Shown: positions 1-64,000 of the stretch, in pieces
Layout: every line of letters starts with the position of its first letter
Position numbering within the stretch: the stretch's first letter is position 1
NCBI GenBank assembly: GCA_038249055.1
Contig: JBBRWS010000002.1
Span: forward strand, 78,118-142,117
Direction of reading: 5' to 3'
From: Minisyncoccia bacterium
GTDB taxonomy: Bacteria; Patescibacteriota; Minisyncoccia; Phycocordibacterales; UBA9973
DNA: 64,000 nt
Translations under genes and position numbers: made by a program
The notes under the pieces: generated by a model
Told to the model about the DNA's origin: nothing
Databases searched by the model: none
Seen by the model: the letters and a program-made list of their open reading frames with translations, nothing else

Positions 1-1
1 A

Positions 2-208
2 ATTTTTGTTCTAACAGGAACTCTTTCTACAATGTCACGGAATGATGCAAAGAAAAAAATCATTGAACAAGGTGGAAGCGTTGCATCTTCGGTATCCTCA
101 AATACTAGTTATGTAGTGGCGGGAGATAAGCCAGGAAGTAAATATGATGATGCAAATAAAATTGGGGTCAAAATACTCAATGAAGAAGAATTTTTGAAAA
201 TAATCTAA
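2..208 (+). CDS. ligA: NAD-dependent DNA ligase LigA, C-terminal BRCT domain (5'-partial; gene continues upstream of window)
   Basis: Frame-2 ORF runs off the 5' edge and ends TAA at 206-208. Translation ...SRNDAKKKIIEQGGSVASSVSSNTSYVVAGDKPGSKYDDANKIGVKILNEEEFLKII resembles the terminal BRCT module of bacterial LigA. Confidence 0.7.
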   Translation: MFVLTGTLSTMSRNDAKKKIIEQGGSVASSVSSNTSYVVAGDKPGSKYDDANKIGVKILNEEEFLKII

Positions 209-226
209 ATATGTTATTCTAAATAT

Positions 227-349
227 ATGCTCCCGTTAGAAGCCGCGGTCATGATATCTAATTGCGGGGTGTAAAAAAATATTATTTAAATTAATTATGC
301 AGGTTGGTTTCATTATAGAATTGACCACGACCTGCTTCTAACGGGATGC
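227..349 (+). repeat. Start-codon-overlapping inverted-repeat leader element, copy 1
   Basis: Left arm tCCCGTTAGAAGC (231-243) is perfectly complementary over 13 bp to right arm GCTTCTAACGGGa (334-346). Direct repeat ATGC at 227-230 and 346-349. Right-arm ATG 346-348 is the gatC start codon. Same architecture recurs at 43583-43712 and 57799-57924. Confidence 0.6.
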
Positions 350-642
350 AACTAGAAGATATTAAGAAATTAGCCCAACTCGCTCGTATAGATATGAGCG
401 ATGAAGAAATGACCAAAATTGCAAAAGATTTTGATCCTATTTTGGCGTATGTATCTCAAGTGCAAGAAGCATTGAAATTAAGTGAACATATTTCTCTTGA
501 TAAAGAACCAGAAAATTATTTTTTACACAATATAATGCGTGAAGATAAAGTTACAAATAATAGGGGAGAATATACAGAAAAAATTATGGCGGAGGTTCCC
601 GACACAGATAGTGGATTTATAAAAGTAAAACAAATATTATAG
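346..642 (+). CDS. gatC: Asp-tRNA(Asn)/Glu-tRNA(Gln) amidotransferase subunit C
   Basis: 98-aa ORF. Small acidic GatC-like sequence (…DFDPILAYVSQV…) immediately upstream of gatA, the conserved gatCA order. Confidence 0.85.
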   Translation: MQLEDIKKLAQLARIDMSDEEMTKIAKDFDPILAYVSQVQEALKLSEHISLDKEPENYFLHNIMREDKVTNNRGEYTEKIMAEVPDTDSGFIKVKQIL

Positions 643-684
643 ATTAGTTTCTAAAAGTTAGTGACTAAGTTTTAAACATATAAA

Positions 685-2103
685 ATGAAAATTGATTTAA
701 AAGATTTAACAATTGAAAAAGCGCACAACTCTTTAAAAAATGGTGAATATACCGTTACGGATTTAGTGAATGAATATTTAATAGTTATTAAAGAAAAAAA
801 TGGTGAAATAAATGCGTATAGAGAGATTTATAATGATGTATTAGAACAAGCGCATATTGCTGAAGAAATGTTTAAAAATGGAACTGATACTTTAATGACT
901 GGCATACCAATGGCTCTCAAAGACAATATGCTTTTTGATGGTCATATCGCTTCCGCATCATCTTTAATTCTTGAAAATTACAAGGCGACTTATGATGCAA
1001 CTCTTGTTAAACAATTAAAAAAACAAGGAGCAGTTTTTCTTGGCAGAACAAATATGGACGAATTTGCTATGGGATCTTCTACGGAAACAAGTGCTTTTGG
1101 TAACACAAAAAACCCTTTAGATATAACTCGAGTACCAGGTGGTTCGTCAGGTGGTTCTGTGGCAGCAGTTGCAATGAATGGGGCACTTGTATCTCTTGGG
1201 AGTGATACAGGTGGCTCAATACGTCAGCCAGCTGCATTCTGTGGGCTTGTGGGACTTAAGCCGACATATGGAACTGTTTCTCGATTTGGAATAATTTCAA
1301 TGGGAAGTTCACTTGACCAAGTTGGTCCTTTTGGAAAAACTGTTAGAGATGCAGAAATTCTTTTCAATGCTATTAATGATTATGATGAAAAAGATAGTAC
1401 TTCTATAAAAGAAGAGTTTAGATTAAAACCCGAAGCTCTTAAAAAGAAAATTGGTGTACCTAGGTCTTTTCTTTCCGGAGAGGGAACAGATCCTGAGATT
1501 ATTAAAAATTTTGAAGAGAGTTGTAAAAAATTGGAAGATGCAGGATATGAAATTATTGATGTATCATTACCTTTGATAAAATATTCACTCGCAGTTTATT
1601 ATATAATTTCTCCAGCAGAAGTTTCTAGTAATTTAGCACGTTATGATGGTATCCGTTATGGATTACATGAGGATGGTAAAAATCTTTATGATGTTTATAT
1701 AAAGAGTCGAGGGAAGGGGTTTGGAAAAGAAGTACGCAGAAGAATATTACTTGGAACTTATATACTCTCGCATGGTTATTACGATGCCTATTATAATACC
1801 GCGATAAAAGTTAGAGATGCTATTAAACAAGAATTAACAAATGTTTTTCTTGAAGTAGATGCTATTGTTACACCAACATCTCCTGTTATGCCTTTTCGTT
1901 TTGGTGAAAAAATGGAAGATCCTATTAGTATGTATTTATCGGATTTGTTTTCAGTTCCAGCAAATATTGCAGGAATTCCTGCAATCTCTATTCCGTCAGG
2001 AAAAAATAAAGAAGGATTACCATTTGGATTTCATATAATGGCTCCATCTTTACGTGAAGATATACTCTTTACCATTGGGAAAGATTTTGAAAAACAAGTA
2101 TAA
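685..2103 (+). CDS. gatA: Glutamyl-tRNA(Gln) amidotransferase subunit A (amidase signature family)
   Basis: 472 aa. Amidase signature GGSSGGSVAAVA, catalytic Ser-cisSer-Lys context, length typical of GatA. Confidence 0.9.
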   Translation: MKIDLKDLTIEKAHNSLKNGEYTVTDLVNEYLIVIKEKNGEINAYREIYNDVLEQAHIAEEMFKNGTDTLMTGIPMALKDNMLFDGHIASASSLILENYKATYDATLVKQLKKQGAVFLGRTNMDEFAMGSSTETSAFGNTKNPLDITRVPGGSSGGSVAAVAMNGALVSLGSDTGGSIRQPAAFCGLVGLKPTYGTVSRFGIISMGSSLDQVGPFGKTVRDAEILFNAINDYDEKDSTSIKEEFRLKPEALKKKIGVPRSFLSGEGTDPEIIKNFEESCKKLEDAGYEIIDVSLPLIKYSLAVYYIISPAEVSSNLARYDGIRYGLHEDGKNLYDVYIKSRGKGFGKEVRRRILLGTYILSHGYYDAYYNTAIKVRDAIKQELTNVFLEVDAIVTPTSPVMPFRFGEKMEDPISMYLSDLFSVPANIAGIPAISIPSGKNKEGLPFGFHIMAPSLREDILFTIGKDFEKQV

Positions 2104-2111
2104 TACATCAT

Positions 2112-2723
2112 ATGGAGACCACCGCTATACAATCAGCATTAGATAAACCTCTTTTTACACCAAATTATTTAAATATTGAATACGTATTTAGTAAAGTAAT
2201 TGAATACACGCAAGGAATAGTAAAAGTTTTATCTGATCCTCATACATGGTCTACAGTTGGTGTAATATCAGCTCTTTTAACGATGATTATACTAGCAATA
2301 ATTATATTCTCCCTTGTTAGATTAATAGAAATTCAAATTTACGACAAAGAAGAAATAGAACATGAAATTCACATAGCTCTATTAAAGGAAAAAGAAAGAA
2401 ATAGAAATGCAAACCCACGATGGCATTATATTCTGACTTTAGTTGAGAGCCCAAATGAATCTGACTGGCGGGTTTCAATTATGGAAGCTGATTCTATGAT
2501 GGAAGAAATTTTAAAAGAGAATGGTCTTTCCGGGGGAACTGTTAGTGAGCTTTTAGAAGGAGCTAAAGATAGTGGATATAGAAGTATTCAAGACGCATGG
2601 AGTGCTCACTTAATCAGAAATCAAATAGCACACGTTGGTTCCGAATTTCCCTTAAGCCAGGTTGAAGCTCGTCGAGTTATTAAAATGTATCAAAACTTTT
2701 TTGAAGAATTAAGGATAATATAA
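2112..2723 (+). CDS. Hypothetical membrane-anchored protein, single TM (VGVISALLTMIILAIIIFSLV), C-terminal soluble domain with HEPN-like Rx4H (LIRNQIAHV)
   Basis: 203-aa ORF directly after gatA. Hydrophobic helix near residue 50. No confident family assignment. Confidence 0.45.
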   Translation: METTAIQSALDKPLFTPNYLNIEYVFSKVIEYTQGIVKVLSDPHTWSTVGVISALLTMIILAIIIFSLVRLIEIQIYDKEEIEHEIHIALLKEKERNRNANPRWHYILTLVESPNESDWRVSIMEADSMMEEILKENGLSGGTVSELLEGAKDSGYRSIQDAWSAHLIRNQIAHVGSEFPLSQVEARRVIKMYQNFFEELRII

Positions 2724-2747
2724 AAAGAGTAGCGAATGCTACTCTTT

Positions 2748-3230
2748 TTATATTTTTGGTACAATTTTTATTGTTTCCATTCCACTTAAATATCCATGCA
2801 GAGTCGTTCCAGTGATTATAGACATTGGTAACTGAACAAATACTAAATTTATAATTAGTAAATCTAATGGAAACCAAATATAAATTAACATAGTTGAAAA
2901 ACTCAACGTATAAAATATATTAAACATTAAATGTTGATTAAATGTGTAATGTTTTTTCCAGTAAGTATCCATTATTTTCATTCCAAAACAACGATCTTTT
3001 TGGTATATAAATATAAAAGATTCATAAAGTCCAAAAAGTAAAATGACTGATATTCTCCAATATAAAGATGGCCCCCATAGTATCAAAAAGGGAACTGATA
3101 AACCTAGGGCAATAAGTGTATTTAAAAAAGAAGCACCTAATTTTTGGAAAGGGTTAGTTTTTTTAATTTCATATTTCAATCCATCGATTGGAGGTAACTG
3201 TTCAATGTGAAGATTTTTTTTTCTTTTCAT
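2748..3230 (-). CDS. Hypothetical polytopic membrane protein (about 4 TM)
   Basis: The track ORF 2748..3434 is trimmed to the internal Met (MKRKKNLH…). Upstream of that the ORF overlaps a tRNA-fragment/repeat region and has no hydrophobic periodicity. The body is strongly hydrophobic. Confidence 0.4.
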   Translation of the reverse strand: MKRKKNLHIEQLPPIDGLKYEIKKTNPFQKLGASFLNTLIALGLSVPFLILWGPSLYWRISVILLFGLYESFIFIYQKDRCFGMKIMDTYWKKHYTFNQHLMFNIFYTLSFSTMLIYIWFPLDLLIINLVFVQLPMSIITGTTLHGYLSGMETIKIVPKI

Positions 3231-3358
3231 TAATGGATTATAACAGAAAAAGTGAGAGTAAGAATAGTGGGGGGTTATACATGATTGGAAATGTCGAAGG
3301 GACTTTCCGATTACATCGGCAGGTATTTTTCGGTCTCGTAAACTCGACATCGAAAAAT

Positions 3359-3375
3359 CTTTCAAGTCCCTTACG
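3359..3375 (+). repeat. Partial copy of tRNA-Asp T-arm/3' end (CTTTCAAGTCCCTTACG), in inverted orientation relative to the tRNA-Asp gene
   Basis: 14/16 match to GGTTCAAGTCCCTTCG of the tRNA at 3582-3655. Immediately followed (3376-3418) by the reverse complement of the 40-nt 'Y hairpin' also found at 13322-13362. Confidence 0.5.
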
Positions 3376-3485
3376 GAGCAAACCCAGTAGGTCATTTTAC
3401 TAAATGAGCAGTTTATGATGACTTGGTCACACATAATTTTCTGGTGAAAATTTGTGCTACCCCGACTCGGCTCGCCAGCCTCCGT

Positions 3486-3507
3486 CTTTCAAGTCCCTTC
3501 GACTGCC
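3486..3507 (+). repeat. Copy of tRNA-Asp 3' end (T-stem 3' strand plus acceptor: CTTTCAAGTCCCTTCGACTGCC), inverted relative to the gene
   Basis: 20/22 identical to the 3' terminal 22 nt of the tRNA-Asp sense sequence. Forms a 19-bp inverted repeat with 3583-3604 across a 75-nt spacer containing two hairpins. Confidence 0.6.
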
Positions 3508-3545
3508 ATTAAAAACAACTAATGTTGCTTTTAATGGCAAATAAA

Positions 3546-3573
3546 TAAAAGCCCCTATTAAAAGGGGCTTTTA
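3546..3573. terminator. Bidirectional rho-independent terminator hairpin (AAAAGCCCCTATTAAAAGGGGCTTTT)
   Basis: Perfect 9-bp GC-containing stem with A/T runs on both sides. Sits just 3' of tRNA-Asp. Confidence 0.6.
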
Positions 3574-3581
3574 TTTATTTG

Positions 3582-3655
3582 CGCAGTCGAAGGGACTTGA
3601 ACCCTCAACCTCCCACGTGACAGGCGGGTGCTCTAACCAGTTGAGCTACAACTGC
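3582..3655 (-). tRNA. tRNA-Asp (anticodon GTC)
   Basis: Minus-strand cloverleaf GCAGTTG/TAGCTCAACTGGTTAGAGCA/CCCGCCTGTCACGTGGG/…GGTTCAAGTCC/CTTCGACTGC+G. 7-bp acceptor with one G-U, TTCAAGT T-loop, anticodon loop CT-GTC-AC. CCA not encoded. Confidence 0.85.
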
Positions 3656-3885
3656 AAATTCTTTTTTAGAAACCTTCTTCCAGCTGCTGTTTTGAAATAA
3701 ACTTCACGAGAACGAGCTTCTTTTAAAGAAGGATATTCCTCCGTGTAAACAATTTTTAAGCCAGACATATTTTTTGTCGATTTAGTTTGTCCACTTTTAT
3801 GCTCACTGAAACGTCTGGCAAGATCATTAGTAAATCCTTTATAGAATTTTCCTTTATTATCTTGTAAAACGTAGACAATATACAT
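3646..3885 (-). CDS. GIY-YIG nuclease superfamily protein (UPF0213-like small stand-alone GIY-YIG)
   Basis: Begins MYIVYVLQDNKGKFYKGFTNDLARRFSEHKSG… (GIY…YKG, R, E, H, N motifs). The track ORF extends to 3987 but the family starts at the MYIVYV Met. Its 3' end overlaps the tRNA-Asp 5' end by about 10 nt. Confidence 0.7.
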   Translation of the reverse strand: MYIVYVLQDNKGKFYKGFTNDLARRFSEHKSGQTKSTKNMSGLKIVYTEEYPSLKEARSREVYFKTAAGRRFLKKNLQL

Positions 3886-3994
3886 AATTAGTTGAGCCCC
3901 GCCCGACTGAACGATGTAATCAGTCGTTCGGGCAGGTACAACTGTAAACACATTATTAAGATAACATAAAGTAGAATTTTTTTCCACTTTATTG

Positions 3995-4068
3995 TGTCGG
4001 TGGGAAGACTTGAACTTCCTACCTCGGGCTTATGAGTCCCGCGCTCTAACCAGATGAGCTACACCGAC
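3995..4068 (-). tRNA. tRNA with CAT anticodon (elongator Met, or Ile2 if lysidinylated)
   Basis: Minus-strand GTCGGTG/TA/GCTC…GAGC/G/CGGGA-CTCATAA-GCCCG/AGGTA/GGAAG-TTCAAGT-CTTCC/CACCGAC+A. Regular G1:C72 acceptor. CCA not encoded. Confidence 0.7.
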
Positions 4069-4136
4069 ATTTACTAAAAACAAAATCGATTACTTCGGTT
4101 TTGTGGATACGCATTGGTATGTCACTTACCGAATTG

Positions 4137-4207
4137 TTGCGGGAGGTCGAATCGAACGACCGTCTTAAGGTTATGAGCCTTACGAGATACCATTTCTCTA
4201 TCCCGCG
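4137..4207 (-). tRNA. Initiator-type tRNA-fMet (anticodon CAT)
   Basis: Minus-strand CGCGGGA…TCCCGCA+A with the bacterial-initiator C1:A72 mismatch. A11:U24 in the D-stem, anticodon loop CTCATAA, T-loop TTCGATT. 71 nt, no CCA. Confidence 0.7.
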
Positions 4208-4235
4208 ATATTATTACTACTTCAAACTTTTTCTT

Positions 4236-4312
4236 CTCAAATCTTAAGGTTATGAGATCTATTATTTTCTTGCGAGATACCATTTCTCTATCCCGCGATA
4301 TTTACTACTTTT
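4236..4312 (-). pseudogene. Tandem partial duplicate of the tRNA-fMet gene (5' two-thirds: acceptor, D-arm and anticodon arm, interrupted by ATCTATTATTTTCTTG; no T-arm)
   Basis: 4239-4290 repeats 4160-4210 (…TTAAGGTTATGAG…CGAGATACCATTTCTCTATCCCGCGATATT…). The following TACTACTT is also duplicated. No complete cloverleaf. Confidence 0.6.
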
Positions 4313-4523
4313 AACTGTTTTGTATATTAAAAACGTAACAAATGAAGCCTTTTTAACAGGCCTTATGCATGTAATTTATATAGTGTACTCATTATAACAA
4401 AAAATATAGATTTTGCAATGATTGAAAGAGAGCTTAATTTATAGTATTCTTAAATCAATTAATTGTTTTAGCTCTACAACATTAAAAATGTTCGGGCGAA
4501 TAATTTTTAATAAAATTGTTTTA

Positions 4524-4595
4524 GCCGTCGTAGCTTAGTGGTAAAGCACTGTCTTGGTAAGACAGAGACCGTGAGTCCGATTCTCACCGACGGCT
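4524..4595 (+). tRNA. tRNA-Thr (anticodon GGT)
   Basis: GCCGTCG/TA/GCTT-AGTGGTAA-AGCA/CTGTC-TTGGTAA-GACAG/AGAC/CGTGA-GTCCGAT-TCTCA/CCGACGGC+T. Perfect 7-bp acceptor. Confidence 0.85.
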
Positions 4596-4597
4596 CA

Positions 4598-5101
4598 TTA
4601 AGAAATTTCTATTTCAGTCTCAGGTGTAATTTTGTTTACGAGTTTTAACATATCTTCTTTTTTGACAGCCAAACATCCTTTGGTATATTCCATATTTTTC
4701 TTTGCGATATGTATAAATATAGCACTTCCTTTTTCTTTTATAACTGGTGAGTCATTGTATCCGAGAACAATAATAATGTCGTACATTTCATCCTCTCTCC
4801 ATAAATTTTCATAACTTCCAGCAAAAGGTAATTTAATAAAAGTATTATATTCTTTTTTTGTTGGGTCATCACACCAAGCATCATTTTCAGATAAGGGGAT
4901 ACATTTTATTGTTGTTTCTAAATCAGAGATACGGTCTTTTCTATAATATATTTTTCTTATAGGGAAAGTTCCTTTTGGTGTTTTCCAATCTCCCTCCATT
5001 TTTTCAGTAGTTACCCCGTCTCTTCCGAATACACAAAAAAAAGAGACATCATCCGTAGATAATAATCTCTTTTCGTATTCAGCTTGTAACTTGTTTTCCA
5101 T
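4598..5101 (-). CDS. L,D-transpeptidase (YkuD/ErfK family) catalytic-domain protein
   Basis: 167 aa with the L,D-TPase active-site arrangement …GSAIFIHIA…TKGCLAV (His…Ser/Thr-x-Gly-Cys). Confidence 0.7.
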   Translation of the reverse strand: MENKLQAEYEKRLLSTDDVSFFCVFGRDGVTTEKMEGDWKTPKGTFPIRKIYYRKDRISDLETTIKCIPLSENDAWCDDPTKKEYNTFIKLPFAGSYENLWREDEMYDIIIVLGYNDSPVIKEKGSAIFIHIAKKNMEYTKGCLAVKKEDMLKLVNKITPETEIEIS

Positions 5102-5105
5102 AATA

Positions 5106-5600
5106 TTATTCTACTTTATCAAAAGCAGAATGCCAATATAGTTCCAGTACAGGAGCTTTCTTTTTACTTCCGTCCTTATCAAGTCCGGAGTAGTGTAAAG
5201 GGTGTTCACCTGGCATACCTAAAGAACTTCGATTTGAGATTGCTTGGCTTTCACCAACATAAACACCTAAATGTTTATGGTCTGCTCCATTCTGATGAAC
5301 AGAGCCCCAAACTACAACGCAACCCTTTTTGAGGTTATTTATTTTGTACCATCCAGATTTTTGCATAGCGTACAATGTTCCGGGGACTGTAAAATGTGCT
5401 CTATCAATTAATCCATGTAAAAGAAGAATAGATGAAATAAAATAAGCACAAGATAAATCCCCATCTTTTAGTACGTCATTACCTTCTTTATCAAGGTAAC
5501 TTCTAAAAAGTTGAGATCCAGTAGCATTTCGGATACTCAAAAGAAAATTTTCTTTTTTCATCTTGCGTTTTTTTGTTTTAAATTTCTCAAAATTTACCAT
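5106..5600 (-). CDS. Putative CHAP/NlpC-P60-like cysteine peptidase (cell-wall hydrolase-like)
   Basis: 164 aa. Conserved Cys (GDLSCAYFISS) followed about 60 residues later by His in a beta-strand context (ADHKHLGVYVGE), as in papain-like amidases. Co-oriented with the L,D-transpeptidase, 4 nt apart. Confidence 0.45.
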   Translation of the reverse strand: MVNFEKFKTKKRKMKKENFLLSIRNATGSQLFRSYLDKEGNDVLKDGDLSCAYFISSILLLHGLIDRAHFTVPGTLYAMQKSGWYKINNLKKGCVVVWGSVHQNGADHKHLGVYVGESQAISNRSSLGMPGEHPLHYSGLDKDGSKKKAPVLELYWHSAFDKVE

Positions 5601-5681
5601 TTTTAGGGTATTATGTCAAAATGATACATAAGTGTTATTATGTTGTTAACTTAAATATTTTTTAAGGTTAAAAATAAAAAG

Positions 5682-5754
5682 GCCGATGTAGCTCAGTTGG
5701 TAGAGCAGTCCCTTCGTAAGGGAAAGGTCGTCAGTTCGATTCTGACCCTCGGCT
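5682..5754 (+). tRNA. tRNA-Thr (anticodon CGT)
   Basis: GCCGATG/TA/GCTC-AGTTGGTA-GAGC/A/GTCCC-TTCGTAA-GGGAA/AGGT/GTCAG-TTCGATT-CTGAC/CCTCGGC+T. One acceptor mismatch (T6:C67) and a G27:A43 mismatch. Confidence 0.7.
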
Positions 5755-5887
5755 CTGGTTGGGTAAAATAGAAAAGTTCATTCGTAAGAAAATAGATTAA
5801 CTTAGTTAGCAAAACATTGGAAGTATCCGATTCCGACCTTTGGCTAAGTTTTTAATAAAAGGAAGCTAATGATTTTAAAATTAACAT

Positions 5888-6934
5888 ATGAATAAAAATA
5901 AAAGCACAAGCAATAATAATAAAGTTTTTAAAGGAGAAAATGCAATAAAAGATTTTTTGACACCAGGAGCATTGGGAATGACACCTATTGTTGAGCTTCC
6001 TCCTTCTCTAAATAAATTTTCTAAAGATGGTGTCAGAATATTTGTAAAGTTAATGCAATTTGTTCCTCTTGGAAATATAAAATCAATGCCATCATGGGAA
6101 ATGCTTTCCGGTATTGATAAAAATACTCTTAAAAATACAAAACATTTAGTTGAGTATTCATCAGGTAATACTGTTTTATCTCTTGCAATTCTTTCTCGTC
6201 ATTTTGGAATTCCAAATTTACACGCAATTATTACTCCTGATGTTCCAGAGCATAAAAAACGCTTACTTAAATTAGTTGGGGCAGATTTACTCATATCTCA
6301 TGGACCAAGAAGTCCCGATGTTCATAGTAAAATGGGGGGAGTTTATGAGGCTAAAAAACTTGGAGAAAAAAAGGGATGGCATAATCTAAATCAGTATATA
6401 AATCCTGGTAATGCGGGTGCATCAGAGGAATATGTAGCCAAAGAACTATGGAATCAACTAGGAGATAGTCTAACTATTTTTGCTTCAACTATTGGAACCG
6501 CTGGAACTATATATGGAACAGGAACTTATTTAAAATCAAAAAATAAAAATATTTATGTAGCCGGTTCTTCAATTAAAAAAGGTTCATCTATTCCTGGCCC
6601 TCGTGTAGATGAGGCTATACTTAAGCTCGGTATTCCTTGGTATGACATTGTAGATAAGGTTATTCCTATTGATGCAGTTTCTGCGTATGAAAGAAGCCTA
6701 GCACTTATCAGGCTTGGATTATTTGTTGGACCTTCAACAGGGATGCAATTAGCTATGATAGAAAAAATGTTAAAAGAAATGAAGAAAAATAAAACCCTTT
6801 CTCAATACAGAAATAAAAATAAAGAAGTTGTTATTGCTTTTGTGGCTTGTGATATGATGCATCCATACATAGACGATTATTTTTCTATTTTACCTAAAAA
6901 ATATTTCAAACCTGAACATAATTTAAATAAATAA
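5888..6934 (+). CDS. PLP-dependent enzyme of the cysteine synthase / Trp-synthase-beta (fold type II) family
   Basis: 348 aa. Lys in NIKSMPSW (PLP Schiff-base context), SGNTV glycine-rich loop, …RLLKLVGADLLISHG… matching CysK/CysM layout. Confidence 0.6.
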   Translation: MNKNKSTSNNNKVFKGENAIKDFLTPGALGMTPIVELPPSLNKFSKDGVRIFVKLMQFVPLGNIKSMPSWEMLSGIDKNTLKNTKHLVEYSSGNTVLSLAILSRHFGIPNLHAIITPDVPEHKKRLLKLVGADLLISHGPRSPDVHSKMGGVYEAKKLGEKKGWHNLNQYINPGNAGASEEYVAKELWNQLGDSLTIFASTIGTAGTIYGTGTYLKSKNKNIYVAGSSIKKGSSIPGPRVDEAILKLGIPWYDIVDKVIPIDAVSAYERSLALIRLGLFVGPSTGMQLAMIEKMLKEMKKNKTLSQYRNKNKEVVIAFVACDMMHPYIDDYFSILPKKYFKPEHNLNK

Positions 6935-6953
6935 ATTTTGTTATAATAAGATA

Positions 6954-7838
6954 ATGGAAAATAATGAAGAATTAAAAAAAGAAATAGAAGTTCTTGAAGA
7001 ACAAATGGTTCAGGGAAATTTCTGGGAAGACAAAGTAAATGCCCAAGCTGTTATTAAACGTATAGCTTTTTTAAAAGATGAAATTTTAGGTAATCAAAAA
7101 TATGATAAGGGTAATTGTATTCTCTCTGTTCTTTCCGGGGCAGGAGGGGATGATGCAGAAGATTTTTCTGCAATGCTTGTTCGTATGTATACAAAATATT
7201 TTGAGAATAAAGGTTGGTATTGGAATGTAATTCATGAAAATAAAAATGATCTGGGTGGATATAGAAATATTTCTATTGAAGTTATAGGGAGTAGGGCATA
7301 TGGAACACTTAAAAATGAATCAGGGGTGCACAGACTTGTTAGAACTTCACCATTTAATTCTAAGGGTCTTCGTCATACTTCATTTTCTCTTGTTGAAGTA
7401 ATTCCAGAATTTGAAAAAAATAGTAATGTTATAGAAATAAGACCAGAAGAATTAAGAGTTGAACTTTCAAAGTCTGGAGGACCTGGAGGGCAAAATGTAA
7501 ATAAAAGAGAAACTGCAGTAAGAGTAGTTCACTTACCTACAAATCTTTCAGTCCATGTTACTTCTGAGCGTTCCCAAGAGCAAAATAAAGAAAAAGCACT
7601 TGAAATGCTTAAAGGTAAGCTTTTTAAAAAAATGGAAGAGGATCGAAAAAGAGAAAAGGACGGATTATCTATTTCAAAGATTACTGATATTGAATGGGGA
7701 AGCCAAATACGTTCGTATGTTCTTCATCCTTACAAAATGGTCAAAGATCATAGGACTGGAATAGAGATTAATAATGTTGACTCTGTCCTTTTAGATGGTG
7801 AGATAGATAAGTTTATTGAAGCGGAATCGAATTTGTGA
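6954..7838 (+). CDS. prfB: Peptide chain release factor 2 (N-terminally short form, no frameshift site)
   Basis: SPF tripeptide (VRTSPFNSKG), GGQ loop (SGGPGGQNVNKRETAVR), conserved EWGSQIRSY. 294 aa. Lacks the N-terminal ~45 aa that carry the CUU UGA C +1 frameshift in most RF2. Only 19 nt of intergenic sequence upstream. Confidence 0.85.
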   Translation: MENNEELKKEIEVLEEQMVQGNFWEDKVNAQAVIKRIAFLKDEILGNQKYDKGNCILSVLSGAGGDDAEDFSAMLVRMYTKYFENKGWYWNVIHENKNDLGGYRNISIEVIGSRAYGTLKNESGVHRLVRTSPFNSKGLRHTSFSLVEVIPEFEKNSNVIEIRPEELRVELSKSGGPGGQNVNKRETAVRVVHLPTNLSVHVTSERSQEQNKEKALEMLKGKLFKKMEEDRKREKDGLSISKITDIEWGSQIRSYVLHPYKMVKDHRTGIEINNVDSVLLDGEIDKFIEAESNL

Positions 7839-7854
7839 TATTCTTAATAAGGCA

Positions 7855-8532
7855 ATGATCTATTTCAACAATGTTACAAAAAAATATAGAGATAATGTAT
7901 CCTTAGAGGATATAAGTATTACTATCACACAAGGAGAGTTTGTCGCTATAGTGGGGCATTCGGGTGCAGGTAAGACTACTTTAACTAAATTGATTCTTGC
8001 AGAAGAAAAACCAACAGCGGGAACTGTTTTTTATGAATCAAAAGATATTCACAAACTTTCCAGTAGGGATTTAACTCATTTTCGACGTAAGGTCGGAGTA
8101 GTTTTTCAAGATTTTCGATTGTTGTCTAATAAAACAGTTTATGAAAACATAGCATTTGCAATGGAAGCAATAGAAAAAAATGAAGAAGAAATTTTTCAAG
8201 ATGTTCCCCATGTACTTGAGTTAGTTGACCTTACAGCTAGAGCATCTCATTTCCCTCATCAATTGTCTGGCGGTGAAAAACAAAGATTAGCAATTGCCCG
8301 TGCAATTATTACTCAACCCGATTTAATAATCGCAGATGAACCAACAGGGAATCTAGATCCTATCAATACCAATGAAGTTGTAAATCTTCTTAAAAAAATA
8401 AATGATTTAGGTACCACGATTATTTTAACTACTCACAATAAATCTGTATTAGATCAAATTAAAAAAAGAGTCATAACTTTAGAAAATGGGCGTGTTATTA
8501 GAGACGATAAGGATGGTAAGTATATGTTATAA
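7855..8532 (+). CDS. ftsE: Cell-division ABC ATPase FtsE
   Basis: Walker A GHSGAGKTT, signature LSGGEKQRLAIARA, Walker B LIIADEPTGNLD. Start placed at MIYFNNVTKKY (the track ORF begins at a TTG overlapping prfB). Confidence 0.85.
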   Translation: MIYFNNVTKKYRDNVSLEDISITITQGEFVAIVGHSGAGKTTLTKLILAEEKPTAGTVFYESKDIHKLSSRDLTHFRRKVGVVFQDFRLLSNKTVYENIAFAMEAIEKNEEEIFQDVPHVLELVDLTARASHFPHQLSGGEKQRLAIARAIITQPDLIIADEPTGNLDPINTNEVVNLLKKINDLGTTIILTTHNKSVLDQIKKRVITLENGRVIRDDKDGKYML

Positions 8533-8536
8533 TAAT

Positions 8537-9463
8537 CATATGTTTTTTATAAAAACCAAAAGAATAATAATTTCAGGCTGTCGTAATTTTAAGCGTAGTG
8601 GATTCACTTCATTCGCTAGTATTCTTATTATGACAGTGACTTTGTTTGTAATAACTTCTTTAATATTTATCCAAGCTGCATTAAACTCTTCTCTTAATGA
8701 TATAAAAGAAAAAGTTGATGTTACTGTATACTTTGTTTCAGATGCCGAAGAGTCAGCTATTAAAAACATTGAAGTGGCTCTTAAAAATCTACCTGAAGTT
8801 AAGAATATAACTTATACTTCTCAGGACCAGGCTTTAGTAGAATTTAAAGAGAGACATTCTAATGATTATTTAACGCTTCAAGCTCTTGATGAGTTAGATG
8901 AGAATCCATTAGGGGCATCTCTTAATGTTAAAGCAAGAGACCCTTCTCAATACGAAAGTATTTCTAAATATTTTGAAAGCGAAGATGCTCTTTCAAAAGG
9001 GGCTTTAACTATTATTGATAAAATAGATTATCATCAAAATAAAGTTGTAATTGATAGACTTACTTCAATTATTGCAGGTGCAAAAAAACTTGGTTTTGCA
9101 GTTTCTCTTATTCTCGTTATAATTTCGATTATAATTACATTTAGTACAATCAGACTTATTATTTATATGTCCCGTGAGGAAATAAATGTGATGAAGCTCG
9201 TTGGAGCAGGAGCCCGATATATCCGTGGTCCATTTATAGTTTCTGGAGTCTTGGTAGGTATTATATCTTCTATTGTCACAATTTTAATATTTATTCCTGT
9301 TTCAATTTGGCTAGGTAATCAGATGACTGATTTTGTTGGAATTAATTTATTCACATATTATAAAACTAATTTCTTACAGTTATTTATTATTATGCTTGGA
9401 TCGGGTGTAACTATTGGAAGTATTTCCAGTATTTTCGCTATTCATAGATATTTACGAAAGTAA
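8537..9463 (+). CDS. ftsX: Cell-division permease FtsX
   Basis: Follows ftsE by 4 nt. Four-TM FtsX topology with a large periplasmic loop. C-terminal …MKLVGAGARYIRGPFIVSGVLVG… typical of FtsX. Confidence 0.75.
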   Translation, partial: HMFFIKTKRIIISGCRNFKRSGFTSFASILIMTVTLFVITSLIFIQAALNSSLNDIKEKVDVTVYFVSDAEESAIKNIEVALKNLPEVKNITYTSQDQALVEFKERHSNDYLTLQALDELDENPLGASLNVKARDPSQYESISKYFESEDALSKGALTIIDKIDYHQNKVVIDRLTSIIAGAKKLGFAVSLILVIISIIITFSTIRLIIYMSREEINVMKLVGAGARYIRGPFIVSGVLVGIISSIVTILIFIPVSIWLGNQMTDFVGINLFTYYKTNFLQLFIIMLGSGVTIGSISSIFAIHRYLRK

Positions 9464-9470
9464 TTTGCTT

Positions 9471-11156
9471 ATGAAACAAAAACTTTCTGAAATTTCAAAA
9501 AAAGAGATACCTAATTGTAAGTATATCTTTGTCGTTGGTGGAGTTATTTCAGGTGTAGGTAAAGGAATTACTGCAAGTTCTATTGCACGTATTCTCTCTG
9601 ACCGAGGGGAGCGTGTTACTGCTATTAAAATTGATCCATATATAAATATTGATGCTGGTACTATGAATCCAACTGAGCATGGAGAAGTTTTTGTTTTAGA
9701 TGATGGTGATGAAACTGACCAGGATATGGGCAATTACGAACGTTTTCTTGGTGTAGATTTATCTCGTGCAAATTATTTAACTACAGGGCGTGTTTACCAA
9801 AGCGTAATCGAACGTGAAAGAAATTTAGAATACGGTGGTGCTTGTGTTCAGGTTGTACCTCATATTCCTCTTGAAGTTATTCGTCGCATAGAGAATGCTC
9901 GTGATAAGGCCAATGCCAATGTTGTTGTCATAGAGATAGGCGGTACTGTAGGTGAGTATGAAAATATTCTTTTTCTAGAAGCTGCACGTATGATGAAACT
10001 TCGTAATCATAGTAGTGTATTTTTTGTCATGGTTTCTTATTTACCAATACCAAGTAATGTTGGAGAAATGAAAACAAAGCCAACTCAACATGCCGTTAGA
10101 ACTTTAAATGCTTCAGGTGTACAACCGGATATCATTGTAGCCAGAAGTAAGGTGCCCCTTGATGAAAAAAGAAAAGAAAAATTATCTATGTTTTGTAATA
10201 TTGCACAAGACCATATTATTTCGGCTCCAGATGTAGAAAGTATTTATGATATACCAATAAATTTTGAAAAAGAGGGGTTAGGAGACATGATTTGCAATAC
10301 GATTGGTATGACTTGTGGCCCAGCTGTAAACGAAGGATCTAAAAAATGGAAGAAATTTGCTGATTCAAGTCACACAAAGAAAAATATTGTTAATATAGCT
10401 ATCGTTGGTAAGTATTTTAATACTGGGGATTTTACTTTATCTGATTCTTATTTATCAGTTATTGAAGCAATAAAATATTCTGCATATTCTGTTGGGAGTA
10501 AGCCAGTCTTAACTTGGATTTCATCTATGGATTTTGAGAAGGATCCTAAATCTATCAAAAAATTATCTAGTTATGATGGAATTATTGTTCCTGGAGGATT
10601 TGGCTCAAGAGGCATAGAAGGGATTTTGAAAACAATTGAATATGCAAGAAAACACAATATACCTTATTTCGGTCTTTGCTATGGTATGCAACTTTTAGTT
10701 ATTGAATATGCTCGTAATGTATTGGGTATTAAAGATGCTATAACTCGCGAAGTTAATCCAAATGCTAAAGATTTGGTTATAGATATAATGGAGGATCAAA
10801 AAGCAAAACTTGAAAATAAAGATATGGGAGCTAGTATGAGATTAGGAGCATATGTTGCACATTTAAAAAAGGGAACAATAGCACAAAAAGCTTACAAATC
10901 AGATATCATATCTGAACGTCATCGTCATCGTTATGAAGTAAATCCCGCTTATATAGAGAGATTGGAAAAGGCCGGGTTAGTATTTTCTGGTATTTCCCCA
11001 GACGGAACGCTTTGTGAAATAGCTGAATTACCTTCAAATAAACATCCATTTTTCTTGGGCACACAATTCCACCCAGAATTCAAAGCAAGACCGCTTTCTC
11101 CGCATCCTTTGTTTACTGCTTTTATTAAATCTTGTATAAAAAACAAAAAGAAATAA
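9471..11156 (+). CDS. pyrG: CTP synthase
   Basis: YIFVVGGVISGVGKGITASS N-terminus. C-terminal class-I glutamine amidotransferase domain (GLCYGMQL…, HPEF). Confidence 0.9.
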   Translation: MKQKLSEISKKEIPNCKYIFVVGGVISGVGKGITASSIARILSDRGERVTAIKIDPYINIDAGTMNPTEHGEVFVLDDGDETDQDMGNYERFLGVDLSRANYLTTGRVYQSVIERERNLEYGGACVQVVPHIPLEVIRRIENARDKANANVVVIEIGGTVGEYENILFLEAARMMKLRNHSSVFFVMVSYLPIPSNVGEMKTKPTQHAVRTLNASGVQPDIIVARSKVPLDEKRKEKLSMFCNIAQDHIISAPDVESIYDIPINFEKEGLGDMICNTIGMTCGPAVNEGSKKWKKFADSSHTKKNIVNIAIVGKYFNTGDFTLSDSYLSVIEAIKYSAYSVGSKPVLTWISSMDFEKDPKSIKKLSSYDGIIVPGGFGSRGIEGILKTIEYARKHNIPYFGLCYGMQLLVIEYARNVLGIKDAITREVNPNAKDLVIDIMEDQKAKLENKDMGASMRLGAYVAHLKKGTIAQKAYKSDIISERHRHRYEVNPAYIERLEKAGLVFSGISPDGTLCEIAELPSNKHPFFLGTQFHPEFKARPLSPHPLFTAFIKSCIKNKKK

Positions 11157-11165
11157 AATAAAAAA

Positions 11166-11300
11166 ATAGCCCAGTAGGTCAATCTACTGATTGAAGGTTG
11201 GACGTCTACGGGAGACGTCCATTAGAGGTCCAACCTCTATCTGGCTTCGGAGGTTGTACCTCTATAAAAATACCTCCTCGATTTTTAGAGAAGGTATTTT
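11166..11300. terminator. Structured GC-rich convergent-terminator region between pyrG (+) and the LOG-family gene (-)
   Basis: Hairpins CAGTAGGTCAATCTACTG; nested AGGTTGGAC-GTCTACGGGAGAC-GTCCAACCT; GGAGGTTGTACCTC; AAAATACCTCCTCGATTTTTAGAGAAGGTATTTTT. Contains the recurring CCCAGTAGGTC motif. Confidence 0.4.
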
Positions 11301-11308
11301 TAATATTT

Positions 11309-12034
11309 TTATTGTAATGAATCGCTACCTGTGCGAATTTTACTATTTTTAATTATTTCTAAAATTTCGTCTTCATTGTCTTTAATTATAAATAGATTAG
11401 AATCTTCTTCGTCTATGGTTTTATATTTTTCTAATAAAACTTCTCGTATGACTTTTATTAAAGGATTCCAAAATTCAGAACCAAAAAGTATAACAGGAAT
11501 TTTCCCAGTTTTTCCAGTTTGTAAATGAGTTAGTAATTCAAAAAGCTCATCTAGTGTACCAAATCCACCTGGGCAAAAAATACAAACTTCTGTTGCATAA
11601 GACATTGAAGCCTGACGAGCAAAGAAAAATTCAAAAGGTATTTCTTCTTTAACATATGGGTTAGTAGATTGTTCATGGGGAAGTCTAATAGTGAGACCAA
11701 GTGATCTTCCCCCTGCTTCGAATGCTCCACGATTTGCAGCTTCCATAGCTCCACCACCTCCACCGGTAATAATTGCGTAGTCTAATTCTTTAGATATTCT
11801 ATAAGCAAGACTCTGGACCATTTTGTATGGTTGGCCATCCTCTTTTAATCTAGTTGAACCATAAAAAGTGACGGAAGGATTACAATTTTTAATACCATCT
11901 ATTCCATTTCTAAACTCTTCCTTTATCATGCATAATTTGGTTTCCTCTTCATTGTTTCCAGTTACAACTATGCAGCCATTTTTTATTTCATCGATTGTTA
12001 GATGTCCGTGTTTTTTTATTGGTTCAGTATTCAT
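11309..12034 (-). CDS. LOG family protein (cytokinin riboside 5'-monophosphate phosphoribohydrolase / 'lysine decarboxylase-like', TIGR00730-type)
   Basis: ITGGGGGAMEAANRGA… and PGGFGTLDELFELLT motifs. Confidence 0.75.
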   Translation of the reverse strand: MNTEPIKKHGHLTIDEIKNGCIVVTGNNEEETKLCMIKEEFRNGIDGIKNCNPSVTFYGSTRLKEDGQPYKMVQSLAYRISKELDYAIITGGGGGAMEAANRGAFEAGGRSLGLTIRLPHEQSTNPYVKEEIPFEFFFARQASMSYATEVCIFCPGGFGTLDELFELLTHLQTGKTGKIPVILFGSEFWNPLIKVIREVLLEKYKTIDEEDSNLFIIKDNEDEILEIIKNSKIRTGSDSLQ

Positions 12035-12145
12035 AAATCTAATTTTACTCCAATATTGTTATATTTTCAATTGTTTTTTGGCTGTTTTATGGTACTATGT
12101 TGAAGTTATCGATGCATTACATAATTAAATCGATTAAATAATTAT

Positions 12146-12216
12146 TGCGGGATCGTCTAATGGTAGGACTACAGTTTCTGGAACTGTGTATCTAGGTTCG
12201 AATCCTAGTCCCGCAG
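12146..12216 (+). tRNA. tRNA-Gln (anticodon CTG)
   Basis: TGCGGGA/TC/GTCT-AATGGTA-GGAC/T/ACAGT-TTCTGGA-ACTGT/GTAT/CTAGG-TTCGAAT-CCTAG/TCCCGCA+G. U1:A72 pair typical of bacterial tRNA-Gln. Confidence 0.8.
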
Positions 12217-12273
12217 CAAAAAAATAAAAGCGTAGCGTTTTTTGCTGCGGGACGAAAGCAAACTACTTTGCTT

Positions 12274-12456
12274 GCGTCTACGATTAGTAAATCGAACCGT
12301 GAGGAGGATTCGAAGACCTTTTCCGTGTGAGTGCGTCCACGAACGGAAAAGGTGTACAGAACCAGCGAATGAGTACATTCGCCTACTGGGTAGGGTTCGA
12401 AAAGTGCGAATGAGTACATTCGCCTACTGGGTACTCACGGTCCTAGTCCCGCAGCA
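12274..12456 (+). repeat. Structured repeat X (copy 1) ending in a direct copy of the tRNA-Gln 3' end (TCCTAGTCCCGCAGCA at 12441-12456)
   Basis: About 99% identical to 13369-13510 apart from an internal 42-nt duplication (GCGAATGAGTACATTCGCCTACTGGGTA occurs twice). Contains hairpins CCTTTTCCGT…ACGGAAAAGG and GCGAATG-AGTA-CATTCGC. Confidence 0.7.
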
Positions 12457-12505
12457 AATTTGACATAAAAGCAATTATATTGTTTATATATGCTATGATA
12501 TAGAT

Positions 12506-13216
12506 ATGAATAAAAATAAACTTGTTATAGCATTTTTTGTGTTAGTTATTGTTTTGGGATTCGGGGTGTACTACTTTTCTTCTAAGGATAAAACCATTCC
12601 ACCAGGCGAGGATATAAATTCTCCTTTGGTTTCTTCTGTGGTTTATAAAAATAATGATTACGGATTTAACTTTTCTTTACCTGCTAATTGGCAAGGATAT
12701 TCAATTGTGAGTAATACATGGGAAGGGATGTCTTTAACTACTTCCACGATAGTCGAAACTGGGCCAAAACTTCTAATACGGGATCCAAAATGGACAGTAA
12801 CTTCACCTCATGAAGATCTACCAATATTGGTTTTTACAATTCAGCAATGGAATTCATATCTAGCAGAGAATTTCTCCATTGGTGCCGCACCAATTAAAGC
12901 AAGTGAATTAGCACGTAATAATACTTACGTCTTCGCTCTTCCAACACGTTGGGATTTTGATTATAGTCTAGGCTTCAAAGAAGCACAGGATATTATTGCA
13001 GGAAATCCTATCCGTACATTCGATTTAGTAATAGTCGATAAACCACAAGGTAAGTTAAATATAAACGTCATATGTGAGCAGGCAATATCATACATGAAAT
13101 TTACAGATGCAAAAAGCGCAGATTTGTTTATTGCTGACTGTAAAGAAGGAAAACACCCCGAAGTAATAGAAAAATATAAAGCAGATATGAATCTTGGTGA
13201 TGGTGTTGCAATTTAA
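12506..13216 (+). CDS. Hypothetical secreted/membrane-anchored protein (N-terminal signal/TM)
   Basis: 236 aa with hydrophobic N-terminus (LVIAFFVLVIVLGFGVYYF). No recognisable catalytic motif. Confidence 0.5.
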   Translation: MNKNKLVIAFFVLVIVLGFGVYYFSSKDKTIPPGEDINSPLVSSVVYKNNDYGFNFSLPANWQGYSIVSNTWEGMSLTTSTIVETGPKLLIRDPKWTVTSPHEDLPILVFTIQQWNSYLAENFSIGAAPIKASELARNNTYVFALPTRWDFDYSLGFKEAQDIIAGNPIRTFDLVIVDKPQGKLNINVICEQAISYMKFTDAKSADLFIADCKEGKHPEVIEKYKADMNLGDGVAI

Positions 13217-13368
13217 TAGTAAAGAATAAATCAACAAGCTCAGACTTGTTTAGTTTTTTCTAAATAAGTTCCAACATCTACCCAGACCGCCGCAAATAAG
13301 CTAAGGCTTATTTGCGGCGGGAAGCGAGCAAACTGCTCATTTAATAAAATGACCTACTGGGTTTGCTC

Positions 13369-13510
13369 GCGTCTACGATTAGTAAATCGAACCGTGAGGA
13401 GGATTCGAAGACCTTTTCCGTGTGAGTGCGTCCACGAACGGAAAAGGTGTACTGAACCAGCGAATGAGTACATTCGCCTACTGGGTACTCACGGTCCTAG
13501 TCCCACAGCA
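13369..13510 (+). repeat. Structured repeat X' (copy 2) ending in a second direct copy of the tRNA-Gln 3' end (TCCTAGTCCCACAGCA at 13495-13510)
   Basis: Near-identical to repeat X (2 substitutions, lacks the 42-nt internal duplication). Preceded by a 15-bp perfect hairpin (CCGCCGCAAATAAGC…GCTTATTTGCGGCGG) and the Y hairpin at 13322-13362. Confidence 0.7.
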
Positions 13511-13592
13511 GTTTAGTATCGATGGACCTAGAGGGGTTAGGGACTGAGTCTCGAAATTTCTATATCAATGTTTATATGCTAAAATACCTAAT

Positions 13593-14123
13593 ATGAATAG
13601 AAAAAATATAATTATATTTACCTTGATCGCAATTCTTGCTTTAGCATACGTACTTATCAAGTACGTAAATCAGCCCGACCCCGAACAAAAAATAAAGGAT
13701 CCAGAGCCAATTGCATATGAGTGTAACGGTGATGGCAAGGTGTGCCCGGATGGTTCAGTTGTGGGCAGAACAGGAAGTGATTGTAGTTTTGCGATGTGCC
13801 CCGCGCCAGATGCAAAATCGGCAAAAATCACAACAACACTTGGGCAGGTATCAACCGCATTAAATGTTTCCATTACTCCCAAAGAAGTTGTTTCTGACAG
13901 TCGTTGCCCTTCTGACGTGCAATGCATCTGGGCTGGCACTGTCGAGGTACGTACCGTCACCGCAACCAAGGTCTCTCATGGCGAACAAATTTTCAAACTT
14001 AATGAGCCAAAAATATTCGGAGATTTTGAAATAACCTTGATCGAAGTTGCACCATACCCAAAGTCCGGCGAAAAAATCAAGGAATCATCCTATCGCTTTT
14101 CGTACGAAGTCACAAGAAGGTAG
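13593..14123 (+). CDS. Hypothetical secreted Cys-rich protein
   Basis: 176 aa. N-terminal TM/signal (IIIFTLIAILALAYVLI), 8 Cys in the mature part. Confidence 0.45.
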   Translation: MNRKNIIIFTLIAILALAYVLIKYVNQPDPEQKIKDPEPIAYECNGDGKVCPDGSVVGRTGSDCSFAMCPAPDAKSAKITTTLGQVSTALNVSITPKEVVSDSRCPSDVQCIWAGTVEVRTVTATKVSHGEQIFKLNEPKIFGDFEITLIEVAPYPKSGEKIKESSYRFSYEVTRR

Positions 14124-14306
14124 AGATAGGATTCTGTTATAATAAATTTATGAACATGTTTAAATCACTGAAGATCTAAAATTCATGGTAAATAAGTACT
14201 CGGAGTTCTCAGCCCTAATAAATCTTATTTTCCGTTAAAAATGTTCCAACATCGACCCAAACTCTCAGAAAGTTATTTTCAAATATTACCGTGATATAAT
14301 ATATAC

Positions 14307-15038
14307 ATGAAGAAAATTATTTACATTATTTTAATATTGGCTTTAGTTGGTATCCTCTTTTTTTCTATTATTGGAAACAAGAAGGAAGAAATAGTAAACA
14401 ATCCAATAAATAATTCCGAAACAGAATACGTATATTATAAAAATTCCGAATATAGCCCGGAATTCATTTATCCTAAATCGTGGGGAGAAGTTACTATAAA
14501 AGAAGGAAATAAAATATGTCCTGAGGAAGATAGTTATCGCACAAGTGATACGCTGCAAATTTTTGACTGGGAATTCGCCTTTAATGAAATAAAACTTCCA
14601 GGATCAGAAAGTATTATTCGTGTTGGTATTCGCCAGTATGAGCTCGACCCCAAAAAACTAAATGATTGCGGAGACGATTTTCATTTAAAGATTGCTAGAA
14701 AAGAAGTTATTCCCGAATCACTATCTTCTTTTATATTAAATTCAGTAACACTCAAGAGTGGTCTGTCTGGTACTTATAACAAGGAGGCTAGCCGGCTCAA
14801 TACAGAGGCACGAACACAATATGCTTTCTTTGTTTTACAAAACTCAAGAATATATATTCTTCAGCCTTACATGAGTTTTATTCCTTATTTTGGTTCTCCT
14901 GAGTTAAAAGAAATGGAACAAGAATTCGGTGGGGATATGAGTGAGTATATAAAGAGTGGAAAAACAGCCCAAAATATAAGAAGATATTTGGAAGAATTTA
15001 CTAAGATGACAGAAAGTTTGAAATTTTCGGCTAAATAA
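14307..15038 (+). CDS. Hypothetical secreted protein
   Basis: 243 aa. N-terminal signal-like helix (IIYIILILALVGILFFSII). Confidence 0.45.
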   Translation: MKKIIYIILILALVGILFFSIIGNKKEEIVNNPINNSETEYVYYKNSEYSPEFIYPKSWGEVTIKEGNKICPEEDSYRTSDTLQIFDWEFAFNEIKLPGSESIIRVGIRQYELDPKKLNDCGDDFHLKIARKEVIPESLSSFILNSVTLKSGLSGTYNKEASRLNTEARTQYAFFVLQNSRIYILQPYMSFIPYFGSPELKEMEQEFGGDMSEYIKSGKTAQNIRRYLEEFTKMTESLKFSAK

Positions 15039-15224
15039 TTGTTAAAGCTAAACTTGTTCCAATAGCGAACCATACGGCCAGCAATTGATATAATAAAAAT
15101 ATGAATCTAAAAAATTTTTTATTGGCTGGGCAATAAGTTTTTTTGTAGTTATTTGTTTAGTAATGATATATTATTTATTTTTTAAATAAATTCCAACTTT
15201 GTCCCATAAGGTCAGCAACTGTTT

Positions 15225-15719
15225 TTGATTTACTTTTGGTATAATAGAACTATGATTAAATATAAACATACCCAAATAGGATATCTAATGCTATTTGTTA
15301 CGCTAGCTGTTTTGGTGCTCTTCGCATGGGTTCAAATTATGGCCAGGCTCGAGTCTCCCTCGATCAACTCTGGCACAAATTTTGCTGTTACTGGGATAAT
15401 GGTATTAATCCTGTTTATTCTTGCATCATTTGCCACACTGACAGTATCGATTGATGAAAATTATGTACGAATAAAATTTGGTTATGGACTTTTTCAAAAG
15501 AAATTATTACTTAATGAAATAAGTTCTGTTAAAACTGTAAAAAATCATTGGTACTACGGATGGGGGATAAGATTATGGTTATGGCCTACCACTTGGATTT
15601 ATAATGTTTCTGGTTTTGATGCAGTTGAATTAATCATGAAGAACGGAAAAATATATCGAATAGGAACAGATGAACCAATAAAACTTGAATCTGCTATTAT
15701 CACAGCTATAAATAGATAG
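15225..15719 (+). CDS. Hypothetical membrane protein with bacterial PH-like (bPH/DUF304-type) C-terminal domain
   Basis: Two TM helices then …VRIKFGYGLFQKKLLLNEISSVKTV…GKIYRIGTDEP. Confidence 0.4.
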   Translation: MIYFWYNRTMIKYKHTQIGYLMLFVTLAVLVLFAWVQIMARLESPSINSGTNFAVTGIMVLILFILASFATLTVSIDENYVRIKFGYGLFQKKLLLNEISSVKTVKNHWYYGWGIRLWLWPTTWIYNVSGFDAVELIMKNGKIYRIGTDEPIKLESAIITAINR

Positions 15720-15851
15720 AATTCAAAGCATTATTAATAGTTTTGGAAATATTATTCTTTTAGAATGATTTACTAAAATTTAATATAAGTTCTAATATTG
15801 CACTAGATACACAGCAAGGTTTTTAACTATTGTTTTGGTATAATATGGCCT

Positions 15852-16016
15852 ATGAATGAAAATCAACAGAGAATTAAAGAAATTGAATATACTCAAATTA
15901 ATTTTTTGAATAAATTAAATGTTTTAAAAAATGAAAAGAATAGATTGACTAAGGATATAAATAAAAAGTTAGATTTAATCAAGATAGATAAAATCCTTAA
16001 TGATATAAACAAATAA
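15852..16016 (+). CDS. Possible small ORF (54 aa, coiled-coil-like: MNENQQRIKEIEYTQINFLNKLNVLKNEKNRLTKDINKKLDLIKIDKILNDINK)
   Basis: Starts 10 nt after a TGGTATAAT extended -10. Stop TAA lies 1 nt before the ATG of the next gene. Not in the supplied track (under 60 aa). Confidence 0.3.
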   Translation: MNENQQRIKEIEYTQINFLNKLNVLKNEKNRLTKDINKKLDLIKIDKILNDINK

Positions 16017-16017
16017 T

Positions 16018-16812
16018 ATGATTAATTTTGAAAAAAACATACAGAGTATTGAATTTAAAGATAATGAGAATGAATTTGTTGAATCTTTGCCCGAGTCTAA
16101 TTTAGAAGATTTATCTAGTAAAACCGAACTTGAAATTAATAATTCTGCAACGTTGCTTATTAATAAAAACTCTGAGTTGCTTGAAGAACCTGAGGCTAAA
16201 AATTTTCTAGAGGTAAAGAAGTTGGTTGAATTAAATGAAGAAATAAATAAACTTCAAAATGAAGCTATAGATAGTATTTCTTGGATTAAAAATATAAAAA
16301 GATTTAATTTAGATAAAAGTACAAAAGAAAGTTTTTATGATATTGAAATTCAGGGCTCTGAAGAATTTAGAGAAAAGATTAAAAATTCTTTAAGTTATTT
16401 ATCATTATCTCCAGAAAAATTAGATTTTTCTAAAAAATATATTAAAAGAATTCAAGAATGGAGTCATTCAGGTATGAATATGTTCAAAGATAAACCAACT
16501 TTTGAGATAGGGGATATCTGGAAAGAATCAGATGAAGTGTATTTAGCAAGCGGGATTGCTCATGATGCATATCATTCATATTTATGTGCTGGGAGTGAAG
16601 ATTCTAATGGGAATATTTCTTTGGGGGCTTATGTCGGAAAAGAAGCAGAAAAAAAATGCTTAGCTTTTCAAATTGATACACTGGAGAGTATTAAAAAAAC
16701 TGACCATATGAAGAATTATCAAAATGAGATTGATAATGATATTAATGGTCTTAAGGAATTAATGATTGATCCAACATATCAAGATATTCCATATGAGGAG
16801 AGGAATTGGTAA
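16018..16812 (+). CDS. Hypothetical protein
   Basis: 264-aa acidic ORF. No recognisable motifs. Confidence 0.45.
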   Translation: MINFEKNIQSIEFKDNENEFVESLPESNLEDLSSKTELEINNSATLLINKNSELLEEPEAKNFLEVKKLVELNEEINKLQNEAIDSISWIKNIKRFNLDKSTKESFYDIEIQGSEEFREKIKNSLSYLSLSPEKLDFSKKYIKRIQEWSHSGMNMFKDKPTFEIGDIWKESDEVYLASGIAHDAYHSYLCAGSEDSNGNISLGAYVGKEAEKKCLAFQIDTLESIKKTDHMKNYQNEIDNDINGLKELMIDPTYQDIPYEERNW

Positions 16813-16896
16813 TAAACTTATTCACATAAAATAATTTCTAGCATCGACCCAGACAGTCAGCAGTGGTTTTAACTATTGTTTTGGTATAATGCAATC

Positions 16897-17313
16897 ATGA
16901 ATAATATTAGACCCAATGCCTTAATTATAATTGTAAAAGATAATTATGTGCTTGCTGAAAAAGGGGTTGATTTAAATACAAATAAAACTTTTTACCGTCT
17001 TATGGGTGGTGGTATTGAATTTGGTGAATTATCCTCGATGACAACCAAAAGAGAAATGTTGGAAGAGTTAAATGTAGAAATCATAAATGAAGAATTTCTG
17101 TGTTCAATTGAAAATATTTTTGAATTCAATTCAAAAAAATATCACGAGCTCACTTTTTTATATAAAGGAGAATTTTTAGATAAATCTATGTATGAAAAAC
17201 AAATAATCCAAAGAGTTGATGGTTATTCCAGTTACTCTGAGTGGGTTTCTATATCAGAAATTAAAAAAGGTAATATTATATTTTATCCTGAAAAAGCCAT
17301 AGAATATCTTTAA
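16897..17313 (+). CDS. NUDIX hydrolase
   Basis: Nudix box GGGIEFGELSSMTTKREMLEELNV. Start moved to MNNIRPNAL because the track start at 16876 lies inside the TTTTGGTATAAT promoter. Confidence 0.7.
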   Translation: MNNIRPNALIIIVKDNYVLAEKGVDLNTNKTFYRLMGGGIEFGELSSMTTKREMLEELNVEIINEEFLCSIENIFEFNSKKYHELTFLYKGEFLDKSMYEKQIIQRVDGYSSYSEWVSISEIKKGNIIFYPEKAIEYL

Positions 17314-17338
17314 ACTATTTATTTGATACAATAAACCA

Positions 17339-18253
17339 ATGTCCACTGTTAAAACTAAAATAGATAAAGAAATAGTATTTTCTTATCTTAAAAATAATTT
17401 TGATAATTCTGTTTTAAATCTAGAATTTATAAATGGAGGAGAGATGTCTCAGGCTTTTAGCTTTCAAACGAACAAAGGTAACTTTGTTATTAGGGTAAAT
17501 ACAAGTTCAAGGTCTTTTTATAAAGACCAAAAGGCCTTTGAGCGTTTTGGTAATAAGGGTGTGCCAATTCCTAAAATAATAGAGATAGGTCAAATGGATG
17601 ATATCTATCATTTTGCAATTTCTGAAAAAGCAGAAGGCAAACACATAACAGATCTTACAGAGGAAGAATATAAAAAAACACTACCAAGTCTTTTGAAAAT
17701 AATGGATTCTATCCATGATTTGGGGATAAAAAATACAAAAGGTTTTGGAAAATGGAATCTAGAAGGTAATGGGGTTTATGATACATGGAGAGAATTTATT
17801 CTTGCTGTAAATGAATTTCAAAACAAAGAAGATCTTTTTAAGACATCTTTTTTAGAGAAGGATATATGGGAAAAAATTTATTCGAAAATTGAAAAACTTT
17901 CAGAATTTTGTCCTGAAGAAAGATTTTTAGTTCATGGAGATTATGGTAATAATAATGCTGTATCAGACGGAGAGAAGGTCACAGGTGTTTTCGATTGGGC
18001 AGATTCGTTGTATGGAGATTATTTATATGATATTGCTTGGATTACATTTTGGTTAAAGAAACCTGAAAGAATAAAAGAAATTGAGGACTACTATGAAGTT
18101 AAAAATATTTCTAATTTTACACAAAGATTACTTTGTTATAAATTACGCATAGGTCTTGGATCATTAAGTTTTTATGCTTATTCTAACCAAAAAGATAAAT
18201 ATGACTCTATTAAACAAAGAACGCTTAATTTATTACCTGAATTAAATAAGTAG
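17339..18253 (+). CDS. Aminoglycoside/choline-kinase-type phosphotransferase (APH family)
   Basis: Brenner motif FLVHGDYGNNN and DWADSLYGDYLYDIA (HGDxxxxN…D). Confidence 0.7.
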   Translation: MSTVKTKIDKEIVFSYLKNNFDNSVLNLEFINGGEMSQAFSFQTNKGNFVIRVNTSSRSFYKDQKAFERFGNKGVPIPKIIEIGQMDDIYHFAISEKAEGKHITDLTEEEYKKTLPSLLKIMDSIHDLGIKNTKGFGKWNLEGNGVYDTWREFILAVNEFQNKEDLFKTSFLEKDIWEKIYSKIEKLSEFCPEERFLVHGDYGNNNAVSDGEKVTGVFDWADSLYGDYLYDIAWITFWLKKPERIKEIEDYYEVKNISNFTQRLLCYKLRIGLGSLSFYAYSNQKDKYDSIKQRTLNLLPELNK

Positions 18254-18344
18254 TTATTTAGCCTTATTTTTAGCAATAAAAGTTAAAATTTCAATCCAAA
18301 CAATTAGCAATTATTTTGACTACCGTTTTGGTATAATTAAAAAC

Positions 18345-18956
18345 ATGAAAATATTACTTGCTACAAATAATAAAGGAAAGGTAGAAAGATTTAAAAAATT
18401 AATAAATTACATAGATTCAAATATTGAATTATTTTCACCCAATGAGTTAGGAATTAATCCTATTGATACAGAAGAAAATGGTAAAACTCTTATGGAGAAT
18501 GCTCTATTAAAAGCTAATGCATATTTTGGTAAAATTGATATTCCAATTTTGTCTAATGATACAGGATTTTATGTTGAAGGGGATGGATTTATTGATGCCC
18601 CTAAAAGAATAGCATTGGAAGGCAAAAATGAAAATGAATTATCAGAAGAAGAAATATCTAAGAGACTACTAAATTTTTGGAAAGCAATTGCAACGAAGCA
18701 TGGAGGGAAAGTTGATGCTATTTGGATAGAGGCTTGGGTTGTTTTATATCCCAATGGAGAAATCAAGAAGGTTGAATCCAGAAGAGAAATAATTTTAACT
18801 GACCAAGAATTTGGAGTACCTCATATTCATATGCCAATTAGGGCTTTATATTATTCTAAGATAACAAATAAGCCTGCAATTTTACATACAGAAGAAGATG
18901 AAATCATAGAAATGTCACCTATTTTGAAAGCTTTGCAAGAAGTTTTAGGACTTTAA
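18345..18956 (+). CDS. Ham1/RdgB-like non-canonical purine NTP pyrophosphatase (divergent C-terminus)
   Basis: N-terminal ILLATNNKGKVERFKKL and …LSNDTGFYVEG resemble the RdgB/ITPase core. C-terminal third diverges. Confidence 0.5.
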   Translation: MKILLATNNKGKVERFKKLINYIDSNIELFSPNELGINPIDTEENGKTLMENALLKANAYFGKIDIPILSNDTGFYVEGDGFIDAPKRIALEGKNENELSEEEISKRLLNFWKAIATKHGGKVDAIWIEAWVVLYPNGEIKKVESRREIILTDQEFGVPHIHMPIRALYYSKITNKPAILHTEEDEIIEMSPILKALQEVLGL

Positions 18957-19007
18957 ATAATTTACAATATGGACTCAAACTCTAGTTAATTTGATACAAT
19001 AAAATAT

Positions 19008-19514
19008 ATGGAAGAAAAAACAATTAATGCATTGAAGTGGATAGTTTCAATCCTAAATAAACATAATATTCCATATAGAATAGGGGGTGGTTTTGCTGCA
19101 CATATGTATGGTTCAAATCGCCCAGTAAATGATATAGACTTTTCTCTTTCTGGAAAATATTTTCCTATTATTGTTTCAGAAGTGAAAGAATTCATCACCT
19201 CAGGACCAAAACATTATTTGAATGCAAAATGGGATTGTGATACTCTCTCCCTTAACTATTATGGTCAGGAAATAGATATAACTGATATTGATACCTTACG
19301 GATGAGCAATAAAGAACAGACAGAGTGGTTTCAAACAAAAGATAATTATCGTAAATTTTCTAATTTTATAAAAGTAGTTGATGGTATTGAAATATCATTA
19401 ATTAATCCAAATGATTTAGTTGCATATAAAAAAGAATTAGTTGATAAAGATCATCGATATCAATTAGATGATGTTGAGACAGTAGAGAAATATATAATTA
19501 ATCATAATCTTTAA
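19008..19514 (+). CDS. Pol-beta-superfamily nucleotidyltransferase, Lnu(A)/LinA-like (lincosamide nucleotidyltransferase-type fold)
   Basis: 168 aa. YRIGGGFAAHMYGSNRPVNDIDFSL parallels Lnu(A) YWLDGGWGVDVL…DIDIDF (G[GS]…DxD nucleotidyltransferase motif). Size matches Lnu(A) (about 160 aa). Confidence 0.5.
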   Translation: MEEKTINALKWIVSILNKHNIPYRIGGGFAAHMYGSNRPVNDIDFSLSGKYFPIIVSEVKEFITSGPKHYLNAKWDCDTLSLNYYGQEIDITDIDTLRMSNKEQTEWFQTKDNYRKFSNFIKVVDGIEISLINPNDLVAYKKELVDKDHRYQLDDVETVEKYIINHNL

Positions 19515-19543
19515 AATAAATTTCAACTTCTAAAAACAAGACC

Positions 19544-19861
19544 ATGCAAACATTTTCTGAGAGAGTAATTAAAATAGCATTGGGAATTCCAAAAGGTAGA
19601 GTTACTACGTATGGAAGAATTGCTAGAGCTTGCGGGGCAGGTCCTATGGCTTCACAAAGTATAACTAATATACTAGGAAAGGCTTATATGGCAGGAATAA
19701 AAAATATTCCTTTCCATAGGATTGTATATTCTGATGGCAAGGTGTGGATTAATGATAAATATAAAAAGGAAAGATTTGCTCTATATAAAAAAGAGGGGAT
19801 TGAATTGGATAAAAATAATAAAATTTTAAACTTCAGAGATATTTTGTTTGAATTTAAATAA
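19544..19861 (+). CDS. Alkyltransferase-like protein (MGMT DNA-binding domain lacking the acceptor Cys)
   Basis: YGRIARACGAG…NIPFHRIV: MGMT helix-turn-helix with Phe replacing the PCHRV cysteine, as in ATL proteins. Confidence 0.6.
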   Translation: MQTFSERVIKIALGIPKGRVTTYGRIARACGAGPMASQSITNILGKAYMAGIKNIPFHRIVYSDGKVWINDKYKKERFALYKKEGIELDKNNKILNFRDILFEFK

Positions 19862-19923
19862 TTTATAACATCATACTAAGCTATCAACTAGGATTTTTGG
19901 TCATAATTATATATAATTTTTGT

Positions 19924-20379
19924 ATGGCTTATAAATATTTTTCATCAGGTTATTTAGTAAGAGATGGTAAGGTTCTTTTAGTTCATCATAAGAAATTTGA
20001 TAAATGGACACCCCCAGGAGGACATCTTGAAGAAAATGAAACTCCTGACCAAGCGCTTATTAGAGAATGGAAGGAAGAGTTAGATTTAGATATTGGAATT
20101 TTACCAGCTCACGAAAGCGCTTTTTCTGGTGATGCAAATGCGACTCCAGTTCCAATGCCTTTTCATATTAATCTTGAGCGTGAAGGTTTTGATGTTCCAC
20201 ATATTGGTTATTTTTTCTATGTAAGACTGGAAGATTCAGATCAAATAATTACAGTTTTGGAAAGTGAATTACATGACGCTAAATGGTTTTCTAAAGAAGA
20301 ACTTTCTACTATTCAAACTTTTGACCAAGTGCGGGCATTAGCAGAATATGCTATTAATCATTTTCCAGAAATTTCCTAA
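19924..20379 (+). CDS. NUDIX hydrolase
   Basis: PGGHLEENETPDQALIREWKEELDL Nudix box. Start at MAYKYF because the track start overlaps the -10 element. Confidence 0.7.
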   Translation: MAYKYFSSGYLVRDGKVLLVHHKKFDKWTPPGGHLEENETPDQALIREWKEELDLDIGILPAHESAFSGDANATPVPMPFHINLEREGFDVPHIGYFFYVRLEDSDQIITVLESELHDAKWFSKEELSTIQTFDQVRALAEYAINHFPEIS

Positions 20380-20436
20380 ATATATGAATATTTATATTTC
20401 ACATTTTAAAGATTTTAATTTTTATACAATATTTTT

Positions 20437-20790
20437 ATGGAAAATAATAAATTTATAGAAAATTCGTCAGAAAGAATATTACGTTGTTTACAAGATTATT
20501 CTAATGATTTTATGGCAATTGAAATTATTTTTAGAAGTAGTGGTATAGATGGTGTTCGGAAACTTATCAAAGATGGGTATAGGATATCAACTGTTGAAAA
20601 CTATTTACAAAAATATAGAACAGAAGGCAGAAAGACAATTAGTCTGGAAGACCAAAAAGATTCTATATTTATTGAAAAAGCACAAATACTAAATAATTTG
20701 GCAAATAAAATTAATTCACTAGGGGAAAATGTAGATGAACGTACTATAAGTGAAACTATAGAAGTAGTTAAAAGGATTATTTATAATTAG
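20437..20790 (+). CDS. Hypothetical protein
   Basis: 117-aa ORF. Last gene of the co-directional + strand array. Confidence 0.4.
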   Translation: MENNKFIENSSERILRCLQDYSNDFMAIEIIFRSSGIDGVRKLIKDGYRISTVENYLQKYRTEGRKTISLEDQKDSIFIEKAQILNNLANKINSLGENVDERTISETIEVVKRIIYN

Positions 20791-20823
20791 ATAAAATAAA
20801 ATAGATTTTATTAGAGTCTAATA

Positions 20824-21543
20824 TTATTCAAATTTATTTAAATAATCTAAATTTAATTGCTCGGCTAGTATCTCTTTTTGTTTTTGATCTAAATACTTTT
20901 GTAGAAGTAGCGCTATTTTTTCAGTAATTACACCTTTAATAGCATTGTTTGATGCAATCGATACTATAACCATTGCATCTTTTTTATTTATAGGTACATT
21001 TAAATACCTCGCAATTTTTTGTGCAATTGGAGTTTGTAATTTTTTACTTCGCCATTTTATATGTTCAAGAACTTTTTTTACATCTTGGTCTGTTATTAAC
21101 TTGGGATTAATTTGATTTGAATTTGTCATTTTCCATGTATGACGAATAATTCCTAGTATTCCTAATTTCTCAAGTACATCAGCATCATGCACGATTTTAG
21201 CCTCAAGTGTTTTTGGTTTTTCAGTTCCTTCATGTGAAGCTACACATTCCGCAATGAGTTCTTTATCCGTTTGTGATATATCAATAGGGGATAATAAATT
21301 CATCACAATTTTTTTATTATTTTTATAATTGTAATCATTGCCTGTTGGTAATGCAGTATCATGAAGCCATGCCCCTCCCTCAACAATTGATAAATCTGCT
21401 TTTGTTTTGATTGCTAAATATTTTGCTATTTTTACAGCACGAAATAAATGCTTATTTCCTTTGGATTTTCCCCCGAAGGCGATTTCATGGTCTATTTTAA
21501 TTCCGAGTTTTTTAATTTCTTTTATTTTTTTCTGGTTAATCAT
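20824..21543 (-). CDS. HD-domain phosphohydrolase
   Basis: H…HD…H…D arrangement (GGAWLHDTALP…, KIVHDADVLEKLG). Confidence 0.7.
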   Translation of the reverse strand: MINQKKIKEIKKLGIKIDHEIAFGGKSKGNKHLFRAVKIAKYLAIKTKADLSIVEGGAWLHDTALPTGNDYNYKNNKKIVMNLLSPIDISQTDKELIAECVASHEGTEKPKTLEAKIVHDADVLEKLGILGIIRHTWKMTNSNQINPKLITDQDVKKVLEHIKWRSKKLQTPIAQKIARYLNVPINKKDAMVIVSIASNNAIKGVITEKIALLLQKYLDQKQKEILAEQLNLDYLNKFE

Positions 21544-21608
21544 TATATATATTATATGCTATCTTTATTTAATAAAAAACCCGCCGTAAAAACAGCGGGT
21601 TAAATAAG

Positions 21609-22145
21609 TTATTTTTCAATAAGTTTTAAAACATTTTCTACTGATATATCAGTATCATCGTTGTTGACGATGATATGATTTTGACTATCAGATGAAAATT
21701 TTTCAAAAATTTCTTGAAACAACAAGTTCATTTTTAGAGCCTCCTCTGTTGAGAGAATGTGCCCAGTTCTTGTTTGTGCTTTAAGCCGTTTTTCTACTAA
21801 GTCATATGGACATTTTACTTCAATCCAGAAAACTTGAATATCCTTATTTTTACAAAGGTCTTCAATTTTTATTCTGAGTTGTTCTAAATGAAATACTTCA
21901 TCCATAATTATGGCCGAGATATCGCTCGTTCCAAAGAGATTAAAAGCATGTTCTAGTGCTTTTTTGTAGTAACTCCACCTTATATTTGGTGGGTCAATTT
22001 GGTTCGTGACGAGAGTCGGGTCAACATCAACTCTTTTAAAATCGTCTAAATCTAGGACTTTTGCTCCTATTTTATGACTAATTTTTCTTGAAATAGTTGA
22101 TTTACCAACTCCAGGTAAGCCGGCCAATAAAATGATTTTTTTCAT
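21609..22145 (-). CDS. P-loop NTPase / kinase (AAA_33/zeta-toxin-like nucleotide or polynucleotide kinase fold)
   Basis: Walker A LLAGLPGVGKSTISRKI at the N-terminus. 178 aa. Immediately upstream of and co-oriented with the HD gene. Confidence 0.6.
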   Translation of the reverse strand: MKKIILLAGLPGVGKSTISRKISHKIGAKVLDLDDFKRVDVDPTLVTNQIDPPNIRWSYYKKALEHAFNLFGTSDISAIIMDEVFHLEQLRIKIEDLCKNKDIQVFWIEVKCPYDLVEKRLKAQTRTGHILSTEEALKMNLLFQEIFEKFSSDSQNHIIVNNDDTDISVENVLKLIEK

Positions 22146-22509
22146 TTCATATATGCTACCTACTTTACTCGGTAGACTTTTTTAGTTTATATTAGGTTTT
22201 AAAAGAACTAAGAAAAGGAAGTTTTTAAAACATACCTTTTTGATGAAAGAACAAAAAAGCCCCTAAATAAAGGGCTGTTTTTTATGTTCAAATGGAGATT
22301 TTATATCAACGCAAACAACAACCCTCTATATATAGGAGTTGTAGCAATAACTTGCGTTGATAATATTCAATTTCATATATTTACTATATTAAATATATGA
22401 AATATAGTCAATCCTATATATTTTATTACTATATTTTAATAATAAATTATATATGTTTTATTAGATTTAAGATGGTTGATTTAATCAATAATAAACGTAT
22501 ACTTGTAAT

Positions 22510-22830
22510 ATGATTATACTTTTTATTATCGGATTATTATTTGGGGCTGTAGCAGTTATTTTTGCATTACAAAATACTGCAGTTATAACTGTTACTTTTT
22601 TATCGTGGCATTTAACAGGTTCTCTCGCTTTAGTTTTATTATTAACTATAACCTCAGGGATACTTATCGCAATATTTTTATTGCTTCCAGAATTTATCAG
22701 TAGTTATTTAAAAAACAAAAATCTAAAAAAGGAAAATTTAAGACTTGAACAAGAAATATTGAAACAAACCGAACAAACTGTTTTGGCTAAACGCTCACCT
22801 GCAGTAGAAGAAAATATTGTAAAAATTTAA
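22510..22830 (+). CDS. LapA-domain (DUF1049-like) small inner-membrane protein
   Basis: Two TM helices, then a charged coiled tail. Confidence 0.45.
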   Translation: MIILFIIGLLFGAVAVIFALQNTAVITVTFLSWHLTGSLALVLLLTITSGILIAIFLLLPEFISSYLKNKNLKKENLRLEQEILKQTEQTVLAKRSPAVEENIVKI

Positions 22831-22915
22831 TAAAAGTATTAAATAACAAAGTTATGCCCATATTTAATAGGGTTTTTTCTAGGGGAATAGATATTGTAGA
22901 TGATATAATGAACTT

Positions 22916-24268
22916 ATGATAAATAAACAATTGGTTGATTTCATTAAACAGCAATTACAGAAGGGAATAACAAGGGAAGTTATAAGCAAAGAACTCTTGG
23001 TTGGTGATTGGACCTTACAGGATATCGACGAGGGTTTTAAATCAATAAATATAATAAATAAAACTTCCATCTCTACTCCTCCTCCTACTCAATCTTCCGT
23101 TTCTATTAAAGCTTCAATACCTAGTCCTGTTACTACTCCAATTTTAGATCCAGATTCTATCCCTTTTTTAAGCAAAGCTCCAATTCAAACCTCAATTCCA
23201 ACAATTGTTTCAAATTTCCATACAACATCAAATAGACCTATGTCTTCTATCGAGAATCACAACCACACAGTAAGAAATGTTTTTCTAACTATAATGGGTT
23301 TATTTTTATTAGCAGGTTTGATGTTTGGTTATTTTTTTAGAGATGAAATACCAGTAATTAAAGACTTAATAAAAAATAAAAATTCAACTATAAATGAAAT
23401 AAACCAAAATCAAAATACTCAACTTCAAATACAAGACGAACAAGGGGAAGTACAACCAGAAATACAACCAGAGCAAAAACCAGAAGCGATTACAGATGGA
23501 ACAAATCAAGAAGATAAATTAATCATAAAAAATGATGATAATAAAGTTGTGGAAATGGATAATGGGCCAATTAATTGCGGTAAAGACATGACTTGTTTTA
23601 TGGATGCAATAAAGAATTGTTCTAAAGCGTATGTTGAAGAAACTAAAATAATGGATTTTTTTGGAATGGTTCAAACAACAAAAATTATAAGTACTTTAGA
23701 TGGTTTTGATTCTTCAAAAAAGTGTCTTTACTCAACTTATATACTAGATGCTAGTTTAGATTATTCTACAGAAATGATAGCTCAAGCGAAAGCATCAGGG
23801 GTTACAGAAGAAAATTTAGACTTACAGCTCAAAAAATCAAGTGAATCTGTAAAAGGAACAATTGGAATGATTACAAAGTGTTCATTCACAACTGTTTATT
23901 TAAGCGAATTATTTATTAAATGGAATAAAGGCAGTTTTAGTTCCTCAGATATGGATCCTGGTAATTGTACTATTAGCGGCGGAACACTTCCTCTTTCAAG
24001 TACTACTATATATTTATCTTCTACTCAAAAAGAGATGCTATCTTCTGGGCTAAAGTTTAATTATATTAATATAACTAAAGACACAGCGAAGTTAATGATT
24101 ACTCAAATAAGTACTGGTAAAACACAAACCGTTGATTTCATTCCAAATAAAGAAATTATCGTTTTTGATACAACAATAACGCTTATTGTAATTACAGAAG
24201 AAAATTATACATTGAATGGTGAAATTATTAAATATTTAGAAGCAGAAATTGAGATAAAAGATAAATAA
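22916..24268 (+). CDS. Hypothetical membrane-anchored protein with Ser/Thr/Pro-rich linker
   Basis: 450 aa. TM near residue 125 (VFLTIMGLFLLAGLMFGYFF). Extracytoplasmic Cys-containing domain. Confidence 0.45.
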   Translation: MINKQLVDFIKQQLQKGITREVISKELLVGDWTLQDIDEGFKSINIINKTSISTPPPTQSSVSIKASIPSPVTTPILDPDSIPFLSKAPIQTSIPTIVSNFHTTSNRPMSSIENHNHTVRNVFLTIMGLFLLAGLMFGYFFRDEIPVIKDLIKNKNSTINEINQNQNTQLQIQDEQGEVQPEIQPEQKPEAITDGTNQEDKLIIKNDDNKVVEMDNGPINCGKDMTCFMDAIKNCSKAYVEETKIMDFFGMVQTTKIISTLDGFDSSKKCLYSTYILDASLDYSTEMIAQAKASGVTEENLDLQLKKSSESVKGTIGMITKCSFTTVYLSELFIKWNKGSFSSSDMDPGNCTISGGTLPLSSTTIYLSSTQKEMLSSGLKFNYINITKDTAKLMITQISTGKTQTVDFIPNKEIIVFDTTITLIVITEENYTLNGEIIKYLEAEIEIKDK

Positions 24269-24322
24269 ATTTAAACAATATTATCTTAGTTATTTATTTA
24301 ACTTTATGATATTTATAATAAA

Positions 24323-24817
24323 ATGGATAATTTTAAAAAAATAAATATTGAAAGAAAAGAAGATTTATCTGTTAAAGCAGAAACTGTCGATACAGATACT
24401 TTAATTGACTTAATTTATAAAGGTCAAAACTTACCGCAAGATAATCGTTTTTTATCAGTAGAAGAGGGTGGAGTTTTTAAATATTTTGATTTAAAACATA
24501 TCCAGGACCATAAAAATGATAAATTTTATCCAATAATAAAATCAGAAAATAAAATAGTTGGTCTAAGTGAATTATTAAAAGATCCTTTCTTAAAAAATAA
24601 TCTTTGGATTCAATTTATATCAGTTGATGAAAATGAACAAGGTAAGGGGTATGCCTCTAAACTTGCAAGAGAAATTTTTGATTTTGCTGAACAAAATGGT
24701 TATTCACTTGAAGCATCGCATTATACAGAAGATGGTTTTCTTAAACTAAGGCCAGTATTTGAAAAATTAGCAAACGAATATTCTAATGTTAGCTTTATTA
24801 ATAAAAATAAACTCTAA
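24323..24817 (+). CDS. GNAT-like acetyltransferase (putative)
   Basis: …WIQFISVDENEQGKGYASKLAREIFDFAEQNGY… resembles the GNAT motif A (Q/RxxGxG/A). Confidence 0.4.
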   Translation: MDNFKKINIERKEDLSVKAETVDTDTLIDLIYKGQNLPQDNRFLSVEEGGVFKYFDLKHIQDHKNDKFYPIIKSENKIVGLSELLKDPFLKNNLWIQFISVDENEQGKGYASKLAREIFDFAEQNGYSLEASHYTEDGFLKLRPVFEKLANEYSNVSFINKNKL

Positions 24818-24942
24818 TTAAATATTTTTATCATTAAATCTCATTTATGAAACGATGAAGTGTTAAGAATTGATTTATTAATTCAATATTTTATTATAGA
24901 TGCGCAAAATCATCATATTTGCTACAATAACAAAACCCTTAT

Positions 24943-26217
24943 ATGGACATACTTTTAATCATTTTTTTAATATTACTCAACGGTGTTTTCTCAATGAGCG
25001 AAATTGCAATGGTTTCCTCACGTAAATTTAAGCTGGAAAGTGCAGCAAAGAGTGGTAGTAAAAGTGCCAAACGTGCTTTAGAACTCGCTAATAATCCAAA
25101 TCGTTTTCTTTCAACCATTCAAATAGGCATAACTCTCATTGGTATCCTTATTGGTATTTTTAGTGCTGAAAAAATAACAGATAATCTTACTAATTTGATT
25201 TCTTTCATAGATATTTTATATCCCTATGCACATTCTATTGCGGTGATTATAGTCGTTATTATTGTAACTTTTTTTTCTATAGTTCTTGGGGAACTTTTAC
25301 CAAAAAGAATTGGACTTCTTTTCCCCGAAAAAATTGCATCTGTTATGGCAAAACCAATGCACTTACTTTCAAAAATATCTTCACCTTTTATATGGCTTCT
25401 TAGTATTACAAATGAATTTCTTTTAAAATTGTTTGGTATTAAAAGTGAATCAAAACATGGAGTTACAGAAGAAGAGATAAGAGCGATTATTCAAGAGGGA
25501 GCCCTTGGTGGTGAAGTGCAGGAAATTGAACAAGATATTATTGAGAGAGTATTTGGACTAGGGGACCGCAAGGTTGTAGAGCTTATGACTCACCGAAAAG
25601 ACATGATTTGGTTAGATGTGAATGATACAATTGCTCTTATTCAAAAAAAAATAGCATTAGAGCCACATTCTGTTTATCCAGTTGCTGATGGAAAACTAGA
25701 TAAACTACTTGGAGTTGTTAGCGCAAAAGATATGTTTGCTGCTCTTGGGCGTATTGATTTTTCTTTAGTTGATTATATAAAAAAACCCCTAGTTGTTCAT
25801 GAAAATACACCAGCCTATCGTCTTTTAGAAAAGTTTCGAAAAGTTAGATGGCATGCTGCGCTCGTTGTAGATGAGTATGGCTCTCTTCAAGGTGTTGTCT
25901 CTATGGATGATGTCGTAGATGCTCTTCTTGGTGATGTGTCAGAATACAACCAGCAAGAATATAAAATTACACTGCGTGAAGATGGAACTTGGCTTGCTGA
26001 TGGTCAATATCCATATTTTGAACTATTACATTTTTTTGACATTACAGATATTGATTCAGAAAGAGAATATAATACTATTGCCGGACTTATATTACATAAA
26101 GTTGAAAATATTCCTACTGTGGGAGAAAAAATTGATTGGGGTCATTTCACTCTTGAGATTTTAGATATGGATGGATCACGCATAGATAAGGTGCTTATCA
26201 CCAAGAAAAATATTTAA
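24943..26217 (+). CDS. CNNM/HlyC-CorC family transporter (DUF21 + CBS pair + CorC_HlyC)
   Basis: N-terminal DUF21 (…NGVFSMSEIAMVSSRKFKLE…), tandem CBS, C-terminal transporter-associated domain. Confidence 0.8.
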   Translation: MDILLIIFLILLNGVFSMSEIAMVSSRKFKLESAAKSGSKSAKRALELANNPNRFLSTIQIGITLIGILIGIFSAEKITDNLTNLISFIDILYPYAHSIAVIIVVIIVTFFSIVLGELLPKRIGLLFPEKIASVMAKPMHLLSKISSPFIWLLSITNEFLLKLFGIKSESKHGVTEEEIRAIIQEGALGGEVQEIEQDIIERVFGLGDRKVVELMTHRKDMIWLDVNDTIALIQKKIALEPHSVYPVADGKLDKLLGVVSAKDMFAALGRIDFSLVDYIKKPLVVHENTPAYRLLEKFRKVRWHAALVVDEYGSLQGVVSMDDVVDALLGDVSEYNQQEYKITLREDGTWLADGQYPYFELLHFFDITDIDSEREYNTIAGLILHKVENIPTVGEKIDWGHFTLEILDMDGSRIDKVLITKKNI

Positions 26218-26370
26218 AAAATAATAAAGAATGAATGTATACTATAAGGAATATAGTTATTTCATTTTTATAAAAAATAAAATAACGCAAATAGTGTTTT
26301 TTTTACCTTTACTTTATAGTAAATAATTATGCTATAATATGGTTATTATAAATAATCTATTAATTGCCTT

Positions 26371-26523
26371 ATGAATAATTTATTAAAGGATTTTATTTCA
26401 AAAGAACAACGAGATTTTAGCTTTAAAATAGGTCGGGATCTTGCATCAGCTCTTTCTGGATTTATTGCGGGTGCTCTCGCTGCAAGTATTGTTTGGACTA
26501 CTTGTATTTTACTATCTAATTAA
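26371..26523 (+). CDS. Possible small membrane peptide (50 aa, MNNLLKDFISKEQRDFSFKIGRDLASALSGFIAGALAASIVWTTCILLSN)
   Basis: Preceded by TATAAT (26333-26338). Amphipathic then hydrophobic C-terminus. Followed by a strong terminator hairpin. Not in the track (under 60 aa). Confidence 0.3.
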   Translation: MNNLLKDFISKEQRDFSFKIGRDLASALSGFIAGALAASIVWTTCILLSN

Positions 26524-26589
26524 TTTTTAATTTCAGAATTAAATATTACTATAAAAAAAGGTTAAATTTTTTTAATATTTTAATTATTA

Positions 26590-26625
26590 AAATGACCACA
26601 CTGAAATTTATCAGTGTGGTCATTT
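26590..26625. terminator. Bidirectional terminator hairpin (AAATGACCACACTGA…TCAGTGTGGTCATTT)
   Basis: 14-bp perfect stem flanked by A/T runs. Serves the small + ORF and the convergent dGTPase-like gene. Confidence 0.6.
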
Positions 26626-26629
26626 TTAT

Positions 26630-27709
26630 TTATAAATATTTTCTGTAAAAATCTGACTTATTTAAGTCTGGATTAAAAATATCAATTTTCTTTCCGTGAA
26701 AATTTTTAATGATTTCAAAAAAACCATAATTAATGTTATTTGTATTGCCATTAATTATATCATTGTAGAAGTTATGAACCTCGCTGTCTGTCATGCAACA
26801 AATAGCGAGGTAGGGGTCAATTTGCTCATCAAATTTTTCATTAATAAAAGAAATAATTTTCACCATCTCTTGTTTAATTTGTTTTTTGTATTCTTGTTTA
26901 TCAAGCTTGAAATAAACATTTTCATACATCCAACTTTTTAAATCAACAAATTTTTGTGCAGTTTCAGATTTAGAAAAAGAAACTCTTCCTTCTTCTGAGC
27001 TTTCTTTAATAAGTTCAAACAAAACATTAGCTATTCGTTCTCTTTGGTCTTTTCCAAAAAAGAGAGCTATTTCAGGCAATGATTCTTCTTTTAGGAATCC
27101 AACCTTTAATGTGTCATTTAAATCAGAAAAAGTGTAAGCGATTTTATCACAATACATGCACAAAGTCGCTTCTTCTGAAATGTTAGAATTAATTTTCATT
27201 TCACTATTTCCACGAGAGTGATTAAGTATTCCCTCAAGTGTTTCATAAGTTAAATTTAATCCTTTCCCTTTGCGCTCAATTTTTTGTGCAACAATTACAC
27301 TCATAATACTGTGTGCAAATTTTTTTCCAGAAAGTTCACTAATTAATGTTTCACCTAAATGTCCAAACGGGGTATGCCCAATATCATGTCCATAGGCGAT
27401 AGCTTCTGCTAGGTATTCATTTAACCCTAAAACATTAGCGCAGATTGCATCAAGATTGACGACATCATTTGTGTGAATAAGTCTGTTTCTTGTGTTTGAA
27501 TGTAACCCAGGTGGGAAGACTTGTGTTTTATCATCAAGCCTGCGGTAGTGTTTACCTAATCGTATTTTTTCTCTATCACGAAGAAATGGGTCAAGAGTGG
27601 CATACAAAAGGTCAGAATCATCATAAAAGCGTCGCCCGAGACTATTTCTCGGTTTAAAAGCAAGAGATTTTAAAGACCCCTTGAAATCAGAAAGATTATT
27701 TTTTTTCAT
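26630..27709 (-). CDS. dGTP triphosphohydrolase-like HD-domain protein (dGTPase family)
   Basis: GHDIGHTPFGHLGE metal-binding motif and overall dGTPase-like layout. 359 aa. Confidence 0.7.
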   Translation of the reverse strand: MKKNNLSDFKGSLKSLAFKPRNSLGRRFYDDSDLLYATLDPFLRDREKIRLGKHYRRLDDKTQVFPPGLHSNTRNRLIHTNDVVNLDAICANVLGLNEYLAEAIAYGHDIGHTPFGHLGETLISELSGKKFAHSIMSVIVAQKIERKGKGLNLTYETLEGILNHSRGNSEMKINSNISEEATLCMYCDKIAYTFSDLNDTLKVGFLKEESLPEIALFFGKDQRERIANVLFELIKESSEEGRVSFSKSETAQKFVDLKSWMYENVYFKLDKQEYKKQIKQEMVKIISFINEKFDEQIDPYLAICCMTDSEVHNFYNDIINGNTNNINYGFFEIIKNFHGKKIDIFNPDLNKSDFYRKYL

Positions 27710-27818
27710 TTTTTAAAAGATTATATTTTTTCTTCACATTACAACTTATATAAATAATTGTCAAAAAGTGATATATAGCAATATATTATTTAAAAATCTA
27801 ATTTTGTATTATAATCAT

Positions 27819-28559
27819 AAAATGAAACTTATCTCACTAAACATAGAACTTAACAGGCATCACGAACTCGTGTTGCCTTTTCTTAAAAAAGAGAAAGCAG
27901 ATGTAATCTGCTTGCAAGAACTTTTAGAAGAGGATTTTGAAATGTATAAGAAAGAACTTGGAATGGATGGAGTTATTAGAATTACTAGTTATATTGATGA
28001 TAGTGTTCACTTGGAATCAAAAGGCAAAAGAGAGGGAACAGCCATTTTTTCTAAAAAAATAGAAGACTCAGGTTATTTTTTTCATGTTGGTAGTTTGGAA
28101 AAAATAGAAAGATCTTTTGAAGAATATGTAAATGATGAGTATCTGGTAAAACCGCGTGCTTTATTATGGGTAGATATTAAAGATGACAAAGGTAATGTTT
28201 TTAAGATTATAACTTCACATCTAACTATTACTCATCATGGAGAAGTGAGCTCTGTTCAAATTGATGCTAATGAAATATTTATAAATCAAGCAAAGAGTCT
28301 CGGTGAATTTATTTTATGCGGAGATACTAATGCACCTCGGGGTAGAGCAGCATTTGATAGAATGGCAAAAGAATTTAAAGATAATATTCCCGCTTTATAT
28401 AAGACTAGTCTAGATAGAGATTTACATAGGGCAAAAGGAGTAGATTTTATGGTTGATTGTCTTTTTACGACTCCTTTATATTTTGCTAAAAATGTAGAAT
28501 TAAAAGGTGGAGTTAGTGACCATATGGCAGTAGTTTCAGAAATTTATAAAGTGGAATAA
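27819..28559 (+). CDS. Endonuclease/exonuclease/phosphatase (EEP) family protein
   Basis: MKLISLNIE… N-terminus, CLQEL motif, C-terminal SDH. Start placed after the TGTATTATAAT promoter. Confidence 0.6.
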   Translation, partial: KMKLISLNIELNRHHELVLPFLKKEKADVICLQELLEEDFEMYKKELGMDGVIRITSYIDDSVHLESKGKREGTAIFSKKIEDSGYFFHVGSLEKIERSFEEYVNDEYLVKPRALLWVDIKDDKGNVFKIITSHLTITHHGEVSSVQIDANEIFINQAKSLGEFILCGDTNAPRGRAAFDRMAKEFKDNIPALYKTSLDRDLHRAKGVDFMVDCLFTTPLYFAKNVELKGGVSDHMAVVSEIYKVE

Positions 28560-28592
28560 TCTTAACTTTTTTAAATAAGTAATTTAAGTAAA

Positions 28593-29111
28593 ATGAATAC
28601 TCTTTTGCATACAAAAAATATTTCTCAAGGTAAAGAGAATTATAAAGTTGAAACATATTTAGCAGATACAATCCCATCTGTTTCAGATTGTTCGTCTGTA
28701 TATGCTTTTGTTTTTAAAAATGGAGAATTCTTACAAACAGAACTTCGTAAAGGTGAACGCCCCAAAAGGATGTTTGATATTCCAGGTGGACATATAGATA
28801 AAGATGAAAGCCCAGAAGATGCTGTTGTTAGAGAAACATTTGAAGAAACGGGTGTTATAGTAAGTGTTAATAAAATAGTCGCATATAAAAAAGTGACGTT
28901 AATGGGTTTAAAACCAGATAATTATCGTTATTCTTATCCTATCAGTTATATGACATTTTATATTTGTGAAGTAATAGAGGAAACTCCGTTTGAGGGCAAT
29001 GAAGAAACTCACGGAAGATTATGGCTGAAGTTTGAAGATTTTGAAAAATCAGAATGGTGTATTAATAACAAAATTTTATTTGAGGAGGTCATTAAAAGTT
29101 TAAATTTATAA
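28593..29111 (+). CDS. NUDIX hydrolase
   Basis: GGHIDKDESPEDAVVRETFEETGV Nudix box. Confidence 0.7.
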   Translation: MNTLLHTKNISQGKENYKVETYLADTIPSVSDCSSVYAFVFKNGEFLQTELRKGERPKRMFDIPGGHIDKDESPEDAVVRETFEETGVIVSVNKIVAYKKVTLMGLKPDNYRYSYPISYMTFYICEVIEETPFEGNEETHGRLWLKFEDFEKSEWCINNKILFEEVIKSLNL

Positions 29112-29162
29112 ATACTATAAATTAGTATTACCACCAGTAATAAAATTTAGTATAATGAGATA

Positions 29163-29846
29163 ATGGAATTAAAAAATAAAGTCGTTGTTATTACAGGAGG
29201 TACTAAAGGGATAGGAAAGGCACTCGCAATTTTATTTAAAAATAACAATGCAAATGTTGTTATCTGTGGAGATAAAGAAGAAGAATTCGAAGATATTTCA
29301 AACAAAGAAATTTTAGCAATAAAGGCAGATGTAACAAAAGAGGATGATTTAAATAACTTACTAAAAATTGTTGTAGAAAAATTTGGCGAAGTAGATTTAT
29401 GGATTAATAATGCTGGAGTTTGGATGCCTTATGCACCCATCGAAGAAACAGACTGGAAAAGAGCTCACGCACTAATGGAGGTTAATTTATTTGGAACTAT
29501 TTATGGTTCTAAAGTTGCTTTGATTCAGATGAGAAAACAAGGTTTTGGAATGATAATGAATATTTTGTCCGTTAGAGCACTAGGGGGGATTGCAGGAGCT
29601 TCTGCTTACTGTGCGAGTAAATATGCTGCAAATGGTTTTACTCAATCATTAATAAAAGAAGTTGAGGGAACAAATATAAAAGTTATTTCTGTTTATCCTG
29701 AAAAAATAAAAACTAATTTATTTGATGAAAAAAGACCAAGTAATTATGATGAATATATGGATTCAGATACAGCCGCAAATGAAATTATAGAAAATCTTAA
29801 AAAGGAACCACCCGAAGAAAAATTAATTGTTAAACGCAATAATTAA
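29163..29846 (+). CDS. Short-chain dehydrogenase/reductase (SDR)
   Basis: TGGTKGIGKA cofactor motif. Catalytic YCASKYA (YxxxK). Confidence 0.8.
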   Translation: MELKNKVVVITGGTKGIGKALAILFKNNNANVVICGDKEEEFEDISNKEILAIKADVTKEDDLNNLLKIVVEKFGEVDLWINNAGVWMPYAPIEETDWKRAHALMEVNLFGTIYGSKVALIQMRKQGFGMIMNILSVRALGGIAGASAYCASKYAANGFTQSLIKEVEGTNIKVISVYPEKIKTNLFDEKRPSNYDEYMDSDTAANEIIENLKKEPPEEKLIVKRNN

Positions 29847-29891
29847 ATAAATTTAAAATGAGCGGCTTCAAAAAGAAGTCGCTCATTTTTA

Positions 29892-30557
29892 TTATTGTTC
29901 TATTTTATAGAACGATGGAACTTGTAAAGAATTATGGTTTATTCCATCCCAAGTAATCATGTCGTTGACCACTAGGTTGGTGATTTTAGCCTGGTACAGA
30001 TGTTCATATTCGTTTACTCTTCTTGCGAGAGTTTCCGGATTTTCATCATCGTTGATTGGGACTTTAATTCTTGCAAAGGCAGGGCCATTGTCATACTTTT
30101 CATCAATAAAGTGCATTGTGATTTCAGTGTCTGTGATTTCACCTTTTTTGAAAGATTCAATTACTGCCTTATGGACATTGTGACCATAAAAACCATTACC
30201 TCCAAATGCAGGTAAGGGTCCCGGGTGAATATTAAAAACTGTTTTTGAGTTAAAATTTGTTTTTAAATCAAGTCCAGAAATTAATTTAATCCATCCTGAT
30301 AGGGCAAAATAATCAGCACCAGATTTGATGGCTATTTCCTGGTAATTTTTTCCTGTCCAAGGCTCTGGGAAGTGGATAAAAGATATACCAAGTTTGTCGG
30401 CTCTTTCGCGTACACCACCATACTCATGATTTGATACGACTCCTACGATGTCAGCATGGAGTATTTCTTTGCGAGTAGCCTCAACCAATTTTTCAAACCC
30501 AGAGCCACCTCCGTTAGTGGTTCCTGATGCAAATACTAAAATTCTCGGTTTAAACAT
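29892..30557 (-). CDS. purN: Phosphoribosylglycinamide formyltransferase
   Basis: RILVFASGTTNGGGSGFEKL N-terminus. NIHPGPLPAFGG formyltransferase motif. Confidence 0.8.
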   Translation of the reverse strand: MFKPRILVFASGTTNGGGSGFEKLVEATRKEILHADIVGVVSNHEYGGVRERADKLGISFIHFPEPWTGKNYQEIAIKSGADYFALSGWIKLISGLDLKTNFNSKTVFNIHPGPLPAFGGNGFYGHNVHKAVIESFKKGEITDTEITMHFIDEKYDNGPAFARIKVPINDDENPETLARRVNEYEHLYQAKITNLVVNDMITWDGINHNSLQVPSFYKIEQ

Positions 30558-30680
30558 AATTCAAGTTTTAAAGGTTTAAAATTCAATTTCCTTCATATTA
30601 CAAATTATCAGTTTTTTGTCAATTTAATCATCTTATCTAATTATGTAAATTATTAATAGATTTGATATAATTAGGTTGCT

Positions 30681-31187
30681 TTGAACACAGATATATCTTT
30701 GCAAAACACTAAAAAAATAAGACTTATTTCAGCGATTATTATTTCTGTATATTTTGTATACTATTGTTTTTCTTTTATGGAATGGCATTTTATTGATAAT
30801 ATTAATCTTATTATTCATGAAGCAGGGCACTCCGTGTTTATTTTTTTTGGTGATTTTATAAATATTTTATCTGGGTCTTTATTCCAGATATTATTTCCTT
30901 TTGTTTTTGTATTGTACTTTTATAAAAAACAGGAATATTTTTCTGCCTCACTTTTATTATTTTGGGTAGGTCAAAATATTATTAATGTTTCTGTTTATGC
31001 TTCCGATGCACAGACTATGCAGTTACCACTTTTAGGCGGGGAACATGATTGGAATTATTTATTACAAACGACCGGGTTGCTTGGTTATACTAATATGATT
31101 GGTTCTAGTATGTATGCCATAGGTGTTATTGTTATAGTTCTAGCTATTTGTCTATCCCTTGTTACCTCTTTAGATAAAAAATTTTAA
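30681..31187 (+). CDS. Hypothetical polytopic membrane protein
   Basis: 168 aa, 4-5 hydrophobic helices. Confidence 0.4.
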   Translation: MNTDISLQNTKKIRLISAIIISVYFVYYCFSFMEWHFIDNINLIIHEAGHSVFIFFGDFINILSGSLFQILFPFVFVLYFYKKQEYFSASLLLFWVGQNIINVSVYASDAQTMQLPLLGGEHDWNYLLQTTGLLGYTNMIGSSMYAIGVIVIVLAICLSLVTSLDKKF

Positions 31188-31292
31188 ATTTTATGAAAAA
31201 TTAGAAAGAGATATTTAAAATAAAATATAAAATACCACTCATAATAAATTATGAGTGGTATTTTATATTTGCCCTGTCTTTATAGTTATTAA

Positions 31293-32423
31293 TTAGTTAT
31301 AAAAAGTGAATTCACTAGATACAACTGCATTTTTTAGAGCATCAGCAGACTTTAAAATAAAGTGATAGATTGTGCTTGATACTAAACCGGGGATGCTAAT
31401 TGAGTGTTCTTTTACTAATTTGTCATCAGTGATAGAAGCTGTTGCGGTATTGTTTATATCAACTGATATTCCTGTTGAATAAAAAATACTTGAAGTCGAA
31501 GGTTCGTTAGTAACCCAAGATATTGTTGTATTAGTTGCACTGATTGTCTTTGTAACTCCACTGATTACTGGAGCTGTTACATCAACAATCACTACTGGGT
31601 TAACTGTAATTTTTAGTAAAGAAGAAGTTTCTTTACCCTCAGTATTTTTTACTATAAATTTTGCTACATATGTTCCTGGAACTTCGTATATATGAGTAAA
31701 TGTTGCAGTTTTAATAAATACTGGTTCGGGTTGTGCTATAACCGCGTCACCGGAAGTTATTTTAGTATCTCCCCAGTTAACAGCATAACTTAATTCACTA
31801 TTTTTTGGGTCGTAAGCTTTTACTGTAACGGTTTCATTTTCTCCAACTGCAATAGTTGTAAGTCCTGTTAACTCTGTAATAACAGGTTTAACAGATTCAT
31901 AATTTTTTAATGAAGTTGTGAATGAAATTTCAGAAGATGTTATTGTTCCTTCATCATTTGTAGATTTAATTATTACATAATATTTTGTATTTTCTTCTAA
32001 GTTCTTTAATACAATTTTATGTTTTAAAACTTCAGACTTACGAGAATAATTTGATTTTACTGAAGTATCTATATTTGATGTTTTACTGTACCAAATAGCA
32101 CTATCAGCTTTTATATCAGTATTCCAATATATGAAAGCTTTATGTGATTTAATTTTAGCTACTTTTAAATCACTTATTGTTGGCACTTTATTAATAATAC
32201 TGTCTTCGTCTTCTTCATGGTCTTCACGATATTTGGATATTCTATTCCAAATAGAGTTAGAATTATCTTTTTTATCAGAAAACTTGTTTATATTTTTTTC
32301 TATACCTGATTTATTCTCACGGTTGTTTTTAATATCTTTATCACTTGCAAAAGTTATTGCAGGTGCGGACATTATAACAGCGGCCATAAGAGAACCGGCT
32401 ATTAATGATTTGTAATTTTTCAT
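31293..32423 (-). CDS. Secreted protein with FN3/PKD-like beta-sandwich repeats
   Basis: Signal peptide (LIAGSLMAAVIMSAPAITFA). …YAVNWGDT… PKD-like motif. Confidence 0.45.
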   Translation of the reverse strand: MKNYKSLIAGSLMAAVIMSAPAITFASDKDIKNNRENKSGIEKNINKFSDKKDNSNSIWNRISKYREDHEEDEDSIINKVPTISDLKVAKIKSHKAFIYWNTDIKADSAIWYSKTSNIDTSVKSNYSRKSEVLKHKIVLKNLEENTKYYVIIKSTNDEGTITSSEISFTTSLKNYESVKPVITELTGLTTIAVGENETVTVKAYDPKNSELSYAVNWGDTKITSGDAVIAQPEPVFIKTATFTHIYEVPGTYVAKFIVKNTEGKETSSLLKITVNPVVIVDVTAPVISGVTKTISATNTTISWVTNEPSTSSIFYSTGISVDINNTATASITDDKLVKEHSISIPGLVSSTIYHFILKSADALKNAVVSSEFTFYN

Positions 32424-32596
32424 TTTATTTATAATCTATTAATTAATAATTTATATTGAACATATATCCAATATGCGACCTCACAATAGGGTAGACGCTT
32501 TAGGTTAGAAACTTCTTACATGGACATTTATGTCTTTATGTTGTATTTTGGGTATATGAATGATGTAAGAAATATACAGTTAATACGTCACACTGT

Positions 32597-33139
32597 ATGA
32601 AGGTGAATATTGAGCGTACATTTGAAGCAATATATGAAAGTGAATCAGATGCTATATTTAGATTTTGTTTAATTCGTGTATCTAATCGTGAACAAGCATT
32701 AGATATTACTCAAGAAACATTTCTAAGATTATGGAAAAGTTTACTTGAAGACAAGGAAATTCTTAATAATAAAGCATTCATTTTCACAATTGCTAGACGT
32801 CTTATTATTGATTGGTATCGCAAAAAGAAAAGTTTCTCATTAGACAGCTTAATGTTTGCGGGGGATGAAGGCGGATACGATGTTTTAGATGAAAAAACTA
32901 CAGAAAAGAATATTTTATTAGGTGTTGAAGGTAGACACTTGATAGATCAAATTGATAAATTAAATACTTCTTATCGTGAGCCTTTATATTTAAGATTTGT
33001 AGAAGATTTGTCACCACCTGAAATTGGAGAAATTCTAGGCATCTCTACCAACGCGGCATCAGTTAGAATAAATAGAGGAATCACAGAGTTAAGAAAAATA
33101 TCTGGTTATGATATAGATAAAGATGAATTAGAATTATGA
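32597..33139 (+). CDS. ECF-type RNA polymerase sigma factor (sigma-70 regions 2 and 4)
   Basis: Region 2 (…ETFLRLWKSL…) and region 4 HTH (LSPPEIGEILGISTNAASVRINRG). Confidence 0.8.
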   Translation: MKVNIERTFEAIYESESDAIFRFCLIRVSNREQALDITQETFLRLWKSLLEDKEILNNKAFIFTIARRLIIDWYRKKKSFSLDSLMFAGDEGGYDVLDEKTTEKNILLGVEGRHLIDQIDKLNTSYREPLYLRFVEDLSPPEIGEILGISTNAASVRINRGITELRKISGYDIDKDELEL

Positions 33140-34107
33140 AAAATAAAAAATTAAACAATGGAATAAGTGAAATAAGAAAAATCACCATGACAGGTGATGA
33201 AAAAAAACGCATATTTGATAATGTATTAAGCTATACAATTCCAGAAAAAAAATTCATCAAAAGTCCTTGGATTAGTGAAGTGTTTGTTTCTATACTATAT
33301 AAGAAAAATTTAGCCTTTTATATAATAGTTCCTTTGCTTGTTGTGTTATCTAGTGGCGGAATCGTTTTTGCTTCACAAGAAAGTTTACCCAATAGTATAT
33401 TTTATCCAATTAAGGTAAATGTTATTGAGCCTGTAAAAGGAGCTCTTACTTTTTCTTTAAAAAATAAAGCAAAATATGAGAGCAGTTTAGCCAGAGAGCG
33501 TTTAATTGAAGCTGAAATTTTAGCAAGTCAAAATAAACTCGATTCAACTAATGAAAAAAGAATTAACAAGCTATTAATGGACCATACTAATGGACTAGAT
33601 AAAACTTTAGATAAAATTGATAAATCAGATTCTGACATAGATACAAACGAAATAATTACAAATTTTAGAGCAGAAATGAATGCACACTCTAAGGTTTTAG
33701 AAAATATTCAAATTCAAAAAGAAGATAAAAATGATTCTGATAATGAAGATAACAAAGTATACAAAGAAGCACGAAAAAGTTCAGATAAAATTAGAAATTA
33801 TAAAAATATTAAAGATTTAAACGATTCAGATAAATATTTAAAAAGAAAAGAATCAGTTGAATTGCTTATAAATAATATAGATAAAGATTTTAAAATTAAG
33901 TCACTTGATGATGAAAAAGAAAAAAATACAGAGACACAAAAAACTATAAATGAAGCAAAAAAATATATGGAAGAGGTGTATGAAAATGAAAAAGTGGGGA
34001 GTATAGAAGAGGCCTACGAGGCTCTTTTGGATTCAGAGAGTTATATTAAAGAGGCTAATATCTTATCAAACGAAGAATCAAAAAATAAAAATGACGATGA
34101 AGATTAA
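33136..34107 (+). CDS. Putative anti-sigma factor (single-TM, cognate to upstream ECF sigma)
   Basis: ATGA start/stop overlap with the sigma gene. One TM (FYIIVPLLVVLSSGGIVFA). Charged coiled C-terminal domain. Confidence 0.45.
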   Translation: MKNKKLNNGISEIRKITMTGDEKKRIFDNVLSYTIPEKKFIKSPWISEVFVSILYKKNLAFYIIVPLLVVLSSGGIVFASQESLPNSIFYPIKVNVIEPVKGALTFSLKNKAKYESSLARERLIEAEILASQNKLDSTNEKRINKLLMDHTNGLDKTLDKIDKSDSDIDTNEIITNFRAEMNAHSKVLENIQIQKEDKNDSDNEDNKVYKEARKSSDKIRNYKNIKDLNDSDKYLKRKESVELLINNIDKDFKIKSLDDEKEKNTETQKTINEAKKYMEEVYENEKVGSIEEAYEALLDSESYIKEANILSNEESKNKNDDED

Positions 34108-34228
34108 GAAATAAAGATTTTAAATAATCATCTTGTATGTAAAACTTGCTTTTTATTTATAAAAAGGTATAATACTTGCTATAATCATAATAACTTGTCT
34201 AATATTAGCAGGTAAATAAATAAAATAT

Positions 34229-34807
34229 ATGGGAAACTATCAAGGAGGAGGCGGTGGAGGTAACAGAGGCGGCGGCGGTTTTAGAGGTGGAAATAGTGGT
34301 GGAGGAAGACCTAGTTTCCGTGGAGGAGACAGAGGTGAAGTTACAATGCACAAAGCTATTTGTGACGAATGTAAAAAGAGCTGTGAAGTTCCTTTTCGTC
34401 CATCAGGTGATAAGCCTGTATACTGTTCCGATTGTTTTAGTAGTAAAAGAGAAGACGGAGATAGAGGCGGTGATCGTGGCCCAAGAAGAGATTTTGGAGA
34501 TCGTGCACCTAAAAGAGATTTTAATGATAGACCAGCTCCATCTTTTGCTAAACCAGCATCAATGCCTACGAGTGATGCAGTTACAAAACAATTAAGTGAA
34601 ATAAGTACAAAACTTGATCGTCTTACAAGTGCAATCGAAAAACTTACTCAACCTAAGACAGAAGCCAAGCAAGCTTCAGTAGTAGCTAAAGTAGAAGTTA
34701 AAAAAGCTCCAGCTGTTAAAGTTGCAGCAAAGAAAGTAGTTGCAGTAAAAGCTCCAGCTGTTAAAGTTGCAGCAAAGAAAGTAGTTGCAAAGAAGAAGAC
34801 TAAATAA
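34229..34807 (+). CDS. FmdB-like CxxC-x17-CxxC zinc-ribbon protein with N-terminal RGG/Gly-Arg repeats and a Lys/Ala-rich (histone-H1-like) C-terminal tail
   Basis: MGNYQGGGGGGNRGGGGFRGG…; CDECKKSCEVPFRPSGDKPVYCSDCF; tail AKKVVAVKAPAVKVAAKKVVAKKKTK. A 42-nt tandem DNA repeat (34708-34788) lies inside the CDS. Confidence 0.6.
   Translation: MGNYQGGGGGGNRGGGGFRGGNSGGGRPSFRGGDRGEVTMHKAICDECKKSCEVPFRPSGDKPVYCSDCFSSKREDGDRGGDRGPRRDFGDRAPKRDFNDRPAPSFAKPASMPTSDAVTKQLSEISTKLDRLTSAIEKLTQPKTEAKQASVVAKVEVKKAPAVKVAAKKVVAVKAPAVKVAAKKVVAKKKTK
34708..34788 (+). repeat. Two tandem copies of a 42-nt unit (GCTCCAGCTGTTAAAGTTGCAGCAAAGAAAGTAGTTGCA…) within the zinc-ribbon gene
   Basis: Direct near-perfect tandem duplication encoding the KAPAVKVAAKKVVA repeat. 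In-frame copy-number change is possible. Confidence 0.6.
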
Positions 34808-34933
34808 GCGATTCCGCTTATCGTCCGAACTTTTGTTTTCAAAAGTTTTAGGAAATAATTTAATTATTTTAAATAAAAGCCCTCAATTGAGGGCTTTTAT
34901 TTTTTGTCTGATTATACATGTTATAATATAAAT

Positions 34934-35203
34934 ATGTATTTTATTTATATTTTAGAGTGCTCAGATAAAAGTCTTTATACCGGATCCACAAATGATCTAG
35001 AAAAAAGACTCCATAAGCACAACAATTTAAAATCCGGAGCGCATTATACTAAAATACGCCGACCCGTAGTTCTAAAATATTCAGAAGAATTTGATACTTT
35101 AAAAGAAGCTAGGAGAAGAGAGGCCGAACTTAAAAGGTGGAGCAGAATTAAAAAATTAAATTTGATATCAATGTGTTTAGATGATAATGACATAAAAGAT
35201 TAG
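34934..35203 (+). CDS. GIY-YIG nuclease superfamily protein (second copy of the small stand-alone type)
   Basis: MYFIYILECSDKSLYTGSTNDLEKRLHKHNN…; homologous to the protein at 3646-3885. Confidence 0.7.
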   Translation: MYFIYILECSDKSLYTGSTNDLEKRLHKHNNLKSGAHYTKIRRPVVLKYSEEFDTLKEARRREAELKRWSRIKKLNLISMCLDDNDIKD

Positions 35204-35284
35204 GTGCTGAGCATAGTAGTGCGAATGCGGGGAAATAAAAAGAATGAATAGGGAGGAAAAGATTAAATTAATTCTCAACAAATA

Positions 35285-35854
35285 ATGGAAAAGACCATAC
35301 AACTCGATAAACAAAATTTAAATTATACTTTAAAGCTGAGCAATAGATCAAAGAATATCAGACTCTCTATTCACAGAAATGGAAGTTGTGTAGTCACAAC
35401 CCCAAGGTATATTCCTCAATTTATCATTAATAATTTTTTAAAATCTAAGTCAGATTGGATTATAGGTAAAATGGAGTATTTTTTGAAATTTAAAGGAAGT
35501 ACTTTTAAAAAAGGAACTAAATCTGATTATTTAAAATATAAAAAAGAGGCGCTAATAATCGTAAATAATAGACTCGAATATTTTAATACATTTTATGGGC
35601 ATAAATGGAATAATATTGTTATTAGAAATCAGAGTACCAGATGGGGGAGTTGTTCTAGAAAAGGTAATTTAAATTTTAATTATAAGATAGCATTACTGCC
35701 AGAAAAGGCGTCTAATTATATTATTGTACATGAGCTATGTCATCTTGGGGAATTTAATCACTCTAAAAATTTTTGGAATCTAGTATCTAAAACAATACCG
35801 AATTATAAAGAAATTAGAAAACAATTAAAAAATAATGGATTTATTCTTGAATAA
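35285..35854 (+). CDS. YgjP-like M48-superfamily metal hydrolase (DUF45; UTP pyrophosphatase family)
   Basis: …RWGSCSRKGNLNFNYKIALLPEKASNYIIVHELCHLGEFNHSKNFW… matches the DUF45 HExxH(x)EFNHS core. Confidence 0.75.
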   Translation: MEKTIQLDKQNLNYTLKLSNRSKNIRLSIHRNGSCVVTTPRYIPQFIINNFLKSKSDWIIGKMEYFLKFKGSTFKKGTKSDYLKYKKEALIIVNNRLEYFNTFYGHKWNNIVIRNQSTRWGSCSRKGNLNFNYKIALLPEKASNYIIVHELCHLGEFNHSKNFWNLVSKTIPNYKEIRKQLKNNGFILE

Positions 35855-35949
35855 TTCTGTGCTAGGCAAGACATAGTGCAGAGACCTATTACAGAAAATA
35901 TAATTCAATTATGCATAAATCCTTTCAATTTACCTCAAAATAAGGTAAA

Positions 35950-37434
35950 GTGATAACCTATATGGCTCAAGGAGAAGTAGTAGTACGTTTTGAAAAGGTT
36001 TCATTTGAATATGGACACAACAAGCCAATTTTGGATGCTGTAGATTTTTCGATACGACGCGGAATGAAAGTCACAATAATGGGACAAAATGGTGCTGGTA
36101 AAAGTACTATATTTTCATTAATAACAGGAGAACAGGTTCCCGAAGATGGCCAAATACACAGAGCTCAGAGAACAACAATTGCTCTTTCTCGTCAAGTAAT
36201 TCCCCGTGATGAGTTAGGACTAACAGTTCGGGAATTTTTTGAAAAATGTTTTTCAGAAAAAGTATATGATATTGACCCTAAAATAGATGATGTACTCGAG
36301 GTTGTTAATTTGAAAGGACACGAAAAAGTGCACGAAAGAATTGTCTCATCTTTTTCGGGTGGTCAACAGGCACGCTTACTTCTTGCATCTGCTCTTATTC
36401 AAGAACCAGATATATTGCTTTTAGATGAACCAACAAATAATTTAGACAAAGCAGGGATTGCACACCTTACAGATTTTCTAGTTAAATACAAAAAGACAGT
36501 TATCGTTATTTCTCACGATGCGGAATTTTTAAATAGATTCACTGATGCAGTTTTATATTTAGATCTTTATACAAAAAAAATTGAACAATATGTAGGTAAC
36601 TACACAGATGTAAGAGATCAAATAGCGGCAAGAATGGAAAGAGAAAATCGTAAAAACGCGATGCTTTCAAAAGAAATCTTGGCTAAAAAAGAACAAGCAA
36701 ATGCCTTTGCTATGAAGGGAGGTAACTTACGTGCTGTTGCAAAGAGAATGAGAGAACTTGCTGAAACTTTAGAAGAGGAAAAAGTAGATGTAAGGAAAGA
36801 AGATAAAACTATTCGACCTTTTACTATTCCTGTTCAGGAAAATATAATAGGAGACCTTGTAACTTTTTCATCTATCTCAATATATAAAAATCATAAAATA
36901 AAAAAAATAAAGGCAAGCATAAAGCTTCGTAAAAATAAACACTTATTACTTTCAGGTCCAAATGGAATAGGGAAGAGTACCTTACTTGAATTAATTGCAA
37001 AAAGAGATGCCGAAGGAATATTTATATCACCCGATGTTCGGATAGGATATTATCGTCAGGATTTTTCAACTCTAAATTTTAATGATACAGTTTATGAAGC
37101 TCTAGCGAATACAACCAGAATTGTAGAAGGACGTGTAAACGAAGAGGCCATCCGCTCTACAGTAGCAGGGTTTCTAATTACAGGAGATATGGTCCACACT
37201 AGGATTGGTAGTCTGTCTGAAGGACAGAAAGGACTCGTTGCTTTTGCTCAACTTGTACTTACTCGACCAGGACTTTTAATTCTTGATGAGCCGACAAATC
37301 ATATAAATTTTCGTCACTTACCTGTTATAGCAAAGGCACTTTCTGAATATCAAGGGGCAATGATTCTCGTATCTCACACTCCTGAGTTTGTGGAACAAAT
37401 TCGCATTGATGAAATATTGGACTTAGATAAATAA
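35950..37434 (+). CDS. ABC-F family ATPase (two tandem ABC domains, no TMD)
   Basis: Two Walker A (GQNGAGKST; GPNGIGKST), two signature motifs (FSGGQQARL; LSEGQKGLV), linker between them. Confidence 0.8.
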   Translation: MITYMAQGEVVVRFEKVSFEYGHNKPILDAVDFSIRRGMKVTIMGQNGAGKSTIFSLITGEQVPEDGQIHRAQRTTIALSRQVIPRDELGLTVREFFEKCFSEKVYDIDPKIDDVLEVVNLKGHEKVHERIVSSFSGGQQARLLLASALIQEPDILLLDEPTNNLDKAGIAHLTDFLVKYKKTVIVISHDAEFLNRFTDAVLYLDLYTKKIEQYVGNYTDVRDQIAARMERENRKNAMLSKEILAKKEQANAFAMKGGNLRAVAKRMRELAETLEEEKVDVRKEDKTIRPFTIPVQENIIGDLVTFSSISIYKNHKIKKIKASIKLRKNKHLLLSGPNGIGKSTLLELIAKRDAEGIFISPDVRIGYYRQDFSTLNFNDTVYEALANTTRIVEGRVNEEAIRSTVAGFLITGDMVHTRIGSLSEGQKGLVAFAQLVLTRPGLLILDEPTNHINFRHLPVIAKALSEYQGAMILVSHTPEFVEQIRIDEILDLDK

Positions 37435-37506
37435 AAATAGCCCATAAGGTTAATTTGCTAACCGAAGGTCATATGTCTATGGGAGACTCTGATCTTGATT
37501 GAAAAA

Positions 37507-37550
37507 AACATTGAGGTGATTTATTGTAATCACCTCAATGTTTTTTTTGT
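37507..37550. terminator. Bidirectional terminator (AACATTGAGGTGATTTATTGTAATCACCTCAATGTT + T8)
   Basis: 13-bp stem with T-run. Between the convergent ABC-F and nitroreductase genes. Confidence 0.6.
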
Positions 37551-37566
37551 TCTAATTTTATTTGTA

Positions 37567-38208
37567 TTAAATAAACTCAACTACATCATTAAAGTCTCTT
37601 CTAACTTTTGGATAGTTACTAGTTGTGTCTTCACCTCTATATCCAATTGTTAAAATTGATGATGATTTTAAATTTTTTTCTTTCAATTGTAGTATTTCAT
37701 CAACTTTTTCAAATTGAAATCCTTCCATTGGGCAAGTATCAATATCTAAGAGAGATGCAGTTTCTATCATAATTCCTAGTGGAATATAAGTTTGATTTTT
37801 AACCCAAGCATCCAATGTACCATCTGCAAGTTTTTGAGCAACACTATTCTCTAGCATTGATTTAAATCCATCAAGTTTTTCTAAATCCATGTTTCTTATT
37901 TTGGAAATTCTATTTATTGTTTCATTTGTTAAACTTACAGCACTATCTGTTCTATATGTTATTACAATTAAATGTGAGGCCTCAGTAATTTGAGATTGAC
38001 CGTAAGCCGCTACTTTTAGTTTTTCTTTTAAAGTCTCATTTTTTACTACAATAAATTTCCACATTTCACTCCCATAAGAACTAGGAGCTAAGCGTGCAGC
38101 TTCTAAAATAATATTAATATCTTCTTCTGATACTTTTTTATTTGTATCGAATACCTTTGTTGCGTAACGCCAATTTAATGATTTTAGTATTTTTTCTTTT
38201 ATTTCCAT
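37567..38208 (-). CDS. NAD(P)H nitroreductase family protein
   Basis: …RYATKVFDTNKKVSEEDINIILEAARLAPSSYGSEMWKF… nitroreductase N-terminal signature. Confidence 0.75.
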   Translation of the reverse strand: MEIKEKILKSLNWRYATKVFDTNKKVSEEDINIILEAARLAPSSYGSEMWKFIVVKNETLKEKLKVAAYGQSQITEASHLIVITYRTDSAVSLTNETINRISKIRNMDLEKLDGFKSMLENSVAQKLADGTLDAWVKNQTYIPLGIMIETASLLDIDTCPMEGFQFEKVDEILQLKEKNLKSSSILTIGYRGEDTTSNYPKVRRDFNDVVEFI

Positions 38209-38329
38209 ATCATTTAATATAATTATTATTATAAATATATTATACTCAAATAATTAAACAATATCCATTTATTTAATGAGTTTTGTCAATGAGACAAAAC
38301 AGTTAAGATGTGCGTATAATAGGTGAGTA

Positions 38330-38911
38330 ATGATAAATCATGAAGAATGCATTAACAGTACAGATAATGAACTGGTCAAATTATCGCTAGATAATCCGGA
38401 CCATTTTTTGTGTTTAATTAGAAGGTATGAGGGTAAGTTACTCCATTATATTATGAGAATTTCTAAGTTTAGACGTGAGGATGCCGGAGATATTCTTCAA
38501 GATATTTTTGTAAAAACTTACTATCATTTAAATGAATTTGATGATGGATTAAAATTTTCATCATGGATATATCGAATTGCTCACAATCAAACTGTTAGCG
38601 AAATAAGAAAAAAATCAAGTAGACCATCAGTTCCATTTGAAAAGGAAGACCTTGATAGATTTGAATATGTTTTTGATATAATTAAAGAGATTGATAATTC
38701 TTTAGATAGAGAAAAAATAGATAAAGCTCTTTCACTGCTAGATGAAAAATACAGAGAAGTTCTTGTGCTAAGATTTTTAGATGAAAAAGATTATGTTGAA
38801 ATTGCTGATATTTTAAAAAAGCCAATAAGTACTGTAGGTAATTTAATATTAAGAGGAAAAAAACTTTTTAAAGAAGAGTATGAAAAGTTAATAAATGAAT
38901 CAAATAAGTAA
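38330..38911 (+). CDS. ECF-type sigma factor (second copy)
   Basis: Region 2 plus region 4 HTH (DYVEIADILKKPISTVGNLILRG). Confidence 0.75.
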   Translation: MINHEECINSTDNELVKLSLDNPDHFLCLIRRYEGKLLHYIMRISKFRREDAGDILQDIFVKTYYHLNEFDDGLKFSSWIYRIAHNQTVSEIRKKSSRPSVPFEKEDLDRFEYVFDIIKEIDNSLDREKIDKALSLLDEKYREVLVLRFLDEKDYVEIADILKKPISTVGNLILRGKKLFKEEYEKLINESNK

Positions 38912-38919
38912 TTATAAAC

Positions 38920-39648
38920 ATGGAGAATCAAAATATAAGCCAAATAGCATTACAAAAAATAAAGGAAAGTGGGATTAAGCCTATTTCCAAAAATGTCTTT
39001 AATTTAAAAAAGGTGATTTTTTGGTCTCTTGTTGGGTCCTCTCTTGTTATTGGGGCTATTTCATTTTCTGTTACTTTATCTATGTTATTTAATAATGACT
39101 GGGATTTATACCAAAGATTTGGATTTAGTTTTATTTTTAAAACCCTGCCATATTTTTGGGTTGCTTGTTTATTGTTCTTTGCTATTTTAGGAGAATTTTA
39201 TTATAGAAAAACTTTTTTTGGTTATCGCCATAGAGTTATAACGATTATGGGAATATATATTATTTTAACAATTATTTTTGGTTCAATTCTTCATTTCTTT
39301 AGAATAGGAGAAATTGTTGAGCAGTCTATGTCAGATAATATTTCAATTTATCACGGTTTCGTATTTGATAAAAGTGAATTTTGGTCTCATCCAGAAGATG
39401 GACTTATCTCTGGCAAAATTATTGATGTTGAAAATAACATTATTAAAATAGTTGATTTTAATAATGTTATTTGGACTGTAAATATGGATAATGCCATCAT
39501 TGGGAGACAAGTAGAAATAGAAGAAGGCAAAACCATAAGAATCATTGGGGATTTAGATAATAATAATATTTTTGTTGCGGAACATCTTCGTCCCTGGATA
39601 GGTGCCAAATTAGATGTAAATGATTTAAAGATTAATATGATGAGATAA
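38920..39648 (+). CDS. Putative membrane anti-sigma factor / hypothetical membrane protein
   Basis: Starts 9 nt after the sigma gene. About 4 TM helices, then a soluble C-terminal domain. Confidence 0.4.
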   Translation: MENQNISQIALQKIKESGIKPISKNVFNLKKVIFWSLVGSSLVIGAISFSVTLSMLFNNDWDLYQRFGFSFIFKTLPYFWVACLLFFAILGEFYYRKTFFGYRHRVITIMGIYIILTIIFGSILHFFRIGEIVEQSMSDNISIYHGFVFDKSEFWSHPEDGLISGKIIDVENNIIKIVDFNNVIWTVNMDNAIIGRQVEIEEGKTIRIIGDLDNNNIFVAEHLRPWIGAKLDVNDLKINMMR

Positions 39649-39760
39649 ATTTTCTATCTCTTGCGTAGTATAAATGTAGGTAGTAACGATACCTTACATT
39701 TATTAAATTAAATCAAATTAACTTTATTATATAAATTGTAAAATAAAGTAAATAAATCAA

Positions 39761-40186
39761 ATGAAAAGTAAAAATAAATTAATAATGAGTGGATTGATGG
39801 CGTTGGTTTTAGGTTTAGGGGTTTCAGGTACAGCCCTTGCCTATAAAGGAGATTTTTCAAAAGAAGGTCCTAATTATACTCCAGAATTTCAATCTCAAAT
39901 TACTGAAGTTCTGACTAATAAAGATTATGAAGGATGGAAAGATCTTATTGAAGAAAAAGTTGGTAATAGTAGAGTTACCAAGGTAATAAATAAAGATAAT
40001 TTTGGTAAATTTGCTGAAGCATGGAGATTAGCAAATGAAGGTAAAATTAAAGAAGCAAACGTTCTTAGGAAAGAATTGGATTTAAGGACGAGTAGTGAAA
40101 AAATGTTTTCTAATAGAGGAAATCATAAAGGCATGGGGAAAGGGAATCATCATAGTATGAGGGATGGAAATGGTTTTAATAGATAA
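39761..40186 (+). CDS. Hypothetical secreted protein with His/Gly-rich C-terminus
   Basis: Signal peptide (LIMSGLMALVLGLGVSGTALA). C-terminal NHKGMGKGNHHSMRDGNGFNR. Confidence 0.45.
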   Translation: MKSKNKLIMSGLMALVLGLGVSGTALAYKGDFSKEGPNYTPEFQSQITEVLTNKDYEGWKDLIEEKVGNSRVTKVINKDNFGKFAEAWRLANEGKIKEANVLRKELDLRTSSEKMFSNRGNHKGMGKGNHHSMRDGNGFNR

Positions 40187-40201
40187 TTAAATATTCTTTA
40201 C

Positions 40202-40231
40202 AAAAACCCATAATTTAAATTATGGGTTTTT
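40202..40231. terminator. Terminator hairpin (AAAAACCCATAATTTAAATTATGGGTTTTT); a second hairpin lies at 40254-40290 for the convergent minus-strand gene
   Basis: Perfect palindromes with flanking A/T runs. Confidence 0.55.
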
Positions 40232-40288
40232 GTCTTTTAATAATACTTATTAAAAAAACAGGTTCATAATATAAATTATAAACCTGTT

Positions 40289-40780
40289 TTAAAAAATTAA
40301 ATTTATTAATCCAAAAACGGAATAAATAGTACCAGCTAAAGTTAGAGTGCAAATAATTTCACTCATAAAAAATAGCATAAAGTTTTTTCTCGGAATATTA
40401 TTCCAAGCGTGGTGTCCATCACGATAATAAAGGATAGTTACTACTGGATCCGTACATAAGAGTCCAATAAATAAGAACCAATTACCAATCTTTTTTAACT
40501 TTAAGATTTTTCTTGTGACAGATGTGTGTTCAGTTGATTCTTGTTTTTGGTGTAATTTTTCTTTTAAATATTCGATTAGAAGCCAATCTTTTTTTGTGAA
40601 ATCATAGATTAGTATCATGGAATATCTTATTAAAAAACTAAATAAAAACATTAATAAAATTGCAATTTTAAAATCATTCATTTCCGCAATTTTATACTCA
40701 ACAATCTTGATTGCCATATTTATAGCAATAAAAACAATTAAACCAATTTTAAATTGATCTGGAATTATAACCCTTTTCAA
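40289..40780 (-). CDS. Hypothetical polytopic membrane protein
   Basis: 163 aa with about 4 hydrophobic helices. Confidence 0.4.
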   Translation of the reverse strand: MKRVIIPDQFKIGLIVFIAINMAIKIVEYKIAEMNDFKIAILLMFLFSFLIRYSMILIYDFTKKDWLLIEYLKEKLHQKQESTEHTSVTRKILKLKKIGNWFLFIGLLCTDPVVTILYYRDGHHAWNNIPRKNFMLFFMSEIICTLTLAGTIYSVFGLINLIF

Positions 40781-40947
40781 TTTTTGCCTCCTTTTTATTA
40801 AGCGTCAGTTTTTATCAATATTAACCTATTTAAATTTTTTTACAAGGAGGATATCTATGCATTCTGTTCTATATATTTATAAAAATGGTATAATTAGCGA
40901 GTTGTCGTTTATTATTTAAATTAAAACGCTAATAGCGGAATAAATAT

Positions 40948-41343
40948 ATGAAAAAAGGATATAAAGATAATATCGAAATACTATCAAAAGAAAATGTAAA
41001 TTTTCGTAAGGTTTTATACACAGGGGAACATTGTCAGCTTGTCCTTATGAGCCTGCTTGCTAATGAAGAGATAGGAATGGAAGTGCATCCTGACAATGAT
41101 CAATTTTTTCGGTTTGAGGAGGGTAGCGGAAAAGTAATAATCAATGAGACAGAATATGAGGTTTCAGATGGAGATGCTGTTGTCGTGCCTTGTGGTTCCA
41201 ATCATAATGTTATAGCGGGGGTTGATGGACTTAAAATGTATACGATATATTCTCCAGCTCATCACAAAGACGGTATAGTTAGAGTTACTAAAAATGAAGC
41301 AGAAAGCAACGAAGCTGATTTTGATGGCGTAACTACAGAATAA
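40948..41343 (+). CDS. Small cupin-domain protein
   Basis: 131 aa. Two-motif cupin pattern (…HPDNDQFFRFEEGSG…; …VVPCGSNHNV…). Confidence 0.65.
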   Translation: MKKGYKDNIEILSKENVNFRKVLYTGEHCQLVLMSLLANEEIGMEVHPDNDQFFRFEEGSGKVIINETEYEVSDGDAVVVPCGSNHNVIAGVDGLKMYTIYSPAHHKDGIVRVTKNEAESNEADFDGVTTE

Positions 41344-41346
41344 TAA

Positions 41347-42459
41347 ATGATTAGTTTTATTTATAAAAAAATAATTAAACCCATACTTTTTTCCTTTCCA
41401 GCGGATGATGTACATACCTTCTTTTTGAAGACGGGGAGGTTTTTGGGTAAATTTTCTTTTTTTAGATTGATTGTAAAAAACATTTTATTTTACAAAAATG
41501 ATATTTTGAGTCAAAAAATTTTTAATATTTCATTTCAAAATCCAATTGGTCTTGCCGCTGGTTTTGATTATGATGCAGATTTAATAGAGATATTACCTTC
41601 AGTAGGATTTGGTTATCACACTGTTGGAACAGTTACTAATCTTCCATATGCAGGGAATGCAAAGCCAATGCTCGGAAGACTTCCTAAATCAAAGTCTTTA
41701 TTAGTAAATAAAGGTTTTAAGAGTATGGGGATGGAATCTGTATTAAAAAAAATAAATAAAAAAGAAAAGAAAATTCCATTAGGGATAAGTATCGGTTCAA
41801 CTAATAAAGCATATCAAAACATAGAAGAAATGACTAAAGACATAATTCTATCTTTTAGAAAAGTTTTAGAAGAAAATTATTTTGATTATTTTGAGTTAAA
41901 TATTAGTTGTCCGAATCTTATAAATTCAGAAAATTTAACTACAAAATTCGATACACCAGATGGATTGAAATTATTACTTTCCAAGTTAGAAAAACTTTTT
42001 ATTAATAGACCTTTATTTATAAAAATGTATTTAGAAAAAAGTATTGAGGATACTCTTTCCTTAGCAGAAGTTGCTTCCTCTTTTCCATTTATAAGTGGCC
42101 TAATTTTTTCAAATTTAGTTAAGGATAGAACTAATCCTTCTTTTGACAAAGAAGAAATAAAAAGTGCAGGTAAGGGAAATTTTAGTGGAAAACCAACAGA
42201 AAAAATTACCAATATTCTTATTAGTGAAGTTTATAAAAAATATAAAGAAAGATTTTTAATAATTGGTTGTGGTGGAGTTTTTACAGGAGCGGATGCTTAT
42301 GAAAAGATAAAGAGAGGAGCAACTTTAATCCAAATGATTACAGGAATGATTTATGAAGGACCAAGTCAAATAGGGAAGATAAATAAAGAGCTAGCTTTAT
42401 TAATTGAAAAAGATGGTTATAAAAATATAAGTGAAGCCGTTGGTGTCTATTATAAGTAA
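41347..42459 (+). CDS. pyrD: Dihydroorotate dehydrogenase, class 2-like
   Basis: NPIGLAAGFDYDADLIEILPSVGFGYHTVGTVT…GNAKPMLGRLPKS… aligns with the family-2 DHODH core. N-terminal hydrophobic extension. Confidence 0.8.
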   Translation: MISFIYKKIIKPILFSFPADDVHTFFLKTGRFLGKFSFFRLIVKNILFYKNDILSQKIFNISFQNPIGLAAGFDYDADLIEILPSVGFGYHTVGTVTNLPYAGNAKPMLGRLPKSKSLLVNKGFKSMGMESVLKKINKKEKKIPLGISIGSTNKAYQNIEEMTKDIILSFRKVLEENYFDYFELNISCPNLINSENLTTKFDTPDGLKLLLSKLEKLFINRPLFIKMYLEKSIEDTLSLAEVASSFPFISGLIFSNLVKDRTNPSFDKEEIKSAGKGNFSGKPTEKITNILISEVYKKYKERFLIIGCGGVFTGADAYEKIKRGATLIQMITGMIYEGPSQIGKINKELALLIEKDGYKNISEAVGVYYK

Positions 42460-42534
42460 AATGAAAAAAGAGCCTTGCGGGAGCAAGACTCTTTTTTTGT
42501 GGGATAAATAAATATCGTTTTTTATTTTTACCCT

Positions 42535-42831
42535 TTAGTTTTTGAACGGTAAACCAAATACATACCTACGATTTGATTTTTTCGCTCCATTTTCTGGGAC
42601 TTTATGTCCAATAAAAAAATATTTTTCAAGCTCATTGTTGACCTGGAATAACCGGGCAGTTTTAAATAATCTTATCTGGTCGTCATCAACACAAACTTTT
42701 TTGTTTACAGTTTTGTCTTTAGATGTTGCTATACTAGCTGCTCCTATTGTTTCTGTAAACTGGTAAAGATTTCCAACAACGGCTGAATCTGTTCCCCATG
42801 TGTATAGGGTACAATTGTTTGTTTTACACAT
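42535..42831 (-). CDS. Hypothetical protein (weak call)
   Basis: 98-aa ORF divergent from the downstream adenosyltransferase gene. No motif. The overlapping + ORF 42542-42766 is the alternative. Confidence 0.3.
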   Translation of the reverse strand: MCKTNNCTLYTWGTDSAVVGNLYQFTETIGAASIATSKDKTVNKKVCVDDDQIRLFKTARLFQVNNELEKYFFIGHKVPENGAKKSNRRYVFGLPFKN

Positions 42832-42913
42832 AAATGTAATTTTTTTATTTAAAGAATTTATTTTATTATATCTCTTTTACAAAAATAGTCAAGAGGTGTT
42901 TTTTTATTTAAAA

Positions 42914-43546
42914 ATGAAGCATGTTATACTTAGTCATATGAAAAAAATTCAAAATAATTTAAAAAAAGATAAAAATATTTTATATACTGGTTTTGGTGAT
43001 ACTGGCATGACTACTCTTTTTGATTGTAAACAAGGTAAAATTTCTAAGAGCGCCATTCTTATCGAGGCCCTCGGTTCGGTAGATGAGCTCAATGCGTATT
43101 TAGGAATAATCAAAGTATATTCAGATATTGATAAAATTGTTTTAAAAATAGGAACTAAAAAAATATTGTTTAGTAAAATTATTGAAGATATTCAACAAAA
43201 TTTATTTATAATTCAGGCAGAACTTGGAGGATCTAAAATGTTTATCGGCAAAAAAGAATTAACTAAAATTGAAAATATAATAAATAAAGTAGGGGAGGTC
43301 CTTCCTCCTATTACATCATTTACTATTTCGGGGGGGAGTATTATTAGCTCTGGTTTAGATTTTGCTCGTACACTTGCCCGTAAGTCAGAAAGAAGAATTA
43401 TATCAACAAACGAAGAAGGGATAAGAATTATTAAACCAAATACAATTTCTTATATGAATAGACTTTCTAGTGTTCTTTTTGCGATGTCACGTTATTCTAA
43501 TCATATTTTTTCTATTCCAGAAAATCATCCGGATTATAATAAATAA
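42914..43546 (+). CDS. PduO-type ATP:cob(I)alamin adenosyltransferase family protein
   Basis: …ILYTGFGDTGMTTLFDCKQGKISKSAILIEALGSVDELNAYLG… (YTxxGDxGxTSL…DELN) signature. Start at MKHV or MKKIQ (42938). The track start at 42800 is unlikely. Confidence 0.75.
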   Translation: MKHVILSHMKKIQNNLKKDKNILYTGFGDTGMTTLFDCKQGKISKSAILIEALGSVDELNAYLGIIKVYSDIDKIVLKIGTKKILFSKIIEDIQQNLFIIQAELGGSKMFIGKKELTKIENIINKVGEVLPPITSFTISGGSIISSGLDFARTLARKSERRIISTNEEGIRIIKPNTISYMNRLSSVLFAMSRYSNHIFSIPENHPDYNK

Positions 43547-43582
43547 CTCCAAATAAACTATAAAATATAGTATAATATCGAT

Positions 43583-43712
43583 ATGGATCCCGTTAGAGAT
43601 GTGTTTGTTGTATTTTATGGGATACTTAGAAATATTTATAAGGTTTGTATTATTAACTCTAATTAATAAGATACGTCCCACCTAAAGAGGGACTATCTCT
43701 AACGGGATGGAT
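43583..43712 (+). repeat. Start-codon-overlapping inverted-repeat leader element, copy 2
   Basis: Arms ATCCCGTTAGAGAT (43587-43600) and ATCTCTAACGGGAT (43695-43708) form a perfect 14-bp IR. Direct repeat ATGGAT at 43583-43588 and 43707-43712. Internal hairpin GTCCCACCTAAAGAGGGAC. TATAAT at 43571-43576 puts a likely TSS at the left arm. Right-arm ATG is the CPBP start. Confidence 0.6.
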
Positions 43713-44321
43713 TCCATAAAACACGAAAGAGAAATTGTCTGGTTACAAATATTATATTTATATTTGATTCCGATTCTCCTTCTTTATTATAGAGTAATCT
43801 CTAGTAATTTTCGTATTTTAATGCTACTACTCGTTACTATTTTAATATATGGAATTACTCGTTATGAAAAATGGAATAATCAAGATTTTGGAATTCAAAA
43901 AGATTGGAAAAAATATTTTTGGCAATATTTAATTTTTACCATCGTAGGAGTTATTTTTCTTTTTGTAATAGAAGAGTTTGAGGTTGGAAAACCATTTTTA
44001 AATTGGTGGAAAAATGCTAAATTTTTGCTTTTATTTATTCCACTTAGTGTTATTCAAGAATTATTATTTCGCGGAATATTAATGAATATGTTTCGACGCG
44101 TTTTTACGAGTCCTATTTTTATAATTGTTTTAAATGCCTGCATCTTTGCTTTAATGCATGTTATTTATCTTAATTCAGCTTTTGTTATTCCAGTGACTTT
44201 TATTGCAGGTATTGGTTTTGCTTGGATGTATTATAAATATGAAAATTTAATTTTAATATCGATTTCTCACACAATCCTTAATTTTGTTGCAATGATATTT
44301 GGGTTTTTTATTTTAAGGTAA
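43707..44321 (+). CDS. CPBP-family intramembrane metalloprotease (CAAX protease / Abi-like)
   Basis: Motif 1 EELLFRGILMN and motif 2 …FALMHV… within a polytopic membrane protein. Confidence 0.75.
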   Translation: MDSIKHEREIVWLQILYLYLIPILLLYYRVISSNFRILMLLLVTILIYGITRYEKWNNQDFGIQKDWKKYFWQYLIFTIVGVIFLFVIEEFEVGKPFLNWWKNAKFLLLFIPLSVIQELLFRGILMNMFRRVFTSPIFIIVLNACIFALMHVIYLNSAFVIPVTFIAGIGFAWMYYKYENLILISISHTILNFVAMIFGFFILR

Positions 44322-44360
44322 TATATTCGCTTTTTTATATAAACAGGATATAATAAATTT

Positions 44361-44690
44361 ATGGTAGATCTTAAAGAATTACAAAAAGAGGTGATGAGAA
44401 ATAAGATAGAGAAAGGATTCAATACTACAGATGTAGCATTAGAATTTTGTCGAGCCCATGAAGAGCTTTCAGAAGCATTCTCTAAGTTTAATAAAAACCA
44501 AGAAGGAGTTGCTGAAGAATTTGCAGATGTTGCAATCTTTTTACTTGGAATGTGTGAAATTCTAGGTTATGATTTAGAAAAAGAATTAGTTGAAAAAATA
44601 GAGAAAAATAAAAATCGTAAATATATAAAATCAAAATCACCTGATGGTAAAGAAATACACATAAGAGTTAAAACAGATATAGATCCATAA
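44361..44690 (+). CDS. MazG-like all-alpha NTP pyrophosphohydrolase (small single-domain form)
   Basis: …EEFADVAIFLLGMCEILGYDLEKELVEKIEKNKNR… (EExxD…L…G.DL) MazG catalytic helix pair. Confidence 0.6.
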   Translation: MVDLKELQKEVMRNKIEKGFNTTDVALEFCRAHEELSEAFSKFNKNQEGVAEEFADVAIFLLGMCEILGYDLEKELVEKIEKNKNRKYIKSKSPDGKEIHIRVKTDIDP

Positions 44691-44703
44691 TAAAAAATCC
44701 GCT

Positions 44704-45210
44704 TTAAGCGGATTTTTTATTATATATTACAAAGTTACAATCATATTTATTTTTGTCATCTTTTTCATGTTTATCTTCAGACGATTTATTCCACTTAGTC
44801 ATATCAATAATAGGGAAGAAAGTATCGGCGTCTTGAAATGAGGCATTAACATGGGTTATGTATAATCTATCTGCTTTATCAATAAATAATTTATATATTT
44901 GTCCTCCCCCTATTATAAAAGCTTCCTCAGTTTCTCCCATTGTTTCCTTTAATAAAGTATCGAGTTCTTCTAGCGAATAAACGACTTCAATATTTTCTCC
45001 AATAAAATTTTTATCTAAAGTAAGTATTATATTTCTTCTGTTGGGAAGAGGACGACCAATAGACTCAAAAGTTTTCTGCCCCATTATCACTGGATGTCCT
45101 GTGGTTGTTTCTTTAAAGTGTTTCATATCTATGGGTAAATCCCATAGTAATTCATTCTTCCTTCCTATTTCATTATTATTTGCTACTGCTGAAATTATAG
45201 ATAAAATCAT
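44704..45210 (-). CDS. folA: Dihydrofolate reductase
   Basis: MILSIISAVANNNEIGRKNELLWDLPIDMKHFKETTTGHPVIMGQKTFESIGRPLPNRRNIILT aligns residue-for-residue with the DHFR N-terminal half. Confidence 0.85.
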   Translation of the reverse strand: MILSIISAVANNNEIGRKNELLWDLPIDMKHFKETTTGHPVIMGQKTFESIGRPLPNRRNIILTLDKNFIGENIEVVYSLEELDTLLKETMGETEEAFIIGGGQIYKLFIDKADRLYITHVNASFQDADTFFPIIDMTKWNKSSEDKHEKDDKNKYDCNFVIYNKKSA

Positions 45211-45213
45211 TTT

Positions 45214-46062
45214 TTATTTTACTATATCAAGTCCTGGTATAGCTTCACTAGGTTTATAAAATGGGGCAAAAGATTGATATATTTCATCTACTATTGTTTC
45301 ATCTTTTGCAAATGAACGGTCGTATATATTTTCTGGTAAGATAGGAAATATATTTGGATGATCGTTTTCTCTTTTTATTAATTCCTGCGCTCCTTCATAA
45401 TGAATATCATAAATATGAGCATTAGAAATACTGTGGGTATATATTCCTGGCTTTACCCCTAGTTTTTGAGCAAGAGCACACATAAGAAGACTAAAACCAA
45501 ATGTATCAAATGGACAACCTAGCATCATGTCATTTGAGCGTATTATGTTATGAAAATGAAGTCGTCCACCAATTATATTTACAGTGAAAGCAAATGGGCA
45601 AGGTACATTTTTTTTATAAGTTGCCTTTAATCCCGTTCCATATAATCCATCGTCTGATGGATCCCAGGTTACTACAACACCTTGTCTTGAATGAGGCTCC
45701 TCAGTAAGATGTTTAACCAATTGATCAAGCTGGTCTCTTCCGAAGTGGTGTCTCCATCTATATCCATAAGCAGAAGTTATTGTCCCATCTTCTTCAGCAA
45801 ACTCATCCCAAATTTTTGTATATTTTCTTAAAAAGTCTGCATTCTTTTCTCCAGTAACAAACCATACTTGTTCAGCAATGGGAGATTTAATTGGATTCTT
45901 ACGTAAAGTTAAAACTGGAAATCCATCTTTTTCAACATCAATTTGGAAAGTAAGACCTGGTAATATTTTTATCTTATGTCCTGTTCTTTCATTCAATTCT
46001 TCTATCCCTTCTTCCATTATTCTTTTTATTAAATTTTTATAGATTGCGTCAAATGTTGTCAT
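45214..46062 (-). CDS. thyA: Thymidylate synthase (ThyA family)
   Basis: …DRTGHKI…FPVLTLRK… N-terminus. Active-site VPCPFAF (catalytic Cys). IRSNDMMLGCPFD region (R-S-x-D). 4 nt upstream of folA on the same strand. Confidence 0.8.
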   Translation of the reverse strand: MTTFDAIYKNLIKRIMEEGIEELNERTGHKIKILPGLTFQIDVEKDGFPVLTLRKNPIKSPIAEQVWFVTGEKNADFLRKYTKIWDEFAEEDGTITSAYGYRWRHHFGRDQLDQLVKHLTEEPHSRQGVVVTWDPSDDGLYGTGLKATYKKNVPCPFAFTVNIIGGRLHFHNIIRSNDMMLGCPFDTFGFSLLMCALAQKLGVKPGIYTHSISNAHIYDIHYEGAQELIKRENDHPNIFPILPENIYDRSFAKDETIVDEIYQSFAPFYKPSEAIPGLDIVK

Positions 46063-46091
46063 AATGTATAGTATACAAAAATATAAACATT

Positions 46092-46595
46092 ATGGAAACA
46101 GACAAAAAACAAACAATTATTTACCCGTATTTACCAGAAGGATATAAAATTCACTATGTTCCTGAAAGTAATCAATACATTCAAGCTGCAAAAAAATTTG
46201 CGAAAGAACATTCTTTAGATAAGATGGTCCCTACTGGAGCTGTGGCTGTAAAAGATAATAAAATTATAGGGTATGGAGCTAATGGTAGTGATTATCATAA
46301 AACTCACGAATGTGAGAGAGTAAAGAATCATATACCTACTGGTCAGGGCTATGAATTATGTGAAGGATGTCATCCTAAAAATCATGCTGAGAGCAGAGCA
46401 GTCCAAAATGCCATAGACAACGGTTTTAATCCTAAAGGTTCAGATTTGTATCTTTGGGGACACCATTGGTGCTGTGAACCATGTTGGAATACCATGATCA
46501 ATCATGACATAAAAGATGTTTATTTAATGGAAGGAAGCGATATTCTTTTTGATAGAACAAAGGATGGGAATATCATCGGACATCAATTCGAATAA
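46092..46595 (+). CDS. dCMP deaminase-like cytidine/deoxycytidylate deaminase
   Basis: Zinc motifs HAESRAVQNA (H-A-E) and CCEPCWNTM (PCxxC). Confidence 0.75.
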   Translation: METDKKQTIIYPYLPEGYKIHYVPESNQYIQAAKKFAKEHSLDKMVPTGAVAVKDNKIIGYGANGSDYHKTHECERVKNHIPTGQGYELCEGCHPKNHAESRAVQNAIDNGFNPKGSDLYLWGHHWCCEPCWNTMINHDIKDVYLMEGSDILFDRTKDGNIIGHQFE

Positions 46596-46683
46596 TAAAA
46601 AGCGAGCTCGTAAGGCTCGCTTTTTTGTTTATATTTATTGTGTTAAAATTGGTCTATTATAAATTTAATTTATCCACCATGTT

Positions 46684-47859
46684 ATGAAAGATAAACAAAT
46701 AGAAAAACTTATAAAAGAGGAGGAGAAGAGACAAAAGAGCGTTGTGAATTTAATAGCTTCTGAGAACATTGTTTCTGATGATGTTCTGAAAGCTTTAGGT
46801 TCAAAGCTTACAAACAAATACGCCGAAGGTTATCCAGGAAAGAGATATTATGGTGGAAATCAAGTGATAGATAAAGTAGAACTGCTTTGTATGGCACGTG
46901 CTTTAAAACTTTTTAAATTAAAACCCGAAAATTGGCACGTGAATGTTCAGCTTCTTTCCGGAAGTCCTGCTAACTTTGCTTTGTATTCAGCTCTTGTTCC
47001 AATTGGTGGAAAAATAATGGGGATGAAACTTACTGCTGGTGGTCATCTTACTCATGGACATCCTCTTTCCATGACCGGTAAACTCTGGAAGCCTTTACAG
47101 TTTGAACTTGATAAAGAGACAGAGGTTATAGATTATGAAGTATTAAAAAAAATAGCAGTAGAAGAAAAACCAGACATTATTGTTTGTGGATTTACAGCAT
47201 ATCCACGAGTTGTAGATTTTAAAAAATTTAGAGAAATTGCAGATCTATGCGGAGCATTACTTCATGTAGATATGTCTCACTTTGCTGGACTTGTTGCAGG
47301 AGGTGCTTATCCATCACCATTTCCATATGCAGATTCAGTAATGACTACTACCCATAAATCTCTCCGTGGTCCAAGACAGGCAATTCTTTTTGTAAAAAAA
47401 GATGAGCGTGGTTTTGATAAAAAATTGGACAAGATGGTAATACCAGGACTTTTTGGTGGTCCACATGAAAATAATATAGCAGCTGTCGCTGTATGTTTAG
47501 CAGAAGCTATGAAGCCTGATTTTAAAAAATATGCAAAACAAGTAATTAAAAATGCAAAAGTTTTAGCAAAAGAATTACAAAAATTAGGTTGGCATATAAT
47601 TTCAGGAGGTACAGATTCTCATTTGATATTGATGGATACATGGATGGAAGGGAAAGGTATTTCTGGTAAAGACGCCGGTATCTTACTTGAAAAAGCTGGA
47701 ATTATTGTAAATATGAATACAATTCCAGGTGATACAAGAAGTGTTATGGATCCGTCCGGAATTCGTCTTGGTACTTGTGCCGAAACTACAAGGGGAAGAA
47801 AAGAATCTGATATGGTTAAATTAGCCACAAAGATGGATAAAGTATTAAGAGGAAAATAA
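46684..47859 (+). CDS. glyA: Serine hydroxymethyltransferase
   Basis: …LIASENIVSDDVLKALGSKLTNKYAEGYPGKRYYGG… and PLP-lysine region TTTHKSLRGPR. Confidence 0.9.
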   Translation: MKDKQIEKLIKEEEKRQKSVVNLIASENIVSDDVLKALGSKLTNKYAEGYPGKRYYGGNQVIDKVELLCMARALKLFKLKPENWHVNVQLLSGSPANFALYSALVPIGGKIMGMKLTAGGHLTHGHPLSMTGKLWKPLQFELDKETEVIDYEVLKKIAVEEKPDIIVCGFTAYPRVVDFKKFREIADLCGALLHVDMSHFAGLVAGGAYPSPFPYADSVMTTTHKSLRGPRQAILFVKKDERGFDKKLDKMVIPGLFGGPHENNIAAVAVCLAEAMKPDFKKYAKQVIKNAKVLAKELQKLGWHIISGGTDSHLILMDTWMEGKGISGKDAGILLEKAGIIVNMNTIPGDTRSVMDPSGIRLGTCAETTRGRKESDMVKLATKMDKVLRGK

Positions 47860-47860
47860 T

Positions 47861-48187
47861 ATGGAAAAATTAGATTTAAAACAATTAACAGAATTAATTT
47901 TGAAACAAGCAGAAGTTAAAGGTTTTGGTACAAAACCAGAAGATATTAATGTTGGAGAAAAAATTGCACTTATTCATTCAGAAGTATCTGAGGCATTTGA
48001 AGCCTATAGGCATAAAAATATTGACGGTAAAGATGGATTTAAAGAAGAACTGGGGGATGTGATACAAAGAGTTTTACATCTAAGTGGAATTTTCGGTATT
48101 GATATTGAAGCTGAAGTTTTAAAGAAAATTAATTCCAATAAAGATAGAAATTGGAATTTCGACAAAATGAACGAACAACATAGTTAA
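47861..48187 (+). CDS. MazG-like all-alpha NTP pyrophosphohydrolase (second copy)
   Basis: …IHSEVSEAFEAYRHKN…EELGDVIQRVLHLSGIFGIDIEAEVLKKI…. Start overlaps the glyA stop (TAATATG). Confidence 0.6.
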   Translation: MEKLDLKQLTELILKQAEVKGFGTKPEDINVGEKIALIHSEVSEAFEAYRHKNIDGKDGFKEELGDVIQRVLHLSGIFGIDIEAEVLKKINSNKDRNWNFDKMNEQHS

Positions 48188-48278
48188 GTTTGTTTTTAAA
48201 GAAAAAATCTCTGTTTCAACAGAGATTTTTTCTTATTTGGAGGTAAGTATTTTTTTGAGTATAATAAAAAGTATAATT

Positions 48279-48854
48279 ATGAAAAAAGAAAAAATAGTTA
48301 ATAAGCCAACGGTTGAATGGTTTGACGAGATAACGAAAAATTGTCTTGATATCATTGAATTGAAAAAGAAAGAGTATGGGTCAAGTGTTTGCAAATATAG
48401 ACCTTCCTCTATTACAGATAGAATACTCACTAAACTATCTCGCATTAGATCTATTCAGGAAAAGGGTAAAGCCCGTGTAAATGAAAGTGTGGAAGAAACT
48501 TTGTCGCATACTATTAATTATGTTTTATTTAGACTATGGAGACAGGAGGAAAAAAAGAAAGTAAGAGAAATTAATATATTAAAAATAAGTAAGATTATTA
48601 AAGAGTCCAAGGATATCCTTGAAAGTAAAAATCATGATTATGGTGAAGCATGGAAAAAGATGCGCATATCTTCTATTGTTGATGAAGCTTTGGTGAAAAC
48701 TTATCGCATAGTAGAAATGGAAAAAATGTTAAAGAAAAATTCAAAGCTTATAGTAAAGTTAAATCCTAAAATTCTTGACTCTTTGTTTGATATTACAAAT
48801 TATCTTATTTTTGCAATTATTCATATTAAAGAGGGGAAAGACCCTATGCAGTAG
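48279..48854 (+). CDS. Two-repeat all-alpha protein of unknown function (tandem K-x2-[ED]YG-x-x-W…SSIxDxLxK…RI modules; possibly DUF1599-like, uncertain)
   Basis: Internal duplication: KKEYGSSVCKYRPSSITDRILTKLSRIRS… versus KNHDYGEAWKKMRISSIVDEALVKTYRIVEME…. Embedded between MazG and dut in the thymidylate cluster. Confidence 0.4.
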   Translation: MKKEKIVNKPTVEWFDEITKNCLDIIELKKKEYGSSVCKYRPSSITDRILTKLSRIRSIQEKGKARVNESVEETLSHTINYVLFRLWRQEEKKKVREINILKISKIIKESKDILESKNHDYGEAWKKMRISSIVDEALVKTYRIVEMEKMLKKNSKLIVKLNPKILDSLFDITNYLIFAIIHIKEGKDPMQ

Positions 48855-48863
48855 TTTAGGCGT

Positions 48864-49286
48864 ATGAAAATTAAAATTAAAAAATTAAAAGAGGGGATAA
48901 AAATACCAAAATACGCTCATCCTGGAGACGTAGGAATGGATTTATATTCTATGGAAACAGTGATAATAAGGCCTGGCGAACAATATCGTTTTTACCATGG
49001 GTTTGCAGTAGAATTTCCTGTTGGTTATGCTGGTATTATTATGGATAAATCTAGTATTTCAAAAGCGGGGCTTACTAAAATGGGAGGAGTATTTGATGCT
49101 GGGTATCGAGGTGAATACAATACCCATCTTGTAAATCTTGGGAGTGAACCATATACTGTGGAAGAGGGAGATAAAGTTTCTCAACTTGTTATAGTTCCAA
49201 TAGTAATTGTAGAAATAGAAGAAGCGGATATATTAAGTGAATCCTCTCGTGGTATGGGAGCTTTTGGCTCAACTGGTAAAAATTAA
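48864..49286 (+). CDS. dut: dUTP diphosphatase
   Basis: …KIPKYAHPGDVGMDLYS… motif 1, GIIMDKSS, RGMGAFGSTG C-terminal motif 5. Confidence 0.85.
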   Translation: MKIKIKKLKEGIKIPKYAHPGDVGMDLYSMETVIIRPGEQYRFYHGFAVEFPVGYAGIIMDKSSISKAGLTKMGGVFDAGYRGEYNTHLVNLGSEPYTVEEGDKVSQLVIVPIVIVEIEEADILSESSRGMGAFGSTGKN

Positions 49287-49287
49287 T

Positions 49288-51000
49288 ATGAAAGAACAAA
49301 TAGAAAATTTAATAAAAGATGTTTTAAAAAATATTGGAATTATAGAAGATATTTCTTTTAATGTAGAACATCCAGATGATTTTAAAAATGGAGATTATTC
49401 TACAAATATAGCCATGGTTTGTGCTAAAAAGATTAGTAAAAACCCAAGAGAATTAGCTGAAAAAATTGTTGAAGAATTAAATAAAAATCTACCAAAAGAA
49501 ATTGGAAAAGTTGAAGTAGCAGGAGCTGGATTTATAAACTTTTACTTATCACGAGAATTTTTTACTGATAGTGTGAATAAAATTTTAGAAGAAAAAGAAA
49601 ATTGGGGTAAAAGTAATTTACTTAAAAGTAAGAAAATTATGGTTGAGTATACAGACCCAAATCCTTTTAAGCCATTTCACATAGGACATTTAATGACCAA
49701 TGCAATAGGGGAATCAATATCTCGTATTGTAGAATTTTCTGGAGCAGAAACTATTCGTGCAAATTATCAGGGTGACGTAGGTCCTCATGTGGCCAAGGCC
49801 GTTTATGGACTTATGAAGTTTGGTATGCCGGATAAAAATAAGACTGTATCTGAACAGGCTCAGTATATAGGTAAATGTTATTCCGATGGAAGTAATTTAT
49901 ATGATACAGACGAGAATGCAAAAAAAGAAATTGAAGTAATAAATAAAAAAATTTACGAAAGGAGCAATGAAGAAATAAATACTATTTATGATTATGGAAG
50001 AAAAATAACACTTGATGCTTTTGAGGAAATATACAAACTCCTGGGTACTAAATTTAAAGATGGTTGTTCTTTTTTTGAAAGTGTAATAGCTCCAATTGGT
50101 GAAAAAATAGTTCGTGAAAATATTGGTAAAGTTTTTGATGAATCTGATGGAGCGATTGTTTTTCATGGAGAAAATTATGATAAGAAACTTCATACTCGTG
50201 TCTTTATAAATTCTCAAGGATTGCCTACTTATGAGACAAAAGAAATTGGTTTAACTGTTACTAAGTTTGAAAAAGAAAATCCTGATATTTCCATAGTTGT
50301 AACTGCAACAGAGCAAGCTGAATATATGAAAGTAGTGCAGAAAGCTATCTCTTTAATACATCCTGATTTGGAATCAAGAATGAAGCATATTACTCATGGA
50401 ATGATGAAATTTGCTTCAGGAAAAATGTCTTCTAGAAAAGGGAACATAGTTACAGGAGAATCTCTATTACACGATTCAATGAATATTGTTTTTGAAAAGG
50501 TTAAAGACCGTGAGTTAACTGAAATTGAAAAAAAAGAAATTTCAGAAATTGTTGGAGTTTCTGCTTTGAAGTATTCTATACTTAAGTCATCACTCGGTAG
50601 TGATATCGTTTATGATTTTGAAAAATCTATTTCTTTTGATGGAGATTCAGGTCCTTATTTACAATACACAGCAGTACGAGCAAATTCTATAATTAAAAAA
50701 GCTGAAGAATTTAATACTGAAGATAAGAATGAAATACCAAATCAAATTTCGGACTTAGAAAAGTTAATTTATCAATTTCCAGAAGTTATTAAAAATTCCT
50801 ACATTCATCTTGAACCACATCACGTAGCTACTTATCTTACACATCTAGCAAGTAGCTTCAATTCTTTCTATGGAAATACTAAAATTTTAGTTGAAGATAA
50901 TAAATACGCTATTTATCATTTAAAACTTATAGAGTCTTTCTATCAGACCATGAAAAATGGGCTTTGGTTGCTTGGAATAGAAACTCCAGAAAAAATGTAA
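49288..51000 (+). CDS. argS: Arginine--tRNA ligase
   Basis: Class I HIGH-region (…TDPNPFKPFHIGHLMT…) and C-terminal DALR anticodon-binding domain. Start at MKEQIENL directly after the dut stop. Confidence 0.9.
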   Translation: MKEQIENLIKDVLKNIGIIEDISFNVEHPDDFKNGDYSTNIAMVCAKKISKNPRELAEKIVEELNKNLPKEIGKVEVAGAGFINFYLSREFFTDSVNKILEEKENWGKSNLLKSKKIMVEYTDPNPFKPFHIGHLMTNAIGESISRIVEFSGAETIRANYQGDVGPHVAKAVYGLMKFGMPDKNKTVSEQAQYIGKCYSDGSNLYDTDENAKKEIEVINKKIYERSNEEINTIYDYGRKITLDAFEEIYKLLGTKFKDGCSFFESVIAPIGEKIVRENIGKVFDESDGAIVFHGENYDKKLHTRVFINSQGLPTYETKEIGLTVTKFEKENPDISIVVTATEQAEYMKVVQKAISLIHPDLESRMKHITHGMMKFASGKMSSRKGNIVTGESLLHDSMNIVFEKVKDRELTEIEKKEISEIVGVSALKYSILKSSLGSDIVYDFEKSISFDGDSGPYLQYTAVRANSIIKKAEEFNTEDKNEIPNQISDLEKLIYQFPEVIKNSYIHLEPHHVATYLTHLASSFNSFYGNTKILVEDNKYAIYHLKLIESFYQTMKNGLWLLGIETPEKM

Positions 51001-51013
51001 AGAATAATATAGT

Positions 51014-51556
51014 ATGAATATTTTAATCAATGATAAAATAGTAAACTTTACTAAAGATGATTTTCCAATTTTAATTTCAGGAGCCAATAAAACTGGGTCT
51101 TCATTATTTAGTATTACGCTTGTGGCTAATTTATTTAAAAGTGGGAATAAAGTTTTATTTTTAACAGCATATCCTCCCGCTAAAATGGACTTTAGAAATC
51201 AATTGGGGAATTTATTAAATGAAAATGCAATAATTGTAGATTCTGGAGAGGAAAGTGTGTTTGTAAAAAAATTAGAGGAAATAAAAGATTTAGAAAATGT
51301 TATTGTTCTATTGAAAAATATGGAAAATTACAGCACTAAATTATTTGATAAATTAAAAGATAAAAAAATGGTAATTTTTTCTGGGGATATAGACGAGTGC
51401 GTTTTTAGGAATCAATTATCTAATATAGATTTTAAAACAAAAATATTTTTTTCTTATCCTAAAAAAATAAATATAGAAAATAAAATAGAGTTACCTAAAT
51501 ATAATGGGTTGATAATAAGTGAAAAATATAATGGAATAATAAAATTAGAAAATTAG
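51014..51556 (+). CDS. Hypothetical protein (degenerate P-loop-like GANKTGSS)
   Basis: 180-aa ORF downstream of argS. No firm assignment. Confidence 0.35.
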   Translation: MNILINDKIVNFTKDDFPILISGANKTGSSLFSITLVANLFKSGNKVLFLTAYPPAKMDFRNQLGNLLNENAIIVDSGEESVFVKKLEEIKDLENVIVLLKNMENYSTKLFDKLKDKKMVIFSGDIDECVFRNQLSNIDFKTKIFFSYPKKINIENKIELPKYNGLIISEKYNGIIKLEN

Positions 51557-51594
51557 ATTTCTTGCAATTTTAAGATTTTGTAGTATTCTTAGTA

Positions 51595-51780
51595 TATGCG
51601 TTGAAGAGGCCTCGTCCGAGTAATACGGGCAGACATCACCTCTGAGCTTATGGGAAGAAAGCCTTTATTGGTAAGTAGAACCCTCTAAATGAGAAGTAAA
51701 CGAGGTGGTACCACGTGTTTCAATAGAAACTCGTCCTTGTATAGCAATTATTGTAATTGTTGTACGAGGACGAGTTTTTT
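51595..51780 (+). promoter_or_regulatory. T-box riboswitch leader with Ile (AUC) specifier, upstream of ileS
   Basis: T-box-like GAGGTGGTACCACG (consensus AGGGTGGNACCGCG). ACATCA in the Stem-I 3' strand. AGTAATA distal loop. Intrinsic terminator ACTCGTCCTTGTA…TACGAGGACGAGTTTTTT at 51729-51780. Confidence 0.55.
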
Positions 51781-51781
51781 G

Positions 51782-51893
51782 TGTCCCGTACTAAATTTTG
51801 ATTCAATTTATATTACATATATTAAGTTTATCTTTTAAATAAATATTGTATTTATATTAAAAATATATATTGAAAATTTTAGTACGGGGATAG
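51782..51893 (+). repeat. IR-flanked AT-rich insert between the T-box terminator and ileS (arms GTCCCGTACTAAATTTT / AAAATTTTAGTACGGGGA)
   Basis: Inverted repeat of about 15 bp (one indel) spaced by 75 nt of low-complexity AT sequence. Terminal CCCGT resembles the CCCGTTAGA family termini. Confidence 0.4.
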
Positions 51894-52095
51894 TTTAAAT
51901 TAATAGTTTAGGTACTTCATTAAATATTAAAATTTTTCAAGTCCTCGGATGAGGGAGGACGAGGGGCCAGACCATTCAAAATTTTATATTTAATTACGTA
52001 CCGATTTAACCAGTAGTTGATTCAATTAATGATTCTGATGAATTGTTTATTGAATAAGATTTTTTATAAATAATTTGTTAAGTTTAATAAAATAT

Positions 52096-55000
52096 ATGGA
52101 CGAAAAAAACCCAAAAACTAATAGTGCACTTAGAGAAGAAGAAGTTTTAAAATTTTGGAAAGAGAATGAAATTTTTAAAAAGAGTTTAGAAAAAGATTCT
52201 CCTAAGGGTGAATATGTTTTTTATGAAGGGCCACCTACTGCAAATGGGAAACCAGGAATCCATCATTTAGAAGCTCGTGCTTTTAAGGATGCTATCCCTC
52301 GATATAAAACAATGAAAGGATATCATGTTGGAAGAAAAGGTGGGTGGGATACTCACGGTCTTCCTGTGGAACTTCAGGTAGAAAAAAAATTAGGTCTATC
52401 TTCAAAAAAAGCTATTGAAGAATATGGGGTTGCTAAATTTAATAAAGAATGTAAAGAAAGTGTGTGGGAATATACTGATCTATGGGAAAAATTTACCGAG
52501 AGAATTGGTTTTTGGGTTGATCAAGAAAATCCATACGTTACATATCATAATGATTACATTGAATCAGTTTGGAATGTTATTAAAGAAGCAAATAAACAAG
52601 ATTTACTTTATAAGGATTATAAAGTTGTACCTTGGTGTCCTAGGTGTGGAACAGGTCTTTCTTCTCACGAGCTTGCTCAAGGGTATGTTGATGTAAAAGA
52701 TTTATCAATATATGCAAAGTTTAAAATCAAAGGGAAAGAAAATACTTATATTCTTGCCTGGACCACAACTCCATGGACTCTTCCAGGAAATGTAGCCTTG
52801 GCTGTCGGTGAGAAAATAATGTATGTAAAAGTGAAAGCGGGGGAAGATTTTTATATTTTAGCTGAATCTCGATATCCATTTGTATCCCAGGAGTATCAAA
52901 TTGTTGAGAAAATAAAAGGTGAAGATTTAATTGGTTTGCAATATGAACCACTTTATCCTTATCTTGAAAATATAATTTCTGATTCTGAAAAACCTAAACT
53001 AGAAAAAGCTTATAAGATTTATAATGCAGATTTTGTGACAACTGAAGATGGAACAGGAGTGGTGCACACAGCTGTAATGTACGGGCAAGATGATTTTGAA
53101 TTAGGAAATAAAATTGGTTTACCAAAACATCATTTGGTAGGTCTTGATGGAAAGTTCTTAGCGGGGACGGGATTTTTAGAAGGACGATTTGTTAGAGACG
53201 AAGAAGTGGCTGTAGATATTATAAAGGATTTGGCTCATAGAGGTTTTCTCTTTAAAAAAGAAAAATATGAACACTCCTATCCACATTGTTGGCGTTGTAA
53301 AACAGCACTTATATATTATGCTCGGGATTCTTGGTACATAAGGATGTCTTCACTTAGGGATAAACTTATTAAAGAAAATGAAAATATAAATTGGGAACCT
53401 TCTCATATAAAAGAAGGACGTTTTGGTGAATGGTTAAAAGATATTAAAGATTGGGCAATTTCTAGAGAAAGATATTGGGGAACTCCACTTCCTGTTTGGT
53501 CCTGTTTGGAATGTAAAAAAATGGAGGTACTTGGAAGTATTGAAGATATTAAATCTAAAACCAAAAAATCTGGAAATAAATACTTTATAATGAGACACGG
53601 GGAAACTGAATGTAATATAAGAGGGGAAGTAAGTGATACTGTAAATAATGATGATAAATTAACTAAACTTGGCCGTGAGCAAGTTTTAAACTCTGTAAAA
53701 GGATTAAAGAAAAAAAATATTGACCTAATAATCATTTCTCCTTTTGTGAGAACAAAAGAAACTGTCGATATCTTAGCTTTAGAGATGGATTTTAACAAAG
53801 ACAATATTTTATTTGATGATAGATTGCATGAAATGTCTGTACCTATGTATGAAGGTAAAAAATGGGAAGATTATCATAATGATTATCCAAAATCAGTAGA
53901 AAACTTTTATAAAGCACCAGAAGGAAATGAATCATATGAAGATGTGAGAAGAAGGTCCATGAGTTTTTTATATGATATTGAAAAAAAATATTCAGGAAAA
54001 AATATTTTGATTATTACTCATGGAAGTCCTGTTTGGTTAATGTTTTCTGAGGTTAATGGTTTAAGTACTTCCGAATCTCTAGGGATAATAGCCAGAGATA
54101 ATAGTTATTGCTATTTAAATAATGGAGAATTTATAGAGCTTCCTTTTGTACCAGTACCTCATGATGAAAATTATAAGGTTGATTTACACAAACCATATAT
54201 TGATGAAATAAATCTAACTTGTGAATGTGGAGGAGAATTATCTAGAGCAAAGGAAGTAATGGATGTCTGGCTTGATTCTGGCTCAATGCCTTTTGCACAG
54301 AGTCATTATCCTTTTGAAAAAAAGGAAATACAATATCCCGCCGATTTTATAAGTGAAGCTGTCGATCAAACCCGTGGTTGGTTTTACACACTTCATGCAG
54401 TCGGAGTTATTATGGGAAGGGGAAATGCATATAAAAATGTAATTTGTCTTGGTTTATTACTTGATGCAAACGGGAAAAAGATGTCAAAATCTGTGGGAAA
54501 TGTTGTAGATCCATGGGCTATGATGGATAAATATGGAGTAGATACAATTAGACTTTGGATGTATTCAGTGAATCAACCAGGGGAGCCAAAAAACTTTGAT
54601 GAAAAAATTATTTCTGAATTACATAACAAAGTTTTTAATTTGCTGTATAACGTTTTAGCTTTTTACGAATTATATAGAGATGAAAAAGTAGAAAATAGAA
54701 AGGAAAAAGTAGAAAGTCAGAATGTTCTTGATCAATGGATTCTAACTCGTCTTGATGAACTTATAATCATAACTACAATAAATCTAGATGATTATAAGCT
54801 TCTTGAACCTGTTCGTGCCATTCGTGAATTTATAGACGATCTTTCTACTTGGTATTTACGACGCTCTCGTGAAAGAATAAAAGAAGGAGATGTTGAAGCA
54901 AAAATTACCTTATATAATGTTTTTAAAATCCTATCTAAATTAATGGCACCTTTTGCTCCATTTACGGCTGAAGATATTTGGCAAAAATTAAGAAATGAAG

Positions 55001-55548
55001 ACGATGAAGAGAGTGTACATTTATCAGGATGGCCTAAAAATGAAGAAAGTAAAAAAGAGGAAATAGAAAAAATTATTAAAGAAATGAGAGAGGTTAGAGA
55101 TGTCGTAACTCTTGGTTTGCAGGCAAGACAAAAAGTTGGTATTCCAGTACGACAACCACTTGGTGAATTACGAATTACAAACTATGATTTAAAAGAAGAA
55201 TATTTAGAAATTATTAAAGATGAGCTAAATGTTAAGATGGTAAAGTTTTTAGAAGATGTTGAACAAAAAATAGAATTGGATACATATATAACAGAGGATT
55301 TAAAAAATGAAGGTCAGTGTCGTGAACTATTAAGAAGTATTCAAGATATAAGAAAGAAAAATGGATTAAATCCAAATGATGTTATAATTCTTAGTATTGA
55401 TACGAATGTGTCTGGACAAGAATTAATAAATAAATTTAAAAAGGAAATAATGAAAGCAGTTAGTGCAAAAGAAATACAAATTGAAGAAAATAATGGAATA
55501 GAGATAAAAATTGATGAATTTGTATTTAAGGTTGTAGTAGAAAAATAA
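52096..55548 (+). CDS. ileS: Isoleucine--tRNA ligase with an inserted histidine-phosphatase (PGAM/SixA-like) domain
   Basis: HIGH-type motif PPTANGKPGIHHLE, editing-domain TTPWTLPGN, WAISRERYWGTPLPVW, KMSKS. Between WGTPLPVW and DVWLDSGS (about 60 aa in E. coli IleS) sits a roughly 200-aa insert carrying FIMRHGETECN and ILIITHGSPVWLM (approx. nt 53560-54150). Start at ATG 52096 (the track TTG at 52075). Confidence 0.9.
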   Translation: MDEKNPKTNSALREEEVLKFWKENEIFKKSLEKDSPKGEYVFYEGPPTANGKPGIHHLEARAFKDAIPRYKTMKGYHVGRKGGWDTHGLPVELQVEKKLGLSSKKAIEEYGVAKFNKECKESVWEYTDLWEKFTERIGFWVDQENPYVTYHNDYIESVWNVIKEANKQDLLYKDYKVVPWCPRCGTGLSSHELAQGYVDVKDLSIYAKFKIKGKENTYILAWTTTPWTLPGNVALAVGEKIMYVKVKAGEDFYILAESRYPFVSQEYQIVEKIKGEDLIGLQYEPLYPYLENIISDSEKPKLEKAYKIYNADFVTTEDGTGVVHTAVMYGQDDFELGNKIGLPKHHLVGLDGKFLAGTGFLEGRFVRDEEVAVDIIKDLAHRGFLFKKEKYEHSYPHCWRCKTALIYYARDSWYIRMSSLRDKLIKENENINWEPSHIKEGRFGEWLKDIKDWAISRERYWGTPLPVWSCLECKKMEVLGSIEDIKSKTKKSGNKYFIMRHGETECNIRGEVSDTVNNDDKLTKLGREQVLNSVKGLKKKNIDLIIISPFVRTKETVDILALEMDFNKDNILFDDRLHEMSVPMYEGKKWEDYHNDYPKSVENFYKAPEGNESYEDVRRRSMSFLYDIEKKYSGKNILIITHGSPVWLMFSEVNGLSTSESLGIIARDNSYCYLNNGEFIELPFVPVPHDENYKVDLHKPYIDEINLTCECGGELSRAKEVMDVWLDSGSMPFAQSHYPFEKKEIQYPADFISEAVDQTRGWFYTLHAVGVIMGRGNAYKNVICLGLLLDANGKKMSKSVGNVVDPWAMMDKYGVDTIRLWMYSVNQPGEPKNFDEKIISELHNKVFNLLYNVLAFYELYRDEKVENRKEKVESQNVLDQWILTRLDELIIITTINLDDYKLLEPVRAIREFIDDLSTWYLRRSRERIKEGDVEAKITLYNVFKILSKLMAPFAPFTAEDIWQKLRNEDDEESVHLSGWPKNEESKKEEIEKIIKEMREVRDVVTLGLQARQKVGIPVRQPLGELRITNYDLKEEYLEIIKDELNVKMVKFLEDVEQKIELDTYITEDLKNEGQCRELLRSIQDIRKKNGLNPNDVIILSIDTNVSGQELINKFKKEIMKAVSAKEIQIEENNGIEIKIDEFVFKVVVEK

Positions 55549-55579
55549 TATAAATTATTATTTATTAATTAATAAATAA

Positions 55580-56509
55580 ATGAGCATAAAAGATAAATCA
55601 TATGGTGTAATTCTTGTGCTTCGTAGAAATAAGGACGAAGATAAATTTTTAATATTACACCAAACTGAAGGTCATTGGGGTTTCCCGAAGGGTCATCTTG
55701 AAGTGGGTGAAAACCCTTATGAAGCTGCTCTTCGTGAATTAAAAGAGGAAGCTGGTATCTCTGATATAAAATTAGCAGATTTGCCGAGTTTAATAGAAAA
55801 ATATTCTTTTGAGAAAAATGGGAACCATTATGATAAAGTAGTTGAATATTTTATTGCGTTTACTAAAAATGATGAAGTAACTATTCAAGAATCCGAAATT
55901 CAAAATTATAAATGGGCAACATATGAAGAGGCGCTTGATACTTTAACATTCAATGAAGCAAAGGAATTTCTAAAAATAGCAAAAAAATATATTGACTTGA
56001 AAGGTATTAGTCATGAGTTGGCAGTAATAAATTTAAAAGGTGTTTCGCCTGAGGACTCTGATAAATTACCCATAGTGTACAAAGCTAAGGCAGTTGTAAT
56101 AAATTCGGATAATAAAATTATTTTAATTAATGTTGTTTCAAAAAATAAAATAAGCATTCCAGGTGGTAAAATGGAATATGGAGAAAATATTTATGAAACA
56201 TTAGCTCGTGAGTGCAAAGAAGAAATAGGTTATAATATTTCAATTGCTACATCCTTGGGTTATGCAAAATTATATCGAAAAAAATATATTTCAGTAACGT
56301 TTGTTTTTATTGTTAATACTGTTGGAGAACAGTCAACTCTCTCTTTAATGGAAGATGAAATATTTGAGGGGCATGAAGTTGTGCATAAAGACATAGATGA
56401 GGCATTGGAAGAGATTAATAATTATATTATAGACAATCCAATATCTGCTTTGACTCAAATAGCATTAAAAGAAGCTAAAAAATATATTAATTATGGAACA
56501 ACAAAATAA
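55580..56509 (+). CDS. Tandem (double) NUDIX-domain hydrolase
   Basis: Two Nudix boxes: GFPKGHLEVGENPYEAALRELKEEAGI and PGGKMEYGENIYETLARECKEEIGY. Confidence 0.7.
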   Translation: MSIKDKSYGVILVLRRNKDEDKFLILHQTEGHWGFPKGHLEVGENPYEAALRELKEEAGISDIKLADLPSLIEKYSFEKNGNHYDKVVEYFIAFTKNDEVTIQESEIQNYKWATYEEALDTLTFNEAKEFLKIAKKYIDLKGISHELAVINLKGVSPEDSDKLPIVYKAKAVVINSDNKIILINVVSKNKISIPGGKMEYGENIYETLARECKEEIGYNISIATSLGYAKLYRKKYISVTFVFIVNTVGEQSTLSLMEDEIFEGHEVVHKDIDEALEEINNYIIDNPISALTQIALKEAKKYINYGTTK

Positions 56510-57119
56510 AAAATTAGTCATATTTGATTTTGATGGGGTTCTTGTGAATACTCTTGAATTTTCATACGTTATTCATAAAGAAAAGAATCCTGATCTTACT
56601 TGGAAAAAATTTCAAGATTTTTCTAACGGCAATTTTATAGATGCGATTAAAAGTGCTGAAAGTGAAGGCGGTCACGTTATTCCTAGTAATTTTCAAGAAA
56701 AATATCAGGAACAAATGAAAGAAATTAATATTCATAAGACTTTACATGAAGCAATCTTGGCGTTAAGTGAAGAATATATAATTTCTATTGTCTCCTCAAC
56801 TCATAGTTATTTAATAGATGGTTTTTTAAAAAAAGAAAATCTAAGAGATTATTTTTCTGATATTTTAGGGACCGATGTTAGTAAAAGTAAAATTATTAAA
56901 ATAAATAGTTTACTTGAAAAATATAATATTTCACCAAACAATGCCGTGTTCATTACAGATTCACTAGGGGACATTTTGGAAGCAAATAATTGTGGGGTTA
57001 GATCTATCGGTGTAACTTGGGGAATTCATGGTAGGGAAAATTTAGAAAAAGGTAAACCAATAGCTATACTTGATAATCCAGAGAATTTATTGAGTACAAT
57101 AGATAATGTGTTAAAATAG
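56493..57119 (+). CDS. HAD-superfamily phosphatase (beta-PGM/phosphoglycolate-phosphatase-like subfamily)
   Basis: Motif I VIFDFDGVLVNT. C-terminal D…D motif. Overlaps the Nudix gene by 17 nt. Confidence 0.7.
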   Translation: MEQQNKKLVIFDFDGVLVNTLEFSYVIHKEKNPDLTWKKFQDFSNGNFIDAIKSAESEGGHVIPSNFQEKYQEQMKEINIHKTLHEAILALSEEYIISIVSSTHSYLIDGFLKKENLRDYFSDILGTDVSKSKIIKINSLLEKYNISPNNAVFITDSLGDILEANNCGVRSIGVTWGIHGRENLEKGKPIAILDNPENLLSTIDNVLK

Positions 57120-57155
57120 ATGTTAGTTATAATTTATTAAATAATTAAAAAATAT

Positions 57156-57728
57156 ATGAAAAGTCCAGAATTTGTTCCAGCAAGTGAAGAGATAAGAGAG
57201 GAAAAAGAGAGGCTTAATAAAGGAGACCCAAAAAGTGATAAAGAAGGAAGACCATTGAAACTTTTTATCCCAAAAGAAGAAATTCCAAACTCAGATATTG
57301 ATGAGGAAGAAAAAATAGTAGATGATATAGATACTAAAAATGTAGAAGAAATAAATGAAAAAATAAGTAGAGAAGAAAAGTTAAAACAACAAATAATAAA
57401 TGATTTAAAGAAAAATGAGAAAATTGGATTTTTACAAAATGATATAGGTGTTGCTCATGTTGGACCTGATTTTGATTATAAGAATCAATCACAAGAATTG
57501 ATTCCTGAGTCAGTAGAGTCTGAATCCGATAATCATCCCTACCGTAAGTCATGGAAACAATCATTTAGTGAATTATTTAAATATGGTAATTTACCAAGAA
57601 AAGATGAGAGAAATACAGGAAGAGAAAAAGATAATCTTAAAACCATGTCAGATTCTCAAAAAGAAAGAAACTCTCGTGAAAAAATTAAAGAAATTATTGA
57701 CAACCCAGAGAATTTTTCAAATAACTAA
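57156..57728 (+). CDS. Hypothetical acidic/low-complexity protein
   Basis: 190 aa rich in E/K/D/N. Confidence 0.35.
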   Translation: MKSPEFVPASEEIREEKERLNKGDPKSDKEGRPLKLFIPKEEIPNSDIDEEEKIVDDIDTKNVEEINEKISREEKLKQQIINDLKKNEKIGFLQNDIGVAHVGPDFDYKNQSQELIPESVESESDNHPYRKSWKQSFSELFKYGNLPRKDERNTGREKDNLKTMSDSQKERNSREKIKEIIDNPENFSNN

Positions 57729-57798
57729 TCACGAATAAATAAAACCCTATACTTTTTAGGGTTTTATTTATTTTATCTGAATGTGTTAAAATAGATGC

Positions 57799-57924
57799 AT
57801 GAATCCCGTTAGAAACCGCGGTCACGGTTATAATAGGAAAATTAATAAATCATTAAATTTAATTTAAACAATCTCGCATTTATTTGTAAAAATATTAATC
57901 GCGATCTGTTTCTAACGGGATGAA
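57799..57924 (+). repeat. Start-codon-overlapping inverted-repeat leader element, copy 3
   Basis: Arms ATCCCGTTAGAAAC (57803-57816) and GTTTCTAACGGGAT (57908-57921) form a perfect 14-bp IR. Direct repeat ATGAA at 57799-57803 and 57920-57924. Internal CCGCGGTCA shared with copy 1. TGTGTTAAAAT extended -10 just upstream. Right-arm ATG is the start of the hydrolase gene. Confidence 0.6.
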
Positions 57925-58486
57925 AAAAGTATTTATGATACATGGTTTTAAAGGAGAGCCTAATGGAGGTTGGCGACCTTGGCTTATGGGAGAACTCGCT
58001 CAAAATGAGATTTGGGCTTGTGCTTTACCTATGCCAACACCAGAATTCCCTGTAAAAGATGAATGGGTCAAAAAAATAAGTGAAGAAGTTAAAAGTCCTA
58101 ATGAAGAAATATTTTTGGTTGGACACTCATTGGGAGTGCCTGCAATTTTGCGATATTTAGAAACTTTACCCAAAGGTTCAAAAATTGGAGGATCTATATT
58201 TGTGTCAGGTCCCGTGTTTAAAAAGTTAGAAGGGGGTAATGAATATATAAAGATTTTTTTAAATGAACCTTTTGATTTTGAACATATAAAAAGTGTGTGT
58301 AAAAATTTTACAGTAATACATGGAGACGATGACCCAAATGTTCCAATATCTGATGCCAAATATTTAGCAGAAAATTTATCGAGGAATTTAATTCTAGTAC
58401 CTAACGGAAAACATTTAAATGGTTTAGCTGGAATATATAAATTACCACAAGCATTAGATTCATTATTAAAAATGATTAATACCTAA
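57920..58486 (+). CDS. Alpha/beta serine hydrolase of the YdeN/RBBP9 family
   Basis: MKKVFMIHGFKGEPNGGWRPWL N-terminus and nucleophile elbow VGHSLG. Confidence 0.6.
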   Translation: MKKVFMIHGFKGEPNGGWRPWLMGELAQNEIWACALPMPTPEFPVKDEWVKKISEEVKSPNEEIFLVGHSLGVPAILRYLETLPKGSKIGGSIFVSGPVFKKLEGGNEYIKIFLNEPFDFEHIKSVCKNFTVIHGDDDPNVPISDAKYLAENLSRNLILVPNGKHLNGLAGIYKLPQALDSLLKMINT

Positions 58487-58520
58487 TCACTAAAACCTAG
58501 TCACTAGTAAATAATTTTAT

Positions 58521-59105
58521 ATGCATCATATCTATCACATTCATGGATTTATTCTCTCATCTCGTAATACGGGAGAAGCAAATAAAATGCTTACAATTTA
58601 TACTCGTGAGATGGGTCTTGTTCGTGCTATTGCTCAAGGAATAAGATTAAATAAATCAAAACTTAAATTTACCTTGCAAGATTTTTCTTACGCTAAAATT
58701 GATTTAGTAAGAGGCAAAGAAATATGGAGAGTTACTTCAGCTAAACATATTTCTTCTTTTCCTTTGGCTCGCAGCAATTCACAATCTCTTCTTTTGGTTG
58801 CCAGAGTAAATAAATTAATAGAACGTTTATGTGATGGAGAATTTCCTCATAAGGATATTTTTGATGATTTTATACAAGCGTTGTATTTATTGGATGATGA
58901 AAATATTACACCTACATCTCGAGAAGCATTAGAACTCCACCTTGTTCTTCGTCTTATGAATAGCCTCGGTTATATAGGGGACTCAGAGATATTGGCAAAA
59001 TATCTAACTTCTTCTTTTGATTATAGTAATACTGAATCACTTCTAAGAGAGCGCCAGTCTATAATTTCGCATATAAATAAGGCTTTAAATGAAAGTCAAT
59101 TATAA
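58521..59105 (+). CDS. recO: DNA repair protein RecO (short form)
   Basis: N-terminal OB-fold pattern …IHGFILSSRNTGEANKMLTIYTREMGLVRAIAQGIR…WRVTSAK…. Confidence 0.6.
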   Translation: MHHIYHIHGFILSSRNTGEANKMLTIYTREMGLVRAIAQGIRLNKSKLKFTLQDFSYAKIDLVRGKEIWRVTSAKHISSFPLARSNSQSLLLVARVNKLIERLCDGEFPHKDIFDDFIQALYLLDDENITPTSREALELHLVLRLMNSLGYIGDSEILAKYLTSSFDYSNTESLLRERQSIISHINKALNESQL

Positions 59106-59129
59106 GGTTTTTATGATATAATATAACCT

Positions 59130-61028
59130 ATGCTAGAAGATAATAAAAATAAAATTGAAGATATCAAAAGAAATCTTTATGATCCAAATGATAAATCCAC
59201 AGGCCATCAAAGAGAAGGAATTCTGCATCAGGTAAATCATAAAGTCAAAGAAGAGTGGCAGAGTGATGAGATTAAATCTTCAGATACTATGAATAATAAA
59301 TTTAAAAAACCACCGGTATCTATTTTTAAAAAGTTTTTTTATGTATCAATTATTTTTTTTATAGTGGCACTCGGAATTGCTTTTTATAAATTCTCAAATA
59401 ATGATGTTTCTGTTTCCAGTGAAAAGATTAATATAGAGGTTATTGGTAATGCTTTTACAAAGGGAGGGGAGGAGTTACCATTACAGATTGAAATTACAAA
59501 TAATAATAATGCACTCCTCGAGCTCTCGAATCTAGTTATAGAATATCCAAAAGGAGCAGGAGATAGTGCTACTGATGTTATTCGTTTACCAAAGGATCCT
59601 ATTGGTTCAATAAAACCTGGGGAAAGTATAATAAGAAATATTACTGTTAAACTTTTTGGGGAAGAAAAGTCTATTAGAAATATAAAAATTAGCTTAGAAT
59701 ATCATCCTGAGGGATCAAATGCAATCTTTATAAAAGATAAATTTTATCCCGTTACAATAAGTTTAGCTCCACTTTCTCTTAATATAGAGGCTCCTAAAAG
59801 TACAACTTCAAATCAGCAGATTTCTTTTAAAATTATAGCAACTCTGAATACTTCTTTACCTGATGAAAATCCTGTTTTACAATTAACATATCCGAATAAT
59901 TTTGTATTTGATAGTGCAACACCAATTCCATCTCTTGGAAATTCTATTTGGGATATTTCATCTTTAACCGTTGCCAATCCAATATCAATTGAAGTTAGAG
60001 GGCGTTTAATCGGACAAGATGGGGAGGAACAAGTGTTCCACGCCTACGCTGGTACGACAAGTGGAACAAATCAATCAATAGTAAATGTTATTTATAGTTC
60101 TATTTTACAAAAAATTTCAATAATAAAACCATTCTTAGAAGCAAACATATTAGTTAATGGTCAGGATAAGACTGAATATTCAGTTTCAGGAGGAGAAAGT
60201 GTTAATGCCGAAATAGCTTGGGCAAATAATCTAACGACCAGGATAACAGACGGTCAAATAATTGCTAGTTTGTCAGGTAATGTTTTTGATAAAAGTACAG
60301 TAAATTCATTTAATGGTTTTTATGATTCGGCAAATAATCAAATCATATGGGATAAAAATTCAGTTTCAGAATTAGCAGAAATAAATCCGGGGGAAAGAGG
60401 AACTGTATCATTTAGTTTTAAACCGTTATCATTAATTGGATTATCTTATATTAAAAATCCACAAGTTTCTATTAAAGTTAGTATTCGTGGAAGAGAGCCA
60501 CTTTTAGGTTCTACTTATAATGATATAAATAATTTTTCAGAAAAAATAGTAAAAGTATTATCTGATTTTCAAATTGCTTCATCTGCAACTTATTCTGCAG
60601 GAAGTATGCCTCCAAAAGCAGAGACTGAAACAAAATATATTGTAACTTGGAATCTTTCAAATTCTGCAAATAATATAAGCCAGGCTCAAGCGCGTTCTTC
60701 TTTGCCTATTTATGTAAACTGGGGAGGAATAACGCAAGGAGAAAGTGAAAATATAATTTATAATGAGGTTACTCGTGAGGTTACTTGGAATATAGGAGGA
60801 GTTCGTCCAAACACAGGAATAGATTCAACAAGAGAAGTATCTTTCTTTATTAATTTAAAGCCATCATTATCTCAAGTTGGAAGTGTGCCTCAATTAATGA
60901 AAGAAATTTATTTAACCGGAACAGATTCATTTTCAAATACTACAATTAAGAGTACGCGTGGGCCAATTAATACTGCATTAACTGATGATCCTAATTTTTT
61001 GCCTATTAATGGAAGAGTTGTTCAATAA
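59130..61028 (+). CDS. Large hypothetical membrane-anchored protein (single TM after about 70 aa, about 550-aa extracytoplasmic beta-rich domain)
   Basis: TM FFYVSIIFFIVALGIAFY. No catalytic motif. Confidence 0.45.
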   Translation: MLEDNKNKIEDIKRNLYDPNDKSTGHQREGILHQVNHKVKEEWQSDEIKSSDTMNNKFKKPPVSIFKKFFYVSIIFFIVALGIAFYKFSNNDVSVSSEKINIEVIGNAFTKGGEELPLQIEITNNNNALLELSNLVIEYPKGAGDSATDVIRLPKDPIGSIKPGESIIRNITVKLFGEEKSIRNIKISLEYHPEGSNAIFIKDKFYPVTISLAPLSLNIEAPKSTTSNQQISFKIIATLNTSLPDENPVLQLTYPNNFVFDSATPIPSLGNSIWDISSLTVANPISIEVRGRLIGQDGEEQVFHAYAGTTSGTNQSIVNVIYSSILQKISIIKPFLEANILVNGQDKTEYSVSGGESVNAEIAWANNLTTRITDGQIIASLSGNVFDKSTVNSFNGFYDSANNQIIWDKNSVSELAEINPGERGTVSFSFKPLSLIGLSYIKNPQVSIKVSIRGREPLLGSTYNDINNFSEKIVKVLSDFQIASSATYSAGSMPPKAETETKYIVTWNLSNSANNISQAQARSSLPIYVNWGGITQGESENIIYNEVTREVTWNIGGVRPNTGIDSTREVSFFINLKPSLSQVGSVPQLMKEIYLTGTDSFSNTTIKSTRGPINTALTDDPNFLPINGRVVQ

Positions 61029-61051
61029 TTATAAATTAATAAAAAAATCAA

Positions 61052-62431
61052 ATGCAAGAAAAAGATGAAAATTTAATGGAGAAAATAATATCACTTTGCA
61101 AAAGAAGAGGGTTTATTTATCCAGGGTCAGAAATATACGGAGGACTTGCAGGAACATATGATTATGGTCCACTCGGATCATTGCTTAAAAAAAATATTGA
61201 AGATTCATGGACAGACTATTTTGTAAAAAGTAGAGAAAATATTTATTTAATAGATACTCCTATTTTAATGCATCCAAAAGTTTGGGAAGCATCAGGTCAT
61301 ACTAGTGAATTTATTGATCCTCTTGTTGATGATCTTGTTACAAAGAAACGTTATAGAGCTGATCATTTACTAGAAGAAAATGGAGTAAATGTTGAGAAAT
61401 TAACCATAGATGAAATGGATAAGAAAATTAAAGAGCTTGGGTTAAAGAGCCCCGACGGAAATCCATTTTCTGATGTCCGTAGATTTAATCTTATGCTTGA
61501 AACAAAAATGGGGGCAGTCGAAGAAACAGCGGTAACTACATTTTTAAGACCGGAAGAAGCTCAAAGTATGTTTATTAATTTCAAAAATGTATTACAATCT
61601 GTATCCCCAAAAGTTCCATTTGGAATAGCTCAGATTGGTAAAGCATTCCGCAATGAAATAACTCCAAGGGATTTTACTTATAGATTGCGCGAATTTGAAA
61701 TAATGGAATTTGAATATTTTATTCACCCATCTTCTCCTTGGGAAGCTTATTTTGATAATTTTTTATTAGAGCAAAAAGATTGGCTTTCAAAAATAGGAGT
61801 TGATACAGCGAAACTACATCCACTTGAACACCCAGAAACAGCTCGAGCACATTACAGTAAAAAGACTGTAGATTTAGAATTTGAATATCCATTTGGAATA
61901 AAAGAACTCACAGGCCTTTCTCATAGAGGTGATTTTGATTTGAAGAGACATCAAGAGTTTTCGGGAGAATCAATGTGGATGTTAGATGATGCAACTGGAG
62001 AAAAATTTATACCTCATGTTATAGAGCCTACTATAAGCGTAGATAGGGCAATGCTTGCTACATTGTGTTCTTGCTATAGAGAAGATGGTGAAGGGGAAAA
62101 TATAAGAGTTTATTTAAAATTCCCTCCATCTGTTGCCCCCTATAAAGCTTGTGTGTCTCCACTTCTAAAAAATAAACCGGAACTAGTTTCTTATGCAAGA
62201 ACAATATTTACTGAATTAAAAAAGGAATTTGGATGGGTAGCATGGGATGATAATGGAAATATCGGTAAACGATACAGAAGACAAGACGAGATAGGAACTC
62301 CTTGGTGTGTTGTTATTGATTTTGATACTTTATCTGATGAATCAGTTACAATTCGTAACCGCGATACAGGATTACAAGAAAGAATAAAGAAAGAAGAAGT
62401 TATTGCTTATATAAACGATAGAATGAATTAA
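61052..62431 (+). CDS. glyQS: Glycine--tRNA ligase (alpha2 dimeric type)
   Basis: …RRGFIYPGSEIYGGLAGTYDYGPLG… N-terminus and class II motifs. Confidence 0.85.
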   Translation: MQEKDENLMEKIISLCKRRGFIYPGSEIYGGLAGTYDYGPLGSLLKKNIEDSWTDYFVKSRENIYLIDTPILMHPKVWEASGHTSEFIDPLVDDLVTKKRYRADHLLEENGVNVEKLTIDEMDKKIKELGLKSPDGNPFSDVRRFNLMLETKMGAVEETAVTTFLRPEEAQSMFINFKNVLQSVSPKVPFGIAQIGKAFRNEITPRDFTYRLREFEIMEFEYFIHPSSPWEAYFDNFLLEQKDWLSKIGVDTAKLHPLEHPETARAHYSKKTVDLEFEYPFGIKELTGLSHRGDFDLKRHQEFSGESMWMLDDATGEKFIPHVIEPTISVDRAMLATLCSCYREDGEGENIRVYLKFPPSVAPYKACVSPLLKNKPELVSYARTIFTELKKEFGWVAWDDNGNIGKRYRRQDEIGTPWCVVIDFDTLSDESVTIRNRDTGLQERIKKEEVIAYINDRMN

Positions 62432-62437
62432 AAATAT

Positions 62438-62674
62438 ATGGAAAATTTTAAAAAAGAAAATATTAGAGTAGAAATTAATGAAAAAACAGAAATAAATTCC
62501 GAAATGTCAAAAATCGAACAAAAGATTAGGGATGTTGAAGAATTGGGAGGAAGAATAAGAGAGATGTATAATAATGAAGAAATTTCAAAAGAAGCACAGG
62601 ATTTTTTAATAAAACTTGATCAGATAAAAAATGGTTATTCTATCAAAATGGAAAAATCAAAAAATGGACAATAA
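62438..62674 (+). CDS. Hypothetical small coiled-coil protein
   Basis: 78-aa charged ORF. Confidence 0.35.
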   Translation: MENFKKENIRVEINEKTEINSEMSKIEQKIRDVEELGGRIREMYNNEEISKEAQDFLIKLDQIKNGYSIKMEKSKNGQ

Positions 62675-62712
62675 CATTTCCCCTTGGATTATACCCAAGG
62701 GGAAATGTTTTA
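62673..62712 (+). terminator. Rho-independent terminator (AACATTTCCCCTTGGATTATACCCAAGGGGAAATGTT + TT)
   Basis: 14-bp stem directly after the stop codon. Confidence 0.55.
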
Positions 62713-62732
62713 ATATATGCTAATATTTAAAT

Positions 62733-63776
62733 ATGGAAAAATTTATTGGTCCAGGTATTAAAAATATAAAAGATGGAGATTTGGATACATTTAAAGAGGA
62801 GCGTATTTTGTCTGGGAAAGAAAAACATCAAGCTGAAATGGAAAAGACCCAAGAAGAAGAGAAAATGCTAACTCAGTTGGTAGGTTTTTTGAATACTGAA
62901 ATGGAGAGTCTTGGTTTGCCTATTTTTAATTTTCCACTTGAAAGATTACATCTATTGCCAAAACATTTTTATTGGCAACCTGGAGGATATACTGTTGGGT
63001 CTTATAATCCAGAAAAACATTCTATACAAACAGAAGTTAGTAGGTTGCGGTTGGATGATTCGGATAAAATAAAAGATAAAATACATAAATTAATACATTT
63101 AGCCCCAATATCTTTTTCCTCAGAAAAAGATAAAGATGCATCTATTCTTTTACATGAATTAATCCATGCAAGTAGTTTTGTAGGTTTCTTTGTAAAAGAA
63201 GATGGTGACATAAAAAACTACAGAAGTGGATATGATTATGGAGGAGTAAAAAAAGAATTAACAAAAAATGGAGATTATTTTAGAGGATTAAATGAGGCAA
63301 TCACTCAAAAAATAACAGAGGAACTTTTTTCTAAAAATATGGAAAAAATATTCAAATCTAAAGAAATTATAAATGCTGAGAAAAAAATATTAGGTTCACC
63401 AACCTATAAAGGTTATATAGATATTTTAAATACTATTATAAAAACTATTTCACAATTTGAATATAAAACTGAAGGTGAAATTTGGAAACGGATAGAGAAG
63501 GGGTATTTTACTGGTGAAATGATGCATTTGCGTAAAATTGAAGAAATATTTGGACCAGGTTCACTTCGTGTTTTGGCTGCTATGAATCCTACTACAATGT
63601 CAAATCTAGTTTTAGAAGATGGATCATTATTCATGAAATATTTTTCTTTTGATATAAATAAAGAAGAAAAGGAAAAAATAGCAGATGAAATTCTTACGGA
63701 TGAAGAAAATATAATAAGAAACAGTCACATAAATATCATTCAAAACTCCGAAAAAAGACGTGATAAATATTTATAA
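62733..63776 (+). CDS. Hypothetical protein with HExxH motif (possible zinc metallopeptidase)
   Basis: …ILLHELIHASSFVG…. Confidence 0.4.
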   Translation: MEKFIGPGIKNIKDGDLDTFKEERILSGKEKHQAEMEKTQEEEKMLTQLVGFLNTEMESLGLPIFNFPLERLHLLPKHFYWQPGGYTVGSYNPEKHSIQTEVSRLRLDDSDKIKDKIHKLIHLAPISFSSEKDKDASILLHELIHASSFVGFFVKEDGDIKNYRSGYDYGGVKKELTKNGDYFRGLNEAITQKITEELFSKNMEKIFKSKEIINAEKKILGSPTYKGYIDILNTIIKTISQFEYKTEGEIWKRIEKGYFTGEMMHLRKIEEIFGPGSLRVLAAMNPTTMSNLVLEDGSLFMKYFSFDINKEEKEKIADEILTDEENIIRNSHINIIQNSEKRRDKYL

Positions 63777-63828
63777 ATTAATTTTTTGTCAATTATTTAT
63801 TACTCTCAAAATATGATAGAATCACCTT

Positions 63829-64000
63829 ATGCAAAAAGCAAAAAAGAAGATATATAAAAATGGTTTAAGAGTTATAACTATTCCGATGAAAGAAAACCCT
63901 ACAGTAACTGTGCTTGTTCTAGTGGGGACGGGTAGTAACTATGAAAAAAAGGAGATAAATGGTATTTCGCATTTTCTAGAACATATGTGTTTTAAAGGGA
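63829..64000 (+). CDS. M16-family (pitrilysin/insulinase-like) peptidase, 3'-partial
   Basis: N-terminal …NGLRVITIPMKENPTVTVLVLVGTGSNYEKKEINGISHFLEHMCFKG with the inverted zinc motif HxxEH. Runs off the window end. Confidence 0.65.
   Translation, partial: MQKAKKKIYKNGLRVITIPMKENPTVTVLVLVGTGSNYEKKEINGISHFLEHMCFKG

Follow-up and report, generated by a model that had tools for sequence, protein, structure and literature searches.

Our comparisons suggest that the feature at positions 43583-43712, ahead of a CPBP gene in a 64-kb stretch of DNA (the window, which denotes that whole stretch), is one copy of a non-autonomous, hairpin-forming, MITE-like mobile DNA element of 100-130 bp that has no ORF and is widespread in Patescibacteria (CPR), a reading to which we assign a probability of roughly 85%. 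The insertion at the CPBP gene is in itself an ordinary consequence of transposon insertion. The unusual part is the behaviour of the family as a whole, that is, its nucleotide-precise residence on start codons, the regeneration of the ATG, the tolerance of insertions at essential genes and a superphylum-wide distribution.

The anatomy of the locus is given in Table 1. An earlier note on this DNA had described a perfect 14-bp stem over the CPBP start codon, a TATAAT lying 6 nt ahead of the left ATG, and a hairpin before the right arm, and all of these are present. ATCCCGTTAGAGAT and ATCTCTAACGGGAT, the two arms, pair without a mismatch over 14 bp, and the right arm runs two bases into the CPBP ATG (43707). 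The identification of the gene as a CPBP protease also holds, since PF02517 was found in its product; of its 376 homologues, most of those listed are likewise 204 aa long with PF02517, which indicates that the right ATG is the true, conserved start. The note had further reported a 6-bp direct repeat ATGGAT, and this sequence does occur at 43583-43588 and again at 43707-43712, but only TGGA or ATGGA is derived from the target, and the element itself contributes T 43588 and the A of the right ATG, which form its complementary termini. The left ATG (43583-43585), judged by the unoccupied sites described below, is the putative original leaderless start codon, now turned into a 5'-terminal decoy AUG. 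It opens a 27-codon ORF (43583-43666), the sole ORF of the CPBP element, which arises by read-through from the old ATG and whose peptide is not kept in the frame-shifted copy 1. The three nucleotides that follow the left-arm core TCCCGTTAGA (GAT at the CPBP locus) differ among the window copies. By inspection, the internal motif TGGGAT seems to recur widely in the family, at a distance of about 25-35 nt from the left arm.

Table 1. Positions in the window of the three element copies and of the features at the CPBP locus.
Feature	Position	Strand	Remarks
Copy 1	231..346	.	At start codon of gatC-like gene; TATTCT (215-220), N6, ATG (227)
Copy 2, inserted element, 120 bp, non-coding, termini T...A	43588..43707	.	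At CPBP start codon; defined by empty/filled comparison and about 280 family members; folds as hairpin
Copy 3	57804..57920	.	At start codon of serine-hydrolase gene 57920-58486; TAAAAT (57787-57792), N6, ATG (57799); target duplication TGAA
-10 hexamer TATAAT, pre-existing host promoter	43571..43576	+	6-nt spacer 43577-43582; kept in six element-free orthologues
Left target copy ATGGA	43583..43587	+	Minimal target duplication TGGA 43584-43587; empty sites have TATAAT-N6-ATGGAT once only
Left arm ATCCCGTTAGAGAT	43587..43600	+	Core TCCCGTTAGA common to all three window copies
Internal TGGGAT motif	43618..43623	+	Resembles right terminus ACGGGAT
Subterminal hairpin GTCCC-ACCTAAAGA-GGGAC	43675..43693	+	9-nt loop; 1 nt from 12-nt stem
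Right arm ATCTCTAACGGGAT	43695..43708	+	A 43707 closes the element and opens the regenerated start codon
Right target-duplication copy TGGA	43708..43711	+	
CPBP/CAAX-type intramembrane protease gene, 204 aa	43707..44321	+	PF02517

Evidence for insertion comes from orthologous sites that are empty. CPBP orthologues were retrieved with their flanks from eight lineages including the window, and six of the eight lack the element. These six (L241, L245, L246, L247, L248 and L249), whose CPBP ORFs share 73-83% nucleotide identity with that of the window, read atagTATAAT-N6-ATGGAT, and in L245 the entire intergenic space is 22 bp. The window counterpart reads TATAAT-N6-ATGGAT[CCCG...CGGG]ATGGAT, so that ATGGAT stands once at the empty CPBP site and twice at the filled one. 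The conservation of this layout in all six lineages is also in keeping with the earlier proposal that the -10 hexamer places the start of the transcript at the left ATG. The remaining lineage, L242-L244, carries a decayed copy of the element in which the left ATG is now GCG and, in L242, the arms ATCCAGTTAGAGAT and ATCGCGAACAGGGAT no longer pair, with zero compensatory changes. Since the CPBP gene of L242 is 94% identical at the nucleotide level to those of the empty L246 and L247 but only 82% to that of the window, the element must have been gained or precisely lost recently. The interiors of the window and L242 elements share 78% identity, compared with 70% to a copy from an unrelated site; the two may go back to a single ancient insertion or to two independent ones. 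Copy 3 in the window provides a second case, in which the relatives L250 and L251 read TTAAAAT-aggtat-ATGAAAAAAG at the empty site, and the filled site of the window reads TTAAAAT-agatgc-ATGAAT[...]ATGAAAAAAG. The empty sites at both loci indicate that the host genes were leaderless (-10, N6, ATG) beforehand, and the comparison of empty with filled sites indicates that the element separated the promoter from the ORF while duplicating the ORF's first bases. Judged by these comparisons, the feature is an insertion with target duplication, and resident copies, as far as the L242 alignment tells, are subject to decay. On a separate matter, the thymidylate synthesis genes beside CPBP differ in close relatives, being DHFR and ThyA in the window (44704-46062), L241 and L245, and a 449-aa ThyX (Thy1) protein in their place in L242.

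We propose that the DNA would be cut between the A and the TG of the start codon and that 4-5 bp of the target would be duplicated on integration. The element's terminal A and the duplicated TG would then form a rebuilt ATG before the intact ORF, with the old start codon left on the other side. At the CPBP locus, the element would have entered a leaderless gene (TATAAT-N6-ATG). The CPBP transcript would now run from the left ATG with a 124-nt leader that carries the 27-codon decoy ORF at its 5' terminus, and the 5' end of this leader would pair with the region of the real start, leaving the real AUG in a predicted stem of 14-18 bp. Expression of the CPBP gene is probably altered by the insertion. 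Mobilisation may be supplied in trans by an enzyme that recognises the single-stranded hairpin form.

The window itself contains three copies of the element (Table 1). The 11-mer ATCCCGTTAGA, with at most one mismatch, is present eight times in the window where 0.73 would be expected, a count that none of the shuffles attained; six of the eight occurrences are the paired arms of the three elements. When arm pairs are sought at up to two mismatches per arm, these three elements are the only ones found, against 0.35 in shuffles. The three copies precede unrelated genes, their interiors are scarcely alignable, and all of them have a -10-like hexamer exactly 6 nt ahead of the left ATG. Copy 1 has one base fewer from the left ATG to the arm (ATG-C-T-CCCG) and a flanking repeat of only ATGC/TGC. 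The same 4-nt duplication class is represented by L016, L031 and L053 among others, which indicates that the length of the duplication varies.

Beyond the window, a scan with the exact pattern of genomes sampled at one per species gave at least 120 loci, and a metagenome scan in which the ATG was not required returned at least 120 further loci, giving a lower bound of about 280 distinct elements over the two scans. The sample was picked by perfect 9-10-nt cores, the 10-bp core being fixed by the search pattern, and old or decayed copies and their positions are therefore under-sampled. The records of the genome scan are mostly Patescibacteria MAGs, including Saccharibacteria, Paceibacterota, Kaiser-, Nomura-, Wolfe- and Yanofskybacteria and others; a minority of the matches are in Omnitrophica, Planctomycetia or other MAGs, for some of which mis-binning may explain the taxonomy. 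Viral contigs scanned with the family pattern gave zero matches. In the searchable literature we came upon neither a start-codon-specific element nor the present sequence family, which is very large in the Patescibacteria (CPR) and apparently undescribed.

The family has the general anatomy [A/G]-TGNN-[T CCCGTTAGA nnn ... nnn TCTAACGGG A]-TGNN. Its members are 100-130 bp long and non-coding, with a conserved core TCCCGTTAGA/TCTAACGGGA plus three stem positions that vary yet remain complementary; they are present in both orientations and their interior is poorly conserved. The target duplication is typically 4-5 bp (TGAA, TGGA or TGAG) and ranges overall from 3 to 6 bp without a fixed length. 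A perfect 5-nt repeat ATGNN flanks 97 of 144 elements, in which NN differs between copies and agrees within a copy, AA being the most common (56%), followed by GA, AG, CG, CA and others. In L008, L032, L045 and L073 the left codon is GTG and the right one is still ATG, which indicates that the A is supplied by the element to complete the start codon. The non-ATG cases have duplications such as TAAA, GTAAA, TTTA, TTAAA or CATG. Two departures from this anatomy were also seen. A subclass (L013, L024, L029, L061, L128, L129, L210 and L235) has a distal flank (A)CTTGT or CCTGT in place of ATGNN-T, usually 7-9 nt downstream of a TATAAT and with no recognisable direct repeat. Variant elements with C...G termini (L104, 3873-4170; L126, 8813-9210) have junctions GGGG-TTCA-CCCC and members of about 268 bp, and they form tandem arrays away from start codons.

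These elements lie almost exclusively at start codons. When the ATG was not required by the scan, 115 of 135 elements were directly followed by ATG or GTG. Counted on both sides, the 135 elements have 116 arm-adjacent ATG or GTG starts, and 107 of them (92%) open a qualifying ORF, defined as one of at least 60 codons or running to the end of the locus. About 10 more elements lie 2-20 nt upstream of a start, several of them just ahead of a Shine-Dalgarno (SD) sequence. With gene calls made by crude ORF heuristics, the window contains 48 ATGRR sites at gene starts, 75 in intergenic DNA and 677 inside ORFs, and a correspondingly crude expectation that requires ATGRR and purges coding insertions would place 39% of the elements at starts, compared with the 92% observed (p about 2e-33). 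Positions +4 and +5 of the targets are A in about 75% of cases against about 42% of other gene starts, and nothing further out differs. Two subfamilies sit on one start codon in L018 and two copies do so in L090, an arrangement that we read as independent double insertions on one start codon. Judged by these counts, the family is specific for start codons. Targeting of transcription start sites or open complexes, which the N6 -10 hexamers of all three window copies had suggested, was rejected as a general rule: TAnnnT at N6/N7 is found in 28% of element-bearing genes against 19% of background genes, and 88 of 236 insertions (37%) lie within 10 nt downstream of a same-strand upstream ORF, that is, they are operon-internal. 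The genes targeted fall into about 185 Pfam families and include class I and class II aminoacyl-tRNA synthetases, L9, SecG, SecDF, FtsW and MurG. The presence of such essential-type genes (tRNA synthetases, L9, Sec, FtsW, MurG) among the targets suggests that insertion does not abolish expression, and, from the list of occupied genes, insertions at essential and operon-internal genes are evidently tolerated.

A short subfamily (about 98-107 bp; L008, L109, L116, L123, L152 and others) shows that the arms may do more than restore the ATG. Its arms end in ...GGAGGTCTAACGGG-ATG, with a GGAG(G) Shine-Dalgarno sequence 9-11 nt before the rebuilt ATG and an anti-SD-like ACCUCC in the opposite arm, and the other genes of its loci use SD three times more often (24% vs 8%, Fisher p = 4e-5). 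In the window, TAnnnT at N6/N7 precedes 30 of 74 crudely called genes and an SD-like motif is found in only 3, and initiation in the window's genome appears to be mainly leaderless or non-SD. The SD association of the short subfamily suggests that the arms are tuned to supply initiation signals. A more comprehensive reading, which we hold tentatively and at somewhat less than even odds, is that the element actively homes to start codons, that its termini regenerate the ATG, that its arms give initiation signals suited to the host (SD in SD-using hosts, none in leaderless ones) and that the hairpin loops the insertion out of the mRNA, keeping the old 5' end, SD or upstream stop beside the new AUG. 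If this active homing were true, the element would be able to colonise even essential and operon-internal genes across the superphylum and would constitute a portable layer of translational control.

A different account of the same distribution needs selection only. It holds that the element inserts in AT-rich TNNA sites anywhere and that the survivors are those that duplicate a start codon, the terminal A restoring the ORF. The non-ATG duplications TAAA, TTTA, TTAAA and CATG suggest that the intrinsic preference may be T..A, and the enrichment of A at +4/+5 relative to other gene starts fits this account as well, as does the scarcity of neutral sites in compact genomes (the window is 86% coding by a crude count). 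In addition, we know of no DNA-level mechanism that tells a start ATG from other ATGs, so that the share of selection in the pattern may be larger than assumed. However, intergenic ATGRR sites outnumber those at start codons in the window, yet the elements are almost never found there, and insertions after stop codons or between convergent genes, which would be expected to be neutral, are not seen. Neither the double insertions at one start codon nor an orientation bias of 70:11 in the hairpin described below agrees with selection acting alone. On balance we regard this account as unlikely, although it carries some weight, and we argue, short of proof, that the targeting is mechanistic and not purely selective.

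The stem of the element gives some indication of how it is recognised. All four base-pair types occur at stem positions 10-12, where 92-96% of the pairs are Watson-Crick against 43-48% expected, and at these variable positions G:T is about as frequent as A:C. Watson-Crick pairing without an excess of G:T indicates that complementarity is kept in the propagating lineage and that the constraint is of a DNA type or intolerant of wobble, and not that of an RNA helix preserved in place. The subterminal hairpin that the earlier note had pointed out in front of the right arm proves to be a feature of the family, present in about a third of the members, copy 2 among them; in 70 elements it adjoins the arm nearer the gene and in 11 the arm farther away, and its stem comes in 42 different forms. 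The same GCGACC-type sequence finds its pairing partner beside the left arm in another subfamily, where the stem is lengthened as a result. The folding z-score is -2.3 for the RNA leader (MFE -38.9 kcal/mol) and -3.8 for the element as single-stranded DNA. We infer that a folded single strand may be the form recognised during mobilisation.

It is also conceivable that the element behaves as an intervening sequence that is neutralised at the level of RNA or translation, either because the hairpin is excised or processed, for example by RNase III cutting in the long stem to leave a near-leaderless mRNA, or because ribosomes bypass it between the two AUGNN. The occurrence of intact copies with a fully paired start codon in essential genes would be accommodated in this way, the base of the stem joins the old and the new AUGNN, which as a duplicated pair resemble matched take-off and landing sites, and the hosts appear to use leaderless or non-SD initiation. 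Nevertheless, Rfam scans of the window and the locus showed no sign of a ribozyme or intron, integration fully accounts for the duplication, both orientations occur and the interior is poorly conserved, and we consider such neutralisation improbable.

The earlier note had considered regulated or phase-variable expression of the CPBP gene through this leader to be plausible. A dedicated cis-regulatory RNA leader evolved for this gene, such as a thermosensor, a riboswitch-like leader or a start-codon-sequestering switch, would fit a predicted transcript from the left ATG whose 5' end pairs with the start-codon region, a -10 at N6 from that ATG and a right-arm hairpin that covaries across the family. 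This interpretation does not survive the comparative data and we now give it very little credence, because the six close orthologues without the element keep the promoter and the start codon, the L242 copy has lost both its stem complementarity and its left ATG without compensation, and the same element precedes hundreds of unrelated genes from about 185 protein families with no excess of G:U over A:C. The decay in L242 likewise argues against a maintained function of the CPBP copy. In Rfam searches only tRNAs reached the gathering score in the window, and a permissive search of 43540-43760, at E up to 10, gave no relevant family. The link to the immunity biology of CPBP proteins that the note implied is judged to be coincidental. 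An invertible DNA switch (inverton), in which a recombinase flips a promoter between short conserved inverted repeats around about 95 bp of AT-rich DNA with TATAAT-like hexamers both ways, is the idea to which we give the least credence of all, as the conserved promoter and its -10 lie outside the repeats, the window has no recombinase domain, the TATAAT-like motifs are unbiased in direction, and target duplication with empty sites points to insertion, not inversion.

Two further candidates were rejected. A coding N-terminal extension is incompatible with the in-frame stops, with element lengths in all three phases and with the frame shift in copy 1. An outward promoter inside the element finds no counterpart in the TATAAT-like hexamers (146 vs 149 by direction), and there is no usable -10 before the right ATG.

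Among known systems, the element most resembles the MITEs, such as Correia/NEMIS of Neisseria and RUP of S. pneumoniae, which are about 100-150 bp long, non-coding and multi-copy, have terminal inverted repeats and a short target duplication, form a long hairpin once transcribed, lie beside genes and can alter their expression. Correia elements are substrates of RNase III. Small and non-coding (120 bp), with perfect terminal arms of 13-14 bp, a target duplication and dispersed copies (3 in 64 kb, hundreds elsewhere) whose orthologous sites are filled or empty, the element qualifies on its sequence features as a MITE in every respect except an identified parent IS. However, known MITEs duplicate TA or targets of fixed length and are scattered in intergenic DNA, and to our knowledge none has been reported on start codons or as rebuilding an ATG with its terminal base. 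The variable stem positions of the present family also covary, which recognition of terminal inverted repeats alone does not need, and a cut-and-paste transposase acting on double-stranded DNA alone would not explain this persisting complementarity. REPINs, or REP sequences with a RAYT (HUH Y1) enzyme, share with the element hairpin-forming doublets about 100 nt long, copy numbers in the tens to hundreds, maintained complementarity and the lack of an own ORF; they are mobilised by a single-copy, host-resident enzyme that probably recognises the single-stranded form. Unlike the present family, REPs have a GTAG-type 5' motif, each half is palindromic, and they are extragenic with no start-codon specificity and no known target duplication. 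The arms of our element, TCCCGTTAGA..., are not individually palindromic. The 'safe-haven' elements, namely Tn7 at attTn7, IS1397/IS110-type elements in REPs, class C group II introns, which insert after terminators, and Ty3, which inserts at Pol III start sites, are similarly gene-sparing, nucleotide-precise and orientation-biased. In contrast to the present family, whose targets have as their sole common feature a start codon with a purine-rich second codon, they read long sequences, structures or protein complexes. Integron attC sites are also imperfect hairpins (57-141 nt), with an outer stem that holds conserved GTT/AAC triplets and a centre that varies; they are recognised as a folded single strand and lie directly upstream of ORFs. 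Their core order, however, is the reverse, RYYYAAC...GTTRRRY against GTTAGA...TCTAAC here on both strands, and the present elements are solitary, with a variable target duplication, no cassette arrays and no integrase. PATEs derived from IS200/IS605 have no terminal inverted repeats, no duplication and a fixed tetra- or pentanucleotide target, whereas our element has terminal inverted repeats and a variable duplicated target.

The search for the mobilising enzyme was negative within its scope. Pfam scans of 50 window ORFs gave no transposase, recombinase or HUH domain in the 64-kb window, and no evident transposase family, judged by first residues, was present among the 25 largest clusters of 1,542 element-flanking ORFs. 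Neither the window nor the element flanks showed a RAYT gene. The window and 1.75 Mb of flanking DNA yielded no autonomous IS sharing the element's ends, and long-range arm pairs in those 1.75 Mb likewise delimited no long element with such ends.

A transposon that selects its target to the nucleotide normally recognises a long sequence, a structure or a landmark protein. A family with the initiation codon as its only common target, repaired by the element's own last base, would represent a new insertion strategy. Patescibacteria are not yet growable alone. The family offers a natural experiment on their translation start, in which hundreds of genes, among them tRNA synthetases and Sec components, have a start codon in a 12-14 bp stem and are evidently functional. 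Working out how they function despite their buried start codons could bring to light ways of RNA processing or initiation that are peculiar to this group. In practical terms, gene callers can be misled by the false upstream ATGs and short ORFs that the elements bring with them, and for CPR metagenomes the elements offer a convenient indicator of recent divergence between strains.

Finally, two further observations were made elsewhere in the window. The ORF of an isoleucyl-type class I tRNA synthetase (52075-55548, 1157 aa) has a histidine-phosphatase (His_Phos_1) domain, residues 504-668, inserted where the catalytic domain divides into its two halves. The tRNA-Asp gene at 3581-3655 (minus strand) has an exact 19-nt copy of its 3' end, inverted and 76 nt away (3488-3506), followed by CCA (to 3509), with a 23-bp terminator-like palindrome (3537-3582) between the gene and the copy; the 19-nt copy could have been left behind by an integration (att) site or have arisen through duplication of a tRNA fragment.

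Follow-up and report, generated by a model that had tools for sequence, protein, structure and literature searches.

We found that the ThyA homologue encoded in the window (the whole 64-kb stretch of DNA that was analysed), here called TS*, belongs, as judged from its residues and relatives, to the clade of the phage Xp12 dCMP methyltransferase and is not a canonical thymidylate synthase. Since TS* has the signature of the dCMP-methylating phage enzymes and is constantly paired with an unusual deaminase, deamStar, the thymidylate route is probably reversed, so that dCMP would be methylated first and 5-methyl-dCMP deaminated second to give dTMP. We favor this together with two further elements, which taken jointly are somewhat better supported than not: that the locus is a housekeeping thymidylate-supply cluster on a Nomurabacteria/Paceibacterota-type chromosome, and that the ThyA and dCMP deaminase pair was replaced as a unit by TS* and deamStar in this lineage. 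5mC phages are known to methylate first and deaminate second; the literature searched has no description of such a route serving as a housekeeping pathway in cells.

All eight genes named in a preliminary description of this DNA were recovered from the ORFs, Pfam and NCBIfam (Table 1), and their identities support its claim of a thymidylate and folate cycle co-located in one locus, in which SHMT regenerates 5,10-methylene-THF and dUTPase removes dUTP from the nucleotide pool. The folA gene lies 3 nt downstream of TS* in one operon, and the divergent layout of TS* and deamStar is kept in most Nomurabacteria/Paceibacterota-type loci. A terminator-like hairpin directly follows deamStar, which suggests that deamStar is a transcription unit apart from glyA and the genes downstream. 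The preliminary description had called such a cluster more typical of large phages; the setting is instead cellular, since the window also encodes tRNAs, GatA, FtsEX, PyrG, ArgRS, IleRS, RecO and a sigma factor, and in relatives the cluster is flanked by ribosomal-protein operons. Patescibacteria (CPR) conserve the locus as a chromosomal cluster, and a reading as phage-like cargo was rejected.

Table 1. Features of the thymidylate locus (44361-49286)
Feature	Position	Strand	Basis
MazG-like A	44361-44690	+	Pfam PF12643, 30.6 bits vs cut-off 27
DHFR (folA)	44704-45210	-	Pfam DHFR_1, 199 bits
TS* (ThyA homologue)	45214-46062	-	Thymidylat_synt PF00303, 187 bits
Divergent TS*/deamStar intergenic spacer, 29 bp	46063-46091	n/a	Sequence reading
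deamStar	46092-46595	+	dCMP_cyt_deam_1 PF00383, 50 bits
Terminator-like hairpin, 12-bp stem then T run	46597-46625	+	Directly 3' of deamStar
SHMT (glyA)	46684-47859	+	Pfam SHMT, 505 bits; NCBIfam NF000586, 497 vs cut-off 335
MazG-like B	47861-48187	+	PF03819, 22.3 bits vs cut-off 22 (borderline)
Double DUF1599 (Nmad1) protein	48279-48854	+	PF07659, 2 repeats, E 1.3e-31
dUTPase (dut)	48864-49286	+	Pfam dUTPase, 86.8 bits; TIGR00576, 112.5 vs cut-off 102.55

Comparison with E. coli ThyA, using solved TS structures and alignments, showed that TS* has Asp in place of Asn177, Pro in place of His147, Phe in place of Trp83 and Gln in place of Arg127, and that it retains Cys146, Glu58, Tyr94, Arg21/126/166, Asp169, His207 and Tyr209. 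The preliminary description had correctly read PCPFAF instead of PCHAFF around the catalytic Cys and flagged the odd active site, but it overlooked the decisive Asp at the Asn177 position. The 'KNVPCP' motif of TS* matches that of Xp12, and position 143 is Asn, also as in Xp12. Across 80 species-level Patescibacteria genomes, Asp177, Asn143 and Asp169 were each present in 80/80 and Pro147 in 78/80. When the best 150 cluster representatives were typed at position 177, which was possible for 142, Asp177 was found in 124, mostly with Pro147, Phe83 and Gln, His or Arg127, and the 18 with Asn177 formed one separate clade. The best phage matches of TS* were the Xp12 group (38% identity, E 3e-50). 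Experiments have shown that TS turns from dUMP to dCMP as its substrate when Asn177 is changed to Asp, and of all positions, 177 and 147 discriminate best for cytosine-modified phage DNA (PMC8670742). The Xp12 homologue and 5/7 other Asp177 homologues made 5mdCMP in vivo, while 2/7 gave none, which counts against our reading of TS* (bioRxiv 10.1101/2024.12.05.627091). TS* is predicted to be a dCMP C5-methyltransferase (dCMP + CH2-THF to 5-methyl-dCMP + DHF), its specificity being read from the residue signature and from clade membership at 37-38% identity to Xp12. The substrate of the ThyA homologue, which the preliminary description had left in question together with its classification, proved the interesting part: the enzyme carries the Asp177 signature and falls in the Xp12 clade. 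Neither ThyX nor a second ThyA was found within ±10 kb of each hit or in the 64-kb window.

We used MazG-like A as a neutral anchor to sample 21 TS* loci and 29 ThyA(Asn177) loci. deamStar was present in 18/21 TS* loci, the other three being cut by contig ends, and in 0/29 canonical-ThyA loci, whereas the canonical deaminase was present in 0/21 and 28/29, respectively (Fisher p = 7e-11 and 3e-13, with loci counted as independent and kinship ignored). In the genome sample, 53/55 loci had deamStar no more than 6 kb from TS*, and 6/55 retained a canonical dCMP deaminase. In locus L097, the gene order is the same as in the window and the flanking proteins are 74-89% identical, with a canonical deaminase and a canonical ThyA replacing TS* and deamStar; in L096, the same slot holds ThyA and Dcd. 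The canonical slot in the sister loci (L097, L099, L007 and the 29 anchor loci) encodes a ThyA with Asn177, His147, Trp83 and Arg127. That L097 and L096 carry canonical enzymes in the same slot points to a probable functional equivalence of TS* plus deamStar to ThyA plus deaminase, i.e. dTMP supply.

The deaminase itself scored 27 bits against the ComEB equivalog cut-off of 219 and is 26-28% identical to the canonical (ComEB-type) dCMP deaminase of sister genomes. Its zinc and catalytic residues (H98-x-E100, C128/C131) are invariant, the solved folds nearest to its AF2 model (pLDDT 89.6) are dCMP deaminases, and some lineages carry it as a fusion with a deoxynucleotide-binding Nuc_deoxyrib_tr domain. 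The family comprises 959 clusters, and among the 120 listed every source-named member is from Patescibacteria; only four viral relatives were seen, all distant, and none adjoins a TS. On these comparisons, deamStar is a Patescibacteria-specific subfamily of the dCMP-deaminase fold, seen almost only there. Purely from its gene context, we propose that it acts on a 5-methyl-dC nucleotide, converting 5-methyl-dCMP to dTMP.

In the reversed route, dCTP would be hydrolysed to dCMP, probably by a MazG-like pyrophosphatase, and TS* with 5,10-methylene-THF would methylate dCMP to 5-methyl-dCMP, leaving dihydrofolate. DHFR from the TS* operon and SHMT would restore the folate donor, deamStar would convert the 5-methyl-dC nucleotide (mono- or triphosphate) to the dT nucleotide, and the role of dUTPase would be confined to dUTP clean-up. 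The gene identities, active-site signature, Xp12 clade, co-variation, module swap and DHFR linkage were computed here, and from this we infer each substrate and product of the reversed route, those of the MazG-like proteins included. In 54/55 genome loci DHFR is found no more than 3 kb from TS*, as it is in 21/21 anchored TS* loci, and it accompanies either synthase type. Its position directly downstream of TS* implies that dihydrofolate is made, and hence that TS* would catalyze a reductive methylation, not a hydroxymethylation.

It is unlikely that TS* is an ordinary thymidylate synthase that methylates dUMP, with deamStar a divergent dCMP deaminase in a classical route from dCMP and dUTP through dUMP to dTMP, as currently annotated. 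The database names are all 'thymidylate synthase' or 'deoxycytidylate deaminase', and TS* occupies the exact ThyA slot adjoining folA and passes TIGR03284 (120.2 vs the cut-off of 108.35); it lies below most other NCBIfam ThyA equivalog cut-offs by a wide margin. The linked dut and the canonical deaminase of the 6/55 loci both make dUMP, which fits the classical route and counts against the reversed one, since dUMP could go no further if TS* accepted dCMP alone. However, all 80 genomes have Asp for Asn177, with His147, Trp83 and Arg127 changed too, this replacement switches TS to dCMP experimentally (PMC8670742), and the clade includes the experimentally verified Xp12 dCMP methylase. Moreover, two ordinary enzymes would give no reason for synthase type and deaminase type to co-vary, and the perfect co-variation would be unexplained.

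The Xp12 locus (MT664984) encodes a PRA-PH pyrophosphatase, the TS homologue QNN97214, a dCMP deaminase and DHFR. As in the window, the TS-fold enzyme has 'KNVPCP', Asp177 and Asp169 and is adjoined by a deaminase, DHFR and an all-alpha NTP pyrophosphatase; the Xp12 deaminase and pyrophosphatase have no BLASTP-detectable similarity to those of the window, which adds SHMT and dUTPase. Phage Xp12 has 5mC in place of every C, whereas the module in the window lies in a cellular chromosome at the thyA place. 5mC-selective deaminases of the mSCD-B5 type are encoded in metaviromes beside Asp177 TS homologues, and it has been proposed that such viruses deaminate 5mC nucleotides to thymidine nucleotides and so need no separate ThyA (bioRxiv 10.1101/2024.12.05.627091). 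This type resembles the window in that an Asp177 TS homologue is paired in cis with a gene of the dCMP-deaminase family, but it is viral and acts on a triphosphate (bioRxiv 10.1101/2024.12.05.627091), whereas deamStar is a distinct, almost Patescibacteria-only family. The canonical ThyA-FolA and dCMP deaminase (ComEB/DCTD) system shares with the window its slot, its expected net product dTMP and, in sister loci, the neighbours MazG-like A, DHFR, SHMT, DUF1599, dut and ArgRS; it differs in that both catalytic genes are replaced in the window, where methylation is predicted to precede deamination instead of following it.

The likeness to Xp12 (NTP pyrophosphatase, Asp177 TS homologue, deaminase, DHFR) would also fit a 5mC genome, in which 5-methyl-dCTP replaces dCTP, the MazG-like proteins are dCTPases and deamStar siphons part of the 5mC pool to thymidine, and in metaviromes there is a strong association between Asp177 TS homologues and cytosine-modified DNA (PMC8670742; bioRxiv 10.1101/2024.12.05.627091). 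We regard this as quite improbable, because near-isogenic relatives such as L097 alternate between the TS* module and ThyA plus dCMP deaminase, a pattern that sits poorly with a change of DNA chemistry across the whole genome. Canonical-ThyA genomes have MazG-like A just as well, at 80-93% identity, so that it is no device dedicated to excluding dCTP; no dedicated 5-methyl-dCMP kinase was seen in the window, and the searchable literature holds no report of 5mC-substituted CPR DNA. A dCMP hydroxymethylase or other C5-modifier feeding hypermodification, with DUF1599 (named 'nucleotide modification associated domain') and MazG as accessories, is barely tenable: T4 dCMP hydroxymethylase (gp42) presumably shares with TS* the TS fold, catalytic Cys, Asp177 and 'RSND' motif, but it is ~23% identical, has Asp at 143 and needs no DHFR, whereas the TS* operon includes DHFR in essentially all loci, though hydroxymethylases yield no DHF. 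Genes for glycosyl-, amino- or carbamoyl-transferases are absent nearby, and canonical ThyA is accompanied by DUF1599 and MazG just as TS* is. In addition, Asn143 is that of the Xp12 methylase and not the acidic residue (Asp/Glu) of hydroxymethylases, and the retained Asp169 argues against a 5-hydroxy-dCMP synthase, marked by Asn at 169 (PMC13326640).

MazG-like A and MazG-like B match PHROG 3301 'pyrophosphatase' (E 4.5e-14 and 6.8e-19) and are paralogues (35% identity, E 2e-14). MazG-like A is 73-93% identical across relatives and adjoins both TS* and canonical-ThyA clusters; we infer a small all-alpha NTP pyrophosphohydrolase that would supply dCMP from dCTP (or act on 5-methyl-dCTP or dUTP). 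The preliminary description had set both MazG genes and the repeat protein between glyA and dut, which is true of MazG-like B and DUF1599; MazG-like A lies beyond folA, a placement given in one paragraph of that description and blurred in another. The content of the glyA-dut slot varies among close relatives, and MazG-like B, whose orthologues were confined to L011 and L105 in the 80 genome loci and near relatives checked, is a second small NTP pyrophosphohydrolase in this variable nucleotide house-cleaning islet. The idea that these genes decorate the thymidylate cycle did not hold up, since either synthase type can be accompanied by MazG-like A and DUF1599 and the MazG-like and DUF1599 genes showed no co-variation with synthase type.

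The repeat protein, for which a DUF1599/Nmad relationship had been suggested, is indeed of this family. Both repeats keep K/N-x-DYG-x-W, R, S-x-x-D, K, R and NY, and the AF2 model (pLDDT 90.2) is an all-alpha helical bundle with no PDB match. DUF1599 co-occurs with TS* (the window, L107, L125) and with canonical ThyA (L007, L096, L097, L099, L161); it is tied to thymidylate/folate genes, not specifically to TS*. Asgard viruses have dUTPase-ThyX-DUF1599 blocks (bioRxiv 10.1101/2021.07.29.453957), in which DUF1599 is likewise set among thymidylate genes. In loci that are presumably from Bacteroidota, to judge by named homologues, DUF1599 adjoins folP/folK/cmk, unlike in the window. The mechanical ORF of the DUF1599 gene opens earlier than the start given in Table 1, with a TTG at 48237.

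Within the interval flagged in the preliminary description, open reading frames and family matches returned the same gene content that had been read by eye (see the table), and a strong terminator-like hairpin lies 3′ of the gene for deamStar, a protein of the dCMP-deaminase fold. The locus had also been likened to that of a phage, which is contradicted by its setting. The window has a GC content of about 30% and is chromosomal DNA of a Patescibacteria/CPR bacterium, and its housekeeping content comprises six tRNAs, GatA, a release factor, FtsEX, PyrG, ArgRS, IleRS, RecO and a sigma factor. The closest named homologues of its ThyA-like protein come from Nomurabacteria, Paceibacterota and Minisyncoccia, and in a Nomurabacteria relative the cluster lies between the str/S10 ribosomal operons and L11-NusG-SecE. 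This ribosomal-operon context and the housekeeping neighbours rule out that the cluster is phage-derived cargo.

Genes of the thymidylate cluster in the window, and position of the variable islet in related loci (L-numbers)
Feature	Coordinates	Strand	Match or position
MazG-like A	44361-44690	+	PF12643, 30.6 bits (gathering score 27); PHROG 3301 'pyrophosphatase'
folA (DHFR)	44704-45210	-	3 nt from the ThyA homologue
ThyA homologue (TS*)	45214-46062	-	PF00303, 187 bits
dCMP-deaminase-fold gene (deamStar)	46092-46595	+	divergent from the ThyA homologue across 29 bp
glyA (SHMT)	46684-47859	+	
MazG-like B	47861-48187	+	PF03819, 22.3 bits (gathering score 22, borderline); PHROG 3301 'pyrophosphatase'
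Double DUF1599/Nmad1 protein	48279-48854	+	PF07659, 109.2 bits (gathering score 25), two repeats
dut	48864-49286	+	
argS			directly 3′ of dut
Islet between glyA and dut in relatives	L010 6609-8159; L011 5264-8169; L013 2285-3749; L014 4884-7713; L019 6603-8202; L033 5530-8163		

In the alignment, the ThyA homologue of the window (TS*; residues in E. coli ThyA numbering) retains the general catalytic set, namely Cys146, Glu58, Tyr94, Arg21/126/166, Asp169, His207 and Tyr209, and differs from E. coli ThyA by Asn177→Asp, His147→Pro, Trp83→Phe and Arg127→Gln. The references were solved thymidylate synthases (PDB) together with E. coli ThyA and T4 sequences, and the same substitutions appear in the PDB alignments. 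The PCP motif in place of PCH, and with it the oddity of the active site that had been remarked on at the outset, thus held up on alignment. The change of Asn177 to Asp switches thymidylate synthases from dUMP to dCMP, and phage contigs whose cytosine is modified are best told apart from those whose cytosine is not by positions 177 and 147 (PMC8670742). Asp takes the place of the canonical Asn177 in the window as well as in 80/80 related genomes, and none of His147, Trp83 and Arg127, which are present in all 18 of the sampled Asn177 sequences, is kept in TS*. The scores of TS* fell far under six PRK01827/PRK13821 models of NCBIfam (e.g. 151.6 vs 327) and under TIGR03283 (81.3 against a cut-off of 174.55), while TIGR03284 was passed (120.2 against 108.35). 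Hydroxymethylases are marked by an acidic residue 143 and 5-hydroxy-dCMP synthases by Asp169→Asn (PMC13326640). In TS*, position 143 is Asn (within 'KNVPCP', as in the Xanthomonas phage Xp12), an alignment that depends on gap placement beside an insertion, and the DHFR gene is operonic, so that the acidic residue and the independence from DHFR of T4-type dCMP hydroxymethylases are both absent. Asp169, which is Asn in 5-hydroxy-dCMP synthases of the RB69 gp48 type, is retained. Both Asn143 and Asp169 were found in 80/80 examined genomes. Judged by its active-site residues, the window synthase is not a canonical ThyA.

An exhaustive profile search over 1.8 billion representatives was used to place TS* among its relatives; the top 150 were taken, and 142 were typeable at position 177. 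Asp177 was found in 124/142, mostly with Pro147, Phe83, Gln/His/Arg127 and Asn143, and the remaining 18/142 carried the canonical set Asn177/His147/Trp83/Arg127/Leu143. In a neighbor-joining tree, the 18 Asn177 sequences were monophyletic and the CPR clade was placed among the Asp177 sequences. TS* is 37-38% identical to the synthase homologue of Xp12 (QNN97214), a phage that replaces C by 5-methylcytosine (5mC), compared to 31% to a CPR canonical ThyA and 27% to E. coli ThyA, and the Xp12 group was its best phage match (38% identity, E 3e-50). Asp177 and Pro147 are identical in TS* and QNN97214, and the pattern 'KNVPCP…RS.D…D' is common to both. The Xp12 locus has the order PRA-PH pyrophosphatase, synthase homologue, dCMP deaminase and DHFR, which is the same DHFR/deaminase linkage as that of TS*. 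TS* has the sequence, tree and linkage features of the Xp12-type clade: Asp177, a non-His residue 147, a non-acidic residue 143, Asp169, the tree placement and the linkage to DHFR and a deaminase. The Xp12 homologue and 5/7 other Asp177 homologues make 5-methyl-dCMP in vivo. Several fusions occur in the Asp177 clade, in which the synthase is joined to a canonical-type dCMP deaminase (P0142), to an Xp12-like PRA-PH pyrophosphatase (P0189) or to an N-terminal HNH endonuclease domain (P0148).

The deaminase-fold neighbour deamStar has the CDA fold and the zinc site without orthology to the canonical bacterial dCMP deaminase (ComEB/DCTD). It scored 27.4 bits against the ComEB equivalog TIGR02571 (cut-off 219.45) and shares 26-28% identity with the canonical dCMP deaminase of sister genomes, and its zinc/catalytic residues H98 and E100 (H-x-E) and C128 and C131 (C-x-x-C) are invariant. 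The family comprises 959 clusters; of the 120 members listed, all those with a named source are from Patescibacteria. For the predicted structure (pLDDT 89.6), the top Foldseek matches were 4P9E, 5C2O, 1VQ2, 7FH4 and 2W4L at a modest TM of about 0.47, and the closest solved folds are the dCMP deaminases of cyanophage S-TIM5, S. mutans, T4, PBCV-1 and human. BLASTP found no similarity of deamStar to the Xp12 deaminase, and no direct match between the MazG-like and deaminase proteins of the window and the Xp12 accessory proteins. Among viruses, distant relatives of deamStar were found on only 4 IMG/VR contigs, on none of which a thymidylate synthase lies within 6 kb. Two of the four have suggestive neighbours (L091 4985-6327, IMGVR_UViG_3300020202_000038, and L089 4013-6453): in one, the deaminase is directly 3′ of a C5-cytosine DNA methyltransferase (PF00145, E 1e-39), and in the other a phage S-adenosylmethionine synthetase lies 1 kb upstream, which hints, independently in each, at a link to 5-methylcytosine. 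Some of the more distant Patescibacteria loci (57-62% TS* identity) encode deamStar with a Nuc_deoxyrib_tr domain at its C-terminus (PF05014, DNPH1/Rcl-like; L063 ~11979-12950, with similar long forms in L085 and, as a fragment, L080). Since this domain is a deoxynucleotide-binding module, the fusion hints at a dNMP-level substrate or regulation.

A scan with each species represented by a single genome yielded 183 TS* relatives, and the best 80 of these (57-89% identity), which come from Nomura-, Uhr-, Kaiser-, Doudna-, Jackson- and Falkowbacteria and others, were examined. Linkage was counted in the 55 loci flanked on each side by 3 kb of sequence or more; in 53/55 the deamStar gene is no further than 6 kb from TS*, and in 54/55 DHFR is within 3 kb. 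No ThyX motif and no canonical ThyA were found in the window or within ±10 kb at the 80 loci. Since MazG-like A is found with both synthase types, it served as a neutral anchor for a metagenome sample free of the bias from sampling on TS*. Among 21 anchor loci with TS* (Asp177), deamStar was present in 18, the other 3 being cut by contig ends, the canonical dCMP deaminase in 0 and DHFR in 21; among 29 with canonical ThyA (Asn177), the corresponding numbers were 0, 28 and 26. The two deaminase types were thus mutually exclusive, and the association was significant by Fisher's test (p = 7e-11 and 3e-13, kinship being ignored). The cis linkage to an Asp177 synthase that marks 5mC-selective deaminases of the mSCD type (bioRxiv 10.1101/2024.12.05.627091) is therefore seen in the window, across the 29-bp divergent spacer, as well as in the 53/55 genome loci and in 18/18 uncut anchor loci. 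At some canonical loci, two ThyA paralogues (316 and 264 aa, both Asn177/His147) flank folA (L007 5804-8120; also L161 and L170).

A swap in place was found between close relatives. The Nomurabacteria locus L097 has the same gene order as the window, and the sole difference is that a canonical deaminase and a canonical ThyA replace TS* and deamStar; the identities to the window are 87% for SHMT, 79% for ArgRS, 78% for the Rce1-like protein, 74% for DHFR, 89% for MazG-like A and 81% for DUF1599. In another close relative (L096), the same slot holds ThyA and a dCTP deaminase (Dcd). One chromosomal position is thus occupied by three alternative modules leading from C to a T precursor, which argues that the TS*/deamStar pair serves thymidylate supply. 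Taken together, these sequence comparisons favour a pathway in which thymidylate would be made with methylation before deamination, i.e. with the classical order inverted, and we consider this probable. A MazG-like pyrophosphatase may first convert dCTP to dCMP, and TS*, as its signature, its clade and its DHFR operon suggest, would turn dCMP and CH2-THF into 5-methyl-dCMP and DHF. DHFR and SHMT, whose gene identities are secure, would return DHF to THF and CH2-THF. The strict co-variation and the phage precedent suggest that deamStar converts the 5-methyl-dC nucleotide to the dT nucleotide, and the dUTPase would act as a sanitiser only.

The existing annotation would instead make TS* an ordinary dUMP-using thymidylate synthase, a reading that agrees with the linked dut gene and with the canonical dCMP deaminase also retained at 6/55 TS* loci of the genome sample. 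We regard it as unlikely, since it leaves unexplained both the invariant substitutions and the perfect co-variation of synthase and deaminase. The component list would also suit a genome-wide substitution of C by 5mC like that of Xp12; this is quite improbable, because near-isogenic genomes switch module type, which is hard to reconcile with a substituted genome, and because MazG-like A is as conserved in canonical genomes. No C5 DNA methyltransferase genes were found at TS* loci, which says nothing either way on a 5mC genome. It is likewise a long shot, on our analysis, that a large Patescibacteria radiation (Nomura-, Uhr-, Kaiser-, Doudna-, Jackson-, Falkowbacteria and others) would both make thymidylate via 5-methyl-dCMP and incorporate the intermediate, with 5mC largely or wholly replacing chromosomal cytosine. 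The coupling to DHFR and the residues at positions 143 and 169 contradict a hydroxymethylase or a pathway of hypermodification, a reading that is very improbable.

The methylation-first reading bears on an assumption of long standing, since methylation of dUMP by ThyA or ThyX is regarded as the universal chemistry of thymidylate and underpins antifolate and fluoropyrimidine pharmacology, genome-scale metabolic models and uracil-in-DNA biology. If TS* and deamStar work as predicted, a whole bacterial branch makes dTMP without a dUMP intermediate, TS* being encoded in no fewer than 183 genomes at species level. The chemistry itself has phage precedent in Xp12 and the mSCD enzymes, and the methylate-first route is so far known only from phages that rewrite their DNA with 5mC. 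What appears to be new is its use, in a large cellular group, as the resident thymidylate module conserved by vertical descent, the distinct family of the partner deaminase and the documented in-place swap with ThyA and dCMP deaminase; in the literature searched, thyA of Patescibacteria is handled as ordinary. If the prediction is true, a systematic mis-annotation ('thyA', 'dCMP deaminase') would be corrected in thousands of CPR genomes, and the locus would be a clear evolutionary example of two enzymes replaced in place as a module, with phage genes as the probable seed. It would also add a new family of candidate nucleotide deaminases selective for 5mC, with potential use in methylation sequencing, and 5mC-rich cellular genomes would become a testable possibility. 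To our knowledge, organisms with 5mC-substituted chromosomes, if these are real, would be the first cellular ones with a pre-replicatively substituted base.

The MazG-like and repeat-protein genes had been described as a decoration tied to the cluster, with co-variation in close relatives as the measure, and no such co-variation was found, which refutes that part of the reading. MazG-like A is a stable member whichever synthase type is present. Between the window and L007 8173-8505, from a distant Patescibacterium, it is 86% identical, compared to 44-49% for DHFR, dut and SHMT (42-49% with ArgRS included), which suggests that this gene is under unusually strong constraint or was recently transferred. 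MazG-like B and the DUF1599 gene occupy a variable islet between glyA and dut, which in close relatives holds a thymidylate kinase, one or two Nudix hydrolases, a Nuc_deoxyrib_tr/DNPH1-like protein or nothing, and, by eye only, also an ITPase, a rhodanese-like ORF or a CYTH-like ORF. The early guess of DUF1599/Nmad for the repeat protein agrees with its profile match, which covers two repeats. Since DUF1599 is present both with TS* (the window, L107, L125) and with canonical ThyA (L007, L096, L097, L099, L161), it is a thymidylate/folate-associated protein and not an accessory specific to TS*. It adjoins folP, folK and cmk in loci that are presumably of Bacteroidota (the taxon being taken from named homologues), and in Asgard viruses its gene comes after those for dUTPase and ThyX (bioRxiv 10.1101/2021.07.29.453957). 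Its predicted structure is a confident all-alpha bundle for which no solved structural relative was found, and hhalign against 44 MazG-like sequences (probability 0.5%) rejected a cryptic MazG/all-alpha NTPase. Directly upstream of the Xp12 dCMP methyltransferase, QNN97215 (L001 7219-7992), annotated as 'HAD hydrolase', is a PRA-PH pyrophosphatase whose last 110 residues show a weak resemblance to a single DUF1599 repeat (hhalign E 0.014, probability 3%); the sole Pfam match of this part is DUF1599, below threshold (E 0.23), and BLASTP found nothing.

Other genes of the window showed further features. IleRS (52075-55548, +, 1157 aa) carries a His_Phos_1 domain of the histidine-phosphatase superfamily (residues 504-668, 104 bits) inside its catalytic domain, and the insertion is kept in relatives (L096 11357-14977, L098 10968-14561 and L099 11123-14602). 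Two products belong to nucleotide house-cleaning: a 309-aa protein with two NUDIX domains (55580-56509, +) and a Ham1/ITPase-like protein (18345-18956, +) whose family match is limited to the first ~78 residues. The match of the release factor ORF (6954-7838, +; 294 aa) to the PCRF domain is confined to the domain's C-terminal half (profile positions 88-194), and 20 nt separate the ORF from the end of the preceding gene; its N-terminal part seems to be missing, or there may be a frameshift or an alternative start.
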